Shown here piece after piece: positions 1 through 64,000 of a stretch of DNA of 64,000 bases; the stretch's first letter is position 1; every line of letters starts with the position of its first letter. The stretch is taken from positions 95,560 to 159,559 of the forward strand of contig QPMI01000090.1 of the NCBI GenBank assembly GCA_004431415.1, in the 5' to 3' direction. The translations under genes and the position numbers were made by a program. Under the pieces are notes generated by a model. That model had not been told where the DNA came from, ran no database searches, and was given only the letters and a program-made list of their open reading frames with translations. Source of the DNA: Cyanophora paradoxa CCMP329. Taxonomy: Eukaryota; Plantae; Glaucophyta.

Positions 1-2556
1 TTTCAAAACATTGAGAGTACCGGCAAGAACATCAAAGAGGGACGCAACCGAGCCCCAACACGACGGTGATGGGGTACACGCAGTGACATTTCGGGGGCAT
101 GTAATAGTAGCTCGTGCTGGCAACGATGCACAAGATGGCTCCCAGGCCGTACCCGGCCTTCAGTCCCAGCCCGCGGTTAATGTACGGGAACCAGAAAGAT
201 CCTGATCATGAGGATATCGAATTCGGGAAGCGTCAGAAATTTTGCGAAATAATGCAATGCGTTTTTGGAGTCAATCTGGCGCACCGCACAATGATGCAAT
301 TTGAAGGAGCAGAGGTACAGTGGCCAGCTCCTCATTGTGACGCTTTAGCATGGTGATCTGGGATCGACAGCGGGTACGCATTCATGATCAGAGCAATTGT
401 GACACATGTACACATGACGAATTGTTTACGGGAACTGCGCACAAGAAAGAACGGCATGAAGCACTGCGTAAGAACGACCACCAGCCGCGCACACATGAAA
501 ATAAAACCTGTCGCGCGCACGTGCAAGCGTGACCGTAAGTAAGTAAGTATCATAATTATTGCAAATTAGAGTCCAGTGAACTCGAATCCGAAGCATGTAA
601 TTATAAGGATGCACTGCGGCATATGTCTGCAGAGCACCTACGCAATAAAATCGGCTGACGCGGAACCAGGCGGTCCAGTGCACGCGGAAGGCGTCGGAGT
701 GGGCGACACTGCTCGAGCGGCTCGGGCGCTCGTCGCGATCGGACACGGGGAGCGTGAGAAGGAGCGGAGCCGCCCGGCCGCGGCCCTGCCGCTCCACGTC
801 CGTCTCCTTTGTGAGGTCGTTGTGCCTCCTGAGGTGGGCCAGCGACGGCGTCTTCTTGCGCCAGACGCTGTGCAGCGAGACGAGGCAGGCGACCACGCCG
901 ACCGCCCCAATCGCCACCGCCGCCCATGCCGTGGTCTCCAGCTGCTGCGCCCGGGATCCCTGCGCATGCAAAGAGAATTCAGTTGAATGCAAACGCTAAC
1001 AGCAAATGTTCAACTATTTAGAATTAAATACGTCTGACCGGGAGATAGCGGAAGGAGAGCCATGCAAGGGCGAAGACAGCGATGTTGGACGCCACAGTAA
1101 ACGCGAATCGCATGGAGTTGAGGCGCAGTCGGACGAAGTCATCAGAAGAAAGCTCTGGAACCAATGCCTGCGAAAATCAAGAGATTAATTCAGAAGATCT
1201 AGAATGCGGGTTCACGTTTAGAAATTAAAGCTACCATATGAGCCACTTGAACACTTGCCCAGCCGAAGCTGCGCTCTCAAGAGTTGAGCATACGGCGCTA
1301 GCGTCGGCGGGTATAGATATAGGGGGGCGCAATATATCAAGAACAACAAGAGGCAGCGCACTTGAAAATGGCGGCGAGGAAGGAGAAGTAGGCGACCTCG
1401 AGCAGGGGGCGGGAGCCCGGGGGCACGCCGGGCATGGGCGAGAAGATGAAGACGAAGGAGAGCCCGACCGTGAGGGAGCCGCCCACGATGAAGGGGAACC
1501 TGAATTCGAACCACGCTCTTTAATTTCAAAGACGAGCTGGCCCACGGCAAGGGACGATCTCGGGGCGAAGCAAATAAAAGGACACAGCGTTGGAAACCCC
1601 CGTCCTTTGAAAAACGAGCTCAAGCTGTGACAAAGTCAAAGAACGAACCGCTTCCCGAACCTGTTCATGAAATACGCTTGTTCAAAATCGAGTATGCTTA
1701 AGCTTATTATACGGAATGCGACTATTGATTTCGATCATGAATCAAAGTTCACCTTGACTTGGAGCTGTCGGAAAGGATGCCGGCGAATGGGGTAAAAAAT
1801 CCGTCGGCAATCTATCGATAATCCAATGATGGAAAATCGATCAATACATATATTTATAAACATGTACACATCCAGCTTCATGATATTCGATCGGCCTGGC
1901 ATGCGCATGACAGGATCGTGTGACGGACCTGGCCGCTGAGGATCACAGTGGCGGCCCCGCTTGCCGTCATCCCTCGCTCCTATAATTGATGCATATGTTA
2001 CGAATGAATTTAATGCAGGCAACTAATATAAGCACGGACGCGGGCCGGCGCCGCGCGGGCCGACCTGCAGGCTGAAGATGAGGAATGCGAACCAGAGCGA
2101 CGCCGTCATGTCGTTCAGAATTGTGCCTGCGCTCTCGTGGTCAGATCTCGACGTCGATCATGACGACATGCATGAGCTTTCAACTTCGATCTAATCAACC
2201 GAGCAGCTCTAGATCTCATTTCCAATCAAATACTATGAATTGACCCAGTACGTGCACGACGACAAACCTGCTGCGTATCCGATGATCCTCGGGAGCGAGA
2301 AGTGGCCTCCGCGGCCGTGATCGTCATCGCGCGTGGCAGGCTTCGGGTGCGGCCTCAGAAGTGGGCTCTTCTCTGTTGCTGCAAAATCTGTAGTGATGGG
2401 TAGCTGCACGTTCTCTCTGCTCGGGCACGATATTGACACGAAGGGCGCGCCCTGCGTGTTCATGCTGGCTTTGGGATCTCTGGAGGTGTATCCATTCTCG
2501 CCGCTCCCTGCATGTACAGCTACCCGCGGCCGGGTCTCAATCGTCTTGTTTGTCAT
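1..2556 (-). CDS. MFSD12: MFSD12-like major facilitator superfamily transporter (multi-exon; 3' end runs off the window start)
   Basis: Spliced exons read ...IIGYAAG|TILNDMTASLWFAFLIFSLQ|ERGMTASGAATVILSGQ|IADGFFTPFAGILSDSSKSR|FGKR|FPFIVGGSL...YFSFLAAIFN|FGWASVQVAHM|ALVPELSSDDFVRLRLNSMRFAFTVASNIAVF...WTAWFRVSRFY...MCARLVVVLTQCFMPFFL. These match MFSD12 motifs (LNDxxASxWF, GQxADG, GWAxxQxxHxxLxPEL, RxAFTVxxN). There is an N-terminal EKSPLL dileucine motif. Confidence 0.9.
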
Positions 2557-4531
2557 CCCCGCACACTGAAGCTTGGGCTTGAGAAGCTTAAAGCTTGCAA
2601 CACTCGCTCGATGACGAGCTGGAAACTCACTCTTCAGCGATCGGCCGCGGATCCGGATGGCTAGACTCTGCTGAGAGACGTATACGTATATGTGCGCATG
2701 CGCGCAGCGATCCGACCGCTCAGCTGTCGACCGTCGGACGTACGCGTTTGCCGGCGCCTGCAGCTGTCCGCTCTGCAGCTCTAGCTAGATCGATGGCTAG
2801 TATACTTGCGATTGTCTAGACTCTAGTAGACCTAGCGCTAGCCCGGGCGGCGGCGAACGGGCCTAGACTCTGAGAGCTGCCGCGCTCCTCAGGGCCTACC
2901 GTACGTACTACGGTACTACGGTACACGCAGAATAACGCAATGCTGCTGATCATGAGGTGCCTGCCCGGGGCCACATGTACAGTGTGGCCGAGGCTGTAGG
3001 CCTGTGTGGCCCAGAGGCTGTGCCACGGTGCACCGTGGCACGTGCCACGGTGGGCCCAGGCTGTGGGCTTGTGGAGCCGCACTGCCAGGCTGCACAGCTG
3101 GCGCGTCAGAGTCACGGCGTGAGCCTGGCACTGATCGATGAGCGTCGGACCTTCGGTCCTCACTGACTCCTCAGGCCCGCGGCCCGAGGCCTTCAAAGGC
3201 TTCGAATTCGCCGAGAGTCGGCCCAGAGTCGGAGCACTGAGCCGCTGACTCACTGGACTTATCGATCGGATTCGATGAATTTCGATCCTCACGTACGCGT
3301 GCACGACTCGCAGGAGTCGCAGGCTCGCAGCACGCCTGGCACGCGTACGAGGCTGCCGCTGACTCGCATCAATGATGACGGTGATCGCATGCAGCCTGGC
3401 ACTGGCATGGGCTGGCAGCGATCGCGATCGGTACCGGTAACGGTACCGGTCACATCGACGCGGCCGATCATCGGATCGATTTCGCGCGAAGGCGCCGTTA
3501 TTGCATGAAGGCGCGTGACGTCGACGTCACGTGACGCTTTTTTTTAGTCGTGTTTTCTTTCTTGCGAATTGCCGAAGTTGCCAACTTGGCAAGTTGTGAA
3601 GTTGCAACTTGGCAAGTGTGCTGTACATGTAGCCTAGCGGCGCTAACGCTAGCAGCGCTAGCGCCGCGGCGCCGGTGCGGCCGCCGGGCGCCGGCAGCGC
3701 GCGGGCGCCGGCCGCGCGGCCTGACTCACTGAGTCAGTGATGCGCTGCATCATGCGCATATGCATGCAGGATATAACCTGCAGCTATCCTGCGCATGCCG
3801 GCGCCGCGCTGAGCCTGCAGGCTGCAGCCTCTGATGCGCATCTGCGGGGATCATAATTAAGTGCTGATCACTCGGATCATGATTCACGCAGCGCATGGCA
3901 AGTTGGCACCGCACGGGCATCATGCGGCGCATGCGCATATGCATACCGGGTACCAGCTGCAGCTGCAGGCGCCCGGCTTTTGGTAGCCGTCGTTGGCCGT
4001 GCCGGCCCTAGCTATCGACGGACCCGAGGTCTATATATATAGGCTCTAGCATAAGTTTGGCTACGGCAATTAATTAAAATTAGCTTTGAATTCAGTGCTA
4101 GTTTCACGATGATCAATTCATTGATTTTAACAAGCTCGAGTCAGCTTCAGTACCGATACTATACTGATGGTCGACGTCGATGTCCTGATCATGACCCGAT
4201 ATCGATGACCGAGCGATACTTCCGATTTCAAAGAAAGAAATTAAATGGATCGAACTCGATCTACAGAGATCTTAGCTTTGTACAGGTCCAGGTTAGAATG
4301 CGAAAAAGAATGCGACGGCCCTTGAATCCTGGACACGCGTACGTTGGGCCTCCTAAAATAGTACGAGTAAAAATGTGTACAGCTCTAGACATACCTCGAA
4401 CAGAATCGATGTGCGATTCAGCGCACAGGATCATGATTTGCACTATCCTAGGAATGAACGGGCTAGCTATAGGCGAAAAAGCGAGTGCTACATGTAGACA
4501 ACTACCGATTGTCGGAGTTCAGAGAAGACAG

Positions 4532-7500
4532 CTACATCTGGGTCCCCAAGAACGCTGCTCGCGATCGGAGAAGCGACGGTGAGGGGCGAGAACGGTGGCG
4601 GCGGGGGCGGGAGAAGGGATGCGGGGGCACCGTAGTAGCAGATGGGGACGGCGAGGACCTGCGCCCTCGTCGTCAGCCGAGCGTCCGGCGGGTCGCGATC
4701 GACGGCGCGCAGCGGTCGAGCACCATGCAGATGCACTGCAGGGGGAAGCCGAACTTGGTGTAGTCGAGGAAGCGGTAGCCGCCGGGCTTCTGCACCATCA
4801 GGTTCGTCTGCGGGGCGGGGCGCGTCAGCTGCCGGCAGGGCGGGGCTGGAGCTCGAGGGCGCGGGGGCGGGCCTGGTAGCCGATGGGGGTGGAGAAGTCG
4901 TGGGAGCCGGCGAGCATGAGGACGTAGACGATGGTCTTGAGGGCGACCTTCCCCTTGAGGATGTTGTACACGATCGGGAAGATGAGCGCCACGCACGCCT
5001 GGCCCGGCCCCGCGCACGCGCGTCAGGCGGGCGGCCCGGCCAGACGAGGGCGGGGGCGGCGGGGGCGGCGGGGCGGACGGCGTTGGTGATGACGGCGTTG
5101 AGGAGGACGGAGGCGATGTAGACGCCGAAGAGGAGGCCCAGCTCGGAGCCCTGCGCCCCGCCCCGGCCCCCGAGCCTCAGCTCGAGCCGGCGCGCCCCGG
5201 CGCGGGCGGGCGCGCCTTGAAGATGTCAACGACCGAGTCGGCGAAGGTGCGGGCGAGGAGGGAGCGCTCGAGGGCCGTCCCCACCCCGAACGCGCACGCT
5301 GCGCACGCGAGCGCGCCGCCGCGTCAGACGGGGCCCTCGCCCCGATCCCGCGGGGCGCGGGGCGGGGCGGCACCGATGCAGAGGAGGACGTCGGCGTTGA
5401 TGTAGGAGAGGGCGCGCCGCGGCCGCACGACCTGCGCGGGGCGGGCGGGAGGTCAGCGCCAGGGCAGGGGCGGGGGCAGGGGCAGGGGCGGGGGCGGGGG
5501 CGGGGGCGGGGGCGGGGGCGGGGGCGCCTTGAAGGCCATCATGAGGAAGGCGGCGACGAGGACGGTGTGCGTCAGCGACGGCTTGTTCTGCGCCCCCCGC
5601 ACCCGTCAGGCGCGAGGCCCCGCGGACGCAAGGGGGCGGCGGGGCGCGCCTGGGCGGCGGTGGCGGTCCAGGCCTGGTACCAGAGGGCCGAGACCTCGTC
5701 CGAGACGGAGGGGAAGACGCTGCGCGCGGGGCCGCCGCGTCACCCGCCGAGGCCGCGCGGGGCGGGGGCGCGCGGGGGCGGCGTGCGGACATCATGCCGA
5801 TGGTGAGGAAGGCGGCGGCGGCCATCTTGAAGAAGGACGGGCGGTTGACGAAGCGCGCCGCGTCGTCCAGCTCCGTCACCTGGCCCCGGCTCAGCGAGGG
5901 GCGGCGCGGCGCCGGGCGGTCGGGGGCAGCGCACGACAGAGAACTCGGGGCGGTGGCGCTGCGCGTCGACGACGGCCGGCGGGCAGGCGACGAGCAGCCC
6001 GTCCCCGCCGAGGAGCGGCGTATCCGCCACGGGCGTCGTGATCACCTGCTCCAGCCGCTGGATGCCCAGCACCAGGGCCCCCACCTGGCCGCCGCAGCCC
6101 GTCAGCCCGTGCCGCGCTCGGCGCTGGCGCGGAGCGGAGGGGAAGGCACCTCGGTACAAAGGCGGAGCTCGCGGGGGGTCTTGCCGGCGTACGGCGAGTT
6201 GGAGGCGACGGAGAAGTCCTGGGCGGGGGTGAGGCGGGGGCGCAAAGGGGCGCGCGCGGGAGCGAAGGGGCGCACGGCGAGGGTGAGGCCCTCGCTGCCC
6301 TTCTGCTTCAGCACGGTCTCCTCGAAGCGCGTGAGCTGCATTCGCCTCGATCAGCGCGCGCAAGCCCGCCTCTCCACCGAAGCAAACGCGCTCGCACCCG
6401 CTCGCGGGCGACGGAGAGGCCGTCGGCCTTCATGAGCTCCTTGATGGCGTACTCGGGGCCCCTGCAGGAAACGGCGCGTCAGGGCGATGCGCCTCGACCC
6501 GACGCAGAGCGAGGCGGGCGGCGCACGTGTACTGGATCACGTCGCCGAGGGCGACGGTGGCGGCGCTGACGTCGAAGTCGCGCGCCGCGAAGGTGCGCCC
6601 GTCGCGCGCTGCCGGCGCGGCGGCGTGAGGCGACCGACGTGGACGGCGCGCGGGCGCGGCCGAGGCGGCTCCGGGCCACTCACAGATCCAGAGGATGGAC
6701 GTGGCGGTCACGCTCTCGAGCCCGGACTCCTTGTACGACTTGCCGACGATCTTGGACCGCTTCGTGACCTGGCAGCGCGGCTTGCACTTAGACGAACCAT
6801 CGAGAGCTGCGACGCGAGCAAGAAGGCGCTGACCTGCATGGTGACCTGGTACTTGCGGGTGCTCTTCTCCGCTTCAGCGTCCGCCACCGACTTCCTGCGT
6901 CCGAGGGCCGGTCGGCGGGCTGGCGCGCGTGCGCGTGCGCTCTCTTGGGCGGTGGAGGGGAGGGAGGGGGGACCTGTTGGGGAGGATGACGGGCCCGAGG
7001 GCGACGAGGTAGATGAGGCCGGCGATGGCGCAGGGGAGGCCGGCGATGCCGATCTCGAAGAGGTTGCCGAGGTTGAGCTTCGGCTCGCGCGCCTTGGCCA
7101 GGTTGTACGCGATCAGGTTGATCGACGTCCCGATGTACGAGCACGAGCCGCCCAGGATCGTCGCGAACTGCCGCCGCGCGAGCGGACTCAGCTGGAGAAC
7201 GATGCCCATGGAGGCGCGAGGGGACTCGGGGGAGGGGCGCTCGCAGCGGCGCACGCTCATCGGCATCTGCAGGTACGACGGCGCAATCCCCGTCCGCTTG
7301 GAGTACCTGCCGAGGGGGGGGGAATCCTCAGAATGCACGCAAATATTCTGAAACTGTCTTGAGCGCACGATGAGATGATGGGGATCATCATGGCCACGAT
7401 CGGCGTGTTGTTCTGGCACACGGGGCGGCGCCGTGAGCGCGCGCGAGCAAAGCCAACGGGGCGAGCGCTGGAGAGGCGGCTGGGCGCACGAGGAAGGTGC

Positions 7501-8982
7501 TGAGGAAGATGCAGGCGAGGCCGATGCGCAGGATCGCTATCCGCTTCGACTTGGGGTTCCCGAGCACCCTGCAGACACGGCGAAGTTATATTGAAATTGA
7601 GGCGAATTCAATGAAATTAGGGCTTCGCGCGCGAATGAATTATTCAATCTGTGCTTCCGGAGTTCGGGCGCGGGGGCGCACCGGCGGAGGGCGTAGTCGA
7701 GGGCGCCGGTCTCCTCGATGCCGGCGGCGATGACGAAGAGCACGCCGACCTGGCGGCGCGCGGCGGGGGCGGGGTCACGGCCCGCGGCGCGCGAGCGTGC
7801 CCCGCGGCGAGGGCGGACCTGGAAGACGCCGGCGTTGGAGAAGCCGGCGAGGGCGTCGGCCTGGGAGATGATGTCTGCGGGGCGCGCTCGGCGTCAGCGG
7901 CACGCAGCCGGCGGGGGCGGCGCGCGGGTCGCCGGCACCGAAGAGGAGGGCGGCGGTGAGGGCGGCGAGGAACGAGAGGCCGGCGGAGAAGTCCTTGACC
8001 AGCGCGAACATCAGCCTGCCGGCCCGGGGCGCGCTCAGCGCCCGCTCGAGGCTCCGACAGGGGTCGGCCGGGCCGGGGGGCCGCGGCCGCACATGCTCAC
8101 CCGTACAGGATGACGAGCATCACGTGGCCCTTCCACTTCAGCTTGTCCTTCCAGACGGTGCTGCGGTGGCGCAGCTCATGGTCAGCAGGAGAACGGCGCA
8201 AGCGCAAGCTTGCGGTGCCGGCGAAAATAGAGCGGGCTGCGCACTTGGCCAGCGTCCCGAAGAAGATGGCGTAGCAAACCGTGGCGATCTGAGATGGGGT
8301 TGTGCGGTGAGATCGGGCTTGAGGCGCGCTGGTCCCGCCTGATCACAGAGGGCCGGGCGCACGATGGCGATCTTGTGCTTCCTGAGGAAGGCGAGGAAGC
8401 CGTCGCGGGTGAAGAAGCGCGCGACGGCGGCCTTCTTCTCCGCGAAGAAGTCGCTCGCCTGCCGCGCCACGTGCCCGCCCTTCGAGGGCCGCTTGTTCAC
8501 CAGGAACTCGCTCTCGAACGAGTTCTCCGAGGCCGGCGGTATGGGAATGCTGCGCGCGGGGCGTGAGCGACAGCTGCAGTTCCGCGTCTACGGTGTACGC
8601 CGCGCCGGCCGTGCACGTGGCGCGCGCACCGCTCCGCGTACGGCCGCTCGGGCGGGGTCAGCTCGCTCTCAAACTCGAATGTCTTGGTCTCTTGGCCGCT
8701 GCTCGTCGCGACGATAGGCGCCGAAGTCCAGCGGGACTGCCAGGAGTCGTGGTCCACTGCCGGTAGCGCTACGTGTGCCCTGCCATTGCCATCAGACGCG
8801 AGCGCACGAAAGCCGAGTGTGTGCACGAGTGCGCACCCTTCCTTCTTCCACTTAGATTCATCGATCACGCTCTGAAGCTCGGCGCGCCGCTGCTGGTCGG
8901 CCTCAAGGTCGAGAACTACTGCGGCCGGGGCCGTCGGCCGCGCGTCGGCGGCGGGCGCGCCGCTTGTCGATGCTGGAGCCAT
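4532..8982 (-). CDS. SLC13-family permease with TrkA-C domains (SAC1/SLT-like putative Na+/sulfate cotransporter), many exons
   Basis: Motifs include LFVIAAGIEETGAL, FATILGGSCSYIGTSINL, a TrkA-C-like segment VASNSPYAGKT...LVLGIQR...LLGGDGLLV, ITNAACVALIFPI and [33 protein letters not shown]. ATG at 8982 (MAPAST...); stop after ...YYAFLGTQM. Confidence 0.88.
5461..5526. repeat. Intronic hexamer tandem repeat (GGGGCR)n
   Basis: ggggca/ggggcg units inside an SLC13 intron. Confidence 0.85.
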
Positions 8983-9544
8983 TGTGTTTGACAAACGACC
9001 CGCGGACCGCGGGCGCTGGCGATACTTAACGTGTTCGGCGCACGCCGCGCTCCACTCAAGCTTTGATATCTATAGCTAGATACGACGATCAGCAAAGATC
9101 GGGCGCGGCGGTTGATACTGCGATCACAACCGCGGGCGGGGGTGGCCATGGCTCCGAGGCTCGTGCGTTTCCGGTTCTCGCGTTTCGCAGATGCCCGTAC
9201 CCCCGGTTTCATGCGCTTTGACCGCAAGCGGTACAGGCCCCCGGGCCCACTGGGGCCACCCCGCTCACCCGCGCGCCGGCCGCGGAACCCTCAGCTGGGC
9301 CTCAGGCTCCCGGCCGCTGGCGCTCCCCGCAGTACTAGTGGGCCCCAACAGTGGCCCTGGCCCATGGTCACCGTGTGTGACTGTCAGCTGCAGTGTCTCA
9401 GTGTGTCTGCCACTGGGCCCCAGCGCTAGCTGCAGCACCAGCGCTATCATATCACTGGCTAGAGCTCCCTCAATATATGCATGATCGTGCACGCGCTCTT
9501 GATTTCACCGCCGTTTCGAATTCCGATCCTAGGTTCGTAGTTGG

Positions 9545-11696
9545 CTAGGGGAGAAGCAGGTGGGCGGGCCTGTGCGTCTGGAGCCACTCGTCCCCGTTGG
9601 CGTGCGGGTTCCAGACGCTCTGCAGGCTCCCAGGTGGGCCGGCGCCGGCGGGGCGGGGCGGGGCGGGGCGGGGCGGGCGGGGCGGGGCGGGGCGGGGCGG
9701 CGGCTGGGGCGGGGCGGACCTTGAGGGAGGAGCGCTCGACGCCGCGGCCGAGCAGGAAGTCCTCCACCTGCGGGGGGCCTCGCCGGCGCGCGCCGGGGCA
9801 GGAAGGGAGGGAGGGGCGGGAGGGCGGGAGGGCTCCGCGCCTTCTGGTGCCCTTCGAAGAGCGCCTTGTCGAAGCTGCGGCGGTGCGCATGCGGCGTCGG
9901 GCGGCGCGCGCGGTGGGGGGGGGGGGGGGGGGGGGGAAGGGGCGGGGCGGGGGCACCGCTGGCGCCAGTCGTAGTCGATCTTGTAGCGCGAGAGGCCGAA
10001 CTTCGAGATAAGCTTGCCCTCCTTGTCCGTCTGCGCCGGCGGTTCGCCAGGGGAGCAGAGGCGAGGCAAGCGCGCGGCGCCAAGGGAGCGCCTGGCGGCG
10101 TCCGCTGCCTTGCGCCCCCGCGGGGGCCCGCACCTTGTGGGACATGTTCTCGAACTCGACCCTCTCGAGGAAGAAGGAGCTCGAGACCTTGTCGTAAACC
10201 TGCGGGGTACAGCCGCCGCGTGTGAGTGGCCGGGGGGGGGGGGAAGTGTGTGTGTGTGGGAAGCGGGGCCGGGGGGGACGCAAGGCGCGCCTGCGCGAGC
10301 CAGGGATCCTGTCCCCAGTTCTGGAACGTGTTGTCGAAGAAGAGGCGACCTGGCGGGGTACCCCTCAGGTTGGATGGGGGGGAATAAGGCGGGGCCGGGC
10401 CGGGGTACCGAAAATCTGGAGGTGGACGCGGTGGACGAAGCAGACGACGAAGAAGCGCTCGAGCTCCTCGTAGTGGTACCTGTACCCCCATCGGGCAGCG
10501 CCCCGGGAGCGCGAGGGGTACAGACTCACTTGTCGTTCATACCGACGACGCCTGCGCGCGAGGAATTAAGCGATGAGGTACGGGCCTCGTGGGGAGGGGT
10601 ACGAGCGCGCCGAAGTTGGGGTACACGGGGTTGAGGAGGATGGTGTCACGGAGGAGAGCGGGCCAGCCTGCCGGGGCGGGCGGCGGCGGTTCGAGCCGGA
10701 ACGGGGGGCAGGGGGGACGGCGGCGGGGGTACCGGGTGTGAGGAACTTGGCGTCGTCGTTGACGGAGAAGAAGTACTCGCAGCCGGCCTGGCGCCGTGTG
10801 AAGCGTGGGGCCGGGGGCAGCGCGCAGGCGGGGGCTTCCTGGCGCACCTCGTAGGCGCTGCGGAACATGAGGTTGTAGATTGCCGTCAGGTTCCCCGGCG
10901 CGTTGTTCCGGAAACGGTACATCTGCGGAAGCGTCAGCGGCGGGGCCGGGGGCGGGGGCGGCCGCGGGGCCGGCGCGCCTCGAAGAGGATGGCGCGGCCG
11001 GCGATCTGGTCCTCGACGATGGCGCGCAGGTGGCCCCGCTGCTCGACGTCGTCGTACACCGCGTCCCCTGCGCGCCGCCGGCTCGGCGGCGGGCGCCGCG
11101 GCCGCGCGGCGCGGGAGGGGGCGCGCGCCCTCGTCGTATCCGAGCTGGACGATGTAGAAGAAGCCGTCGTCGTCGGACGTCGTCTCCAGCAGCGAGGGCA
11201 GCAGGTAATGCACGACCTGCAGCTCCGTTGCCGTCCTGATCTCCGTCTTGGCCGTCGTGCTCGGCACTGCGGGGCCCGCTGCGGATCAAATCGCGCCGGG
11301 AGCGGTCTGGACGGAAAGGCACGCACGCCCCAGCGCGATGCACGTTCTCCCAGGCTCCTGCTTGTACGAAGAGGGACGGCTGATCAAGCCGTCGCCCTTG
11401 CCTCCCTGTGTGTCGACGTCGATGACATCTGCTGTCCCGCGCGCGGGGCCGAGCGTCTCCCGAGCCGTGCTCGCGGACTGCTCTATGACCTCAGGAACGC
11501 TGATTACTGGCTCTTGCTCCTGCTGGGGCTCCACGGGTGCCGCATCGTCCGCGGCGAACAGAAACTGCGCAGAGGCGACGTAGAGGCCGAACAGCAGCAA
11601 TGCCGAGATGCATCCACGCAATATGGTTCCTTTCCGCTTGCGGAAGAGCGCGCGCAAGCGCCTCACGGCGGTGCGGACGCGCTTTATGGTGCTCAT
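9545..11696 (-). CDS. Type II membrane GT-A-fold glycosyltransferase (family uncertain)
   Basis: Basic N-terminus, one TM helix (ILRGCISALLLFGLYVASAQFLF) and a stem, then CIALAVPST...LLPSLLET...QLGYDEGD...YNLMFRSAYEAGCEYFFSVNDDAKFLTPGW (DxD-like NDD), FVHRVHLQIFG and FQNWGQDPWLAQVY. Confidence 0.75.
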
Positions 11697-12272
11697 CCCC
11701 CCCGAGGCTGCCAGCGGCACCGCCGACCAGCGCTATCGCGGTTGCAGGTCAAGCGTCTCTCGTGTTAGCTGGAGCGGGAGCTAGAGCTGCAGAAAGTTGG
11801 CTGGTTCACAAGGGGGTACGCGGTCGCGGTCGCGGTGCCGCCGCGACGTCGACCGCAAAAAACAGCGAGCGCTAGCGCTACCGCCGCTATAGCTGCGCGA
11901 GCTCGGTCGATATCAGCTGCCGCAGTCGTTGCCTGCGAGCTCGATCGACATCAGCTGTATGCGTACGCGTCGACGTCGCAGTCGCCGGCGCGCGCGACGT
12001 CGACGTCGACCGATCCCCGCGCGCGCCGGCCCGCGGCGCACCCGTGCACCGTAGCATGCGCATGCGCTAGCTATAGCGCCAAGATCGATATCGATACCTA
12101 GATCTCCCCTCGTGCGACTCGGCGAGGGATTAATATTCGCCTTCGATCATGATCATTTGCACGATTTTCGAAAGTTCCCTCGAGCGCGTCTCTCATAATT
12201 AACCTTCTTCGCCTCTCGGAGCTCTAGATCTCGTCGAGGAGAGCGGCTGCATATACACGTAACTGGAGCGCG

Positions 12273-15200
12273 ATGGACTTCTTCCGCGACGACCGGGAGG
12301 CCAAGGCGCGCGAGATCCTCGGCGATCTCCACGGCATCGATCGCATCGTCAAGCAGGCGCGCCCGGACGCGCCCGCGCAATGAGCTGAAACATTTTTCTC
12401 CCGTGCGCGGATCATGATCGCTGCAGCAGATCGTGAAGACGCAGGAGAAGGCGCTCGAGGACTGGGAGAAGGCCGAAATCGCGCTGGCCGAGGCTTGGGA
12501 GGAGAAACGGCCGCGGGCGCAGGGCACCGGCTCCGACCGCGCCGGCGACCGCAAGCCGGATGCGACGCTCCTCTCCGTCAGCATGTGGTCTGTAGATTTT
12601 TTTGAAGGCTGGAAGGGCTTCCTGTGCACGTGGCGGTCGTTTAAATTTCCTTGACGATTCGGACCGCGGTCGTTAATTCGGGCCCGGCCCCGCAGCGCGG
12701 ACATGGACAAGGCGACGAAGGCCGTTCTGAAGGACGGCGAGAAAATTCGCTTCTGTGCGCATTCTCGAGCATCCGATCGCGATGACCCAAATTAAAAACG
12801 CTGTTGATTTGAGCTTGCTGTTATAATTAGCCGCACTTGCACTGCGGCAGCCGGCGCCGTGCAAAATAATTGCAGCTGCAGCCAGCATTTTAATTTCGCG
12901 CGCATGTTAGATATCGATAAAAGATTGATGTTCGCTCATTCGAATTCTCATCAATATTTTCTCTTGTGCATACGTATACAGATTCCGTGCTCAAATATCT
13001 GGTGCGTCCGGTGCCTTCCAGCTGCAGGCCTAGGAGCTCGTAATCGTGCCGGCGCCCGTGCTAATTTTTACAAACAACTAAAATTCAACGACGGGGCAGG
13101 ATTTGGTGCGGGACGCGGAAGGGAAGTACCGGCTGGTAAGCTGCCTCAGGCTCTCTAATGATCTAGATATGCGCTTTCGCGCTAGCGCTCTCCGGGGCGG
13201 CGTCTGAGCGGGGGGCGCGGGGCGGGGGCCGGGGCAGTACCACCGGAAGGCGAGCCCCGTGGCGGTGGAGGAGGGCGCGGGGGGCCGCGGCGCCGAGCTC
13301 TCCGAGCTCGTCGTCTTCAACGGCGACCTCCTCACGGCGCGCGCGCGTCTACTATATATTCGATTCCATGTTCGACCCGCTTTCGAAGGGACTTGCGCTG
13401 ACCGAGGGGGCAGGTGGACGACCGGACGGGGATTGTGTACGCGGTGCAGGACCCGCTCGGGTCCGGGGCGGGGGCCGGGCACGTCCACGGGAGCCTCGTG
13501 AAGCGGGCGGAGCTCGGCACCGCCGCCGGCGAGCTCGAGGGGGCCCACGGGCACGGGCACGGGCGCCCCTTCAAGGCCGAGTGGGCCCTCGTCAAGGACG
13601 GCCGCCTCTTCGTCGGGTTCGAATTTACTCTCGGCCCGTTTAAGCATCTGAATAATCTAAATCTGGAGCTGAGGAGGGACCCGACCCGGGGCGGGGCGCG
13701 GCGACCGGTACCAGGTCCCACGGCAACCTGCAGAAGAAGCGATCCCTTTTCGTCAAGGTCCGTCTGCGCTGCGCATAAACTTTTGAAATATGCGCGCCCT
13801 CAAAGAGAGTCCGACCCGCGCCCTCAGGTCGTCGAGGGGGACTGGCGGGTGCGGACGGAGGACTGGACGGAGCGCTACACCAAGCTCGCCCAGGCGGCCG
13901 GCGTCCCTGCCGGCGTGCGCGCGACCGTCGTCCGGCCTGCAGCTGGCCCCGAGAGAAAGAAGTGTTGCAGTGTAATTGGCCGGTTCGTTCGCAGGGGTAC
14001 TGCGTGTTCGAGGCGGCCGAGTGGCTCGAGGAGCAGCGGAAGTGGATATTCCTCCCGCGCCGCGTCGTCCGCGGTGCGCATGCGAGAATCGATATCTTTC
14101 TAAACGCACAAGCTCAAGCAGCTCGAAAATTTAAATTGAAAATTTTCTCGTCGAAGTTGGAAATGCGCCTCATATCTAGATTTGATTTGCTGGGGGCGCA
14201 GAGGGGGCGACGGCGGAGGCGCTGCTGCCCTTCACGGGCTCGAACCTCCTCCTGGAGGCCGACGAGGACTTCGCCGCCGTCCGCCCCGCCCAGGCCCGGC
14301 CCCGCCCCGGCCCCCGGAGCCCGCGATAAAACCGGACGCGTACGTACGCGACGGGACTCGCTTGAGCTTCGGCGGCATGCGCAGGTCCCGCTGGCCAACG
14401 AGCCCTCGCGCACCTTCTCGACCGTCAAGGCCGTCCCCGGGTTCGAATTCGCGGAGCCGGGCCCGGAGCCGCGCTCGATTGCAAATTAATTATTTTATTT
14501 GGTTGGAACCTTGCAGCGGGCTCGAGCACACGTTTTCCAATTCTAGGTCGACCTCTCAATCTAAATCTAGATCTAACAGGTGCCGCAGCTTCCCTGGAGA
14601 GCTCCTGGCGCTCAAGACCGTCGAGGCGCGCCGCGCGCCCCGGCCCCGCCCCGGGGGGCCCGCCCTTTGATTTCTCTCAACCCGACTTTGACCTCCTGAT
14701 CGCTCGACCTCGGCCAGTTCGACACGGAGTGCTCGACGTACGTGGCGACCTTCGGGGCCGACGGGCGCCTCCTCCTCCCCGAGACCTTCGTCTGCGCCGC
14801 CAAGTTCGAGGGCGCGCCACGTGCCCGTGCACCCCGCCGCCGCGCGCGCCCCTCGCTCGAGCCCCGAGAGATAGCGGAGATCAAGAGTCGTGCGCCTGCA
14901 CCTGGGTCGACCCCATCATGATCATAAGCTTCGGGGGGCGCAGGGCTCGCCGTGACCAAGTCCGAGGCGGTGGCGACGCGGGACGTCGAGCGTGCGAGCC
15001 CGATCGCGAGCCCAAGCTTGAGCTCGAGCCGGCGGCGCCGAGCACGAGCGCGAATCGCGTCGAGTTGATCAGCGAGCGCAGTACCTGCGAAACTGGAGGC
15101 GGCCGCCGCCGCCTCTCGCCGCAGCATCGACGACGCGACGAGGGTGATCATGATCGAGTTCGAATTCGCCGCGAAAAACATTAGAGCGACGGCTGGCGTT

Positions 15201-15394
15201 CGATCTGTGAGCGCCCGTCGCGCAGCTGTACTGCATCGCAAAGGAGTCCACGGCGCGCACCCAGGAAGGTCCGACCGCGCGCGCACGCGCTGCCATCGCA
15301 ACGCCATCGCGCGTAGCACGATTTCGATTTCGATTTCGTCGATCCAGCTCTGAAGGCGATGGCGCGCGACAACAAGCTGGATCCGGAGGCCTAA
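12273..15394 (+). CDS. Calcium-activated nucleotidase (CANT1/Cimex-type apyrase) homolog with helical N- and C-terminal extensions
   Basis: Exons encode ADMDK, GRGAELSELVVFNGDLLT|VDDRTGIVY, FKAEWALVKDGRLFVG, EDWTERY, GYCVFEAAEW...WIFLPRR, GSNLLLEADEDF, RTFSTVKAVPG, LLALKTVE and DGRLLLPETFVCAAKFEG, in the same order as CANT1. Some small internal exons near 12720-13250 are unresolved. Confidence 0.85.
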
Positions 15395-15921
15395 ATATAT
15401 ATAGGACCTTACATTTGACAGCTGCTGAGTACGCGGACCGCGGTCCAGCACGCGCGCGCACGTGCACCATGCCAGCGCGCGCTAGCGTCGCGCGCGCGCG
15501 GGGCGGCCGCGACCGCGGCCGGGCCATGTCGCGCTCTGACTGCCGGAGTGCGAGGTTAATGTTCAAAATGAATTCGAAATAGCTCATCACAAAATCCCAG
15601 CGCTAGCTGAGCTCGAGCTCGAGGGCCTTACTCTGACCAAGCCTAGGCCTGAAGCTTGAATTCGAAGGCTAGCTAGCGCTGTAGCTCGAGCTAGCGATCG
15701 GATCCGGAGCCGGGGGGAGTGTACTGGCCGGCTGAGCCCGGCTCCGTGCAGCTGCTGCACGGCTCCAGCTGTGCAGCGTCGATGCGTGGGCGCCGCTGGG
15801 GCCGATGGCCGTCGTACCCCTTTCCGCGAAAAAAGTCGGCAAGCGGAACGTTGTTTTCCAGCGAGCCGGCCGCAGCGGGACGTACTCAGGACCGCACTGA
15901 GCTGAACAAGAGCCTGGCGGG

Positions 15922-17991
15922 ATGGATCTCCACGATCCAATGGGCAGCCTGTTCCTGGGGCATGTGCCCGGGGCTATCCAAGACTCGCACGAGCATGAGC
16001 CGGATAGCACGAGCCAAGAAGGCATCACGTTGGCGGCGCGCGACGAGCTCCTGACCCAGCTGCGGGCCGGACGCGGTAAGCTCGCGCACACCCTCGCACA
16101 CCAGCCGGCACTCACGCCGGCGCTGCAGGGGCGCATATGCGAGCAAGGCTGCAGCGGAGCGGCTCCATGCCGCAGTCGGCGTCGGGGCGGCGGCCGGCGC
16201 GCTACACGGAGGACGTGGAGGAGCCGGAGCCGGTCGCTGCGCCGGCGGCGACGACGAGCGCGCGGCAGCTCTCGCGGAGCGCGTCGCTGGCGATGGACGG
16301 CGGCCCGGCGAGCGCGCGGAGCCTCGCGGAGCAGGAGCTCGACTCGGCCGTCATCTCCCCCACGATGGGCCAGGAAGCGCCCCCCGTGCGGCCCCGGCCC
16401 GCCCCGCCGGCACGCCGCCCGGGCCTCACCGGCGCCCGCGCAGGACCACCAGGAGCAGCACCCCACCTCGTCGCTCTCCGTACCCCGCACGCTGCCCTCC
16501 CAGCCCCTCGACCCCCGCAGCCTCCTCTTCTCGTGCGGCCCCGCCCTGCCCCGCCCCGCCCTACCCCGCCTCGCGGCGAGGCGGGCGCCGACGCGAGGGG
16601 CGGGGCAGCCCGCCCCCGCCGGGCGTCAAGATCCAGTGCCAGGTCGTCCGCGACCGCAGCGGCATCGGCAATCGCCTCAACCCCCAGGTGGCCCCGCGCC
16701 CGTCCCCCGGCTCGCGCCGGCTGACGGGCGGGGGGCCAGTTCTACGTGTACCTGACGGAGGGGCGGCTGTTCGCGCTGTGCGCGCGGCGGCGGCGGGAGA
16801 AGAAGGCGTCCATCTACCACGTCTCCGTCGAGAAGGACGACCTCCGCCACCCCACCGCCTTCCTCGCCCGCGTCCTGTCCGCCCGCCGCGCGCCGCCGCT
16901 CGCAGCCGGGCGGGTGCCTGAGGGGGGCGGGCGGGGGCAGGGCGAACGCGCTGGGGACGCAGTTCACGGTGGTGGACCGGGGGTGCGAGCCGGAGGAGGT
17001 GGGGCGCCCCGAGGCGGCCGGCCAGGAGATCCGCCAGGAGCTCGCCGCCGTCATCTACGTCCGCCCCGCGCCCCCGCCCCGCCCCGCCCCGCGCGCCCCT
17101 GACGGCCCGGCCCGCGCAGGACGTGCAGCGGACGGCGCCGGGGGCGGCCCCGGGCCCCGCAGCATGACCTGCGCCATCCCCGTGGTGCCCGCGCCCCGCG
17201 CCCCGCCCCGCCCCTCCCGACGCTGCCGCGCCCAGGTGGAGCACGGGTCTCGGAGGGTCATCCGGCCCGTGCGCCTCGCCCCGCCCGCCCGCCTCCCGCC
17301 GCCGACCCGCCCGCGCGCAGGCCAGCGCCGAGGACGGCATCATCAGCGTGCGCCGGCCGCCCCTCGCCCCCGCCGCCCGCGCGCGCCGGCCCACGCGCGG
17401 GCGGCAGCGGATGCGGCAGCGGAACACGGACGGCCTGATGATCCTCCGCACCCTCGAGCCGAAGTGGAACCAGCGTGAGCCGATCCCCCGCCGCGCCGGG
17501 CGCGGCGGGGGCTCAGGGCGCCCCCCCGCAGAGATCAAGGCGTACTGCCTGGACTTCCAGGGGCGGGTGACGACGCCCTCGGTGAAGAACTTCCAGCTGG
17601 TGGAGAGCTCGACGGCCGAGCTCGCCGCACCCCCCGTCCTCCTCCAGTTCGGCAAGGTCCGGCCGGCGCCCCGCGGGGCCCGGGCGGGGCCGGCCGTGGA
17701 GGAGCGGGGCCGGGGCGCAGGTGGGGAAGGAGGAGTTCACGATGGACTTCACGGCGCCCCTCTCCCTCGTCCAGGCCTTCGGCATCTGCCTGTGCGCCCC
17801 GCCCCGCCCCGCCCCGCCGCCGGGGCCCCGCGCCCCTCCCTCCCCGCTCGGCGTCGCCCTCTCACCGACCCCCCTATCCGCTCTCCGCAGATCCTCGTTC
17901 GATGAGAAGCGCGCCCTCTGCTGTCGAATCCCTCGCCCGCCCAGCCGCTGACTCACCCCTTTCCTCCCGCAGGTTACTGGATCTCAAGTAG
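15922..17991 (+). CDS. Tubby-domain protein (TULP family)
   Basis: [113 protein letters not shown]. Confidence 0.93.
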
Positions 17992-18586
17992 GTAAACCAG
18001 CAGTTACAGTAGACAGTTTAGAGTCGACCCATGTGACTCCATTGCGAGTTCATTGAAGCAGCAGCACGCGCGGCGCAGGCGGGGGTGCACGTGGGGCGAG
18101 GGCGAGGGAAGGGGGGCGTGGAGATGCCGCGGGCGGGGCCCTTGGGTGCCTTCCCGTTCGTATATACGCGTGTGCCCGGCACCGACCAGCATCAAAAAGC
18201 CCCGGCCTCCAGTTGGCGACAGGGGCCGGGCCGGGCTCCTCCGATCCGAGGAGCCGGGCCCTCGGCCCTCTGCAGCTGGGGCTCGGCCCCTGGGCGGTGA
18301 GCTACCCGACCTGCCGCCCGCCAGGCTCTCCCTTCGCTGCCCGCTGTCAGCGCAGACCCAAATGCCCCTGCAGGGAAGAGGGGGCGGAGCGCACAGGTCT
18401 GGCCAGTCGAGGGAGCGTGGGCATGCCCCCGCTGTGCGCGATAAACTTTGTCGGGCTCGCGGCGATCACTTCTTGTGGCCGTGCCCCTTCGCTGAAGCGC
18501 ACGGAGTGGGAACGCCGGACACAAGTAGCGAAAGCAGAGGCGGGGCGGACCCTTCCCGTGGCCCTGGCCTTCCGCGGCGGCTGCGC

Positions 18587-19950
18587 TCAGAAAGCCGAAC
18601 CTGCGGCCGCGCCAGTCAGGGGGTGGCGGCGGGGCGAGGGGGTACCCGCGAACTTCTCGAGCGTGACGCGCGCGCGCTCGTTGATGTGCTTGAAGCGGTC
18701 GGGGCCCTGCGAGGGTTCAGGTAGCGCTGAGCTGCGCCGCGCACGCGCGCGGGCCGGGGCCGGGGCGCGGGGCGGGGCGCACGAGCTGGATGCCGCCGAA
18801 CCAGCGCGTGACGACGACCAGCGCGTCCCGCACGTCCATCAGCTGCGCGCGCCGCCCCCGCGCTCGCCGGGGGTACGCGGGCGTTCGGGGGGTACGGGGC
18901 GGCGGACGACGAGGAGGGCGAGGAGCTTGTCGCCGGCGCCCGTCTCCCCGTCGTCGTCCCGCGCCTCCTCCCACTGGCTCTCCCCCACCCTGAACCGCCT
19001 GCCCCCGCCCCCGGCCCCCGTTCGCCCGCAGGCGCCGGCGCGCGAAGCAAGGCGATGGCTAACGGCCGCGCACCAGGCGGCGATGTTGTGCGTTGCGTTC
19101 GCGATCTTCTTGTCCTCGTACAGCTTCGCGATGACAGCCCGCACCTGACCCCGCGGCCGAGTCAGCGGGAGCGGAGGGCGGCCCGCTGCGCGGCCGGCGC
19201 GCCTCGTCGTCGGAGTGCACAGCGGCGACGTGCGCGACGAACTGAGCGCCGCGTGAGCTGCGCGCGCGGCCGGAGGCGCGCGCGGCGGTGTCGGACCTTC
19301 GACTTGCGGTCGGTGATCGGGTCTCCTGTGTGGATCGGGGGGCATGGGCACCGCGGCGGCTCGGGCTGCGGCTTCGGCGGCTGCTGCCTCGCTTCCTCGC
19401 ACTCTGACCTGCCGGCGCTGCCCTGGCTGGCCGTGCTGCCGCTCCGGTCCGGCGGGCTCTTCTGCTGCAGCTCCAGCCTCGCGTCCTCGTACAGCCGCGT
19501 TGCGTTCTCGCGCACCCTGCCCTACGCGTCACCCGCAATGGCCGCGGAAGCGCGACGAGCTTACCACTCAATCTGCTGAAAGAGATGCCCCTCGCCATTT
19601 GCCTCGATCGAGATAGATTGCAGGTTCTCGCATATCTTTTATCGATCGTGCCCGCGTAAGCGAGGACCGGAGCGCGACGCGCGCTCGCGCGCGCTGACCT
19701 CCTGCAGGTCCCGCTCCCGCACCCACGAGTTCTTGTAGCGCGAGACGACGAGCGGCGCTTCCGCCGGGTAAGCGGTCGGCAGGATGAACTGCAGCGCGAG
19801 AGGCTCCGGCGGGGGCCAGCCGGCGACGCCACTTGCGTCCGGCCTGACGTTGATCTCAAACGAAGGCGGCTCGCCGGCAGCGCTCGACCCGCGCTTGAAG
19901 TCTTCGCCGTAAATGGCCTCGAGCGCCACGAACTCGTCCTCCAGGCTCAT
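18587..19950 (-). CDS. IMPACT: IMPACT/YIH1 protein (RWD + UPF0029 ancient domain)
   Basis: RWD domain (EDEFVALEAIYG...LPTAYPAEAP) followed by PIHTGDPITDRKSKFVAH, KKIANATHNIAAWR, DDDGETGAGDKLL and VVVTRWFGGIQLGPDRFKHIN. Confidence 0.95.
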
Positions 19951-20015
19951 GGCGCGACTAGGCGATTCACCTATACCCGGCTATTCGTCAAACCTGTGTG
20001 TACCCAGCCAAGAAG
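19951..20015. promoter_or_regulatory. Putative bidirectional promoter between IMPACT and S1/P1 nuclease
   Basis: Only 65 bp separate the divergent ATGs. Confidence 0.55.
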
Positions 20016-22331
20016 ATGCGGCCTGCTGAGAAAGCAGCGCTGCTGTTGCTGCTGGGCCTGTGCGCAAGCCCTGCGTTCGCGTGGTGGGCTGTCGGACACC
20101 AGGTGGTGGCGGAGGTCGCGTTTCGCAACATTAAACAGTCCAGCGCCGATCGCATCGCGGAGCTTATAAAGGGTGCGACATTTTTTCCCCTTAGTCTCGT
20201 CCTTTCTCGTGTACGCGCGCCGCGCCGCCGACCAAGCGCGCGCAGTCTTTACGGACGAGTACCCGACCTTTACGTCGATATCCGACCTTGCTACATGGCC
20301 AGATGACATTAAGGAGCACGGTAGGGAAGTTCCAAAGCCTGCAGCTGCGGCGGCCCTGCTGACCGTCGGCAAGGGGTCGGCGTGTATGATGCCTGGCATT
20401 TCATCGACATCCCCATCGCCCCGGACCCCAGCTACGCCCCGAATTGCCCGCCTCAGTCCCAGAACGTCGTCTGGAGCACGAACTCGGCACGCCCTTTCCC
20501 GTGCCCTCTCCCGGCAGCAAGCCGCGCCCTCTCACGCACGCGCGCCCCCTCTGCACCAGGCGCTCTCCATCTTGAAGAGCGCCCGGGCGACGAAGTTTGA
20601 GAAGGCCACGTTCCTCAAGTGCGCCTGCGCCGGCCCCGCCCGCCCGCTGCGCGCTGCCCGCGCCGAGCTGAACGTTCCCCCTCGGCAGCTTCCTCATCCA
20701 CTTCGTGGGTGCGCGCCTCCGCCGCCGCCTCGCGTGGGGCGCTCGTGCGGCTCACCGGCGCGGGCTCGCAGGCGACTCGCACCAGCCGCTCCACTGCTCC
20801 ACCCTCTACAGCGCCGTGCGCCTGCAGCCCGGCGCTACGCAATCCGCGCGGCTCCGCGCTGACACTGCACCCGGCCGCAGGACTTTCCGGATGGGGTACG
20901 CAAATTCCGAGGGTCCTCGCGATCCGCCAACCCGCCCCACAGGACCGCGGCGGCAACAAGTTCATCCTCCCAAGTGCGTCTGGCCCACGCGCCGGTACCC
21001 GTGTCCTGCTCACTCACTCCTGCAGGCGGCAACCTGCACGCGCTCTGGGACGGCGGATTCGGCCTCTTTGTCGGGTAAGGGGCGCGGGTCCCGCCGCCGG
21101 CCAGTGCCCGACCAGTAACCCGTACCCCCGCAGGCAGGCGAGGCACCCGACGGACGAGTCGACGAAGGAGCGCCTCGCGAAGATCGCCGACGACGTGACG
21201 GCCATGTACCCCCCGTCCTCCCTCGCCGCGGAGCTCGCCGTGAAGGTGGGTCCTCTCTCGTCTACCGGGGGGTGCGGGAGCGGGACTGGGCGGGGCAGGA
21301 CGCGATGGAGTGGGCGAGGGGCAGCGCGGGGGTCGGGGAGTGGGCGCGGGCGGCGCTGCCCGAGGGCCGGCGCCCCTCGGGGGCCTACCTCAACGCCTCG
21401 CTCTCCGCCGTGCGGCGGCAGGCGGCCCTTGCCGGCTACCGCCTCGCCGCCGCCCTCGACGAGGCCTTCGCCGCCGAGGCCCTCGCCGTTGCGGCCGACG
21501 CGGCGGCCCGGGCGCTGCTGCGGCCCTGGCCCGAGGCGGCCGGCTCGGAGGCGGGGCGCCGGGCCCGGGCCTTCGCGGTGGGGCGCGGCCTCTCCGTCGC
21601 CGCCTTCTTCACCCTCCTCGCCGGCCTCGCCTCCTTCCGCTTCCTCCTCCGCCGCCGCCGCGCCCGCGCCCGGCGGCGGCCCGCCCGACGGCGCCCGCCC
21701 CGCACGCGCGGCCGCCCGCCCCCGCGCACCTCCTGGCGGCCCCTCGCGGAGCCGGCCGGCGCGCCCGCAACAGGAGCAGGAGCAGCAGCAGCAGCAGCAG
21801 CACAGGCACAGGACGAGGGCGGCGGCGGCGGCGGCGGGGCGGCAGCCGAGCAGTAGGGCGGTCCGCAGGCGCCGCCGAATCGAACCGAACGGGCCGAACG
21901 GGCGCTCTCGAAGCTCCGCTAAGGCGGGGGTCTAGCTATAGCGCGGGGGGGCAGGCCGATGGCGAGCGGGGTCCGGGGGCGGGCTCTGACGGGGCGCTCC
22001 GGGCAGGACTTCCAGGGGTGGGCCGACGGCGTCCACAAGGTCGCCCAGGACGTGCGCCGCCCCGTCAACCGAGCCGCCTGCGCGCCCCGCGGGTCCTGTC
22101 CCCTGACGACCCCCCCCGCAGGTGGTGTACAACGGGATCCGGGAGGGGGAGAAGCCGTCGCAGGGGTACCTGGACACGGGGATCCGCACGGTGAAGCGGC
22201 AGATGGCGCTCGCGGGGTACCGCCTCGCCTCGCTCCTGGACCAGGCCCTCGCCAACGCCGCGCCCTTGTCCGCCCACCCCCGCCGCGACGCCGCCGTCCC
22301 GCCCCTCCGCGGCCACGCCGGCGACGTCTAG
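20016..22331 (+). CDS. S1/P1 nuclease with signal peptide and two alternative 3' exon sets (21299-21856 with TM anchor; 22007-22051 + 22122-22331 soluble)
   Basis: Signal peptide ending AFA, then mature WWAVGHQVVA; WPDDIK; WHFID; FLIHFVGDSHQPLH; DRGGN; NLHALWD (zinc-ligand motifs). The terminal helix motif QxALAGYRLAxxLD occurs twice, once in each alternative 3' exon set. Confidence 0.93.
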
Positions 22332-22553
22332 AGCCGCGTTCGAAGTCTAGCTTTTTGTTTTGGCCGCGGCGCCGGCGGCCTCTTTGCCGTGGGGCCCCAC
22401 CGGTGTTTCCGCCCTCTTTTTCTTTGCTCACTGTATAGCCTTCGTCGGTATCTCTGTAACTCATTGCCACTACTAGTGATTTGTGCGAGGGGATACGATA
22501 CGTATACGGATACGGGTGCAGGCCTAAGGGCCGGGATCGCGATCGGACGGGCC

Positions 22554-23556
22554 CTAGGCGGAGTGCTGCCGCTGCTCGGGCGTCTTGCCTCGCCTCGCCT
22601 GGAACCAGCAGACCACCTTGTACTGCGGGAGCGCGCTCATATCAGGCCGCGGACGTCGACGGGGGGGCGGGGGATCGGGCGGGGCGGGGCGGACGTTGAT
22701 GTAGCCGGTGGAGGCGAGGGTGAGGCCCCAGGCGACCCGGTGGTTCACCACCATGCTCAGCCCGTAGTTGACGACCGTGCTCAGCGCCAGGCCCCCCACG
22801 TACGCCTGCCCCCGCCCCGCCCCCACGCTTCACGCGCCGCGCGCGACCCCCGCGTCTCCCAGCGCACCGCATACATATCCACTAGGCCGCGCGCGGAGAA
22901 GGTGCGATCGAAGACTGCCGCCGCGGCCGGGCGGGGTGAGCGGGGTGTCGGCCCGGGCAGGAGGCCGAGACCGCTACGCCGGATTCGCACCGATGAGCTG
23001 ATGCAGAACGTACTGCCAGGAGATGGAGAGCTGCGGAGCGCGCGCCGATGAGGCCGGGCGCTGGATTCGGCCGCACGATGGCAGGATCGGGCAGCTGCGC
23101 TTTGGGGGCGCGCGCGCACCAGGTAGCACACAGCCCACGAAAAACCGCTCGGGTTGTCGATCTTGTACTCCATCGACCCTATGCGCAGCGGGTTCGACTG
23201 CAGGTGCTGGAACATCGCTGCGCGCGCCAATCAGACCGGGCGCGGCTTCGAAGAGAGCTTTAGCTAGGCGGAGAAACCCTCACCGTCGTACTGCTCGCAG
23301 ATCGGGGGGATCGCGCGCAGACCGGCGGCGCATCAACGATATGATGAGCTGCGCGCCAGCGGTGGGGCTGGGATGGGAAGAGAAGGCGCACCGCTAGGAA
23401 AAAGAGCGCCGTGCCGATGCCACCGCTGATCTGCCGGGGAGGCGGGAACGTTGGGCGGCAGTTGGCCGATCAAATTCCGCGCCGGTCGCGCTGGCGCACC
23501 TGGAAGCGTATGAACCGCCCGGCCTCACCGCCAGCGCTCGCCGTTGCCTTTGCCAT
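22554..23556 (-). CDS. GtrA-family small multi-TM protein
   Basis: Spliced product MAKATASAGGEAGRFIRFQ|ISGGIGTALFFLA|YD|AMFQH...SWAVCYL|LSISWQYVLHQLI|VFDRTF...YA|AYVGGLALSTVVNYGLSM...VAWGLTLASTGYIN|YKVVCWF resembles the GtrA pattern (FxRFxxxGxxGT...YxLxxxxxF...NY). It needs a 7-nt microexon at 23284-23290. The start codon is uncertain. Confidence 0.65.
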
Positions 23557-23834
23557 CGATTGCAGCGTGAAGCAGCAACTCATGCACTGGGCCACCAGCC
23601 AGATGGTGCGTACCCCTGTCCTCAGGTTCGGCGCGGGCTCGCGCTGCGAAACCAAAGCGCCTCGAGACCAAAACACAAGGCGCGTCGAGTGCTAGCGCTC
23701 GCTAAAGTGGAAGCCTGCAAGAGGAGCGGATGTGGGGGCCGTGACACAAGGGTAGCTTTGGCCCTCTACCCCCCAAACGATCTCCGGCAGCGATTCCGCT
23801 CTTCACTCAGAATTGCGACACAGTGAGCTGCGAG

Positions 23835-24532
23835 ATGGCCTTCGTCGCTACCGTTCCCGCCTCGGCGCGCGTGGCCAACGCGCAGGCCGTTTCGACTCGC
23901 AGCGTCTGCAGCATCGCCCGGCCGGCGCAGCCCGTCGCCTCCGCCTCCCGGAGCGAGTTCTTCGGCAGCCGTTCGGATATCGTTTTCGAGGCTCGTCATA
24001 GCATCGTTAGCCAGCCCGCCGTCCCTGCGTTCTGCACCGCGACCACGCAGGCCGTCGCCTCCACCGAGCAGAAGGTGCGCGGTGGCGCGGCTGCGGCGCG
24101 CTCGTAGCTCCAGCGTTCTATTCAGGCGCTCGTGCTCACCGTGACGCCCGTCGGTCGCTCCTCGCAGACCTGGTACTACGTGGCGTGCTCGCGGAAGTAC
24201 ATGCTCGAGGAGGAGCCCACCATGGAGGTCCTCGACGAGCGTGACCGCAACTTCAAGAAGCGCGGCCTCCCGAAGGACTTCTTCCTCGTTGAGAACCCCG
24301 CTTTCCTGAACGTACGCACCGCTTGCGCAAGATTTGATTGCAGCTATCGCTGACGCGCGCCCGCGTCACGCAGAAGCCGGAGTTCGCCTCGGTCAAGGCG
24401 CAGATCCCCGGAACGCCCGTGGCCATCGTGACCGACAACCGCCAGTTCATGGTCTTCATGCGCCTCCGGCTCGAGTTCGTCGTCGAGGGCGAGTTCCAGG
24501 CCACCCAGGCCGAGGCCACCGCTCGCGCTTAA
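23835..24532 (+). CDS. ycf54: Ycf54 (Mg-protoporphyrin IX monomethyl ester cyclase auxiliary factor), nuclear-encoded with plastid transit peptide
   Basis: Exons 23835-24074, 24168-24311 and 24374-24532. Ser/Ala/Arg-rich presequence MAFVATVPAS..., then TWYYVACSRKYMLEEEP.EVLDER...DFFLVENPAFL...VAIVTDNRQFMVFMRLRLEFVVEGEF. Confidence 0.95.
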
Positions 24533-24651
24533 GTTCCCCCTACTTTAAGACAGTATAATAGGTAGTAGGAGCCCCTAGGCAGCGTCCATCTCCCATTTTC
24601 AGCGCTTCCCTTCGTCTACAGTGCATATTACAACAAACAGTTTCAATGGTG

Positions 24652-27600
24652 TCACCGGGGGGCTGGTTGCATGAGGGGGGCGTACGCGTGCGCGGGCGGG
24701 GCGAGCGGAGCAGAGATGCCGTACGCGGCGGCGACGCCCGGAGCGAGGGGCGGGAGGGGCCCCGGGCTCTGCCCGTGGACGGGGCTGAACCCGAGGGGGT
24801 TGAAGGAGGCGAGCGGGTGGGCGCCGGGGGGCGAGGCGGCGGCCGCCTGCTGCCTCCTGAGCCGCTCGAGCCGCTCCGCCTCGGGCTCCGCCAGCGGCGA
24901 CGCCGAGGGCCCTGGCAGCGCCCCCTCAGCGAGCCGGCCCGAGCGCGAGGCGCGGGGCGGGGCGGGGCGGGGGCGGACCGCGGGGGCGGCCGAGCTCGGC
25001 GTGGATGGCGGCGAGGGAGGCCTGCAGCTCGGCGACGCGCGCCGCCGACCCGTTCATCTGCACCCGCAGCACCTCGTCCTCCAGCTCCCGCAGCCGCTCC
25101 TCCCCCACGCCTCCCCTGCACCGCCCCGCCCGCCCGCCTCGCCCCCGGCCGGCGGCGGCGGGCGGGGCGGGGCGGGGCGCGGGGCGGGGCGCACGGGGCG
25201 GGGCGCCTGCGGAGCTCGTCGGCCTCAGCGGCGAGGGCGCGCAGCTCCTCCTCCAGCCGCTCCTCGCGCCCCGCCGCCTCCTCGATCGCCCCGTCCAGCG
25301 CCCGCATCTGCTGCACCAGGTACTCCGCCGCCCGCTTCCGCGACGACGACTGCGCCCGCCCCGCGTCACGCCGGCGCCACGGGGGCGGCAGAGAGGAGCA
25401 GGAGCAGCGGAGCTCGCCTGGCCGCTCGCGTACTCCGCGACGAGGCCCGTGAGCTGCGAACGCGGGGGGTGCGAGCGCGGGTGAGGGCGGCGGGGGGAGG
25501 GGACGGCGGGCGCAAGCAACGCTCGCCTCGGCGATGCGGCGGTCGCGCTCCTCGAGGAGGGCCCCGAAGTGCCGCCCCTGCCTCGCCACCTGCCGCACCG
25601 CCCGGCCGCGTGAGAGGGCGGGGGAGGGCGGGGCGGGGGTCGGGGCGGGGCGCCTGCTCGCGGGCGCGGAGGGCCTCGTCGGCGCGGGCGCGGTTCTCCT
25701 GCAGCAGGGAGGACCAGCGGTAGCGCCCCTCCCGCTCCCGCCTCTCCAGCTCCTCGATGTGCCGCTGCCCCCGCCTCAGCGCCCCGACGAGACGGCTCGC
25801 GGGCGGGGCGCGTGCGCACGGCCATGAGCTCGCGCTCGCGGCCGCGCTCGGTGAGGAAGGCGTGCAGCTCGCTGGCGTCCCGACGCCCGCGCGCCCGGCG
25901 GCGGCGGCCGCTCCTCGCGGGCGCGCGCGAGCTCGCGGTCCCGCAGGGCGAGCTCCTGCCGCAGGAACGCCACCGAGCGCTCCGCCTCCGCCAGCGACCG
26001 CGCCCAGTCCCCCGGCGGCGTCGCGCCCTGCGAGCCGCCCGCCGCCGAGGCCGCCGCCCCGCAGGGGCGGCCTGGGCCTGGGCGGCCGCGGCGTCGGCGC
26101 GGGCGCTGCGGTGCGGTCAGGGCGGCAGGCGGGGCGGGGCGGGGCGGGGCGGGCCGGAGGGCCTCGAAGGCGCGGGCGATCTCGTCGAAGTGGCGCTCGG
26201 GAGGAGCCGCTCGACGCGCAGCAGCTCCGCAGCCACCGCCCCCGCCCGCTCCTGCAGCGGCCGCCCCATGATCTCCTCGCACGTCGGCGCCGAGGGGTCC
26301 CCGCCCGGCGGCCCCGCCGGCTGCTGCCCCGTCACCCGCGCTACCAGCGCGTCCGCCACGTGCCGCAGCTTCGCCGTCCTCAGCCGCAGCTGCACCGCCC
26401 CGTCCGCCACGGGGAAGAGCGCCATGTCCACCTCCCGCGGCCCGTGCCGCCCCGCCCCGGCCCCCGCCGCTGCCGAGGAGGGGCCGGCCGGGGGCGCGGG
26501 GGCGGCCGCGGGGAGCTCCTCGAGCAGGCGCGCGGCGGCGGCGGCCTGCCGGTGGTCCGTCGCCGCGTGCCTCGCCGCCTCGGCCGTGGTGTCGCCGGGG
26601 CCCACGCCGGCCCCTCCTCCCCGGGCCTCCGCGGCGTGATCCCCGAGTGCCCCGCCTCGGGCCCCGCCGCCCCCGCCGCCCCGCCGGACGTCGTGCGCCT
26701 GAGCGAGCTGCCCAGGCGGTCGTTCTTGCGCGCCGCGTTCTCGTCCTCGATCGCCTGCGCCCGCCCCGCCGGCGTCAGGCCCCCCCCGCGCCCCGCGCGG
26801 GAGGCTACCGACCTTCAGCGTCGCCTCCATGCGGTCCAGGTCCTCGCGCGCGACGCGCCCCGCGCCCGCGCCCGCGCCCGCGCCCGAGGGCCCGCCCCGC
26901 CGCCGCCCCCGGCGCTGCTCCCGCTCGCCGTGGGGTCCCGCCGGAGGGAGGTCGAGGGCCCCGCCCCGCCGGCCGCCCGCTCCGCGCCCCTGGGCGAGAA
27001 GGCCCCGCCTTCCCCCGCGGGGGCCTTCCCGGCGCCGGAGGCGGGGATGTCGATCCGCACGGGGGCTGACGCGTGCCGCCGGAAGGAGCCCTCCAGCGCC
27101 CCGCCGCTCGCCGCCGCCGACTTTGCGATCGACTCCTCCAGCGACGCTTTCTCCGGGGCTGGCACCAATGTCGAGCTGTTCTTCGGGAAGGGCGGGTACT
27201 GCACGCCCTGTGCGGCCGCGTCTGGAAGAGATCCGGGAAAGAGGAGGGAAAAGGAAACGGGGGGCGCACGGGGCGCGAGCTTGCGCCCTTCTCGGGCGAG
27301 CCGCTGGTGGCGGGGCGCGTCTTGCGGGGCGAGCGGTTCGCGGACGGCTCGGCGCCCGCGCGCCGCGGGGAGGTTTGAGGGGCCTGCAAGTTGGTCTGCG
27401 AGCGCCGGACGAGTGACGGCCCACTGGGTCCCGGATCCGGCTTCTGCCTCGAGGTGAGATTCGCCTTCGACACCGGCGCCGGAGTGACCTGCCGCGGCGG
27501 CGCGTCAGGGCGCGCCAGTAGCTAGGCGGGCCGCCGCACTGCCGGGGGCTTCTTCGTGTCGGGCTTGGAGAGCATCGCGTTAGCCTTCTTCGTCGGGGAT

Positions 27601-28191
27601 GCGAAGTCCTTCAGCGGCTTGTCCATCGCGCTGAAGGCGCCCAGGTCACCAGGCTGCGCCACGCGTTCGGTCGTTGGTCGTCGCCCGAGGGCGGCGGCGG
27701 GAGGCCCGCACGAGGTTCCCCGAGCCTCGCACAGCAACGTCCATGTCCGCCGCATAGAAGAAACGGTACCAGTCGACGTCTGCGAGCGCGCCGCCAACGT
27801 TCGAAATTCAAGCGTACGCTTAGCTGCGGACGCCCCGCACCGTAGCCAAAGCGAATAATGTCTCCGGATTCAAGCGGGATCGATCCCTGCTTGATGTGCT
27901 GCTCGTTCACCCAGGTGCCGTTCGTGCTGCCGACATCGTAGAGCACAGCACCGTCCCGCGGCAAGTGGCCCGTGCGGGGAATGGCAAACTCCACGATCGC
28001 ATGACGGCTAGATATAGTCTTCGGCTGCGCGCGGCAGGGCTCGCCGCGGCTCCGGGCAGCTGGGAAAGGGGTTCGGCGGCGCGCACCTCGAGACAGATGT
28101 CGTTGTCCGGTGCGCGACCTATCGAGCATCTCGCAGCGCAGAGCTCGTACCGGTACTCGGGCCCGATGAGGAGCCCGAGCGCCGTCTCCAT
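24652..28191 (-). CDS. FHA-domain protein with long coiled-coil C-terminal region
   Basis: N-terminal FHA motifs SIGRAPDNDICL, ISSRHA, DVGSTNGTWVN and LESGDIIRFG. Downstream exons are E/R/A/L-rich and heptad-like (RSLAEAERSVAFLRQELALRDRELARAR; LRELEDEVLRVQM). The 3' model is blurred by apparent homopolymer frameshifts. Confidence 0.8.
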
Positions 28192-28301
28192 TAGGGGTAC
28201 GCGACTGAAGATTGGGGTACGACTCTCCACTGGCCATTTCGTTCTCTGCGACGTCGGGTTGGCGTTACAAGTTGTAGAATCGTTGCGAACCTGTTGGGAA
28301 G
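28192..28301. promoter_or_regulatory. Putative bidirectional promoter between FHA gene and RlpA-LysM gene
   Basis: 110 bp between the divergent ATGs, lower GC than the flanking exons. Confidence 0.5.
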
Positions 28302-29276
28302 ATGCCACAGCAGCGGGTCTGCCGCAGCAACTGCGCGTCGAAGATGTGGCAAGGCTTGCAGGGGCAGCGTACTTTCTCCGGTGAGCCCTACTCGGACGGG
28401 GGCTTCACAGCGGCGCACCGGACACATGCGATGGGAACAAAGCGTACGTAGAGCGCGTAGGCGATCGGCACTCCTGCGTGCGCTGATCGGCATCCGGAAA
28501 TCTGCAGTGAAGGTGACAAACCTGTGGAATCAGCGCTCAGTGGTCGTCAAGGTGAATGACAGGGGTCCATTTGGATCGGCGGTGAGCGTTGATTCAAATC
28601 TCACTTGCTGCTGCGCGATCTTATCTTTGTCTAGGCGCGGATCATCGACCTGAGCGGGGCGGCGGCGCGGGCCATCGGCCTGACGACGGGGAGCGTGCCC
28701 GTTTCGATTACCGTGGCAGCGCCGGCGCCAGCTAAGAGCGGCTCCCCCGCGCGGCCGGCCTCAGCTGGCGCGCAATCAGCCTCGTCGAAGGCCGCCCCTG
28801 GTGCCAGTGCTTCGAAGGGCGCCCCGGCAGCCCCGGCGGCGCCGGCAGCGGGCAAGCACGTCGTGCGGGCCGGCGACTCGCTGTGGACGATCGCGGCGCA
28901 GCACAAGACGACTGTGGCGCAGCTGCAGAAGCTCAACCCGGGCGTGACCACGGCGCTCACCATCGGCCAGTCCGTCGCCGTCGGGCCCGCCGCGCCCGCC
29001 GCCGCTCCCCCCGCCGCGACCCCTGCAGCGGCCCGCAAGCCGAGCGCCGCGCCCGCCCCCGCGCGGCCCGCGACCGCCCCGCCGCGGCCGGCGACCGCCC
29101 CGCCCCGGCCGGCGGCGGCGCCGGCGGCCTCCGGGGCGCACAAGTACACGATCCGGCCGGGAGACTGCCTGTGGACGATCGCGGGGCGGCACAAGACGAC
29201 GGTGGCGGAGCTGCGGAAGGCGAACCCGGGCCTCACCAACGACCTCACCGTCGGCAACGCCATCAACGTCAAGTGA
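28302..29276 (+). CDS. rlpA: RlpA-like double-psi beta-barrel (septal lytic transglycosylase family) fused to two LysM domains
   Basis: Three exons give ...[28 protein letters not shown]|[24 protein letters not shown]|[17 protein letters not shown] Pro/Ala linker leads to Lys[28 protein letters not shown] and Lys[28 protein letters not shown]. Confidence 0.92.
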
Positions 29277-29581
29277 GCCCGGCGCCCTCCGCCCTCCGCC
29301 CCCTCCAGCTTTTTCCCTTCGAAATTCCCCAGCCGTTCCATTCGATACTCGTCGCGCCACCTCCCCGCGCGCACAAGCAATCCATATCACACTTCTTTGC
29401 ATGGGTAGATGTAGGCTGGAGTCTAGCGGTCACTGGCGTAGGCCCTTTTGCAGTTGATTGTCGGAGTTGTGTACTTCGTTAGGTTAGAGGTATTCGCTAC
29501 GCATTGCAGGTCACTTTGAATAGCATTTGTAATTTATGATACACTGGAGAGGGAAGCCGGCGCGGCCTGGGCGTCCTAGTG

Positions 29582-32500
29582 CTAGTCGGACTCGCGGTCT
29601 GAGCCGTAGTCGGAGCCGTCGCCCGAGCCGGCCGCCGCTGCAGCGCCCGTGTACGGCTCGAAGGGCAGCGGGCCGTGCTCGGCGATGCTGAACAGAAGCG
29701 TCAGGCGGAGCTCGATCGCCAGGAGGCTCGAGGGGAGGGGCGCGGGGGGCACGGCACCTGTCGAAGAGCCACTTGTGGCGGACGACAGGGGGCGCCTTGC
29801 GGCCGCCGGCGCCGGCTGCGGGGGCGAGCTCCGGGTCCTCGCAGAGGACCACGCTCGCCTTGCCCGCGTCCTTCTCCAGCTGCCCGCCGCCCGGCCCCGT
29901 GAGCCCGGGCGCGCCCCTGCGGCGGATCCGGGCCGCTCTCCCCCGCGCACCGTGGCGCCGGCGGCGGCGATGAGGGCGTGCAGGAGGGGCGCCTGCAGCT
30001 GGAGCGGCGGCTCGCCCGCCGTCGCGATGCGGTACCCCTTCAGGATGCGGCGGCCCTCCTCCGGGGCCGGCACGTTGAAGGCGGTGTTCGCGTAGGGCTC
30101 GACGGGGAGCCAGCGGCGCGCCTCGGCCGAGTCCAGCACCCACTCGTGCCGCACGATGGCCGCGCCCCGCGCGATGCCGTAGAGGACCTGCCGGCTAAGT
30201 CGGCCCCAGCCGCACGGGGGGCGCGGCGGGCCCGGACCTTGTACGTGCGCATGGGGCCGGCGGTGACGACGTGGGTGATGGAGGGCAGGGGCGCCTTCCT
30301 GTGCGAGATGCGCACCCCGCCGACCGCCCGCGCCGCCTCCACGATCTGCCGGCCCGGCCGCGTCAGGCCGGGGGAGCAAAGCGCGGGCCCCGGGAGGGTG
30401 GCCGCCGCTCGCCTGCCTGCGGGCGCCCTCGTCGGCCCCAGAGATGCAGATCACGACTCTGGCGGCCGAGCCCGACGACTCCGCCCCCCCCGCCGCCTTG
30501 GTCGCCCTCCCCTTCGCCGCTGGCCGCTTCGGCGGCGCCGGCGCCGGGCTCTCCGGCTCAGCAGCCGCCGCCCCCTCCGCGCCCGGGGCGTCGCGGGGCG
30601 GCGGCGGCCGGCGGGGCCGCGGGCGGGGTCGCGGGGCGGCGGCCTGGCGGGCGGCGCGGCCGGCGGCGATGGCGGCGGCGATGGAGGCCTGGAGGGCCTC
30701 GGAGAGGGCGAGGCGGCCGGCCGCCCCTCGCCCTCGCCCTCGGCCCCGCCCTCGGCCTCGCCTTCGCCCAGTCGGGGGCCTGGGACGCCTCGAGCTGGCC
30801 CGTGAGGGCGCGGATCTCCCCCGCGTCCCCGGCCGCCAGCGCCCGCGTCAGCGCCCCAGCAGCGCCCGCAGCCGCCCCTCCGCCTCCTCCCGCCGCCGCC
30901 GCTCCGCCTTCAGCTCCCGCCGCAGCGCCGACGGCCGCCCCCCTTGCGAGGCGCCCGCCGCCCCCGCCCCCGCCTCCTCCGCCTCGGGGGCCCCGGGGAG
31001 GCTGTCGGGGGGCATCACGAGGGCCCGCACGGGGCTCATCGGCGTCGCCTCGACGTCCGCCTCCTGCGCCCCCGCCGGCGTCGCCTTCGCCTTCTCGAGG
31101 GCGGAGGGGCCCGCGCCGGGCCCGGCGTGTTCCGCGCGTCCCCCGCGTTCTCGTCCTGCGCTGCCGCCGGTGTTGCCGTCGGCCGCGCCGGCGTCGCCGC
31201 GGGCCGCGCCGGCGTCTCCGCGGGCCGCGCCGGCGTCGCGGCGGGCCGCAGCGGGGCCGTCGTGCGCCGCCGCTTGCGCCGGTCCTCCTCCGCCCGCCGC
31301 TCCTCGCGCCGTCGCGCCGCCTCGCGCCGCACCAGCGCCGCCCGCATCGCTGCGGCCCGTGAGCGGGGCGCGCCGGCGGGCGGGGCGGCGCGGGGCGGGC
31401 GGACCGGCCTGGAGGACGACGATGGCCTCCCAGCGGCGGTCTGCCTCGCAGCAGGCGATCCACATGCGCACGTTGCGCTGCACGACGGCCGCCGCCCGCC
31501 CCCGCGCCTCCCCGAGGCGCTTCTCCAGCCACCGCACCGGCACCTCCTTCAGGAACACCCGCGACTTGCCCACCTGGCGGGGGGCGATCAGGCGCCGGCG
31601 GGCTCCAACCCTTGCAGGTCGCGGGGCGCGCGCCTGCCAGGCGGGGAGGAGCCGCTTCTGGGCGCCGAGGTGGGCGGGGCCCTCGGCGGGCCGGGGCATG
31701 CCCTGCGCCTCGAGGCAGCCCAGCGCGCGCTGGACGAGGGGCGCCGCGGGGGCGCCCGCGGCGGAGGCGACGTCCCGCGGCAGCACCGGCCGGTACCTGC
31801 GGGGGCGCGCGTGAGCGGGTACGGCGGCGGCGCAAGCGAGCGGGGGGCACCGGCGGAGGAAGTCGGGGAAGGGGAGGGAGGCGGCGTAGGCGGCGGAGGC
31901 GACCTGGACGGCCTCCACGAGGCCCGAGCAGCGCATCTGCTGCAGCAGCAGCGCCGCCTGCACCGCCGGCGCCGCCCCGTCCGCGGCCGCCTCGGGGGCC
32001 GGCTTCATGCAGCGGATGAAGTGCGCGTCGCTGGCGGCGATGGTCCGCAGCAGCGAGTCGAGCTGTCCCTTGAACTGGGCGAAGACGGAGAGGGCGCGGG
32101 CCTTTGAGGGCCCCGGGCGGGCGGCGGCCCCGGCGGCGGCGGCGGCGGAGGGGGGCGGGCGGGTGGAGGAGAGCTGGGCGAGGCGGGCGGCGGCGCGGAG
32201 GAGCGGGGAGCGGGAGGAGGCGAGGAGGGCGAGGAGCTCGGGGGAGACGGCGTCCCGGTTCCTCGCCACGAACCCCGCCGTGTCGTACGTCACCTGCGCC
32301 CGGTCGGACCCGCGCCGCTGCGGTCTGCGGGGGGTCGGGGGCGCGGCGCGGCGCGCACGTCGCCGGCGTAGTGGCGGAGGGTGAAGGCCCCCGGGCTGAA
32401 CTTGGCCCGCGCGTAGCTCGGGTGCTCCCCGAAGGCCGCGTGCAGCTTCTCCGCCAGCGCCTTGTCGCTCCCGCCTGCCCCGCCCCCGCCGTCAACTCAG

Positions 32501-34661
32501 CGCTCGGGCGCGGCTCGGCCCAATTCCGCGGCGGGGAGCTCGCGCGCACCCGGGAGGCCGCACTGCTCCTCGAGGAGGGCGACGAGGCCGGCGCCGGGGC
32601 GCTCGAGGAGCTCGCCGCAGGCCCTCGCGGCGCCCGGCGGGGGCGTCGCCTCCCACTCGATCCCCTCGCGCACGTACTCGAGCTGCTGCCCCGCGATCGC
32701 CGCCTCGTTGAAGTGCTGCTGCAGCTTCTCGTTCGCGTAGTTGATGCACAGCTGCTCGAACCCGTTCCCCTGCACCTGCCCCGGCCCCCGCTCGCTCCCG
32801 GGCCGAGGGGGACTCAGGGGCGGAAGGCGGACCTCCATGTTCTCGAACCCGAAGATGTCGAGGATGCCGATGAGGGGCGCCCCCGCCGCGCCCTCGGCCC
32901 CCGCCGCGCCCTCGGCCCCCGCCCACTCGTCGTCGTCCGCGCCGCCGGCGGCGGCCCCGGCCCGGCGGGGGCGAGGGCGGCGTTGACGCGGGCGGCAAGG
33001 GAGCGGAAGAGCCGGCGTAGAGGGCCATGCAGAGCGAGTCCCGCGCCTGCCCCGCCTCCCGCGGCGACAGCGTCCGCGCGAACGACGACCCGCCCGACCC
33101 GCCCGCCGTCGCCCGCCGCACCGTCAGCGCCTCCACCAGCGCCCCCCGCCCGCCCGGCAGCGCCAGCAGCTCCGCCGCCGCCCCGAGCTCCCGCAGGCAC
33201 TCCTCGGGGAGCGCGCAGGCGTCCCCGTGGCCCGACCCGGACTCGAAGCGGGCGTTGCCGAGGCGGAGGATGGCGGCGAGGGCCCGCAGCGCCTCCCGGC
33301 GCCCCTCCTCTCGCACCCCGAAGGCCTCCAGGGCGGCCATCGTGCGGGCGAAGCCGGCGGCGTCGGCGGCGCGCTCGGCGGGCGGGCAGGCCTCGTGTGT
33401 GGCGCCGGCGAGGAGGCGGTAGGCGGCGGGGTCGTCGGACTCGAGGGAGAGCTCGGCGAGGAGGGCCGGGCCGGCGCCGGCGAGCAGCTGGTAGAAGACG
33501 TGGAAGCTCCGCTCCCCGGGCGCGTGCCCCGCTACCCGGCACTTCTCCAGCAGGTCTGGCCGGGGCCGCCGTGAGGCCCGCCCCGCGTGGAGCGCCGGGG
33601 CGGGGGCGGGCGGAACGCACAGGTGTCGATGTGGGCCCCCGCGATGGTGCGGCCGGTCGGGTCGAACCAGATCTGGGCGACGGTCGAGGGGGCGGGCGGG
33701 GGGGAGGGAGGGCCCCCGGCGGGGCGCACCTTGACGAACTTGCCGAAGCGTGAGGAGTTGGCGTTGCGGCACGTCCGCGCGTTTCCGAAGGCCTCCAGGA
33801 TCGGGTTCGACGCCAGCACCCGCTCCTGCCACCCCCCGCCCCGGCTCGACGCGCAGGCGGGGTGAACGATGGCGGAACGGTCACCTGGACGCTGCGGCCG
33901 GCGCACGAGGCGGCCGCGCGGCCGCTCGCCCGGCTCGTGAGGTACTCCAGGATGTATTTCTGCGGGCGCTGTGAGTGGCATGGGATTGATTCGAGCAGAA
34001 GAAGCGAGCTCGCCGTCGTCTCTGTCTTGCCCGCGCCGCTGTCGCCACTGCGCGAGGCAGCTGAGAGCGCGCGGCGCGGCTGGCGGCGCGGCGGCGCGGA
34101 GGACCTGATCAAGATGGACTGGGGCTTCTTGTCTGCGTGCGAGCTCAGCGGCGGCCGGCGGGCCCCAGGGTGCGCTCGCGCACCGCGGAGCATGCGGCGG
34201 TAGGCGCGCTCGGCGAGGAAGTAGACGTGCGGGACGACCTCGTCGTCGGCCGCCTCCGCGACCGCCTCGCGCGCCTCCTGGCAGTAGATGTCCAGCTGCC
34301 GGTACGGGTTGACGGCGACCAGGATCTCCCCCGCGAACGTGTAGATCTCGCCGGCGTCGAAGCGCGCGGTGATCCGGTCCAGCAGCTCCGCCTCGTTCTT
34401 GTGGACGCAGGAGCGCAGGCTGCGGAGCTCGTTTAGCGCCCCCGCCTCGCTACAGGCGTCGGGGCGGCCTGCGGAAACGCACTCGGGCGCGAGCGCCTCG
34501 GGGCACGGGTCGCGCTCCAGTGTGCGCTCCTTCGGGCCGAGCGCCCTACACGAGCCGTCTTCTAGCCGGACCATACCGTTCGGCATCCGAGTCGCCTGCA
34601 CATAGCGGCCCTCGCGGGTGAACAGCCAGATCGGAGCGGGTGGCTCCGCGGGCCCCGCCAT
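29582..34661 (-). CDS. Unconventional myosin: motor domain + IQ motifs + low-complexity/helical tail + C-terminal tandem BRCT
   Basis: Motor motifs [116 protein letters not shown] and [10 protein letters not shown]-like VVQRNVRMW and VLQAAMRAAL. BRCT motifs [22 protein letters not shown]...WVLDS and [11 protein letters not shown]. The link between the tail and the BRCTs crosses about 3-4 single-base frameshifts. Confidence 0.85.
31165..31250 (-). repeat. 21-nt coding tandem repeat (PAxTPAR)n in the myosin tail
   Basis: [28 protein letters not shown]. Confidence 0.8.
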
Positions 34662-34807
34662 CTCTAAGCTGCCCGATCGACTCCGGCGAGCCAGCTAAAT
34701 CTATTTCTCGCGCTTCTACCCGCGGCTGTGACTGCGGGAGGAGATGGTGAACGGGACACCGAGGAATCCGTTGCCAATTTACGATACCCCGGCAGGATGG
34801 CTCCTCG
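34662..34807. promoter_or_regulatory. Putative bidirectional promoter between myosin-BRCT and CHUP1-like genes
   Basis: 146 bp between the divergent ATGs. Confidence 0.55.
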
Positions 34808-37417
34808 ATGAAGCGGTCGCGGGGCCAAGGGATGGTGAGTCGGCGCCCTTCTGTGCGACGCTCTGCACGCGTTGACTCTGCGCAGGAACCCCTCGCGGAG
34901 CGAGACCTGAATGCGCCGCCCGCACACGGCACCGCGAAGCAGCAGCCCCCTGTAAGGCGTTACAAGATTGGAGAGAGCCGGCTGCATGCCGCACGCTTGC
35001 GGGCTAGGACGCGGCGGGCGGCAGGCCAGGCGGCTGCAGCCGACCCGAGCACCCCGCAGCGCTCGTCCGGCCTTCCCGTGAGCGACGATGCAGCGGAAAC
35101 GCCGGGAACGGAGGCAAACGAGGTCGAGGCGAACGCCAGCCCCGCACAAGCTCCAGCTCCCGCACAAGCACTGAGCAGCAGCCCTGCTCAGGCGCCCACG
35201 CAGGCCACCAGCGCGCGTAGATCCAAAGCGAACGCAGAGCCCGAGCCCGAGCTTGTGCAGCAGAAGACGGAGGCGTGCAGAGAGCTGCCAGCGGGCGGGC
35301 CGCAGCCCTCGCCAGGGCGGACGCAGCCGGATCGTAGGCGGCACGCCATTCCACGGCGGCGTACGGGTGCCTCGGTGCGCTCGGAAGAATCCACGCCCGC
35401 TACTGGCGCTCAGACCCCTCGCGTCGCTCGGGCCGGCCTGGCTCCCGCGGAGCCAGGGCAGCATGCGTCGGATGCCGCGGCGGCTTCGTCCGCCGCGCCG
35501 CCCCCGCCGGCGTCAGGCTGCGAAGGCGCGGCGGTGCCGGTGGCCCTTGCCTCGCCTGCACGCCGTCCTCCAACCCTGCCATCCGGCGGGCCCGCGTCGA
35601 TTGCCCAGTCCCCTGCCCCCGCCTCCCAGCCCGCTACCCCCGCCAGCGGCCGGGCGCCTCCGCCCCCTGCCCGCCGCGCCGCGCCTCCCCCCGTTCCACC
35701 TCCGCCCCCCTCAGCATCCTCCGTCCCCGTCCCCGGCCCCTCCGCCTTCCCTCCCCCTCCTCCGCCTCCGCCTCCGCCGGCCCCGCTCGTCTCCTCCTCG
35801 TCCAACCCGCCACGTGTCCCCCCGCCCCTCATACCTTCTCTCCGGTCCCCCGCAGCGCCCTCTCGAACGACGGGCGAGACCGCTCGACCTCCCCCTCCCC
35901 CGCCGCCGTGTCCGGCCGCCCCGCCTGCCCCCGCCCCCTCCTCCGGCGGCCGCCGCCGGCGCTGGCCCTCCCTGCCCCACCGCCGCCGCCGGGCGCTTCT
36001 CGGCCTGCCGTCGCCGCGTTCCCGCCCCCGCCGCCCCCGCCCGGCTGCCCTGGCCCAGGCCGCCGCCGCTACCTCCGGTGCCCCTCCGCCACCCCACCGC
36101 ACGGCGCTGCCCCACTAGCCCTCCCGGAGTCCCGCCGCCGCCGCCGCCTCGGGCGCCCCGTGCGTCGCCCCTCCCCCAGCCAAGGTCCGCTCCGCCACCC
36201 GTCCACCGGCTCCTTCTCCACTCAAGCCGCGCCGCGCAGTCCGCCGTTCGCCGGCCCTCGTCGCCCTCATGCAGCGCCTCATGCGGGCGAAGCGCGAGGG
36301 CGGCGCCCCGGCCGCCTCGCCGGCCGTGCTGGCCGGCGCGGCGGGGGCGGGGCGGCGGCCCCCGCCGGGCCTTCGCGGCCCAGAAGGCGGCCGTGATTGA
36401 GGAGCTCAAGCGCAGGCGCGCCAGCGCCCGAACTCAGCGGGGGTGCGCCGGCTGAGCGGGGCGGGGCGCGCAGGTCGAAGCACCTGGCGCGCGTGCAGCG
36501 GGAGGCGGAGGAGCACGGCCCGCGGCTGCGCGCCCTCGCCGCCGCGGTCGCCGCCTTCTCCTGCCGCGACGAGGCGGCCCTGCTCGCCTTCCACAGGTCC
36601 GCCCCGCCCCCTCCTGCGGGGCGCGGGGCCGCCGGCGACGCCTCCCGCGCAGGGAGGTGGAGGCGGCGCTGGCGCCGCTGGAGGACGAGGCGCGGACGGC
36701 CGCCCTCTGCTGCCCCGAGGCGCGTGGCCCGCCCAGAAGCTCGCCGACATCCGCGGCGCCGCCTCCCGGCGAGCCCCCGCACGCCCAGCGCCCCTGCTTC
36801 GATGCCGCCGCTGACGCGGGGGCAGGACGCTCGGGCTGCGGGAGCTCATCGCCCGCGTCGAGGCCTGGAGCGCCGAGGCGGGGGGCCCCGCGGGGGCCCG
36901 CCCTCCCCCGCCGACGAGCAGGTCGCTGCCGCGGCGCGGGCGCGGCGGGGAGGGCCTCTGAGCGGGGCGGGCGGGGCAGGTGGCGCGGGCGGCGGCGTGC
37001 TTCGACGCGGCGAAGCGGCAGCTCGAGGCCGCGAGCGCTCCCGCGACGAGGAGCTCAGGCGGTGCGCCTCTCCGGCCGGCCCCGGCGCCGGCGTGCCCCG
37101 GGGCCGGCGGCTGAGGGGGGCGGGCGGGCAGGTTCAAGGCGAGCGGGCTCCACTTCGACGCGGGGCTCTTCACGCGGGCCAAGCACGCCGCCATCCGCCC
37201 CGCTGAGGCGGCCGTGCGGGCGGCCGTGGCCGAGGGGCGGCGGGCGCGCGAGGCGGCGGCGACGGCGGCGCGGCGGAAGGCGGCGGGGGCGACGCTCTTC
37301 AGGGCCCTCGCGCTGGCGCAGCGGGCGTACGTGCTCGCCGGCGGGGCCGACGGGCGGCTCGAGGCGGCCGTCTCCGAGCTCGCCGAGCTCCTCGGCGACG
37401 CGCAGGCCTGGCTCTAG
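34808..37417 (+). CDS. CHUP1/IPGA1-like protein: disordered N-terminus, polyproline (FH1-like) region, CHUP1 C-terminal domain
   Basis: VIEELKRRSKHLARVQREAEEHG..LRALAAAV...DEAALLAFHREVEAALAPLEDE...WPAQKLADIRGAA, SRDEELRRFKASGLHFD and LFRALALAQRAYVLAGGAD match, in order, the CHUP1-C motifs as I recall them (IxEIxNRS, DLLAFV..LDEELxxLVDE, WPExKxDALREAA, RDxxxxRYKEFGIPVD, RFAFRVHQFAGGFD). Multiple poly-Pro tracts lie at ~35480-36200. Confidence 0.82.
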
Positions 37418-37592
37418 AGGCAGCGCGCGCCAACCTCTCACCGCGTCGTACGCATTCGACACATTCATCGCACGCTCTACAGGGGCGCGGGGCAGGGGTC
37501 CCGGCGCCGGGGAAGAAGGTTCGGGAAGGAACGGGGCCGGGGAGGGCGGCATCGGAGAAGGGGCCGGGAGGGGTGCGCCAGGCGGGCGGGGT

Positions 37593-38565
37593 TTAGAGGT
37601 CGATGGCGGCCTCGTCGACGGCGGAGGCGTCGTGCTCCTCGTCGGCCTCGACGAAGGCGCCGGTCTCGAAGTGGGCCGCGAAGACGTCGTCGCCGAGCGC
37701 CGCCGCCTCGAGCTCCAGCAGCGACTGCTCGTCCGCGTCCACGCGGTTCGACGGGATCGCGTCCGAGCGCCCGCACGCCCCCGCCGCCTTGGCGAAGAGC
37801 TCCGTCAGCTGCACGCCCCGCCCGCGTCAGTCGCCGCCACACGGACGCCGGCTGGGGCGGGAGCGGCCGGACCCCCTTCGACTTGGCGATGATGTCGTCG
37901 CAGAAGCCTACGGCGCGGGCGGATCAGACGGGGGGCCGCTAGTGAGCTCTCCGGCGCAGCGCGGGCGAGCGGCTTCGCAGGGTTCCGGAAGCGGGCACGG
38001 GTAGCTCACCGCGGTCCTCCTTCTCGGTCTTGCAGTCCTGGAGTTTCTGCGGAAAACACGTAAGGGCCAGCTGCACCACGGCGTGGGGCCGGCAAGGCAG
38101 CTCACAGAGACGAGGTCGTCGGGAATCGTCTGGCAGAACTGCTCGAACGCCTGCTGCATCTCTGCGCGGTGACACGTGCCATGAGCGCAAAGGAGCAAAA
38201 GAAAAGCCGGTGGCGGCGGGGGCCGGCAGGCGGGGGCCGGCGGACCGTGGAACTCGCGGGCATTGCAGCGGTTCCCGTTCTGGTCGGCGACCTCCAACGG
38301 CAGGTCCATCTTGAAAACGTAGCTCTGGCCGGCCGGCAGGAGCGCCCCGACCGCGTCCGGGTAGACGCGGGCGAAGCAACTGACACGGGCGCCGTTAGAC
38401 CCCGCACTGCGAGCTGGGGGCGGAGCAGAAGCTAGCGCACTTCGGAATATGGAAGGCGTTGTCCTCGCCGTCGAAGCGCTTCACAGCGCGGCCGAGGTCG
38501 CGGTTGGTGGTCATCTGGCACTCCACACCATCCATCCCGCACTGGAGCATCGGCACGCCCGACAT
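37593..38565 (-). CDS. Hypothetical protein with acidic C-terminus
   Basis: Phase-consistent GT-AG spliced exons run from MSGVPMLQCG... through ...EMQQAFEQFCQTIPDDLVS|KLQDCKTEKEDR... to ...VDEAAIDL*. No recognisable domain. Confidence 0.6.
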
Positions 38566-38644
38566 CTTTGCTTCGAACCGGCTGTTAAGACGATCTACCG
38601 CTTCCTGCCGAACTGAAGCACTCGCGCTCCTGTACCCCCTCTAG
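38566..38644. promoter_or_regulatory. Putative bidirectional promoter between hypothetical gene and STN7-like kinase
   Basis: 79 bp between the divergent ATGs. Confidence 0.45.
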
Positions 38645-41186
38645 ATGGAGCAGCTTTGCTTCCTGGGACCCGCGGCGCTGCCCGGTACGCTTCGTAGCCT
38701 CTCCAGCTCGACTTCGGATGCGTTTCAACAGACGCCGCTGGCCCGGCGCGGTTGTGCACAAACCACGCGCAACCCAGCACGGCGGCTGCACGTACGCTGT
38801 CCAGGAGGTCGCGTATTCTGTGCCAGCAGCGAGCCAGCGAAACAGCCAGACACGCCGCCCGCTCCCGTGAGGCGGCCCTTAGCCGCCGCCGGGAGGGCCT
38901 CATCGACGCTGCCGAGGGCACCGCCGGTACATTGGCCCTGCTTTCCGGCCCCTCCGGCCCGTCGACGGCCTTGGAAGAGAATCCGCGCCGCTGACCCGAC
39001 TGCAATCTCGCAGCCGCGCATGCTCAAAGCGGAGTGGATCAAGTACGACGACAGCCCGCCGCTCGGCGAGGGCTCCTACGGAACCGTGCGGAAAGCGCTG
39101 CTGGTGCGCAGGCGCCGCGTACGCGCAACCGCCGCCGCCTCCGAGAACACGCGCGCGGCGTCGCCAGGCCGACCCCGAGGGCGGGCCGCGCGCCGTCGTC
39201 GTGAAGGAGACGAAGGAGGACGAGCGATCCGTCGAGGTGCGCCCCGCCCCGCGCCCGCCACGCGGGGCGCCGCAGCGCGCACCTCACCCGCACCTCCCTC
39301 CCGCTCGCCCCCCGCGCTGCCGCAGTACGGAGAGGTCGAGGGTGCGCCCCTGGCCTCCCTCTCTTTCGATCCGCGCCGGCGAGATGCGCCCTCGCAGTGT
39401 ACATGAACAAGAAGCTGTGCCAGGAGTGCAGCGAGCACATGGTGCGCCGCTCCCCGTCGCGCCGCGCCGCCGTCGCACCCCGACTCACGGCGCACCGCGC
39501 CGCAGGCCACATTCATCGGCCACTTCAGGCGAGGCTCTCTTCACGCCGCTCGCCGCACCCCGCCCGCCGGCCCGGTGACCCCGCGGCGGCAGGAGGCACA
39601 TCCCCCACCAGGCGGGCGCCGACCTGCCCCTGGGGACAGCTCCGAGCGGGCAGGCGCGCCCCCTCGCATCGCCGCCGCCGCCCCGCCGCCGCCGCCCCCT
39701 GACCCTCGCCCCAGACCGTCGGCCTCGTCTGGGAGCAGGAGGCGACCGAGTGCGGCCCCCGCGCCCCTCCCCTTGGCTGTACCCCCGCCCGACCTGCCTC
39801 GCCGCGCCCCCCAGGACGCTGAGGGACTACATCGAGCGGCCCGGGGGCCTCGGTGGGCAGGATTACCCCCAATCCAGCGAGCGCGTCTCATCGCGTACCC
39901 CCTCTCCCGTTTGCAGCCGAGCTCGAGAAGCTCCTGCTCGGCCCGCAGGTGGAGGAGGTGGGCGGCCTTCCCCCGCGTACCCCCCGTACCCTCTCCCACC
40001 CCCCTGACGGGCCCCCCGGGCAGTGGAGCGAGGAGGAGCGCCTCGCGCGGCTCCTGAAGGAGGCCGGCGCCCCTCGCCCTCGCGCCCCGCCGCCCGCCCC
40101 CCGCCCCTCACGCCCCGCCCCGCAGGTCGCCCAGCGGCTGATGGCGGCCCTCGCGGCCTTTCACGAGCTCGACATCGTCCACCGCGGTGCGCCCCGGTCG
40201 CCGGCGCGGGGCGCGGGGCGGCGGCGCGGCCGACGGGGCGTCTGCTTGCTGGGCGGGCAGACGTGAAGCCGGGGAACGTGCTCGTGCTGCCCGACTCGAG
40301 CTTCCGCTTCATCGACTTCGGCTGCTCCGCCGTGCGCCGCCCCCCCCGCCCCGCCCCGCGCCGGCCTGTGACGCGGGGCAGGACATGGCGACGTATGTCG
40401 GCTACGACCCCAAGAAGATGCGCCCGCCCCGCGCCCGCCCCGCGCCCGCCCCGCCGCCCCCGGCCGCCTCTTACCCCGGGGTGGGCGGGCACGGCCCCGG
40501 GGCGCCTGCGTACCGGGCCCCCGAGGAGTTCGTCTCGACCTGGTTTCCCGACCGCTTCGACACGTACAACGTCGGCGTGCGCCCCCGCCCCGCCCGCCCG
40601 CCCGCAGCCGGCCTCGAGCGCCCGCCGGCCCGCCTCCGACGCGGGCGCCGCCCTTCACGCGCGGGGGCGCAGGTGGTAATGCTGCAGCTGGCGTTCCGGC
40701 ACCTGCGGGGCGAGGCGGCGCTGCTCGCCCTCGCCGACGAGCTCCGCGCCGCCGGCTGGGACCTCGCGCGCCCCCGCCCCGCCCCCGGCCCGGCCCTCCC
40801 GCCCGGCGTGACGCGGGGGCGGGGCACAGGACAAGTGGCTGCAGGGGCAGCTGCTGCACGGGAGCGCCGAGCGGCTCCGCGCCGGCCTCGCCGTCCTCAA
40901 CCGCGACGAGGCGCCCCGCCCCGCCCGCCCCGCCCCGCCCCGCCGCCCTCCGCGCCCACCCGGCGCGGCGCCCGCAGGCGGCGGCGTGGGACCTGCTGCG
41001 GCGGCTCATCACGCGGTACCCCCGCAACCGCATCTCCGCCGCCGCCGCCCTCGCCGAGCACCGGTGCGGGGCCCGCCGCCTCTCTCGAGGTCGCGCCGGT
41101 GATCATGAGCCTCGGGCCCTCTCAGGTACCTCCGCGGGGGCGCCAAGCTCGGCCCCTTCTCCTTCCTCGGCTGGGGCCGCAAGTGA
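38645..41186 (+). CDS. STN7/STN8 (Stt7)-family Ser/Thr protein kinase, probable plastid presequence
   Basis: Kinase motifs LGEGSYGTV, VVVK, HRDVKPGNVL, IDFGCSA and YRAPEEF. Family-typical segments EVYMN, PDRFDTYNVGVVMLQLAFRHLR, GLAVL...AWDLLRRL and RISAAAAL. The N-terminus is Ser/Arg/Ala-rich with an early Phe. Confidence 0.8.
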
Positions 41187-41580
41187 GCGGTGTCAGAGTA
41201 GACTTACTCATGATCACCGCTAGCATCGCAATCGCGGTTCGCAAATCAGCCCTATGCCCGAGCACGCGGATGCGCGCCTTTGGACCCAGATTCCCGCCAA
41301 CGAGGGTGGGGCTTGGCCGGCGCCGGAGTCCGACGGTCTGCATACGTGCAGGGCATCTAGACCTAGATCTGGAGCGGTTGGTCGACCGCGGGGCCGAGTT
41401 GGAGGCTAGCGCTGGAACGTACGCGTCACGGGGTATATCTGCGTATTCGAAGCGAAGTTGGCGAGTGGCCTCGAATTCGAAGGCCCCCGTGTCGACGTCT
41501 CAAGAGCGCTGCATGCATATGGCGGTAGCTATAGCTACCCTAGGCCTTAAGCGCTAGCTATAGTTAGATTGGCATGGGTT

Positions 41581-42008
41581 TCAGGCCCCGCGGCGGACCG
41601 CCGAACCAGAGCTCCACAGCTCCGTCGGACAGGGAATCCGGAAGAAGATCGCCGGCGGTGCACGTGGCACCGGCAGCGCTACAGCGGCAATCCGACGGGG
41701 CGCCCCTGGGGGCGCCCCGCAAACATGCCCTCGACGGCGGCGACCGCCGCCGTGTATTGTTGCGAATCCGCCGACCTCCCGAGAGCTCCTGCCGAGAGCT
41801 GCACGAACGCGCTGACCTCGGGCCGCATGCCCCGCAGGATCTGCACGCGGGGAATGGTTCAGCGCGGGGGAGCGAGGAGGAGGGGAGGGGGGGGGAGGGG
41901 GGGGGGGGGGGGGGGGGGGGCGGGGGCGGAGGGGCGGGGCGGGGGTGGGGGTGGGGTGGGGTGGGGGTTGGGGTGTGGGGTTGGGGTGTGTGTGTGTTGT
42001 GTGTGTGT

Positions 42009-42039
<31 letters not shown>

Positions 42040-44890
42040 CGGGGGGGCGGGACCCTTCGAGCTGTGCACCTCGTGGGGGCGGGGGGAGAACGGGTGCGAG
42101 AAGGTCGAGCAGAGGCTGAGGTAGCAGAGGGCCGGCATCGCCACGATCGCCTCCGCGGCGGCCTCGGAGAGGGGACAGTCCATCTGCAGGTTCAGCTCCA
42201 CCAGGGCGCGCCGCGCGCTCGCGCTCCCCAGCAGGGCGGCCACGCCCTCCGCGCTAGTGCGGCTGCCTGCGAAGCCACGGTCAACGGGATATGAGCGCGG
42301 GCCGACCGGGTCGAGCGCGCAGGCGGGGCGTACTGCTCAGCTCTAGCCTGAGCTTGGACAGACGGGCAAGGTTGGAGATTGCCTCCGCCAGGGTGGGCAC
42401 GGACGCTGGCTCGAGGGCCGTGACGGTCACGTGCAGATCCGTCAAGGCTCGCTGGGCGGCGGGGCTGGCGAGGAAGGCCGCCAAATGCTCGGACTTTATG
42501 TGCGCATCTGCGCGAGGAGAGTGCGATGAGAGGACGCGCAAACGAGCGGGCCGCGGCCGAAAAGCAGGCCCGCTGGGCCAGGTCTGGCTCACATCGCATC
42601 TGCAGCTGAAGCTTCTCCAGGCGGTGGAGGGCGGAGAGCGCCTCCCCAAGGGCGCGCACGAGGGTTTCGGTTCGGGCCGAGGCGGCGGTATGATCATGAG
42701 AGTCGTATTCGAACGGAACGCATACAAACATCTCCCGCAGGTTCGCAATGCGGCTGAGGGCCAGGACGGCCGGTAGCGTCAAACGATCTGTGTTGAACTA
42801 CGTACAGGTATACGTATATACCATGGCGCGCATCAGCTGTGGATCGTATGCATTTAACTTTAGTAAAGCCAGGGGCGGACCATCAGAGGGTCGACGCGCT
42901 CGAGGCGCGGCATGCGGGCCAGCGCGCGGACCGCGGCGTCGGTGAAATGGATGGAAAGCATGGAGATGAAGCGCGGCATCGGCGAGTCGGCTTCCACAGA
43001 TGGCGTCGGGAACATTCCGCCTCTGCAGCAAACAGATAGCATTAAAATATATTCGACGCAGTAGATAGACGTACGCTTGCGAGCGCGTGCAGACACGAAC
43101 AGACTCACTTGAAGATTTTCATTTCGTTGGCGAAGACGATGCTGCGAAGGCTCTTGCCAGCGGGGCCGTCTGCGAGCGCAGCCAGGCCGTCGGTGACATC
43201 GTACTCTCCGTGGTCGACGACTGCGAATAGCTCCTGGAGGTGGGCCAGGGACGCAAGACCCGCCAGCTCCGACGGCCTGGCCAGGCACAGGCAGACGCGG
43301 CGAAGGAGGGGGCAGGCGGCTGCGATGGCTGCCGCAGTCTCCGCACAGACGCCCGTGTCGCACGCGTCGAAGAAGAGCGAGAGCGAACGCAGCTTGCCAA
43401 AGGGGGCCAGGGCCTCCTGCAGGTCGGCGGGATGCGGCCACTGCAACCTCTCCTCTGGCAGCAAACGCCCTCCGCTGACCAGGCCGATGTGCAGACCCTC
43501 CAGAGCGCTTCCCGCCCCTCGCGATCGCGGCGGCGCCAGCGCCCCCAGCACCTCGAGCAGGTAGCGGCACAGGAGCTCCTCGTCGACTTCGTAGCCCAAA
43601 TCCTCGCCATCGTGCTCCTCCTCCTCGTCCTCGCCCTCGTCGTCGTCGCCCTCGTCGTCGTCGTCCTCCTCCTCGTCGTCGTCGTCTGCTCCGAGAAGCT
43701 CGACGATCACCTCCTTCGGCTGCACCGGGCCGCGGTGGAGACGAGTGATCATCCGGAGAAGGCCGCACGCCGCTTCCGCTGTGCGCCAGTGGCTCTTCTC
43801 CGCGAAACGACAGGAGCGAGCCGGCCTTAGACAGACGCTGGCACCGCTGCTGAGCCGGAGCTTCCGCTGCCGGACGAGCGTCGCCACTGCATCAAGCGGT
43901 CCTTTGCTGCCCTCCGTGGGCCCCGCTTCGCGTGCTGCGGCCTCTGACGTGTCGTCCTTGAGGCGCAGCTCGAAGCTCGCCCACTCCGTCTCATGCACTA
44001 TCTGCCGCCACCGCCTGCGAGCCAAACGATGAGCAGCGAAGAGCAGATCTAGAGACCACAACCACCAAGCAACACGGACCTGCACACGCGGCGCAGGGGC
44101 CAGCTTGCCTGCACTCCGAGCATCTTGAAAACGTCACTGATCACTGCGTCCGGGATGGCATCGAACGGCCCCGACGCTTGCGTGGGCACTGCAGCTGTTG
44201 CTGAGCTCGAGGAGAACGACTGCGCATGCGCGGCACTCGCATTCAATATGTGGCGACGTCGCGCACGCCAAGCGAGCCTGCCTGGCCATGGCGGAGGCTA
44301 TGTTGCTGGGCTCTAGATCTCACCGTTGTCTGTGGCGGAGAAGCGCCGAACTGGAAGACACCCGCCTGCAAGGCGGCTGTCAGACCAAAGGTCGCAGGAC
44401 GCTTCGAATTTCGTGCTCACCGGCAGCGGCGGAAAAGCCGTCCATGAGGGCGTTGCAGCGCCAAATTGGAAGGCATCTGCCTGCAGCTGCAGGGCTGCTG
44501 TCGGCAAAATCAGCGCTAAGCGCGGGCGCTTCATTCTCACCGGCGGCAGAGGAACGGTTGGCCACGGGGGCATTGAGGTTGCAGCCCCAAATTTAAAGGG
44601 GCCCGACTGCAACCCGGCTGGGCCTGCAGCTGCCTGCAGCACGGCTACCGGTAAGATTCATGATTGCCACGATCGCGACGTATGCGACATGGGACGCTCA
44701 CCATCGGAGGCGGATGCGGAGGAGCCATGCAGGGCGAGAACGGCGCCTGCAGTGCGGCCGGCCATGGGCCTGCAGCTGCATCATGGGTCTGCAGCATCGC
44801 ACGGCCCGCGGTCGTCAGCCGGGCAAGATCGGCCTGCATGTACGGCGCTGGCGCTGGGCCCTCACCATTTGCTGTTGATGAGCTTGCCAT
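41581..44890 (-). CDS. F-box protein with RNI-like leucine-rich repeats and N-terminal FxFG-repeat exons
   Basis: F-box PFDAIPDAVISDVFKML...LRRVC|RRWRQIV. LRR-like segments FGKLRSLSL, ACPLLRRVCL, LHRLEKLQL, LARLSKLRL and MPALCYLSL. Upstream phase-0 exons connect back to the ATG at 44890. Confidence 0.78.
41881..42050. repeat. Poly-G / (GT)n low-complexity tract in an F-box gene intron
   Basis: Long G runs interleaved with GGGGT and GT repeats. Confidence 0.85.
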
Positions 44891-46066
44891 GCATTAATAT
44901 TTGGGGTCATTGTAGTTGCCTGCGAATTTGAAGTGACCGTTAGCTGCATTTCCACTACAACTGCCGTTCGTTCGGCTATAGCTTTATAATTGACGCACCT
45001 CCGGCGCCGCAGAGTTGTTCGTGTTGCTGAGAGCAAGATGAGCGCTCGATTGCGATGGAAACATCTGTGTTCATGTTGAACAAAAATCAAAATTAAAGCA
45101 CGCGGGTCGCGTGCGGTTCAGAGCGCCAAAACAAGCTCAAACCTCATTCGATTTCTCAGTATACGTAGGCCCCATATGCATTGTCATCACAGGTTCGCCG
45201 AGAGCCGGCAGCTGTCGCAGCGCGGGGCGAAAGTCATAATGTACATGTGTCACGTGCACGCCTTAAAGCTTTTAAATTACGTAGTCGTCGGAAGGCGCTG
45301 CACGGCAACGCGTACGCACCTATAGCTACCGGCTACCGATATCGATATATATCGATCGCGGATCCTCGGAGCGACTTGCAGCTGCCAGGCTGCAGCTGCA
45401 GCTGAACTTCCGGCGTGCGCAGCCCAGCTTCCGGCTGCGGGCATGCGCAGCTGCAGCCGACGTCGACCGCGGCCGCGCGCGGCCGTGTGAACGCGCAGCC
45501 TCTATCCGATCGCGAGATCCGAGCTATCGTTCATGATCAGTCAGCAGCTGCAGAACGGTAACGTTAACGCGCGATTGGCGGCGAGTTCACGCACGGCGGC
45601 AGCTGCAGGCCTAGGCTGACCATGATCATGAACGCTGAACCAGCGATCACGCGTACGAGCCAAGGCGTCAGGCGGGCTAATGGCTTCAACGTGCACCGAT
45701 AAGCTTGCTTCGATACAGCGGTTCGATAATCAGCGTTTCGGCGGGCACTGTTTGCGCATGCCAGATCTAGACGCCCTAGGCTGCGCACAGAGAGCCGAGC
45801 AGGGCCGCAGAGAGCTGGAGCTCGTCACGATCGCAGTTATAGGCCCGACTCGGCTGTCCGAGACAGTCCAGGATTCGGCAATCGTACCCCGGCGCCGACC
45901 ACACGCCAGAGCTAAGTGTTAAGAGCCAGCCAGCGCTCAACTTCGAATTCGCGCCTGATAGAATCACCCGCGATGAGAATCAAGGCTGGCGCGATCTGAT
46001 CACGTGCGCTCAGCTTCGGGCTCGTTCGACGGTCCGCGCGCGCTCGTCCGCCGTTCGGAGCGTCCT

Positions 46067-46116
46067 CGGCAGTTGCGGCAGTTACGGCAGTTGCGCGGCA
46101 GTTACGACGGCAGTAC
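46067..46116. repeat. Short degenerate 9-nt tandem repeat (CGGCAGTTR)n
   Basis: cggcagttg cggcagtta cggcagttg cg cggcagtta cga cggcagta. Confidence 0.8.
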
Positions 46117-47203
46117 GGGCAACGCGGTGATCATGAGTGCGATCGGAGCTCCTCGTGCCGATATCGCGGTTGCACTGGTACTCTGCTGATCATGATCGCT
46201 TGCGCGGTCATGGACATGCCAATGCATGCCGCAGGTAATCGCGTGTGCCTGTCTGCTGTGTGCGTCTCGAGCTCTCGAACGCGCGGGCGCCACTGGGCCA
46301 CGCCCGGCCCTTTGTCGCAGGCTCCGCTCTCGCGGAGGCCCTAGCTATAGGCGTACGTCGTGTCCATTTGTCGCATGCGCGTCTGGCGAACTCCGGCGTC
46401 CGACTCTCAACGGCTCACTTCTTTCGGGTCATGATCACGGTGCGCTCGCCAGCCGCCTTCTTGGGAGCGCAGGCCTCGGACGGGGCCCCGCGCAGCTCTC
46501 GAGGTGCATGCAGGCTGCAGGCCGCTTCCACCTCGCCGAATCCGAATCCTCGCCTTATCGTGAACATTCCAAACGGTACGGTGCGCTCGCCCCTCGGCGC
46601 GAATGGTGCAGGGCTCTGACTGGGCCCGCAGTTTTGAGCTGTACCCCCCGACCGCGGGTCCGCCGCGCCCGGTTCCCTTCGCCTTCGGATTCGCCGCGTC
46701 GCGCCCGTTAGAACGATTTGCGGCACGCCGTGGGTCAGGTGCGAGAGATGCCTGTACCCCCTCACCCAGCCCGCGATATTGTGGTCGTTGGAAAGCTGGC
46801 GGCGGGCTCTATGCAAATCTGACGTCCGTGCAGCTGAGGGCGGCGTCCTTCTGGCCTGCAGCTCGCATCGCGTACGCCGTGTCGCCCACGCCCCCCCCCC
46901 CCCCCCCCCCCCCCCTTGAGGTTTCCACGCTACCGTTGGTGGGATTGAAAACATAGCTCGAAAAAAGGACATAGACAGCTCCGTCCGCGCAAAGCGGCGG
47001 TCGACGTGCGAACAACTACGAAGCGAGGGTGCGGCCTTGGGGGCTGCCGCGCCTGCAGCTCCTGAAAAAGAGAGCGCTGCATCGCGGCAGCTACCCTTCG
47101 GCTAAATAGGTTGATACGGGTTCAGCGCCCGGAGAGGAAAAAAAGGGCGCGCTCGATAATCTATATACGAGGGAAGGGGGGCGGCGCGGGGTCCCCCGGG
47201 GCG

Positions 47204-50200
47204 CTAGCTGCCGAGGTCCATCGCCATGGCGGCGAGGGTCGCGGCGGCGTCCGCGGCGTCGACGGGGATCGCCTGCGCCGGCGCCGGCGCGTGCGGGGGC
47301 GGGTGGGGTGCGGGTGCGGGTGCGGGTGCGGGGCACGGGGAGGAAGGCGCCGCGGGCGGGGGGCGTCGTCGATGGGCATCGGGGCCGGCTCGTCGGGGTC
47401 GGAGGGCGGCGAGGCGCCCCTCCGGCCCCCGCCCCCGCCCCGCCTCGTCGGGCCCGGCGCCGGGGCCTCGAGCTCGTCGGGGCCGGGCGGGGCGGCGAGG
47501 GCGGCGCCTCCGGGGCCGGCGGCGAGGGCGAGGGGGTGGGCACCGTGGCCGGCGAGGCCGAGGGGGCCGGGGTGGCCGGCCCCGCCCCGGAGCCGGGGCG
47601 CGGGGCCGGGAGCGGCCGGCGGGGGGCTGGGGCGGCGCCGCGGGAGGGAGTGGGGAGGCGGCGGCGGAGGCGCGGGAGCCGCGGAAGGGGGAGGGCCCGT
47701 AGTTGGGGATGGAGAAGAGGGTCGTCGCCTTGGCGTTGGCGCCCCGCGTCGCCGTCCCCCGCGAGAGCGAGGGGGCCTCCAGGGAGCCCTCGGCCTTGCG
47801 CGCCGTCGCCGCCGCGTCGGCCTTGGTCGCCGCCGCCCGCGCCGCGACCTCCCCGCAGAGGCGCTCGAAGTCCGCCTGCCAGCCGAAGAGCCGCACCAGC
47901 CGCCGGATCGCCTCCTGCGCCCCCGCCGTTGGCCCGGCGGCGGGGCGGGCGGGGCGGGGCCGGCGCACCTGGCAGTCCCGAGGAGCTTGGCGGAGAAGTT
48001 GTAGTGGCGGCGCGCGGGGCCCTCCTGCGGGGCCCGCCGTCAGCTCCCGCCCGGCCCGAGGCGCGCGGGGCGGGGCGGGGCGGGGCGGGGCGGGGGCGGA
48101 CCCGGGCCTCGGCGGCGGCGGTGGAGGTGGCGGCTGCCGGCGGGAGCGGGCCGGGTCGGACGGGGTCGGAGGGGTGGGGCGGGGCGCGGGCCGGGGGAGC
48201 GCACCGGGCGGCTCGCGGTCGGGGTCGAGGTTCGGGTCGTACACGACCGCCGCCTCCTCCGGGCCCCGCCTGCTCGGGGCCCCGTCGGAGGCGGAGGCGG
48301 GGGGGGGGGGCGGGCGGGGCGGGGCGCACGGGGCGTTGGCGCCGACGTCCTCGCGGTTGATGAGGAGGGTGGGGACCCCCTTCCGCACGTGCGTCAGCAG
48401 CGACGCGAACGGCTCCACCTGCGGCCCCGCGGGGGTCCTCTCAGGCGGCGCGCGGCGCTGGGGGCGGGAGCGGGGCGGGCGGGCCTTGAGGGAGGTCCCG
48501 ATGACGATCGCGACGTCCGCGGCCCTCAGGTCGCGCTCGTGCAGCTGCACCCCCCGGCTCAGGTGCGCTAGGAAGGGATCGCGGGGGCGCCGCGCACCTC
48601 GAAGAAGCGCTCCGGGAGGTCCTCCCCGAAGAAGACTGCGGGGCGGGGGGCGGCCTCTGAGCGGGGGCGCTGTGCGGGCCCCCCGGGGCGGGGCGGGGCG
48701 GGGCGGGGCGGGGGCGGCACCGATGTCGGGCTTGACGTAGCCGACGGCGCAGTGCTGGCACTTGGGGACCTCGTCGGCGAAGATGCGCTGCCGCACCAGC
48801 TCCGTGTCGTTCCGCTGCCCGCACCCCGTGCACCGCGCCGCTGCGGCCGGGGCCTCGGCGGGGGGCGCGAGGGGGGCGGGGGGGCGGCGCACTCGCGAAG
48901 GAGCCGTGGGCCTCGACGAGCAGGTTGGGGGGCACCCCCGCCACCCGCTCCAGCCCGTCGATGTTCTGCGTGTAGTTCCGCAGCAGGCACCCTGCGCCCC
49001 GCCAGGCTCGCCAGGGGGCCCCGCGCCGCCGAGGGAGATGCGCCGCGCACCCTTGTCGTGGAGGAGGCGGATGAAGACGTGGACGTGGGTCGGGGCGTAG
49101 CCGCCGGGGTAGAGCTCCTTGGCGAGGTTGCAGAAGGGCCGCGGGCGCTGCCGGGGCGTCAGGCGGAACGCGGGGGCGGGTGCGGGGGCGGCGGGGCGGG
49201 GCCGGGGGCGCCTTCTTGAAGAAGTTGACGTCGAAGATGGCGGTGGGGTAGGGGAGACCGTACTTCTGCAGGTTGTGGTAGAGGCCCGTCTTCGGCGACC
49301 GGAAGTCTGCCCCGGCCCCGCCGCCCTCGGCGCCCGCCCTCGCAGGCCCCCGGGCCCGGGCGGGGCCGGCGCACCGGGGATGCCGGCTGAGGTGGAGATG
49401 CCGGCGCCCGTCATCACCACCACCTGCCCCGCCCCGCCCCCGTCAGCCTCCGCCCCGCCGGGGCGGGCGGGCGGGCGGCGGGGGCACCTTGAGGGGCGCC
49501 CCCGAGCGGAGGCGGGCGGCGAGCTGCTCGAGCGACGGCGCGCCGGGGTCCCCTCGATGGAGATCCCCGGCCACTCCCCCACCCGCGGCGCCGGCTCCGC
49601 CCGCGAGGGCCCGGCCCCGGCCCGCCTCCTCCCCGTCCCGCCGCGGCGCCCGCCGCGCCGCCTCGCTCCGCCGCTGCCGCCCCGGCGAGGCCGCCGCCCC
49701 GCCTCCCCTTGGCGCCCTTCTCGCCCTTCTTCGCCGCCGCCTTGGCCGAGGCCTTGGCGGGGGGCTTGCCCTTGGCGCCCCGGGCGCCGCGCGGGCCCTC
49801 GCCCTCGCTGCCGCTGCTCTCCTCGGGGGCCTCCGGGGCCGGCTCCGGGGCGGGCCGCTTGCGCACGGGCGGGCGGGGCACCTCCTCCGGCATGGCCGTG
49901 AAGCTCTGCGCGCGGGCGCCCCCGTGTGAGGCTCGCCTCCCGCGCTCCGGGCCCGAGGCCGCATCGGATCGCACGCCCTGGACGCTGCCGAGGGGCGGGC
50001 GAGGCGGGGCGGGCGGGGGCGGCGGGGGCGCACGCTCATGAGCTTGTCGAGGCGCGCCAGCAGCTCGTCCGCCGTCGGCTTCGCCCCGCGCCCCCGCCCT
50101 CCCCGCCGCCCCCGTCCCCCCTCGCCCTTCTTCCCTTGGGCGCCCCCGGGGCCGGCTTGGCGGGGCCGGCGCCGGCCCGGGCGGGGCCTTGGGCGCCAGC

Positions 50201-53200
50201 GCCGGCGTCGGAACCTTCGGCTTGCGCCCGCGCTTGCCTTCGGCGGCCCGCTCTGCGCGCGCGAGGGGGGGCGGCGTCAGCGCGGCCCCGCCGAGAGCAC
50301 TGCTGCGCGGGGAGGGGCGGGCCTTCTGGGCGTCCCCGCCCTCCTTGCCGGTTTCCGCGCCCTTCTTCTCCTCGCCGGCGCTCGTCCGCTCGGGCTCGGC
50401 CTCGGCCGCGGGGCGCTTGCCGGGGGCGGCGTCGGTGTCCACCTCCATCGGGCGCGACGGCGGCTGCTCGGCCTCGCCGGCCGCCGGCGCCGCCTTGGCC
50501 TCCGCCTTGGCCTCCGGGTCGGCGGGGGCCGGGGCCGGGGCCGGGGCCTTCGCCTCCTCCTCCTCGTCGGACTCGAGGCGGCCCTTCTTGCCGGCGCGCC
50601 TCCGCGGCCCCCGCACCTCCTCCTCCTTCCCCGCCCCGCCCTCCCCCTCCCCCTCCTGCTCGTCCCCGCCCTCCGCCGCCCGCTCCTCCGCCGCCGCCGC
50701 CTTCTCCGCCGCCTTGCGCTCCGCCTTGCCGCCCGGCCGCCGCTCCCCGGCCTCCCCCTCCTCCCCGGGGGCCTCCGAGGCGGACGCCTTGGGCGCCTCC
50801 TCGCCCTTCTCCTTCTCCTTGGCCTTCTTGGGCGGCCGCCCGCGCCGCTTCGCCAGCTTCGGGGCCTCCTCCGCCTCCGCCTCCCCCTCGCCCTGCTCCT
50901 TCGCCTTGTCGGAGCTGGCGGAGGCGCGGGACGCGCGGCGGCCCTTGGCCGCCCCGCTCTCCCCGCCGCTCTCCGAGCCGCTGCCGCTGCCGCTGCCGCT
51001 GCCGCTGCCCGAGCCCGACTCCGACTCCGAGCCCGAGCCGGAGCCCGAGGAGGAGGTCTCGGCGAGGCGCGCCGCCCGCGCCGCCGCGCGCTCCGCCTCC
51101 GCCCGCCGCCGCGCCTCCAGGTCCAGCTGCCGGCTCGTCTTCATCTGCCGCCCGCCCCGCCCCGCCCCGTCAGAGCCGGCCCCCGAGGCAGCGCCCCGCC
51201 CCGCGCGGGGCGAACCGGGAAGAGCCCGGCGATGCCGCCGGCGGCGACGGCGCCGCCGCGGGGCCGGCCGCGCGGGGTGGCCCGCCGCGGGGCGGGGCGT
51301 CGCTCGGGGGCGGCCGCGGGGGCGCCGGGGCGGCCCTCGTCGCCCTTGGCGGCGCCCTCGTCGGCGGGGACGGGCGAGGCCGATGACGGGCGCTCCGAGT
51401 CCGCCTTGCCCTCCCCGCCGCCCCCGCACCGGCAGTCGCCGGCGCCGCCTCGGCCTGCCGCCGGCGCTCGGACGCGGGGCGGGCCGGGCGGCGGGGCGGC
51501 GGGGGGCGCGCACCCCGCTCTCCTCGTCGTCGTCGAGGTCGATGACGCCGCGGCGGCCCTTGCGCCGGCCCTCCGCCCCGCTGCTCGCCCCGCTCTGCCG
51601 CTTCCCCTTGCGCCCCCGCCCCTCGTCCGACTCGTCCTCCGACGACTCGGACTCCTCCTCGTCGTCGTCGTCGCTCTCCTCGCTCTCCTCCTCATCATCC
51701 TCCTCCTCCTCTTCCTTGGCCTCCTTGGCCGGCTTCTTCGCGGCGCCGGCCCCCGTGCCCTTCGCCGGCTGCAGCGGACGTGTGAGCAGGACTGCGCGGG
51801 GTGGCCGCCGCTCGGGGGGCGCACCGCAGCCGCCTTCTTGGCGCCGCGCTGCTGGGCGCCCTTGGCCTGACCCTTCTTCTTCTCCTCCTCCTCCTCGTTC
51901 TCCTCCCCCTCCTCCTCCTCCTCCTCCTCCTCCTCGTCCTCCTCGCTGGAGGAGGACGAGGAGGCCTTCTTGGGGTCCGAGCTCCGCAGCCGCCGTCGCG
52001 CCTCGTCCGCACCCTTCGCCGCCGCGCCCTTCTGCGCCGCCGCCGCCGCCCGGCCGCGCGCCCGCTTCGCCGGGGGCACGGGGGTCGCCTTGGCGGCGGC
52101 TCTGGCGGCCGCGCGCCTCGCCACCGCCGTGCTCCGCGGCTCGGGCTCGACGCGTCGCCGCTTCGGCGCCGCCGGCGCCGCCTTCGCCGCCGCCTTGCGC
52201 TTGCCGCCCGCCTCCTTCTCCTCCCCCTCCTCCTCGTTCTCGTCCTCCTCGTCCTCCTCGTCCTCGCCTTCGTCTTCGGAGCTCGAGGAGGAGGCCTGCG
52301 CGGCCTTGCCCCTGCGCCCTGCCGCCCCCGCCGTCGCCGCCGCAGCGGCAGCGGCCGCCGCGGTCGCCTTGGCCTCCTTCTCCTTCTTGGCGAGCTCCTT
52401 CTTGAGCTTGGCGACCTCGGCCTGCAGGGGCGTCAGCGCCGGGCGGCGGCGGGGGGCCCGGGGGGGCCCACCTTGGCCTCCTTGGCCTCCTCCTTGGCGC
52501 CCTGGAGCTCGGGCTGGAGCTTGCCGGCCTGCCGGCGCCGCCTCAGCAGCCGCGGGGGGGCTGGGGGCGGGGCGGGGCGTCGGGGGCGGGCCCTCTCGTC
52601 GGCCTCCTTGGCGCGGGCGTCGGCCGCGCGGGCGGCGGCCTCGGCGCGCTGGCGGAGGCGGCGCTCCTCGTCGAGGTCCCGCTGCAGCGAGGCCTGCAGC
52701 GCCTCCGAGAAGCCCTTCCCGCTCGACGCCGCCCCGCCGCCGCCGCCGCCGCCCGCAGCCGCTCCGCGTCCTGCCGCGCCCCCGCCGCCTGCCGGCCCGG
52801 GCTCGCCTGGGCGGCCGGCGGGAGGGCCCGGCGGGGGCCGCACCTCGGCGCTGGCGGCCTGCAGCGCGTCCTCCGCCTTCGTCGCCCGCTGCTCCACCTG
52901 CGCGCAGCCGGCCCCCGTCACCCCCGCGCGGCGCTCGCCAGAAGGCGGGGGCGACCAGAAGGATGCAAAGGGACAGAGCATATGTATGGCGAAACGAGAG
53001 CAGGAGACTATCGAAGGCCCAGACGAAATGCAGCCGGAGGCGACGCCTGACAGTTGTCGGCACTTCGCACTGTCGTCTACAAAGGGGACGACCAAAAGGA
53101 TGCATAGGGAAAGAGCACATGTATGGCGAAACTATCGCGTCCACCTCGGGGGAAGAGAAGAAGCAGGGAAAGAAAGGGACGGGAGGGCGGGGGCTTCGGG

Positions 53201-56200
53201 GCGGCGGACGCACCGCGTCGAGGGCCCTGCGCGTGTCTGCGAGCTCGGCCTCGGCCGCCTCCGCCCGCGCCCGCGCCTCCTCCGACTCCTTCTCGTTCTC
53301 CTGCGGCCGCCGCGTGAGCGCCGGGCGCGCGTGGTGCGGGCGACTGGCTGCGAGGTTCGGGCCCGTGGCGGAGGGGCGGCAACTCGTGTAATGAAGGCCG
53401 GCGCATGCTCGGCAGAGCAGGGGGCGGAAGGCGGGCGGAGGGCGAGGCGGCGGGGGCGGGGCGGGCGCACGAGGATGAGCTTCTCGAGGGTGCGGCGCTC
53501 CGACTGGGCCGTCGTCAGCGCCGCGTGCGCCTCCCGCAGCGCGCGCTGCATCGCCGCCACCTGCAGCCGGGCGCGCAGATCGTCACAGAGCGGCCACGGC
53601 GGGGGCAGCGCGCGAGCAGCGAGCAGCGAGGCGAGAGCGAGGCGACGGGTCGGACCTGCTCGGCGTCGCGCCGAGCGACGTCCTGGGTCGCCCGCGCCGC
53701 GGCCGCCTCCCGCGCCGCAGCCTCCGCGCGCTTCTTCTCCACCTCCAGCTGCCGGCTCTGCCGAGTGGCGCGACGCTCAGTCTTCTACGAAGTACATCGA
53801 GCACGGTTCGCGAATCAAGGCGCGGGCACCAGTCGGAAGAGCTCCTCGTTGCGCTGCATCATCTGCGGGGGCGTCGGGGGCGGCCGGGCGCGTGGCCGGG
53901 GCGCGGGCGGGGCCGCACGTCGGCCTCGAGGCGGCCGGCGCGGGCCAGCGCCTCCTGCGCGCGCTTCTCCGCGAGCCGCAGGTCCTGCTCCACCCCCGCC
54001 AGCCGCTGCCCCGCCCCTCAGCGGCCCCGCCGGCGCCGGCGCGGGGCGGGCTCGCGCGCACGTGGACTTCCTGCTTGAGCGCGCGGACGCCGGCGTCGAC
54101 GAGGGCGCCCGGCGCCCGGTTGGAGACGTCGTAGAGGCCTGCGCGCGGCGGGGATGAGGGCCGGCAGGGTCGGGACCGGACGCCGGGGCTGACCTTGCAG
54201 ACGCGCTACAATCTCGTCCTTGCTCGCCTGCTCCTGCCGCAAGCTCGCCCGCAGCCACTCGATCTCCCGCCTCAGCTCCTCCTCCCTCACGGCGGCTGGC
54301 CCGGACAACGCTGCCTCCGGCCCTTCGCCCTGCTGCTGCACCGGCGGCGCCGCCCCCGCCGCGGGGGCGGGCCTCCGCGGGTCCAAAGGAGCCACTGAGG
54401 ACGACGCGGCGGCCACCAGAGGCGGGGCAGACGAGGAGGAAGGCGCGGGGGGGAGGAAGGGCGCGGCGGGGAAGGGGGTGGCGGCGCCGGGCACGGAGGG
54501 GTACTGGAGGATCGAGAAGATGCTCTGCTGCGCGGCGAGGAGGGTCGCCGGGTCCGGGCCCGAAGGCTGCGGCGGCCGAAAGGCACCGGGCGCCGATGCG
54601 CTCGTCGGCGGCACGTGGTACTGGGAGAAAGTGGGGTCGGCAGGCGCCGCGGAGGGGCCAGAGGCGGCGCGTGGGGCGTCGGCGTGAGCGGGGGGCGGGG
54701 AGGTTCCGCGGGGAGACGCCCCGGAAGCGCTGCCGGCCCGCGGCAGCAGGCTCACTTGGATGCCCGTCTTCTTCGCGCTTGAAGATGACGGCTGCGCGCC
54801 CAGCGAGGAGCCCGCCTGCTGAGATTGGGCGGCCGCTTTGGCTGAAGCCGCTGCTTCTGCTGCTCGCTTGTCCGCTGCCGCCTTTTCCGCAGCAGCCTTC
54901 TCCGCCGCGGCCCGCTCCGCTGCCGCTTTTTCCGCAGCAGCTTTTTCCGCTGCCGCCTTCTCTGCGGCCGCCCGCTCCGCTGCCGCCTTCTCCGCGGCCG
55001 CCCGTTCCGCCGACGCGCGCTCTGCGGCTGCACGCTCAGCCGCGGCCCGCTCAGCTGCGGCCCGCTCCGCGGCCGCCTTCTCCGCTGCGGCCTTCTCCAC
55101 GGCAGCGCGCAATGCTGCAGCCTTCTCAGCCGCCGCCTTGTCTGCCGCATGCTTCTCAGCTGCTGCCTTCAGCATCGCCGCCTTCTCCGCTGCGGCCTCC
55201 GCCGCCGCCCGCTCCGCTGCAGCCTTCTCCGCCGCCGCCTTCAGCACCGCCGCCTTCTGAGCCGCCGCCTTCTCGGATGCGGCGAACTCCGATGCCGCCA
55301 GAGCTGCTGCGGGGGCGTGGGCGCTCCACCCGTTGGCCAAGTCGGTCGACTCCTCCTTCACCGCCACCACGGGTACGGCCGCCGCCGCCAAGTTCTCCGG
55401 AGCGCTCGGTGCAAGCGCCGCGCGCCGAAGCGCCCGCCGGCTCGCCTGGTCGACCGGAGGTGGCGCCGCGGGGGCGGCCGCGGGGGGAGCAGGCGCAGGC
55501 GCGGGAGCCGTCGGCGCCGGTGCCGGCGCCGGTTCCGGCGCCGGCGCCGCGGGCTCGTCCACTTCCATGTCGACATCCTGGATGTCGGCGCTGGGCTGCG
55601 CGGCCTGCCTCGCCTCTCCCCGCCCCGCCCCGCCCTCCTTCTCTCCCACCCGAGAAGCCCCGCCCTCCTGCTTGAGCTTCGCCAGCGGCTCCACCCTCGC
55701 CGCCGAGGCGCCCTGCAGCCAGGCCTGTGGCGAAGACGCAAGGAGGACCTCGGAAAGCAGGAATGGCAGGACCAAAACGGAAAATCGGACCTGGACGCCT
55801 ATCGGTCCGATGCTGGACGCGAACCCGGTGCACAGGGCTCCCTTCGCGTAGGACTCCGAGTCCTGCTTCAGCCGCTCCCGGAAGCCCTGCAGGAGCCCGA
55901 AAACGTGACCGGGGCTCTCCTCCGGGCTCCCACCCTGCACACGGAAATGTGAGACAGCTCTCGCCTGCGAAAAAGACGCGGCCAAGTGGCAATGGTGCGC
56001 ACATCTCTCGCCCCCTCATCTTGAGTGCTGGTCGCAGGTGCCTGCGATGGCGAGACAGCACCTACGAGGATTGGAGCAGCGGACGAATCCGCAGCGGACG
56101 CTGCCGGCTTCGCAGCAGTCGCGGCTGATTCTGCAGCGGGCGCAGCTTCCGCTGAAGCCCGGGGGGCGTACGTGTGCCCCGGGGGCGGGGTCATTGGGGA

Positions 56201-56939
56201 AGAGTGGATGGACGGGCCCGAGGATCGGCTTCTAGCACTGCTGGGAGTAGATGCGCTGGAAGAAGAGCTCTTGTGCCGGCGCCCGGAGCGGGAACGGGAG
56301 CGGGATTTGGAGCGGGAGCGGGAGCGGCTGCTCCGGGAAGTGCTGCGACTGGAGCGGGAGCTCCTGGATCGCGAGCTACGACGGGACGACGACCCGGAGG
56401 AGCGCCGGCTCCGCGGGGATCGCGAGCGGCGCCTCCGCGGCGTCGGCGGCGTCCGGTTGCGCTTCGGGGAGCTCAGGCTCCGCGCCCGCGGCGGCGGCGG
56501 CGAGCGGCGGCTGCCGCTCGGTGGCGTCCGGGAGCGAGGAGCTTGCGGGCTACGCTTCCGCGGCGGCGGCGGAGACGGGTTCTTCCTGCCGTTGCCATGA
56601 CGGCCGCCTCCCTGCCAACCGCGGCCCCGCCCGCGCCCGCGATGGTTGCCTGCGAACCGCCCCCCGTTGGGAGCTTTGCCATGCTGCTGCTGGCCGTTCT
56701 GCATGCTTTCGTAAGGCGGCACCGCGTTGTAGCTCTGTTGAACGAGAGACAGCCGCGTCAGCATCCACACGAAGAAGCGGGAGGCGGGCGGAGGAGGGAG
56801 CGGAGTACATCGAACGAAAGCTTATGCGCGGCGGGCGGAGTGGCCGTAGGGGCGGCTCAAGGATCAAAACGCCAAGGCGTGGCACGCCGGGCGAGGAGGC
56901 GGGACAGGACTATAACGCCCTCACCTGCGCGTGATTCAT
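47204..56939 (-). CDS. Very large protein with RGG/RS region, AAAEK repeats, coiled coil, acidic/basic regions, AT-hook-like motifs and C-terminal class I sirtuin (SIR2/HST2-like) domain
   Basis: Sirtuin at ~47850-49425: [41 protein letters not shown], CTGC...CQHC, KPDIVFFGEDLP, IGTSLKVEPFASL, LINRE. I traced upstream exons in largely compatible phase to MNHAQ at 56939 with no intergenic gap. The sirtuin call is ~0.95; the single-gene model is less certain because of frameshifts at 49500-51450. Confidence 0.7.
52947..53132. repeat. Two imperfect ~49-nt direct repeats in a 316-nt intron
   Basis: gggggcgaccagaaggatgcaaagggacagagcatatgtatggcgaaac (52947-52995) versus ggggacgaccaaaaggatgcatagggaaagagcacatgtatggcgaaac (53084-53132). 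Confidence 0.85.
54860..55275 (-). repeat. 15-nt coding repeat encoding (AAAEK/AAAER)n
   Basis: Many consecutive AAAE[KR] units within the large sirtuin gene. Confidence 0.9.
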
Positions 56940-57178
56940 GGTTGCACTGGCAAAGATCGCTTCCGCGAAGGGATCGCCTCCGCGTGATTGCCAGAAAAGC
57001 CGCGTGATCTACTCAAAAGATGCAGCGCTTGCCCTCGACGATGGAAAGCTGGCTGTATGAACGCTACAGCTCATCTTTGCGTGACCCTGCAGCGGCCTGA
57101 CTGCCCGGCGAGCCCCTGCTTCGGAGCCACGAGACGCTGTACCCGGGCCGGGGCGCTTAACGCCGCTTATCCGGCGGG

Positions 57179-59625
57179 ATGGTTGAAGGAGATGCCGCCG
57201 CCAAGGCTCGAAAGCCTGGTGAGAACGCGGCCGTTAAGCCCAACGAGAATGCGGGCCTTCTGGCGCGGATCGTCGGCCGCGCGAAGCAGGCGGACGCGCT
57301 CTCCGTCAAGCTGGCGGTCTCGGGCGTGCTCATCGCGATCCTCTTCACAACTCTCACAGATATGGACTGGGACACGACGCCGCCGCTCGACACGTCCGGT
57401 CCGCCGCCTGCAATTCGATCCCGCGCGTCGACCCACCCGCCGAAACGCAGTGGACCTGCCGGACCTGATGAAGTGGCTCCGCGACAACGGCGCGTCCGTG
57501 AAGAAGGTCGGCGTGCACGACTTCGGCGGAGAGCGCGGGCGTGGGCTCATGGCAACCCGCAACATCAAGGCGAGCCCGAGCGGCCGCCGCGCCGGCGCCG
57601 CGTAGCTAAGGGCGCCGCGCAGGCGGGAGACATCGTTCTGGAGATCCCGTCCACGCTGCACCTCAACTGCCACAGCCGGGGCGGGGAGGCCTTCAAGGAC
57701 CTCATCCCGGACTGGGTGCCGGCGCCGGACTGGTGGTGCATCGTGCTGCGCCTGCTCGCCGAGCGCGCGAACGAGACGTCCTTCTGGGCCCCCTACATCT
57801 GTGCGCCCGCCGGCCGGCCTGCCCGGCCCGCCCGCCCCGCACGCCCGCCCCGCGGACCGGGGCCGAGGGCGGCTGGCAGGGACGCTGCCGGCGCGCGTGA
57901 ACTCGCTGTGGACGTGGACGGAGGCCGAGATCGCCGAGCTGCAGCTCCCGCTCGTTGCCGGCGCGCCGCCCCGCCCCGCCCGCTCGCCCCGCCGCCCCCG
58001 GCCCCGCCCCTGGCCCCGCCGCCCCCGCCCGTCCGAGGCCGGCGGCGGGACAGCGCGGGTGAAGCGGAAGCTGGAGACGCTGGGCCGATTTTACGAGGAA
58101 GTCATCAAGCCGAACGTGAAGGCGCGGCCCCGCCCGGAGCGCGGGCGGGGGTGCCGGCGCGGGGCGGAAGCCGGGGCGAGCGGGCGGCAGGGCGCGACGG
58201 AGCGGGAGGCGCTGTGGGCGGCGTCGATCGTGGACTCGCGCACGTGGGGCGCCCTCGGCCTCGTACCCCTCGCCGACATGCCCAACCACGACGCCTCCCG
58301 CGTCCGCCCCGCCCCGCCCCCTCCGCCCCGCCCCGGGGGCCGAGCGCGGGCCGAGGGCGGGCGGGGCGGGCGGGGCGCAGGGCTCGCCGCTGGAGTCGAA
58401 GTACGGGGGCATGTGGCGGCGCAGCGCGGCGGAGAAGGCCAGCCTCGTCGCCCGCCGCGACTGGGCCCCGGCGACGAGGCGCGGCCGCCACCCCCCCCCC
58501 CCCCCCCGCCCCCCCCCCCCCCCCCCCCCTTTCCCCCTCCCCGCCCGGCGGTCTGAGCCGGGCGGGCGCAGGTGGTGGTGGCGTACAGCGCGCAGAAGAG
58601 CGGCGCCGAGTTCCTCGAGAGCTACGGCTTCGTGCCCTCCCTCGAGCAGGTCCCGCCCCCGCGCCCGGGCCCGGGCCGGCCTCCCCCGCCCCATCTCACG
58701 CGGAGGCCAGGACGCGGTCGAGTACTTCACGCTCCTGGTGCGCACGGGGCTCCGCAGGGGGCCGCGCCCCGGCGAGCCGCCCGGCGCAGGACCCGGCGGC
58801 GCTGGAGAACGGGGACGCGCTGCTGGCGGCGCTGGCGGCCCGCGACGTCGGCGAGGCGACCCGGACCGGAATGAGGCGCCCCGCCCCGCCCCGCCCCGCC
58901 CGCCCGCCCGGCCCCGCCCCCCGACCCGCGCCCCGCAGGAAGATCCGCGTGCTCCTGCGCCTCGGAGACGTACCCCACCAGCTCCTGCAGGTGCGGGGGG
59001 CGCACGTCTTCTTCGGCGCCCGCCCCGCCGACCCGGCGTCGACGCGCCCCCGCCGGCCGCAGTTCGCGCGGGCGGCCTCGCCGGGCGGCCTCAGCCCGCC
59101 CCCGAAGGGCGAGCGGCCCCCCGAGGGCTACCTCCACCAGGCGCGCCCCATCCCCCCCCTCCCTCCCTCTTCCCCCGTCAAAGCTTGACCGTACCCCTGC
59201 AGGAGGGCTTCATCTCGCGGGAGAACGAGCGCCTCGCGCTCCGCGCCATCAAGAGCACCGTCCAGGCGAGCCCCGCCCGGGTCCCTACCCCCCGCGCCGC
59301 ACTGACCCCGTAGCCCCGCAGCGGCTGCTGGACGCGTTCCCGGAGGACGCGGCGGCGGACCGGGCGCTCCTGGAGCAGGTTCGAGTCCGGGCGGAACGCT
59401 TTGCGTGCGCGCGGGGGTTTGAGGCGGGGCGCAGGGCGGCCTCGCCGGCAACCGGCGGCTGGCGGTGCGGGCGCGCCTGCAGGTCAAGGAGATCTGCGCG
59501 AGGTGCCCCCCGCCCGCCCGCCGGCCCTCGGGGGGCCCCGGGGGGCCATGGGGCGACTCCGGGGGGGCGGGGGCAGCGTGGTGCGGAGGGTGCACGAGCT
59601 CCTCTCCATGGTCGCCGCCGACTAG
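57179..59625 (+). CDS. Rubisco-LSMT/SETD3-type SET-domain methyltransferase with N-terminal hydrophobic anchor
   Basis: WLRDNG, GRGLMATRNIKAGDIVLEIP, LLAER...SFWAPYI..LP, WAASIVDSR, LVPLADMPNH, YGFV, and a substrate-binding-domain-like ISRENERLAL. Hydrophobic segment LAVSGVLIAILFTTL lies near the N-terminus. Confidence 0.88.
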
Positions 59626-59970
59626 CCGCCCCCCCCCCCCCCCCCCCGCGCGCCGCCGCGCCCCCGCGCCCTTGTGCGAATCGAAGAGCAGCAGAGCGAC
59701 GCGAGCAGCAGACGCCGGCATGGGCACGACCGTCGATGGAGAGATCGGACTCGATGGCAGGAGATGGAGGGCTTCAAATTTGCGGGCGACGGCCCAGCCG
59801 GCAGGCCGTGATCATGACGAATTCAAATTTGCGGGTGGGGACTTCGCATTGACGGCCACCTTCGAAAGCTTTCACCGAGCCAGCTAGTGTAATTGCACGA
59901 AACTGCACAGTGTATGCATGACCCTGGGCCAGGCTCTGAGACTAGATGGGGGGGCGGGGGCTGGTGGCGC

Positions 59971-62900
59971 CTAGTGGGCGTGCATCTTGGGGCGGGCGGC
60001 GGCCTCCTCGCGCTGCCTCCTCGAGCCGACGACGATGGCGCCCACCTGCCCTTCCCGTCAGCAACCAGTGACTCCCGCCCCCGCGCGCGTCTCCGGCCTC
60101 CAGCGCGGCGGCGCGGCGCGCACCGTCGCCGCGCAGACGAGCAGCACGATGACGATCGCGAGCCTGCGAGGCCGGTTGGAGAGGGAGTGGGCCGCGCGGG
60201 AGGCGCCGATGGGCGGCAGGAAAGGGGGGGCGGGGGCGGACAGGATCTGGCCCGTGTCGCCGGCCTCGGGGTCGGCGTAGCAGTGGAGGAAGGGGTGCAG
60301 GCCCCTCGAGGCCCCCTGCCTGGAGCGTCGGCGAGCGGCTCTGGGGGCGCCGGGGCCCGGGGCCCGGGGCGGGGGCGGGGCGGCGGGGACCTTGAGGGCG
60401 GCGTGGAGGGCGCGGAGCTCGTGGCGGGCGGAGCGGGCGTAGTAGAGGGTCGTGTTGAAGTTGAAGAGCGCCAGCGAGGCCGCCGCCCGGTGCATCTGCC
60501 CGCCCCGCGTCTAGCCGGAGGCGGAGGCGGGGGCCGGGGGCAGGGGCGGGGGGGGCGGCGGGCCTTGTGGAGGAGGACGTTCCAGCGGCGGACGAAGAGG
60601 GCGTGGGCCTCCCCCCGCAGCACCTCCCCCTCCTCCGCCCTGAACCGCTGCGCCCCGCTCGAGCCGACCCGAGGGCAGGCGGGGCGGGGCGGGCGGGGGG
60701 GGGGGGGGGGGGGGGGGGCGGCGGGGGGGGGGGGGGGGGGGGGGGGCGGGCGGGGCGGGCCATGAAGTGGGCGGCGAGGTGGCGGAGGCGGCGACGTCGT
60801 AGAGGAGCTCGCCGAGCACCGCGTGCCGCCCCGCCGCGTCCCGCACCGCGAAGCTCAGCGAGGCCGGCCGCAGCGCGCACAGGCCCCGAAGGGCGTGTGC
60901 CCCGTGCACGCGCTGAATGCCCACTCGTCCACCGTCTCGTTGTGCAGCGCCGACCAGTGCTGATGCCTGCCCCCCCCGCCTCAGGCGCCGGGGGCGGGGC
61001 GTGCGGGGCGGGCGGGGCGGGGCGGACGTGGGGGCGACGGCCCAGGCGGCCTGGAGGAGGGCCCCAGCAGCGCCCGCGTCGCGTCGCTCGGTCGAACACC
61101 GCCCGCTCCCCGCCGCACCTGCCCCGCCCGCCCCGCCCGTCGGGCCGGGCAGGGGGGCCGGCGGGGCGGCGGGGCGGCTCACACGAGGTCGACCGAGGCG
61201 AGGCCCGAGCGCGTCTGCACCGCCACCGCCACGCCCCCGGCCGTCCCCACCGCCTGCCCCCGCGCCCTCGGCGCAGGTAGGCGGGAGGCGGGAGGGCAGG
61301 GGTCGGGCGGGCCTGGTGGAAGCGGTCGAGGAGCAGGAGGTCGGGCGTCTGCAGGTCGTACACGAACGCCCGCACCACCCGCTGCGCGTCCCACGCGCCC
61401 CCGCCGTCGCCCCGGACCGTCGGGGACAAGGGGGGTGGGGAGACGGACCTCCTCCTGGGCGGCGGGGTACTCGCCCTCCCCGCCCCGCCGTGGTCGTGCC
61501 CGTGGCTGCGGCCCGCCCCGTCACGCGGCGCGCTGCGGGCGCCGGCCGCCCGAGCTCGCACCTGTCGTCCTCGACGAAGCGCCAGTGGCCGCGGGCGCCG
61601 GCGCCGCGCTCCGCCGGCCGCGCGGGAGCTGCCGGCGCGCCCGTGAGGGCGCCTCTCCGACGCGGGGGCCGCGGGGGCGCACCGAAGGCCTCCGAGAGGC
61701 GGGCGGCGAGGACGGTCGAGTCGAGGTACTCGTGCACGTGCGCCTGCGCGCGGGGCTCGGTCGGGGGGAGGCTGGCCTAGTCCGCCCCTGCGGGGGTGCG
61801 AGAAAGCGGACCTTGAGGCCGCCCTGGAGGACGGTGCTCGTGTGGCTCTGCGCAGGCGCCGCCGGCGGCGTGGGAGGGGCGGGGCGGCGGGGCGGCGGGG
61901 TGCGGGCGGGGCGGACGCGGCGGGCGAGGTGGAGGGCGGCGGAGCAGGCGGGGCACTCCGCGAAGTCGGTGTCCGCGCGCTCGAAGGCCACCTCCTGCCC
62001 CGCCAGCCGCAGCGGCTCCAGCAGCGCCCGCACCCCCTCCCAGTCCGGCTTCCCCGGGGAAGAGGCGGAGGAGGAGGAGGGGGCGTCGCGCCAGGCGGGG
62101 GACTCGTGGACGACGGTGAGGAGGAGGCGGAGGCGCGAGGCGTGCGGGGGCGGCGCGTGGCGGGCCGGCGGGGCGAAGAGGTGCCGCACGGCGCGGGAGA
62201 CGAAGGCGGCGGCCTCGGCCATGAAGGGGGCGGCGCTGAGGCGGGGCGCCGCGGGGCCGGCCGTGCCCTTGGCGGGGCGGGAGAGGAAGCGCCCGAGGTG
62301 GGGCACGGAGAAACGGGAGGCGAAGCCGTCGCCCGAGGCGTGGGGCCCGCTGGAGGGGGAGGGCACGGAGACGTCCACCCAGGCCACGCGCGCCCGCCAA
62401 TCCGCCGAGACGCCCACCGCCGACGGGCACCGCGTCAGCGACCGCGCCCCCGCCGCCGCGTCGATCTGCGAGGCGCCGGTCCGTCGGGGGGGCGGCGGCG
62501 GGCACGCTGGGCGGGGGTACAGGCCACCTCGTCATCGTGGAGGTAGTAGTGCGGCTCCTCCCCCTCCACCGCCGCCGCGGCCTGGGGGTACAGCTCGGGC
62601 GCGGGGAGTGGGGGTGGGAAGCGCGCTCGAGGGGCGCGCACCTCGGCGCCGTGCTCCGTGGGGGAGGGCGGGTTCAGGATGTAGAGCGCGTACCCCGTCA
62701 GGGACGCCTCCCGGTAGTCGCTGCGGGGGGCGTGAGGGGATTTTCTATGTGGAGGAAGAGGGGGTACAGCGCGCCGGGAGATGATCTCCTGGACGGCCGA
62801 GGCGCGTATGGCGCGGCGCCCGTCGCGCTGCGCCGGCGCGGCGTCGGCGGGGAGCGGCGCGGCGCGGGAGGGGTACGGGCGCACAGCGGCGTCGCTGAGG

Positions 62901-63793
62901 ATCGCTCCGAGGGATGAGGCGACCCCGCGGCCCGCCTTCGAGACGTGGTACACCACCTGGGGGTACGAGGCGCTCGAGGGGGGCTCCAGGCGGGCCCAGA
63001 GCGGGCGGGTGGGAGGCCGCCGACCTTGTACCGGATCGGAAGGAGGTGTTCGGAGCCCTCCTGCGCCCACCCGGCGCTCAGAAACGTGGCGAAGAAAGGG
63101 CGCGCGCGGGGTTCGAACCTGGGGCTCCAGGACGGCCGCGTCCAGGTCGCTGGCGGCCGCCTCGAGGTACTTGAGGAGGTCCGCCTGTGCGCGGCGTGAG
63201 GCGGGGCGGGCGCGGCAGGAAAGCGGGCAAGCACGCCTCGCGGATGCTGGCGCCGTAGTTACTGTCCCCGTCGAACCCGACGAGGCGCACGTCGACCGGC
63301 ACGCCGACCTGCGAGCGCGTCAGCGACGCGCGGCGGCGTGCGCGGCCCGCGCGCTGCGCCCGCTCGCCTCCAGCGGTTCCAGTGCGGCCTTGTACCGATC
63401 CGAGAGCGGCACATCCTCGTTGTACGACCAGAGCGTCTGCGCGGAGGCGCGGCGGCGTCAGCAGCGTCAGCAGGCATTCGGGGGCGAGGCGGGCGCGAGT
63501 GGCACCTCTTGATCGTCGCGGGAGAGACGCGCGAACGAGTCGAGCTCTCCGAGCGGGTCTGCGTCCGCGTCGGGCAGCGCGAGCCGAGCGGTCGGTCAGG
63601 CTGAGGGCGCACCTCGGGCGGCGTCCAGCAGCAGCAGATCCGCCGAAGGGTTGACGCCGTTCTGCGCGCTAACGCTCAGCGCCCGCGACGCAGCCGCTGG
63701 CCCGCGCGACGCGGGCACCTTTGCGCCCGCCGCTGTCAGCAGGACGAGCAGCAGGAGCGTGGCAGCCCACGCTCCTCGAGCCATGACGGCCAT
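59971..63793 (-). CDS. Conserved uncharacterised type I membrane protein (At4g16180/At3g28720-like)
   Basis: Signal peptide MARGAWAATLLLLVLLTAAGA; VPVDVRLVGFDG; EYLDS; AFVYDL...LLLLDRFHQAV; LLQAAW.VAPTH..WS; GHTPFG; SLSFAVRDAA.R; RRWNVLLHK; C-terminal TM LAIVIVLLVCAATVGAIVV followed by a short tail. Confidence 0.75.
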
Positions 63794-64000
63794 TCCTCTG
63801 CGCCGACGCTTCTCCAGTGGCCTCCGTTAGCGCGCCAGCGACCTCATTCGCTTTCGTCGAGTGGTACCCCCCGTTGCGAGAGAGCGCGCGCTAAGCGAAC
63901 GCGAACCGCGCGATGCAGCGCGCTAGTGAATATCGAAATGCGTCGAATGACCGTTTGCCGTCGCGCCGTGCTCGCTAGGCCGCGCGCCCGCGGGCGGCGG

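Follow-up and report, generated by a model that had tools for sequence, protein, structure and literature searches.

Does a myosin gene that lies head to head with a gene for a CHUP1-like protein in Cyanophora paradoxa (tig00000367) form a functional unit with it, or are the two neighbours by chance, and what would a myosin with a BRCT tail do? We analyzed both genes in a stretch of 64,000 nucleotides (the window). The myosin gene (minus strand) runs from an ATG at 34661 to a stop at 29582-29584, and the CHUP1-like gene, g24484 (plus strand), from an ATG at 34808 to a stop at 37415-37417. The coordinates and divergent layout given in an earlier note on this DNA were correct: an independent short-read contig (X8; 2,129 nt) was identical to the window across 33384-35512 (0 mismatches, 0 gaps). 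Because this contig matches exactly across the gap between the genes, the head-to-head arrangement does not stem from misassembly. The two genes are real; both are spliced and expressed, and each carries several single-base assembly frameshifts, which were crossed in reading. Contigs were matched to the window at a likeness of 90, most joints and loose ends being GC-rich noise that was left out, and searches with spliced models used one exon at a time.

The reading that we consider somewhat better than even is that of two independent genes separated by a short divergent gap, one of which would encode an orphan myosin with an acquired, phospho-gated cargo tail of the microcephalin BRCT type.

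Motor and lever of the myosin

Exon-phase bookkeeping and spliced RNA pieces (34419, 31795-31848, 31349 and 29951/29879/29758) gave a gene of 18 exons and 17 introns (50-75 nt each) with a product of ~1,350 aa, allowing for six single-base assembly deletions. In the published annotation, g24483 is the sole gene number between the LysM gene g24482 and g24484. The gene, its motor and its lever are as follows:

29582..34661, minus strand: myosin-BRCT gene
34483..34661, minus strand: exon 1, N-terminal extension, SH3-like by position (RNA contig 34500-34667)
31523..34419, minus strand: myosin motor and converter (Pfam PF00063 and motifs)
31315..31500, minus strand: two IQ motifs, 23 residues apart (motif spacing; acceptor 31349 in X4 record 18)
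31261..31330, minus strand: ER/K-type charged helix, 69% charged (composition; frame read-supported to 31212)

The myosin reported by the earlier note was borne out by PF00063, which matched five pieces of the head (E between 6e-24 and 2e-14); exon 1 (34483..34661) had no match in the Pfam search. Judged by its motifs (NPY, P-loop GDSGAGKT, switch I, switch II DIFGFE, relay helix and SH1 helix), the motor is intact. Two frameshifts in it, near 33020 and 32960, are attributed to deletions in the assembly that the reads do not show. By residue count, the TEDS phospho-site carries Ser, and a hydroxyl residue at this site is common to myosins I and VI. The best PDB match of a single motor exon was myosin VI (E 2e-14), and full motor motifs, an IQ lever and a charged helix are shared both with this class and with the orphan myosins of C. 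paradoxa. However, myosin VI has insert-2 after the converter, whereas here IQ1 follows the converter via a short helix and a tandem BRCT forms the end of the tail. Class VI membership was dropped because insert-2 is absent between converter and IQ.

The tandem BRCT tail

The two BRCT repeats occupy the 3' part of the gene:

29951..30460, minus strand: BRCT repeat 1 and the first part of repeat 2 (PDB and database matches; DNA contigs over 30027-30557 identical to the window)
29585..29879, minus strand: remainder of BRCT repeat 2 with its WLFD motif, then a short acidic C-terminus (RNA piece 29758-29879, both exon edges)

The match to known BRCT domains was modest, with microcephalin (MCPH1) at the top in PDB for the exon-3 piece (E 2.4e-4), ahead of XRCC1, BRCA1 and MDC1, and with Pfam below its cut-off. 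Repeat 1 matched repeat 2 (E 4e-4), indicating two tandem repeats, as the earlier note had suggested. In tandem BRCTs, the phosphopeptide pocket lies in the first repeat and is formed by S/T-G on its strand 1 and T-x-K on its helix 2, and the BRCT pairs of BRCA1, MDC1 and MCPH1 bind pSer-x-x-F/Y-type peptides, often C-terminal ones. Here, S-G lies at about 30442 (ISG at 30445), where its alignment to P0006 was weak (E 8.9), and R-T-Y-K at 30249. The two repeats share their linker and the W-x-x-D motifs with MCPH1, BRCA1, BARD1 and MDC1, and the phospho-pocket residues are present. MCPH1 gave the best PDB and database matches, but it has an N-terminal BRCT and no motor, whereas here a motor is fused and the N-terminal BRCT is absent; a microcephalin orthologue was ruled out, the N-terminus being a myosin motor. 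One pocket position is Lys here and in BARD1, and Asn in MCPH1.

Neither the databases nor the papers searched yielded a myosin-BRCT protein, and in two myosin surveys the term BRCT is absent from the text and supplements consulted. Since a representative database search and a metagenome scan for BRCT relatives found no orthologue, the pocket gives no conservation signal. Gene neighbourhoods of the nearest BRCT relatives were also checked, and the idea of a myosin or CHUP1 gene beside them was dropped.

An unlikely reading, yet the strongest of the alternatives, is that the fusion is real and its BRCT pair a generic interaction or autoinhibition module, one more among many shuffled tails of an expanded set of myosins in this alga, having no role in damage or cell-cycle signalling. 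It is consistent with the failure to find an orthologue and with the reported status of C. paradoxa myosins as lineage-specific orphans (Kollmar and Muhlhausen, 2017; PMC5583752). Against it, S, G, R, T and K of the pocket are all retained, although identity to the closest relatives around them is only ~35-55%, and S/T-P is enriched in the myosin tail even with the following repeat collapsed (6 versus 2.2, P=0.014):

31165..31249, minus strand: 21-nt tandem repeat, four copies, encoding TPAR x3 and TPAA (repeat analysis)

Basic clusters and CDK sites had been pointed out in both proteins. All four motifs (RRKRRR, MKRSR, TPAR x3 and TPQR) do occur, although most do not exceed chance, and the evidence from them is mostly driven by repeats or composition. 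The three TPAR sites are the product of the one 21-nt repeat and were rejected as independent CDK sites; with one repeat unit kept, the myosin has 2 full CDK sites versus 0.38 expected (P=0.05). The CHUP1-like protein has 3 versus 1.5 expected, TPQR included, which is at chance level (P=0.18), and P=0.05 was obtained for its KRSR. RRKRRR was rejected as independent evidence for nuclear import because it forms the end of the ER/K helix, although it may still serve as an import signal.

In the favored reading of an orphan myosin with a phospho-gated BRCT tail, a conventional motor would use the two IQ motifs and the charged helix as its lever; the absence of insert-2 suggests that it is probably plus-end-directed. 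The Ser seen at the TEDS site would gate the motor when phosphorylated. The BRCT pair would grip a pSer-x-x-F/Y-type peptide via S-G and R-T-x-K, in analogy with BRCA1, MDC1 and MCPH1, so that loading of the motor would be restricted to kinase-marked cargo. Our best guess for this cargo, which falls somewhat short of even odds, is damage-marked chromatin with a gamma-H2AX-like mark; mitotic or basal-body phosphoproteins appear less probable, and other cytoplasmic cargo ranks third as a guess. As a precedent for such a task without a fusion, gamma-H2AX signalling brings nuclear myosin 1 to chromatin (PMC5041470). By analogy, a motor would be engaged by the same type of phospho-signal in both cases, but motor and phospho-readers are separate proteins in the nuclear myosin 1 system, whereas the Cyanophora motor would carry its own reader.

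The CHUP1-like neighbour and its linkage to the myosin gene

The gap and the neighbouring gene comprise the following features:

34662..34807, no strand: divergent gap between the gene starts, 146 bp, AT 40%
34808..37417, plus strand: CHUC-type gene g24484, 8 exons, ~735 aa (P0001, EukProt Cyanophora paradoxa)
34886..35650, plus strand: disordered Pro/Ala/Ser-rich N-terminal region (RNA contig 34885-35533, no gaps)
35650..36150, plus strand: FH1-like polyproline region (5-10 Pro per run; assembly indels inferred in C runs)
36240..37414, plus strand: CHUP1/IPGA1 C-terminal domain (Atlas and PDB alignment)

The first intron of g24484 (34835-34885) is RNA-supported; a published intron near 35333-35455 was rejected because RNA reads straight through it. 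The claim of a polyproline segment followed by a CHUP1-type C-terminal domain withstood re-examination: five Pro runs (5, 10, 7, 5 and 7) precede a domain that Atlas assigned to CHUP1/IPGAL1_C clusters (0.94; 207 shared features) and whose best PDB match, although weak (E 0.14-0.71), was CHUP1 (8WAG) in three collinear blocks. Pfam gave no match for the CHUP1-like pieces, the copy used being without PF26700. A word-index search for relatives of the C-terminal domain returned the self-match only, and Atlas with the last exon alone gave nothing notable. With the published model of the C-terminal part as input, which is partly misframed, single-sequence AlphaFold reached a pTM of 0.26, and three fold searches with the result led to generic helices.

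CHUC proteins occur in Coccomyxa, Micromonas, Guillardia and land plants, and the text that describes them names no glaucophyte member (Kong et al., 10.1101/2020.01.14.905984). Judged by its domains, g24484 is of this known algal type, with polyproline, the CHUP1/IPGA1 C-terminal domain and no plastid anchor. Like the CHUC family, it shares the C-terminal domain without the N-terminal half of CHUP1, but it differs in its long disordered N-terminus and in a Gln at F958. Arabidopsis CHUP1 likewise has an FH1-like polyproline region before its FH2-like domain, but it has a plastid-envelope anchor and F958, both of which g24484 lacks; hydrophobicity (KD19) over its first 60 aa peaks at only -0.44. 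CHUP1 also has an N-terminal coiled coil and F-actin-binding region; of the coiled coil g24484 shows no sign, and the composition of its pre-domain region (26% Pro) argues against one. In CHUP1, R820 is an essential actin contact and F958 is essential for dimerisation. With 8WAG numbered on the assumption of a 5-residue tag, so that the Arg becomes residue 820 and the Phe residue 958, the counterpart of F958 is Gln (codon 37319) in a weak block that is anchored on AGG-x-D and lies outside read coverage, and R820 (8WAG position 110) aligns to Ala with an Arg adjacent, beside an indel near 36690-36712. The product is probably a soluble regulator with its own job, acting on profilin-fed actin or the cortical cytoskeleton.

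The earlier note had joined both genes in one module, in which a bidirectional promoter would co-express a CHUC nucleator making filaments and a BRCT myosin moving phospho-marked cargo under cell-cycle control. Both genes are cytoskeletal and head to head, and the RNA runs that contain one also contain the other, with a contig depth that is about equally low for both, a measure that cannot rank genes. The FH1-like polyproline ahead of the C-terminal domain, as in CHUP1, also fits. A myosin would lie beside a nucleator-like gene by chance in 0.5-5% per genome under assumed family sizes, so this pairing is uncommon, but ~0.25-2.4 actin-themed neighbours are expected anyway under the same assumption. 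One adjacent pair with related functions has been reported in this genome, where the mean intergenic distance is 770 bp (PMC6704402). On the other side, three other head-to-head pairs in the window are tighter than 146 bp (ATG gaps ~64-79 bp), of which two join evidently unrelated genes (RWD/S1-P1 nuclease and FHA/RlpA-LysM) and the third has one partner without identification. No E2F-like site was found in 34662-34807, and an E2F-driven promoter was rejected for this reason; RNA contigs stop near 34667 (myosin) and ~34789 (CHUP1-like), but contigs cannot show true starts. CHUC proteins have no settled function, IPGA1, which carries the same C-terminal domain, binds microtubules, the CDK sites of the CHUP1-like protein are at chance level, and R820 is uncertain. 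With closer unrelated pairs, no E2F-like site, Gln at F958 and no plastid anchor, the module is unsupported and we regard it as improbable. In such a tightly packed genome the linkage is probably incidental, and a functional one is unlikely. The fuller version, in which the myosin reads a gamma-H2AX-like or mitotic mark via its own BRCT and the co-transcribed CHUC nucleator lays the actin track, is less likely still.

Continuity of motor and tail, and implications

The favored reading of a BRCT-tailed orphan myosin further depends on the stretch between motor and BRCT:

30633..30883, minus strand: coiled-coil-like tail segment with three assembly deletions (contigs; by eye, the frame switches three times)

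An assembly error very probably accounts for the stop seen at 30848-30850, since RNA contigs from two studies (X1 record 2 and X4 record 17) have three extra bases there, exceeding the window by 3 letters with 3 gaps and no mismatch. The span from motor to BRCT is covered by separate contigs, none bridging the whole fusion, and the displayed matches omit 30884-31211 (where one more inserted base is needed), both BRCT-1 splice joints and the exact extra-base positions. AT content gave no intergenic signature between IQ and BRCT (15%, 50-nt maximum 32%, versus at least 46% at all six measured gene ends or gaps). The read data support one myosin-BRCT fusion gene, which is probably overlooked in current annotations because assembly deletions truncate it ahead of the BRCT. 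The alternative of a short-tailed myosin that stops near 31036 or 30848, with a microcephalin-like BRCT gene of its own behind it, is very unlikely: stops do occur in the assembly, the nearest BRCT relatives are microcephalin-like proteins that stand alone and the BRCT piece drew no self-match in the representative search, suggesting that the published model lacks it, but the RNA contigs across the second stop are 3 nt longer, there is neither space nor an AT-rich signal for a terminator and promoter, the frame of the only candidate ATG (31039) is already coding-like further upstream (GC3 1.0, block 31077), and the tail in the assembly frame ends in an implausible poly-Arg run.

As predicted from its sequence, a myosin with a phosphopeptide-reader BRCT tail appears to be a new myosin architecture. 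If the proposed working is true, it would be a one-protein counterpart of the damage-triggered nuclear myosin recruitment in animals. If the two-gene track and motor system were true, it would mean transport of phospho-marked chromatin or division structures and the first function of a CHUC protein. In addition, the CHUP1 family gains a glaucophyte member with g24484, which fits a C-terminal module predating plastid-anchored CHUP1, and its Gln at F958 offers a natural test of actin nucleation as the ancestral activity.

Layout and transcription of the two genes

The genome of C. paradoxa, a PacBio assembly with many short introns, is densely packed (25,831 genes, mean intergenic distance 770 bp) (PMC6704402). 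Two of its genes are considered here:

29582..34661, minus strand: myosin gene (g24483 by published numbering), predicted motor and C-terminal tandem BRCT
34808..37417, plus strand: g24484, CHUP1-like gene encoding polyproline and the CHUP1/IPGA1 C-terminal domain (CHUP1-C)

The head-to-head layout described in the earlier note was reproduced: the coordinates agreed (ATG 34661, minus, and ATG 34808, plus, separated by 146 bp), and a short-read contig of 2,129 nt over both 5' ends showed no differences from the window. Sequence searches with the spliced models used individual exons, and exon 2 of the plus-strand gene matched a single protein, tig00000367_g24484.t1 (Cyanophora paradoxa). Pieces from three read runs ended at predicted exon edges and one of them omitted 31795-31848; therefore, they derive from spliced RNA, which shows transcription of both genes (the RNA label of these runs is a guess, their nature being read from those two features). 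The read-contig comparison covered 6,000 letters (29560-35559), and the frameshifted CHUP1-C exons lie outside it. GC content rose from ∼62% at the 5' ends to >80% inside both genes, and missing single bases in the assembly clustered in this GC-rich interior. GC donors were present in at least 5 of the 24 modelled introns in 29582-37417 (34013, 31633, 30412, 36416 and 36769).

A myosin motor and its probable BRCT tail

The myosin head was matched by five stop-free pieces, and every catalytic motif was readable. The best match of the largest motor exon was myosin VI (E 2e-14), yet insert-2 is missing from the C. paradoxa protein, and two IQ motifs, 23 residues apart, directly follow the converter. 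On the basis of these two features, the protein would be a conventional plus-end motor. A Ser occupies the TEDS position. Myosins of classes I and VI are phospho-regulated at this site, and by analogy the Ser suggests similar regulation here. The IQ motifs are followed by an ER/K helix (69% charged, with RRKRRR at its end); the TPAR-encoding 21-nt repeat comes next, then a coiled-coil-like segment and a linker. The gene model comprises 18 exons (4,050 nt, ∼1,350 aa), whose frame needs six extra bases by exon bookkeeping. A perfect 18-nt repeat (2.5 copies, 32879-32923) encodes a Gly/Ala/Glu loop insertion right before switch II of the motor. At 33904 and 34081, some contigs differed from the window by 2 inserted and 2 deleted nucleotides; they probably derive from a paralogous myosin, because the locus's own DNA contig is gap-free there.

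Full CDK sites had been pointed out previously in both proteins. In the myosin tail, four were found versus 0.48 expected, or two versus 0.38 with the 21-nt repeat counted once (P=0.05), and minimal S/T-P sites numbered six versus 2.2 (P=0.014, repeat counted once). The CHUP1-like protein had three full sites versus 1.5 expected (P=0.18), with S/T-P below expectation. Such motifs mildly favor a phospho-regulated myosin tail and lend no support to joint control of the two genes.

The BRCT exon-3 piece matched microcephalin best (E 2.4e-4), followed by XRCC1, BRCA1 and MDC1. Among 1.84 billion representatives it had only five weak matches, all with BRCT domains and none with a myosin head, one being a Saprolegnia microcephalin-like protein; at the two loci of BRCT relatives examined, no myosin or CHUP1 exon was matched. 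A self-match was also missing among these representatives, which suggests that the annotated C. paradoxa myosin model ends before the BRCT. At the phospho-pocket positions, the first of the two repeats carries S-G and R-T-Y-K, and the pocket Lys is as in BARD1, whereas MCPH1 has Asn there.

An assembly stop (30848-30850) lies between motor and BRCT. Contigs from two studies span it without a mismatch but with three gaps, and exceed the window by three letters. This agrees with three frame switches seen by eye (the gaps being resolved by number rather than by exact position), so that the stop very probably reflects an assembly error. The IQ-to-BRCT stretch has 15% AT (50-nt maximum 32%), versus at least 46% at each of the six gene ends or gaps that were analyzed, and published numbering leaves one gene only between the LysM gene g24482 and g24484. 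Against a fusion, no single contig was found across the whole myosin gene, and the read support lies outside 30884-31211 and the BRCT-1 joints. We consider it highly likely that motor and BRCT form one fused gene.

C. paradoxa myosins are known orphans (PMC5583752). No myosin with BRCT was found in the literature, and BRCT is unmentioned in the text and supplements of two myosin surveys (figures and most subscription papers being outside this scope). The motor with tandem BRCT is probably a new myosin architecture.

The CHUP1-like gene and its neighborhood

The C-terminal part of g24484 scored 0.94 with CHUP1/IPGAL1_C clusters, and its best PDB match was 8WAG (Arabidopsis CHUP1) in a weak, collinear alignment; the genome paper's best match is an uncharacterised plant protein (E 6.5e-17; PMC6704402). 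Polyproline runs precede the CHUP1-C domain, and a hydrophobic N-terminus was looked for in the protein and was absent. g24484 is of the CHUC type (CHUP1 C-terminal domain without the N-terminal half), a new member of an already known family reported from Coccomyxa, Micromonas and Guillardia, with its function called unresolved there (10.1101/2020.01.14.905984). Chain positions 110 and 248 of 8WAG (offset 710) correspond to R820 and F958, two CHUP1 residues shown to be essential for actin polymerisation. In the weak alignment, a Gln stands at F958; the counterpart of R820 is Ala, flanked by an Arg and lying beside an indel. IPGA1 shares this domain and binds microtubules (PMC6793458). Thus, actin nucleation is plausible from the polyproline, but the Gln at F958, the unsure R820 and the microtubule-binding IPGA1 make it unsafe to assume. 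Structure prediction and fold searches were uninformative. Much of the middle of the published model g24484.t1 is out of frame, and RNA (34886-35533) runs gap-free through the intron that this model places near 35333-35455. A four-codon upstream ATG frame (34798-34812), located in the 5' region supported by RNA, overlaps the start codon of the CHUP1-like gene.

An intron-strand scan of the 64-kb window revealed several divergent junctions, including three other head-to-head pairs (starts judged by eye):

19645-20303; ATG 19950 (minus), ATG 20016 (plus): RWD-domain gene and S1/P1 nuclease gene, ∼65 bp apart
27400-29276: FHA-domain gene and RlpA/DPBB-LysM-LysM gene g24482, ∼64 bp apart
37593-38565 (minus) and 38645 onward (plus): gene with acidic C-terminus and protein-kinase-like gene, ∼79 bp apart

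Pfam gave no match for the pieces of the third pair that were tested. FHA is another phosphopeptide reader; g24482, a peptidoglycan endopeptidase in the genome paper's listing (PMC6704402), lies tail-to-tail with the myosin gene. The 146-bp gap is ordinary for this window, as the earlier note had cautioned, and contains no E2F-like site. Under assumed family sizes, 0.5-5% of such genomes would contain a chance myosin-nucleator neighbor pair, and 0.25-2.4 actin-themed neighbors would be expected; a scan across many themes will pick up such cases. A real functional link between the myosin and g24484 is unlikely, the small probability left to it reflecting the one functionally related adjacent pair reported in this genome (PMC6704402). 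The proposed co-expressed module of track-builder and motor is unproven.

Possible role of the BRCT myosin

The domains, motifs, expression and near-continuous frame of the BRCT myosin are observed; it would most likely act as a cargo motor gated by a kinase. Its BRCT pair may dock on a pSer motif of the cargo, which the motor would then move or tether on actin. Binding, compartment and cargo are all putative. The leading candidate cargo is damage-marked chromatin, favored because the reader is of microcephalin type, an import signal may be present and there is the precedent of an animal nuclear myosin recruited in a gamma-H2AX-dependent manner (PMC5041470); mitotic or basal-body cargo would come next. 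What appears to be new here is the BRCT-tailed myosin architecture, while g24484 adds a member to the known CHUC type.

What the first reader, a model, noticed from the sequence alone, without database searches (positions are those of the whole stretch)
29582..31600. Myosin fused to a phosphopeptide-type tandem BRCT
Seen: after the motor and two IQ-like motifs, coding-like sequence continues with no promoter-like gap into ICISG...[33 protein letters not shown]...WLPVEPY and a second repeat ending [11 protein letters not shown]. Established: the BRCA1 tandem BRCT binds pSer through a beta1 Ser-Gly and the RTLK motif. The equivalent SG and RTYK are intact here, and LxGIARG resembles the MCPH1 C-terminal BRCTs. 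Inference: a phospho-dependent cargo-binding tail. BRCT is not a myosin tail domain I recognise from described classes. The join crosses single-base frameshifts in C/G runs (~31120, ~30855, ~30780-30720) that look like assembly errors.
Basis: partly seen in the sequence, partly recalled or inferred. Interest (0 to 1): 0.85.

Follow-up and report, generated by a model that had tools for sequence, protein, structure and literature searches.

The report
Myosin gene ending in tandem BRCT
One minus-strand algal gene appears to join a complete actin motor (myosin) to a pair of BRCT domains of the type that reads phosphorylated proteins such as damaged-chromatin histone tails, a combination I found described nowhere, but the assembly breaks its reading frame and no RNA evidence could be obtained.

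Summary
On the minus strand, 34661-29582, lie a full myosin motor, two IQ-like motifs, a ~290-codon low-complexity/charged linker and an MCPH1-like tandem BRCT.

- **Tandem BRCT:** it is split into five exons by four short GT/GC-AG introns. All five exons align colinearly to a tandem-BRCT profile. Ser-Gly and Arg-Thr-Tyr-Lys are present.
- **One gene:**
  - The third-codon-position G+C signal runs unbroken from motor to BRCT.
  - G+C stays at or above 0.77 in the linker, against 0.54-0.60 in the flanking intergenic DNA.
  - No ATG lies between 31015 and the BRCT.
  - 16 introns of 50-75 nt join the frames.
the "frameshift" at 30780-30720 is a GC-AG intron. Those at ~31120 and ~30850 are most likely one-base deletions.
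- **Additional frame breaks in the motor:** at 33018-33008, anchored by homology inside a conserved helix, and at 32974-32925.
- **Consequence:** the sequence as assembled cannot encode even the motor. This means either assembly errors (favoured) or a decaying gene.

No myosin-BRCT protein turned up in the searches or papers I could reach. The joined spliced model was not searched or folded. The scan noted this same stretch twice, and other odd-tailed myosins elsewhere in this genome, but nothing on other DNA. Function (phospho-dependent, possibly nuclear, cargo binding) is inference.

The parts
29582..34661 (-). Whole proposed gene, from ATG at 34661 to TAG at 29584-29582. It has 16 introns. 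With four one-base corrections the CDS is 4098 nt, or 1366 codons.
   Evidence: Arithmetic: 5077 - 983 + 4 = 4098.
31574..34661 (-). N-terminal SH3-like region and myosin motor domain. P-loop GDSGAGKT is at about 34046-34023. Switch [10 protein letters not shown] is at 33765-33739. Switch II DIFGFE is at 32859-32842.
   Evidence: Pfam Myosin_head on 5 ORF pieces. Colinear tblastn with P0026, P0030, P0022 and P0020. Motifs read. PDB myosin hits for exon 33553-33020.
33008..33018 (-). One-base frame break (f1 to f0) inside the conserved motor helix ...ALYA|[11 protein letters not shown]. It cannot be an intron.
   Evidence: Reference residues 364|365 of P0022, and the equivalent residues in P0021 and P0023, align to the two frames with no gap. 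Third-position A/T map.
32925..32974 (-). Second motor frame change (f0 to f2), in a loop before [10 protein letters not shown]. It is either a one-base deletion or a 56-74-nt GC-(G)AG intron.
   Evidence: The coding-vs-intron score of +7.5 favours coding.
31454..31498 (-). IQ-like motif 1 ([12 protein letters not shown]...).
   Evidence: Pfam IQ at E 0.058, below the cut-off. Sequence read.
31300..31430 (-). IQ-like motif 2 ([14 protein letters not shown]), which spans intron 31404-31350.
   Evidence: It is the only frame-compatible GT-AG intron found there.
30458..31349 (-). Linker between lever and BRCT. It contains a charged stretch with RRKRRR (31281-31264) and four 21-nt in-frame repeats encoding TPARPA(A/E) (31165-31269). 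An acidic stretch and a heptad-like segment [48 protein letters not shown] follow. The rest is an Ala/Pro-rich stretch with [11 protein letters not shown] (30529-30497).
   Evidence: G+C is 0.85, with a minimum of 0.77 per 60 nt. Coding-frame scores.
31105..31130 (-). Frame change f2 to f1 at GGG/CCC/CCCC runs. Most likely a one-base deletion. The alternative is a 53-nt GC-AG intron at 31116-31064.
   Evidence: The candidate intron scores +5.7, which is in the exon range.
30848..30858 (-). Frame change f1 to f0 at a G4 run. It creates the in-frame TGA at 30850-30848. Most likely a one-base deletion. The alternatives are GC-AG introns at 30865-30795 or 30865-30689.
   Evidence: The f0 stretch 30857-30795 scores +6.6, which is in the exon range.
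30689..30761 (-). 73-nt GC-AG intron (donor GCGAGG, pyrimidine-rich tract, CAG acceptor) joining f0 to f1.
   Evidence: The same GCGAG-type donor is validated by homology at 34013-33960, where splicing gives TETT|KYILEYL.
29651..30457 (-). Tandem BRCT in five exon pieces: 30457-30413, 30345-30238, 30187-29951, 29879-29758 and 29687-29651. Ser-Gly is at 30442-30437. Arg-Thr-Tyr-Lys is at 30249-30238.
29585..29650 (-). Short Ser/Asp/Gly-rich acidic C-terminal tail ([22 protein letters not shown]), followed by the stop codon.
   Evidence: G+C falls to 0.54 right after the stop.

Best explanation
This is one protein-coding gene of about 1,366 codons on the minus strand.

**Architecture, in order**
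- an N-terminal SH3-like region
- a catalytically intact-looking myosin motor
- a lever with two IQ-like motifs
- a ~290-residue charged, Pro/Ala-rich linker with a short heptad-like segment
- a C-terminal tandem BRCT of the MCPH1/MDC1/BRCA1 phosphoserine-reading type

**State of the gene:** the gene is real. The one to four one-base frame breaks are most likely deletions introduced by the assembly.

**Proposed working (inferred)**
- The motor moves along actin filaments.
- The BRCT pair is its cargo-binding end and docks onto a phosphoserine motif through the Ser-Gly / Thr-x-Lys pocket.
- The motor would therefore be loaded only when a partner is phosphorylated.
- The closest solved relative is the gammaH2AX-binding BRCT pair of microcephalin, and the linker carries two basic NLS-like clusters. 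The most specific guess is therefore phospho-dependent recruitment to chromatin or another nuclear phospho-target.

**Shown:** the domains, their order, the splice structure and the coding continuity.
**Inferred:** a single mRNA, phosphopeptide binding, the ligand and the cell compartment.
For: **Motor**
- Pfam Myosin_head hits five ORF pieces.
- tblastn is colinear with four reference myosins across the frames.
- Canonical P-loop, switch I and switch II are restored exactly by short GT/GC-AG introns.

**BRCT**
- The profile hits only this locus in the window (E 3.3e-20 and 4.5e-4).
- Exon ends fall on adjacent profile columns.
- PDB MCPH1 3szm/3sht are the top hits.
- ESM Atlas returns BRCT clusters only.
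- SG and RTYK align to the family's (S/T)G and RTxK.

**One gene**
- G+C at the third codon position is 0.9-1.0 and tracks a coding frame without interruption from 34450 to 29585.
- Linker G+C is 0.85 (minimum 0.77), against 0.54 and 0.60 in the two flanking intergenic stretches.
- The only ATG triplets between 31400 and 30400 are at 31347, 31039 and 31015. All lie upstream of the TGA at 30850, so the BRCT has no ORF of its own.
- Intron 30761-30689 bridges the linker.
- The 21-nt, in-frame repeats in the linker fit coding sequence.
- The total length after corrections is an exact multiple of three.

**Frame breaks as errors**
- The four breaks I read as frameshifts all need one added base.
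- Three of the four break intervals contain C/G runs of three to five bases.
- One lies between adjacent residues of a conserved motor helix.
- The candidate-intron stretches score as exon: +5.7, +6.6 and +7.5, against at most +1.6 for the 16 validated introns.
- All splice sites and catalytic motifs are intact.
- Other agents' notes report many one-base homopolymer deletions in this assembly. This is a lead only.
Against:
- As assembled, the frame is broken at up to four places, including a TGA between motor and BRCT.
- Real frameshifts, that is a pseudogene, fit the raw sequence equally well.
- Two linker stretches (31347-31117 and 30688-30413) score neutral between coding and intron composition (+3.5 and -1.5).
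- No orthologous fusion was found:
  - the closest BRCT relatives are stand-alone proteins or DNA-damage-type architectures;
  - two of their loci have no myosin nearby;
  - a metagenome scan found nothing.
- No single exon reaches a Pfam BRCT cut-off. The joined model was not searched or folded.
- The exon-a and exon-b matches to the profile are weak on their own.
Confidence: 0.62

Rival explanations
1. The fusion once existed, or arose by exon capture, but the locus is now a decaying pseudogene. On this reading the frame breaks at 33018-33008, 32974-32925, 31130-31105 and 30858-30848 are real mutations and no full-length protein is made.
For: The assembled sequence cannot encode an intact motor and has a TGA before the BRCT. 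No protein from this locus was found in 1.84 billion representatives or in the word-indexed search. Another note in this genome reports captured BRCT exon fragments elsewhere (a lead only).
Against: There are no in-frame stops apart from the one the shift creates. All 16 introns keep GT/GC-AG and all catalytic motifs are intact. Third-position G+C is still 0.97-1.0 in every frame segment. All four breaks need one added base, as expected for systematic sequencing error rather than random mutation, and three of the four break intervals contain C/G runs of three to five bases. No terminal or direct repeats flank the BRCT block.
Confidence: 0.15
2. These are two genes. On this reading the myosin ends at the TGA at 30850-30848 (or at the f2 stop at 31038), and an independent BRCT gene follows on the same strand.
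For: There is a literal stop codon between the two parts. The nearest BRCT relatives are stand-alone proteins. There is no RNA evidence either way.
Against: No ATG lies in any frame between 31015 and the first BRCT exon. There is no G+C dip like the 0.54-0.60 of the real intergenic DNA at both ends of the gene. The coding periodicity continues straight through the stop into frame 0 for 32 codons and then across an intron into the BRCT exon. Frame 1 is already coding 30 codons upstream of ATG 31039.
Confidence: 0.08
3. The gene is intact and needs at most one correction. On this reading the tail-side frame changes are additional GC-AG introns (31116-31064, and 30865-30795 or 30865-30689). Retention of the second intron would expose the TGA and give a BRCT-less isoform, which would act as a splicing switch for the tail.
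For: Frame-compatible GC-AG candidates with CAG acceptors and typical lengths (53 and 71 nt) exist. GC-AG introns are validated in this gene: 4 of 16, one of them by motor homology.
Against: The candidate introns score as coding (+5.7 and +6.6), above all 16 validated introns. Their donors differ from the GCGAG/GCGCGC donors seen elsewhere in the gene. The motor break at 33018-33008 still requires an indel.
Confidence: 0.12
4. The architecture is the same, but the job is cytoplasmic. On this reading the BRCT pair docks the motor onto a phosphorylated cytoskeletal or division-plane protein. Established knowledge: the BRCTs of ECT2 bind phosphorylated CYK-4 in animal cytokinesis. The target would not be chromatin.
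For: BRCT pairs are generic phosphoserine readers. The gene sits head-to-head with a proline-rich ORF that another reader called CHUP1-like. Archaeplastida lack myosin II (own knowledge), so other myosins may serve division.
Against: The closest relatives by sequence are MCPH1-type DNA-damage proteins. The linker has two basic NLS-like clusters. The neighbour gave no Pfam hit.
Confidence: 0.2

Closest known systems
Microcephalin (MCPH1) C-terminal tandem BRCT (PDB 3SZM, 3SHT/3SHV, 3U3Z), a reader of gammaH2AX
   Same: It is the best solved match to exon c (E 4e-4; [20 protein letters not shown] aligns to VLLGIARGcwVLsyDWVLwS). It has the same two-repeat layout with a W-x-x-(D/E)-S-I motif at the end of repeat 2. 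MCPH1 and MDC1 BRCTs bind the pSer139 tail of H2AX (PMC12541577).
   Different: MCPH1 has an N-terminal BRCT and no motor, whereas here the pair ends a myosin. This protein has Lys in R-T-Y-K, as in BRCA1 and MDC1. The ligand is unknown.
BRCA1 / MDC1 tandem BRCT phosphoserine pocket (Ser-Gly in beta1, Thr-x-Lys in alpha2)
   Same: The Ser-Gly (30442-30437) and Arg-Thr-Tyr-Lys (30249-30238) residues align to the family's (S/T)G and RTxK columns.
   Different: Only weak direct sequence similarity (BRCA1 E 0.13-2). The residues that select the +3 position were not assessed, because no structure was modelled.
Orphan myosins of protists, including Cyanophora paradoxa (Kollmar and Muehlhausen 2017, PMC5583752; Sebe-Pedros et al. 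2014, PMC3942036)
   Same: It has a conventional motor and IQ lever with a lineage-specific tail domain, and the motor fits no single class clearly. PDB hits are spread over classes VI, I, XV, X and II at similar scores.
   Different: Neither survey mentions BRCT anywhere in its main text, nor do the two supplementary files held for Kollmar 2017. No paper in the library pairs BRCT with a myosin tail.
Nuclear myosins that move heterochromatic double-strand breaks along nuclear F-actin (Caridi et al. 2018, as reviewed in PMC7481375; also PMC12325611, PMC10290672)
   Same: The idea is the same: a myosin coupled to damaged chromatin.
   Different: There the myosins are recruited indirectly, through Smc5/6 and Unc45. 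Here a damage-mark-type reader would be part of the motor polypeptide itself. Nothing about localisation was tested here.

Membership tests
Myosin superfamily (Pfam PF00063) | Motor domain matching Myosin_head over its length | tested here: met
   Five ORF pieces hit profile positions 11-81, 121-158, 175-341, 378-454 and 494-634 above the 33.3-bit cut-off. tblastn is colinear with four myosins.
Myosin superfamily (Pfam PF00063) | P-loop GESGAGKT, switch I NxNSSRFGK, switch II DIxGFE | tested here: met
   [17 protein letters not shown] and DIFGFE were read after splicing of validated introns.
Myosin superfamily (Pfam PF00063) | Uninterrupted reading frame through the motor | tested here: not met
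   There is a one-base break at 33018-33008 inside a conserved helix and a second frame change at 32974-32925. I interpret these as assembly errors, but that is not shown.
A named myosin class (I, II, V, VI, XI ...) | Motor groups with the class in a phylogeny and shares its tail | not tested
   There are only PDB score comparisons: classes VI, I, XV, X and II all fall within E 4e-16 to 1e-11. No class-labelled reference set was at hand. No class-VI-type insert is visible after the converter (by eye).
Tandem BRCT, phosphopeptide-binding type | Two BRCT repeats packed head to tail in one chain | tested here: met
   Five exons map colinearly to columns 10-201 of a profile built from 10 tandem-BRCT proteins. 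The fold itself was not modelled, because the joined model was left out.
Tandem BRCT, phosphopeptide-binding type | Ser/Thr-Gly after beta1 and Thr/Ser-x-Lys at the start of alpha2 of repeat 1 | tested here: met
   ICISGAD aligns to the family's aItGld, and MRTYK aligns to skRTlk. Both alignments are short and weak on their own.
Tandem BRCT, phosphopeptide-binding type | Pfam BRCT / BRCT_2 score above the curated cut-off | tested here: inconclusive
   Single exons stay below the cut-off (best is BRCT_2 at 14.8 bits against 27.3), because each domain is split by introns. The spliced model was not searched.
Tandem BRCT, phosphopeptide-binding type | Binds a phosphoserine peptide | not testable with these tools
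   Needs recombinant protein and peptide binding assays.
MCPH1 orthologue | N-terminal BRCT plus C-terminal tandem BRCT, with no motor | tested here: not met
   The N-terminal 1,000-plus residues are a myosin. It is related to the MCPH1-type BRCT pair but is not a microcephalin.

The most novel reading that the evidence does not exclude
This would be a motor that reads a DNA-damage mark directly. A dimerising, nucleus-targeted myosin would use its own MCPH1/MDC1-type BRCT pair to grip phosphorylated H2AX-like tails, or another damage-induced phosphoprotein. Broken chromatin would then be hauled along nuclear actin without adaptor proteins. That would make nuclear actomyosin repair-site transport testable in an early-branching alga.
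Probability: 0.12. Interest if true: 0.85.

Novelty: new variant of a known kind. Interest (0 to 1): 0.58.

Why it matters
Myosin tails decide what a motor carries. A phosphoserine-reading BRCT pair as a tail would make cargo loading directly dependent on a kinase signal.

Because this pair is closest to the gammaH2AX readers, it suggests a one-polypeptide link between damage signalling and actin-based movement. In animals that link needs several adaptor proteins.

It also adds to the evidence that this alga, called Cyanophora paradoxa by other agents of this scan, has invented unusual myosin tails.

The value is limited until a transcript and a corrected sequence show that the protein is made.

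Tried and rejected
- **Homologue search, whole ORF:** The search for homologous proteins on the 481-aa frame-1 ORF was swamped by low-complexity words and returned nothing.
- **Homologue search, N-terminal motor:** the search on this region gave only myosins of 33-42% identity, with no self-hit and no BRCT co-occurrence.
- **Representative search:** the search with exon c (1.84 billion proteins) gave 11 weak hits. Eight of the ten scanned against Pfam carry BRCT domains, none has a myosin head, and two are spurious bacterial low-complexity matches.
- **Metagenome scan:** the scan with exon c found no relative.
- **Neighbourhoods of BRCT relatives:** the neighbourhoods of P0019 and P0003 contain no myosin.
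- **Pfam on single BRCT exons:** nothing above cut-off. PDB search with exon b alone found nothing.
- **Frame-tracking HMM:** it could not separate 50-75-nt introns from frameshifts, so it was dropped.
- **Independent check for assembly frameshifts:** I tried another gene of this window (transporter-like, apyrase-like, S1/P1 nuclease) and got no usable anchor.
- I redid the work from coordinates only.
- **Transposon capture of the BRCT block:** no flanking terminal or direct repeats were found, only low-complexity matches.
Full report
**Setting.** The window is extremely G+C-rich (0.65-0.82) and eukaryotic. The finding lies on the minus strand. Other agents of this scan call the genome Cyanophora paradoxa and report many one-base homopolymer deletions in the assembly. 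I did not verify the organism. Nothing from this locus was found in the protein collections I searched.

**Motor.**
- Five minus-strand ORF pieces between 34661 and 31850 hit Pfam Myosin_head at successive profile positions.
- Four reference myosins, obtained, align colinearly by local tblastn across three reading frames.
- Reading the DNA at each frame change and enumerating frame-compatible GT/GC-AG pairs gave eleven introns of 51-75 nt.
- These introns restore canonical sequences exactly: RMLR|DKKPQSILI|[12 protein letters not shown]|KYILEYL, SVQ|[32 protein letters not shown]|IWFD, HIDT-Y-LLEKCRV, HYAGD|[13 protein letters not shown]|YRPVL, AWQ|VGKSRVFLK and [14 protein letters not shown].
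- Two of the eleven are GC-AG. One of them (34013-33960, donor GCGAGC) is validated by the invariant [15 protein letters not shown].
- After the converter there are two IQ-like motifs. The first gets only a sub-threshold Pfam IQ hit (E 0.058). The second exists only across the intron 31404-31350.
- The longest motor exon matches solved myosins of classes VI, I, XV, X and II at similar scores. I assign no class.

**BRCT pair.**
- Four short introns join them: 30412-30346 (GC-AG), 30237-30188, 29950-29880 and 29757-29688.
- Exon c (79 aa) hits the microcephalin C-terminal BRCTs 3szm/3sht as the best solved structures (E 4e-4), then XRCC1, BRCA1 and REV1 BRCTs.
- In a scan of 1.84 billion representative proteins, exon c found 11 weak relatives. 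Eight of the ten scanned against Pfam carry BRCT domains, mostly tandem pairs. They come from a red alga, oomycetes, a choanoflagellate, a nematode and uncultured eukaryotes, and none carries Myosin_head.
- In the ESM Atlas, exon c lands on BRCT clusters only.
- I built a profile from ten of these relatives and searched all 1157 six-frame stop-to-stop pieces of the window. Only this locus scored: exon c at 3.3e-20 and exon d at 4.5e-4.
- Aligned one at a time, the five exon pieces occupy profile columns 10-22, 45-67, 68-148, 154-184 and 186-201. Every splice junction therefore falls between adjacent columns, which validates both the domain and the introns.
- ICISGAD aligns to the family's (S/T)-G position and MRTYK aligns to R-T-x-K. 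By established knowledge of BRCA1, MDC1 and MCPH1 structures, these form the phosphoserine pocket.

**Evidence for one gene.**
1. In confirmed exons the third codon position is G or C in 97-100% of codons. This signal follows a frame without interruption from about 34450 to 29585, changing frame only at the introns and at four other points.
2. G+C is 0.85 across the linker (31349-30455) and never falls below 0.77 in any 60-nt window. The true intergenic DNA after the TAG at 29582 is 0.54, and the DNA before the ATG at 34661 is 0.60.
3. On this strand the only ATG triplets between 31400 and 30400 are at 31347, 31039 and 31015. All are upstream of the TGA at 30850, so the BRCT exons have no start codon of their own in the assembled sequence.
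4. A 73-nt GC-AG intron (30761-30689) has the same GCGAG-type donor as the homology-validated one, a pyrimidine-rich tract and a CAG acceptor. It links the linker exons.
5. The linker contains four 21-nt, hence in-frame, repeats encoding TPARPA(A/E).
6. The downstream neighbour is a convergent DPBB(RlpA-like)+2xLysM gene. The gene therefore ends where the G+C falls.

**The broken frame.** Four frame changes have no clean intron solution:
- 33018-33008 (f1 to f0)
- 32974-32925 (f0 to f2)
- 31130-31105 (f2 to f1)
- 30858-30848 (f1 to f0, creating TGA 30850-30848)

All four need one added base. Three of the four intervals contain C/G runs of three to five bases, the exception being 33018-33008.

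The first is decisive about their nature. In references P0022, P0021 and P0023, residues ...AKELFS|RTFDHIVNRVN are adjacent. They align to frame 1 (...CMALYA) and frame 0 ([16 protein letters not shown]) of the window with no DNA in between. The assembled sequence therefore cannot encode an intact motor.

If GC donors are allowed, formal GC-AG intron candidates exist for the other three sites. Examples are 31116-31064, and 30865-30795 or 30865-30689, which would place the TGA inside an intron. I scored these with a position-specific coding-versus-intron model trained on the validated exons and introns. The disputed stretches score in the exon range (+5.7, +6.6, +7.5). The 16 validated introns reach at most +1.6 in their best frame, and 32 of 34 exon chunks are positive.

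I therefore favour one-base deletions. Under every one of these solutions the reading frame runs from motor to BRCT. With 16 introns and four added bases the CDS is 4098 nt, or 1366 codons.

Whether the deletions are assembly errors or real mutations cannot be settled here. In favour of errors:
- the uniform direction of the shifts;
- intact splice sites and catalytic motifs;
- the undiminished codon bias;
- other agents' notes on this assembly.

A decaying gene remains possible. Two linker stretches (31347-31117 and 30688-30413) are compositionally neutral between coding and intron. They are Ala/Pro/Arg-rich low-complexity sequence.

**What could not be done.**
- I could not query domain-architecture databases.
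- I could not find a second homology-anchored frameshift in another gene of the window.

**Comparison with what is known.**
- Two pan-eukaryotic myosin surveys never mention BRCT in their main text, nor do the supplementary files held for the second. The second lists Cyanophora myosins as orphans.
- No paper in the library pairs BRCT with a myosin tail.
- The loci of two close BRCT relatives have no myosin nearby.
- A metagenome scan found nothing.
- No repeats suggesting transposon capture flank the BRCT block.
- Within the reach of these searches, the architecture is new.

**Mechanism (inference).**
- The motor and IQ lever are conventional.
- The heptad-like segment [48 protein letters not shown] may dimerise the protein. 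This is judged by eye and was not computed.
- The BRCT pair should bind a phosphoserine motif.
- MCPH1 and MDC1 BRCTs are the primary readers of the phosphorylated H2AX tail (PMC12541577).
- Nuclear F-actin and myosins move heterochromatic breaks in flies, with the myosins recruited indirectly through Smc5/6 and Unc45 (PMC7481375).
- Type-I myosins and myosin VI also act at breaks and forks (PMC12325611, PMC10290672).
- The linker has two basic clusters, RRKRRR (31281-31264) and [11 protein letters not shown] (30529-30497), that resemble nuclear localisation signals.
- A myosin that docks directly on a damage-induced phosphoprotein is therefore the most specific hypothesis. A cytoplasmic phospho-target, like that of ECT2's BRCTs in cytokinesis, is the main functional rival.

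**Verdict.** The single-gene reading is the best supported, at about 0.6. The function is unproven. It is a new variant of a known kind: a myosin with a lineage-specific tail. Interest is moderate to high and depends on transcript and resequencing evidence.

Noticed in passing
window 34013-33960, 31633-31574, 30761-30689, 30412-30346 (minus strand): Four of the 16 introns of this gene are GC-AG, with donors GCGAGC, GCGCGC, GCGAGG and GCGAGC. All 16 introns are 50-75 nt long and end in CAG. One GC-AG intron is validated by the invariant GAGKTETT|KYILEYL junction.
   Followed up: partly
window 34132-34105 (minus strand): A 28-nt micro-exon encodes (D)KKPQSILI(S) just before the P-loop. It is flanked by introns of 51 and 57 nt.
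   Followed up: partly
window 28294-29276 (+ strand): The convergent downstream neighbour has a DPBB/RlpA-like piece (E 4.5e-4) and two LysM domains (E 2.5e-22). Its Pro/Ala-rich linker (29047-29128) is 72% complementary to the myosin's TPARPA repeats (31163-31244). Both genes therefore encode similar PARPA-type repeats in their own sense.
   Followed up: partly
window 34808-36118 and on to about 37400 (+ strand): A divergent neighbour starts 146 nt from the myosin ATG. It is very proline-rich (poly-P runs). It has no Pfam hit on any of six ORF pieces, so the 'CHUP1-like' label of another reader is unverified here.
   Followed up: partly
window 29650-29585 (minus strand): After BRCT repeat 2 the protein ends in a Ser/Asp/Gly-rich acidic tail ([15 protein letters not shown]) with several acidophilic-kinase-type serines. 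A phosphorylated tail folding back onto its own BRCT pocket (autoinhibition) is conceivable but untested.
   Followed up: no
window 21119-21853 and 22107-22328 (+ strand): Two separate pieces both match the same C-terminal part (positions about 198-257) of the Pfam S1-P1_nuclease model.
   Followed up: no
window 4676-7875 (minus strand) and 13402-13620 (+ strand): There are weak Pfam hits to CitMHS and TrkA_C (a transporter-like gene) and to Apyrase. In the transporter-like gene, adjacent exon-like pieces 4676-4846 and 4840-5022 lie in different frames and overlap by 7 nt. This may be another one-base frame break.
   Followed up: no
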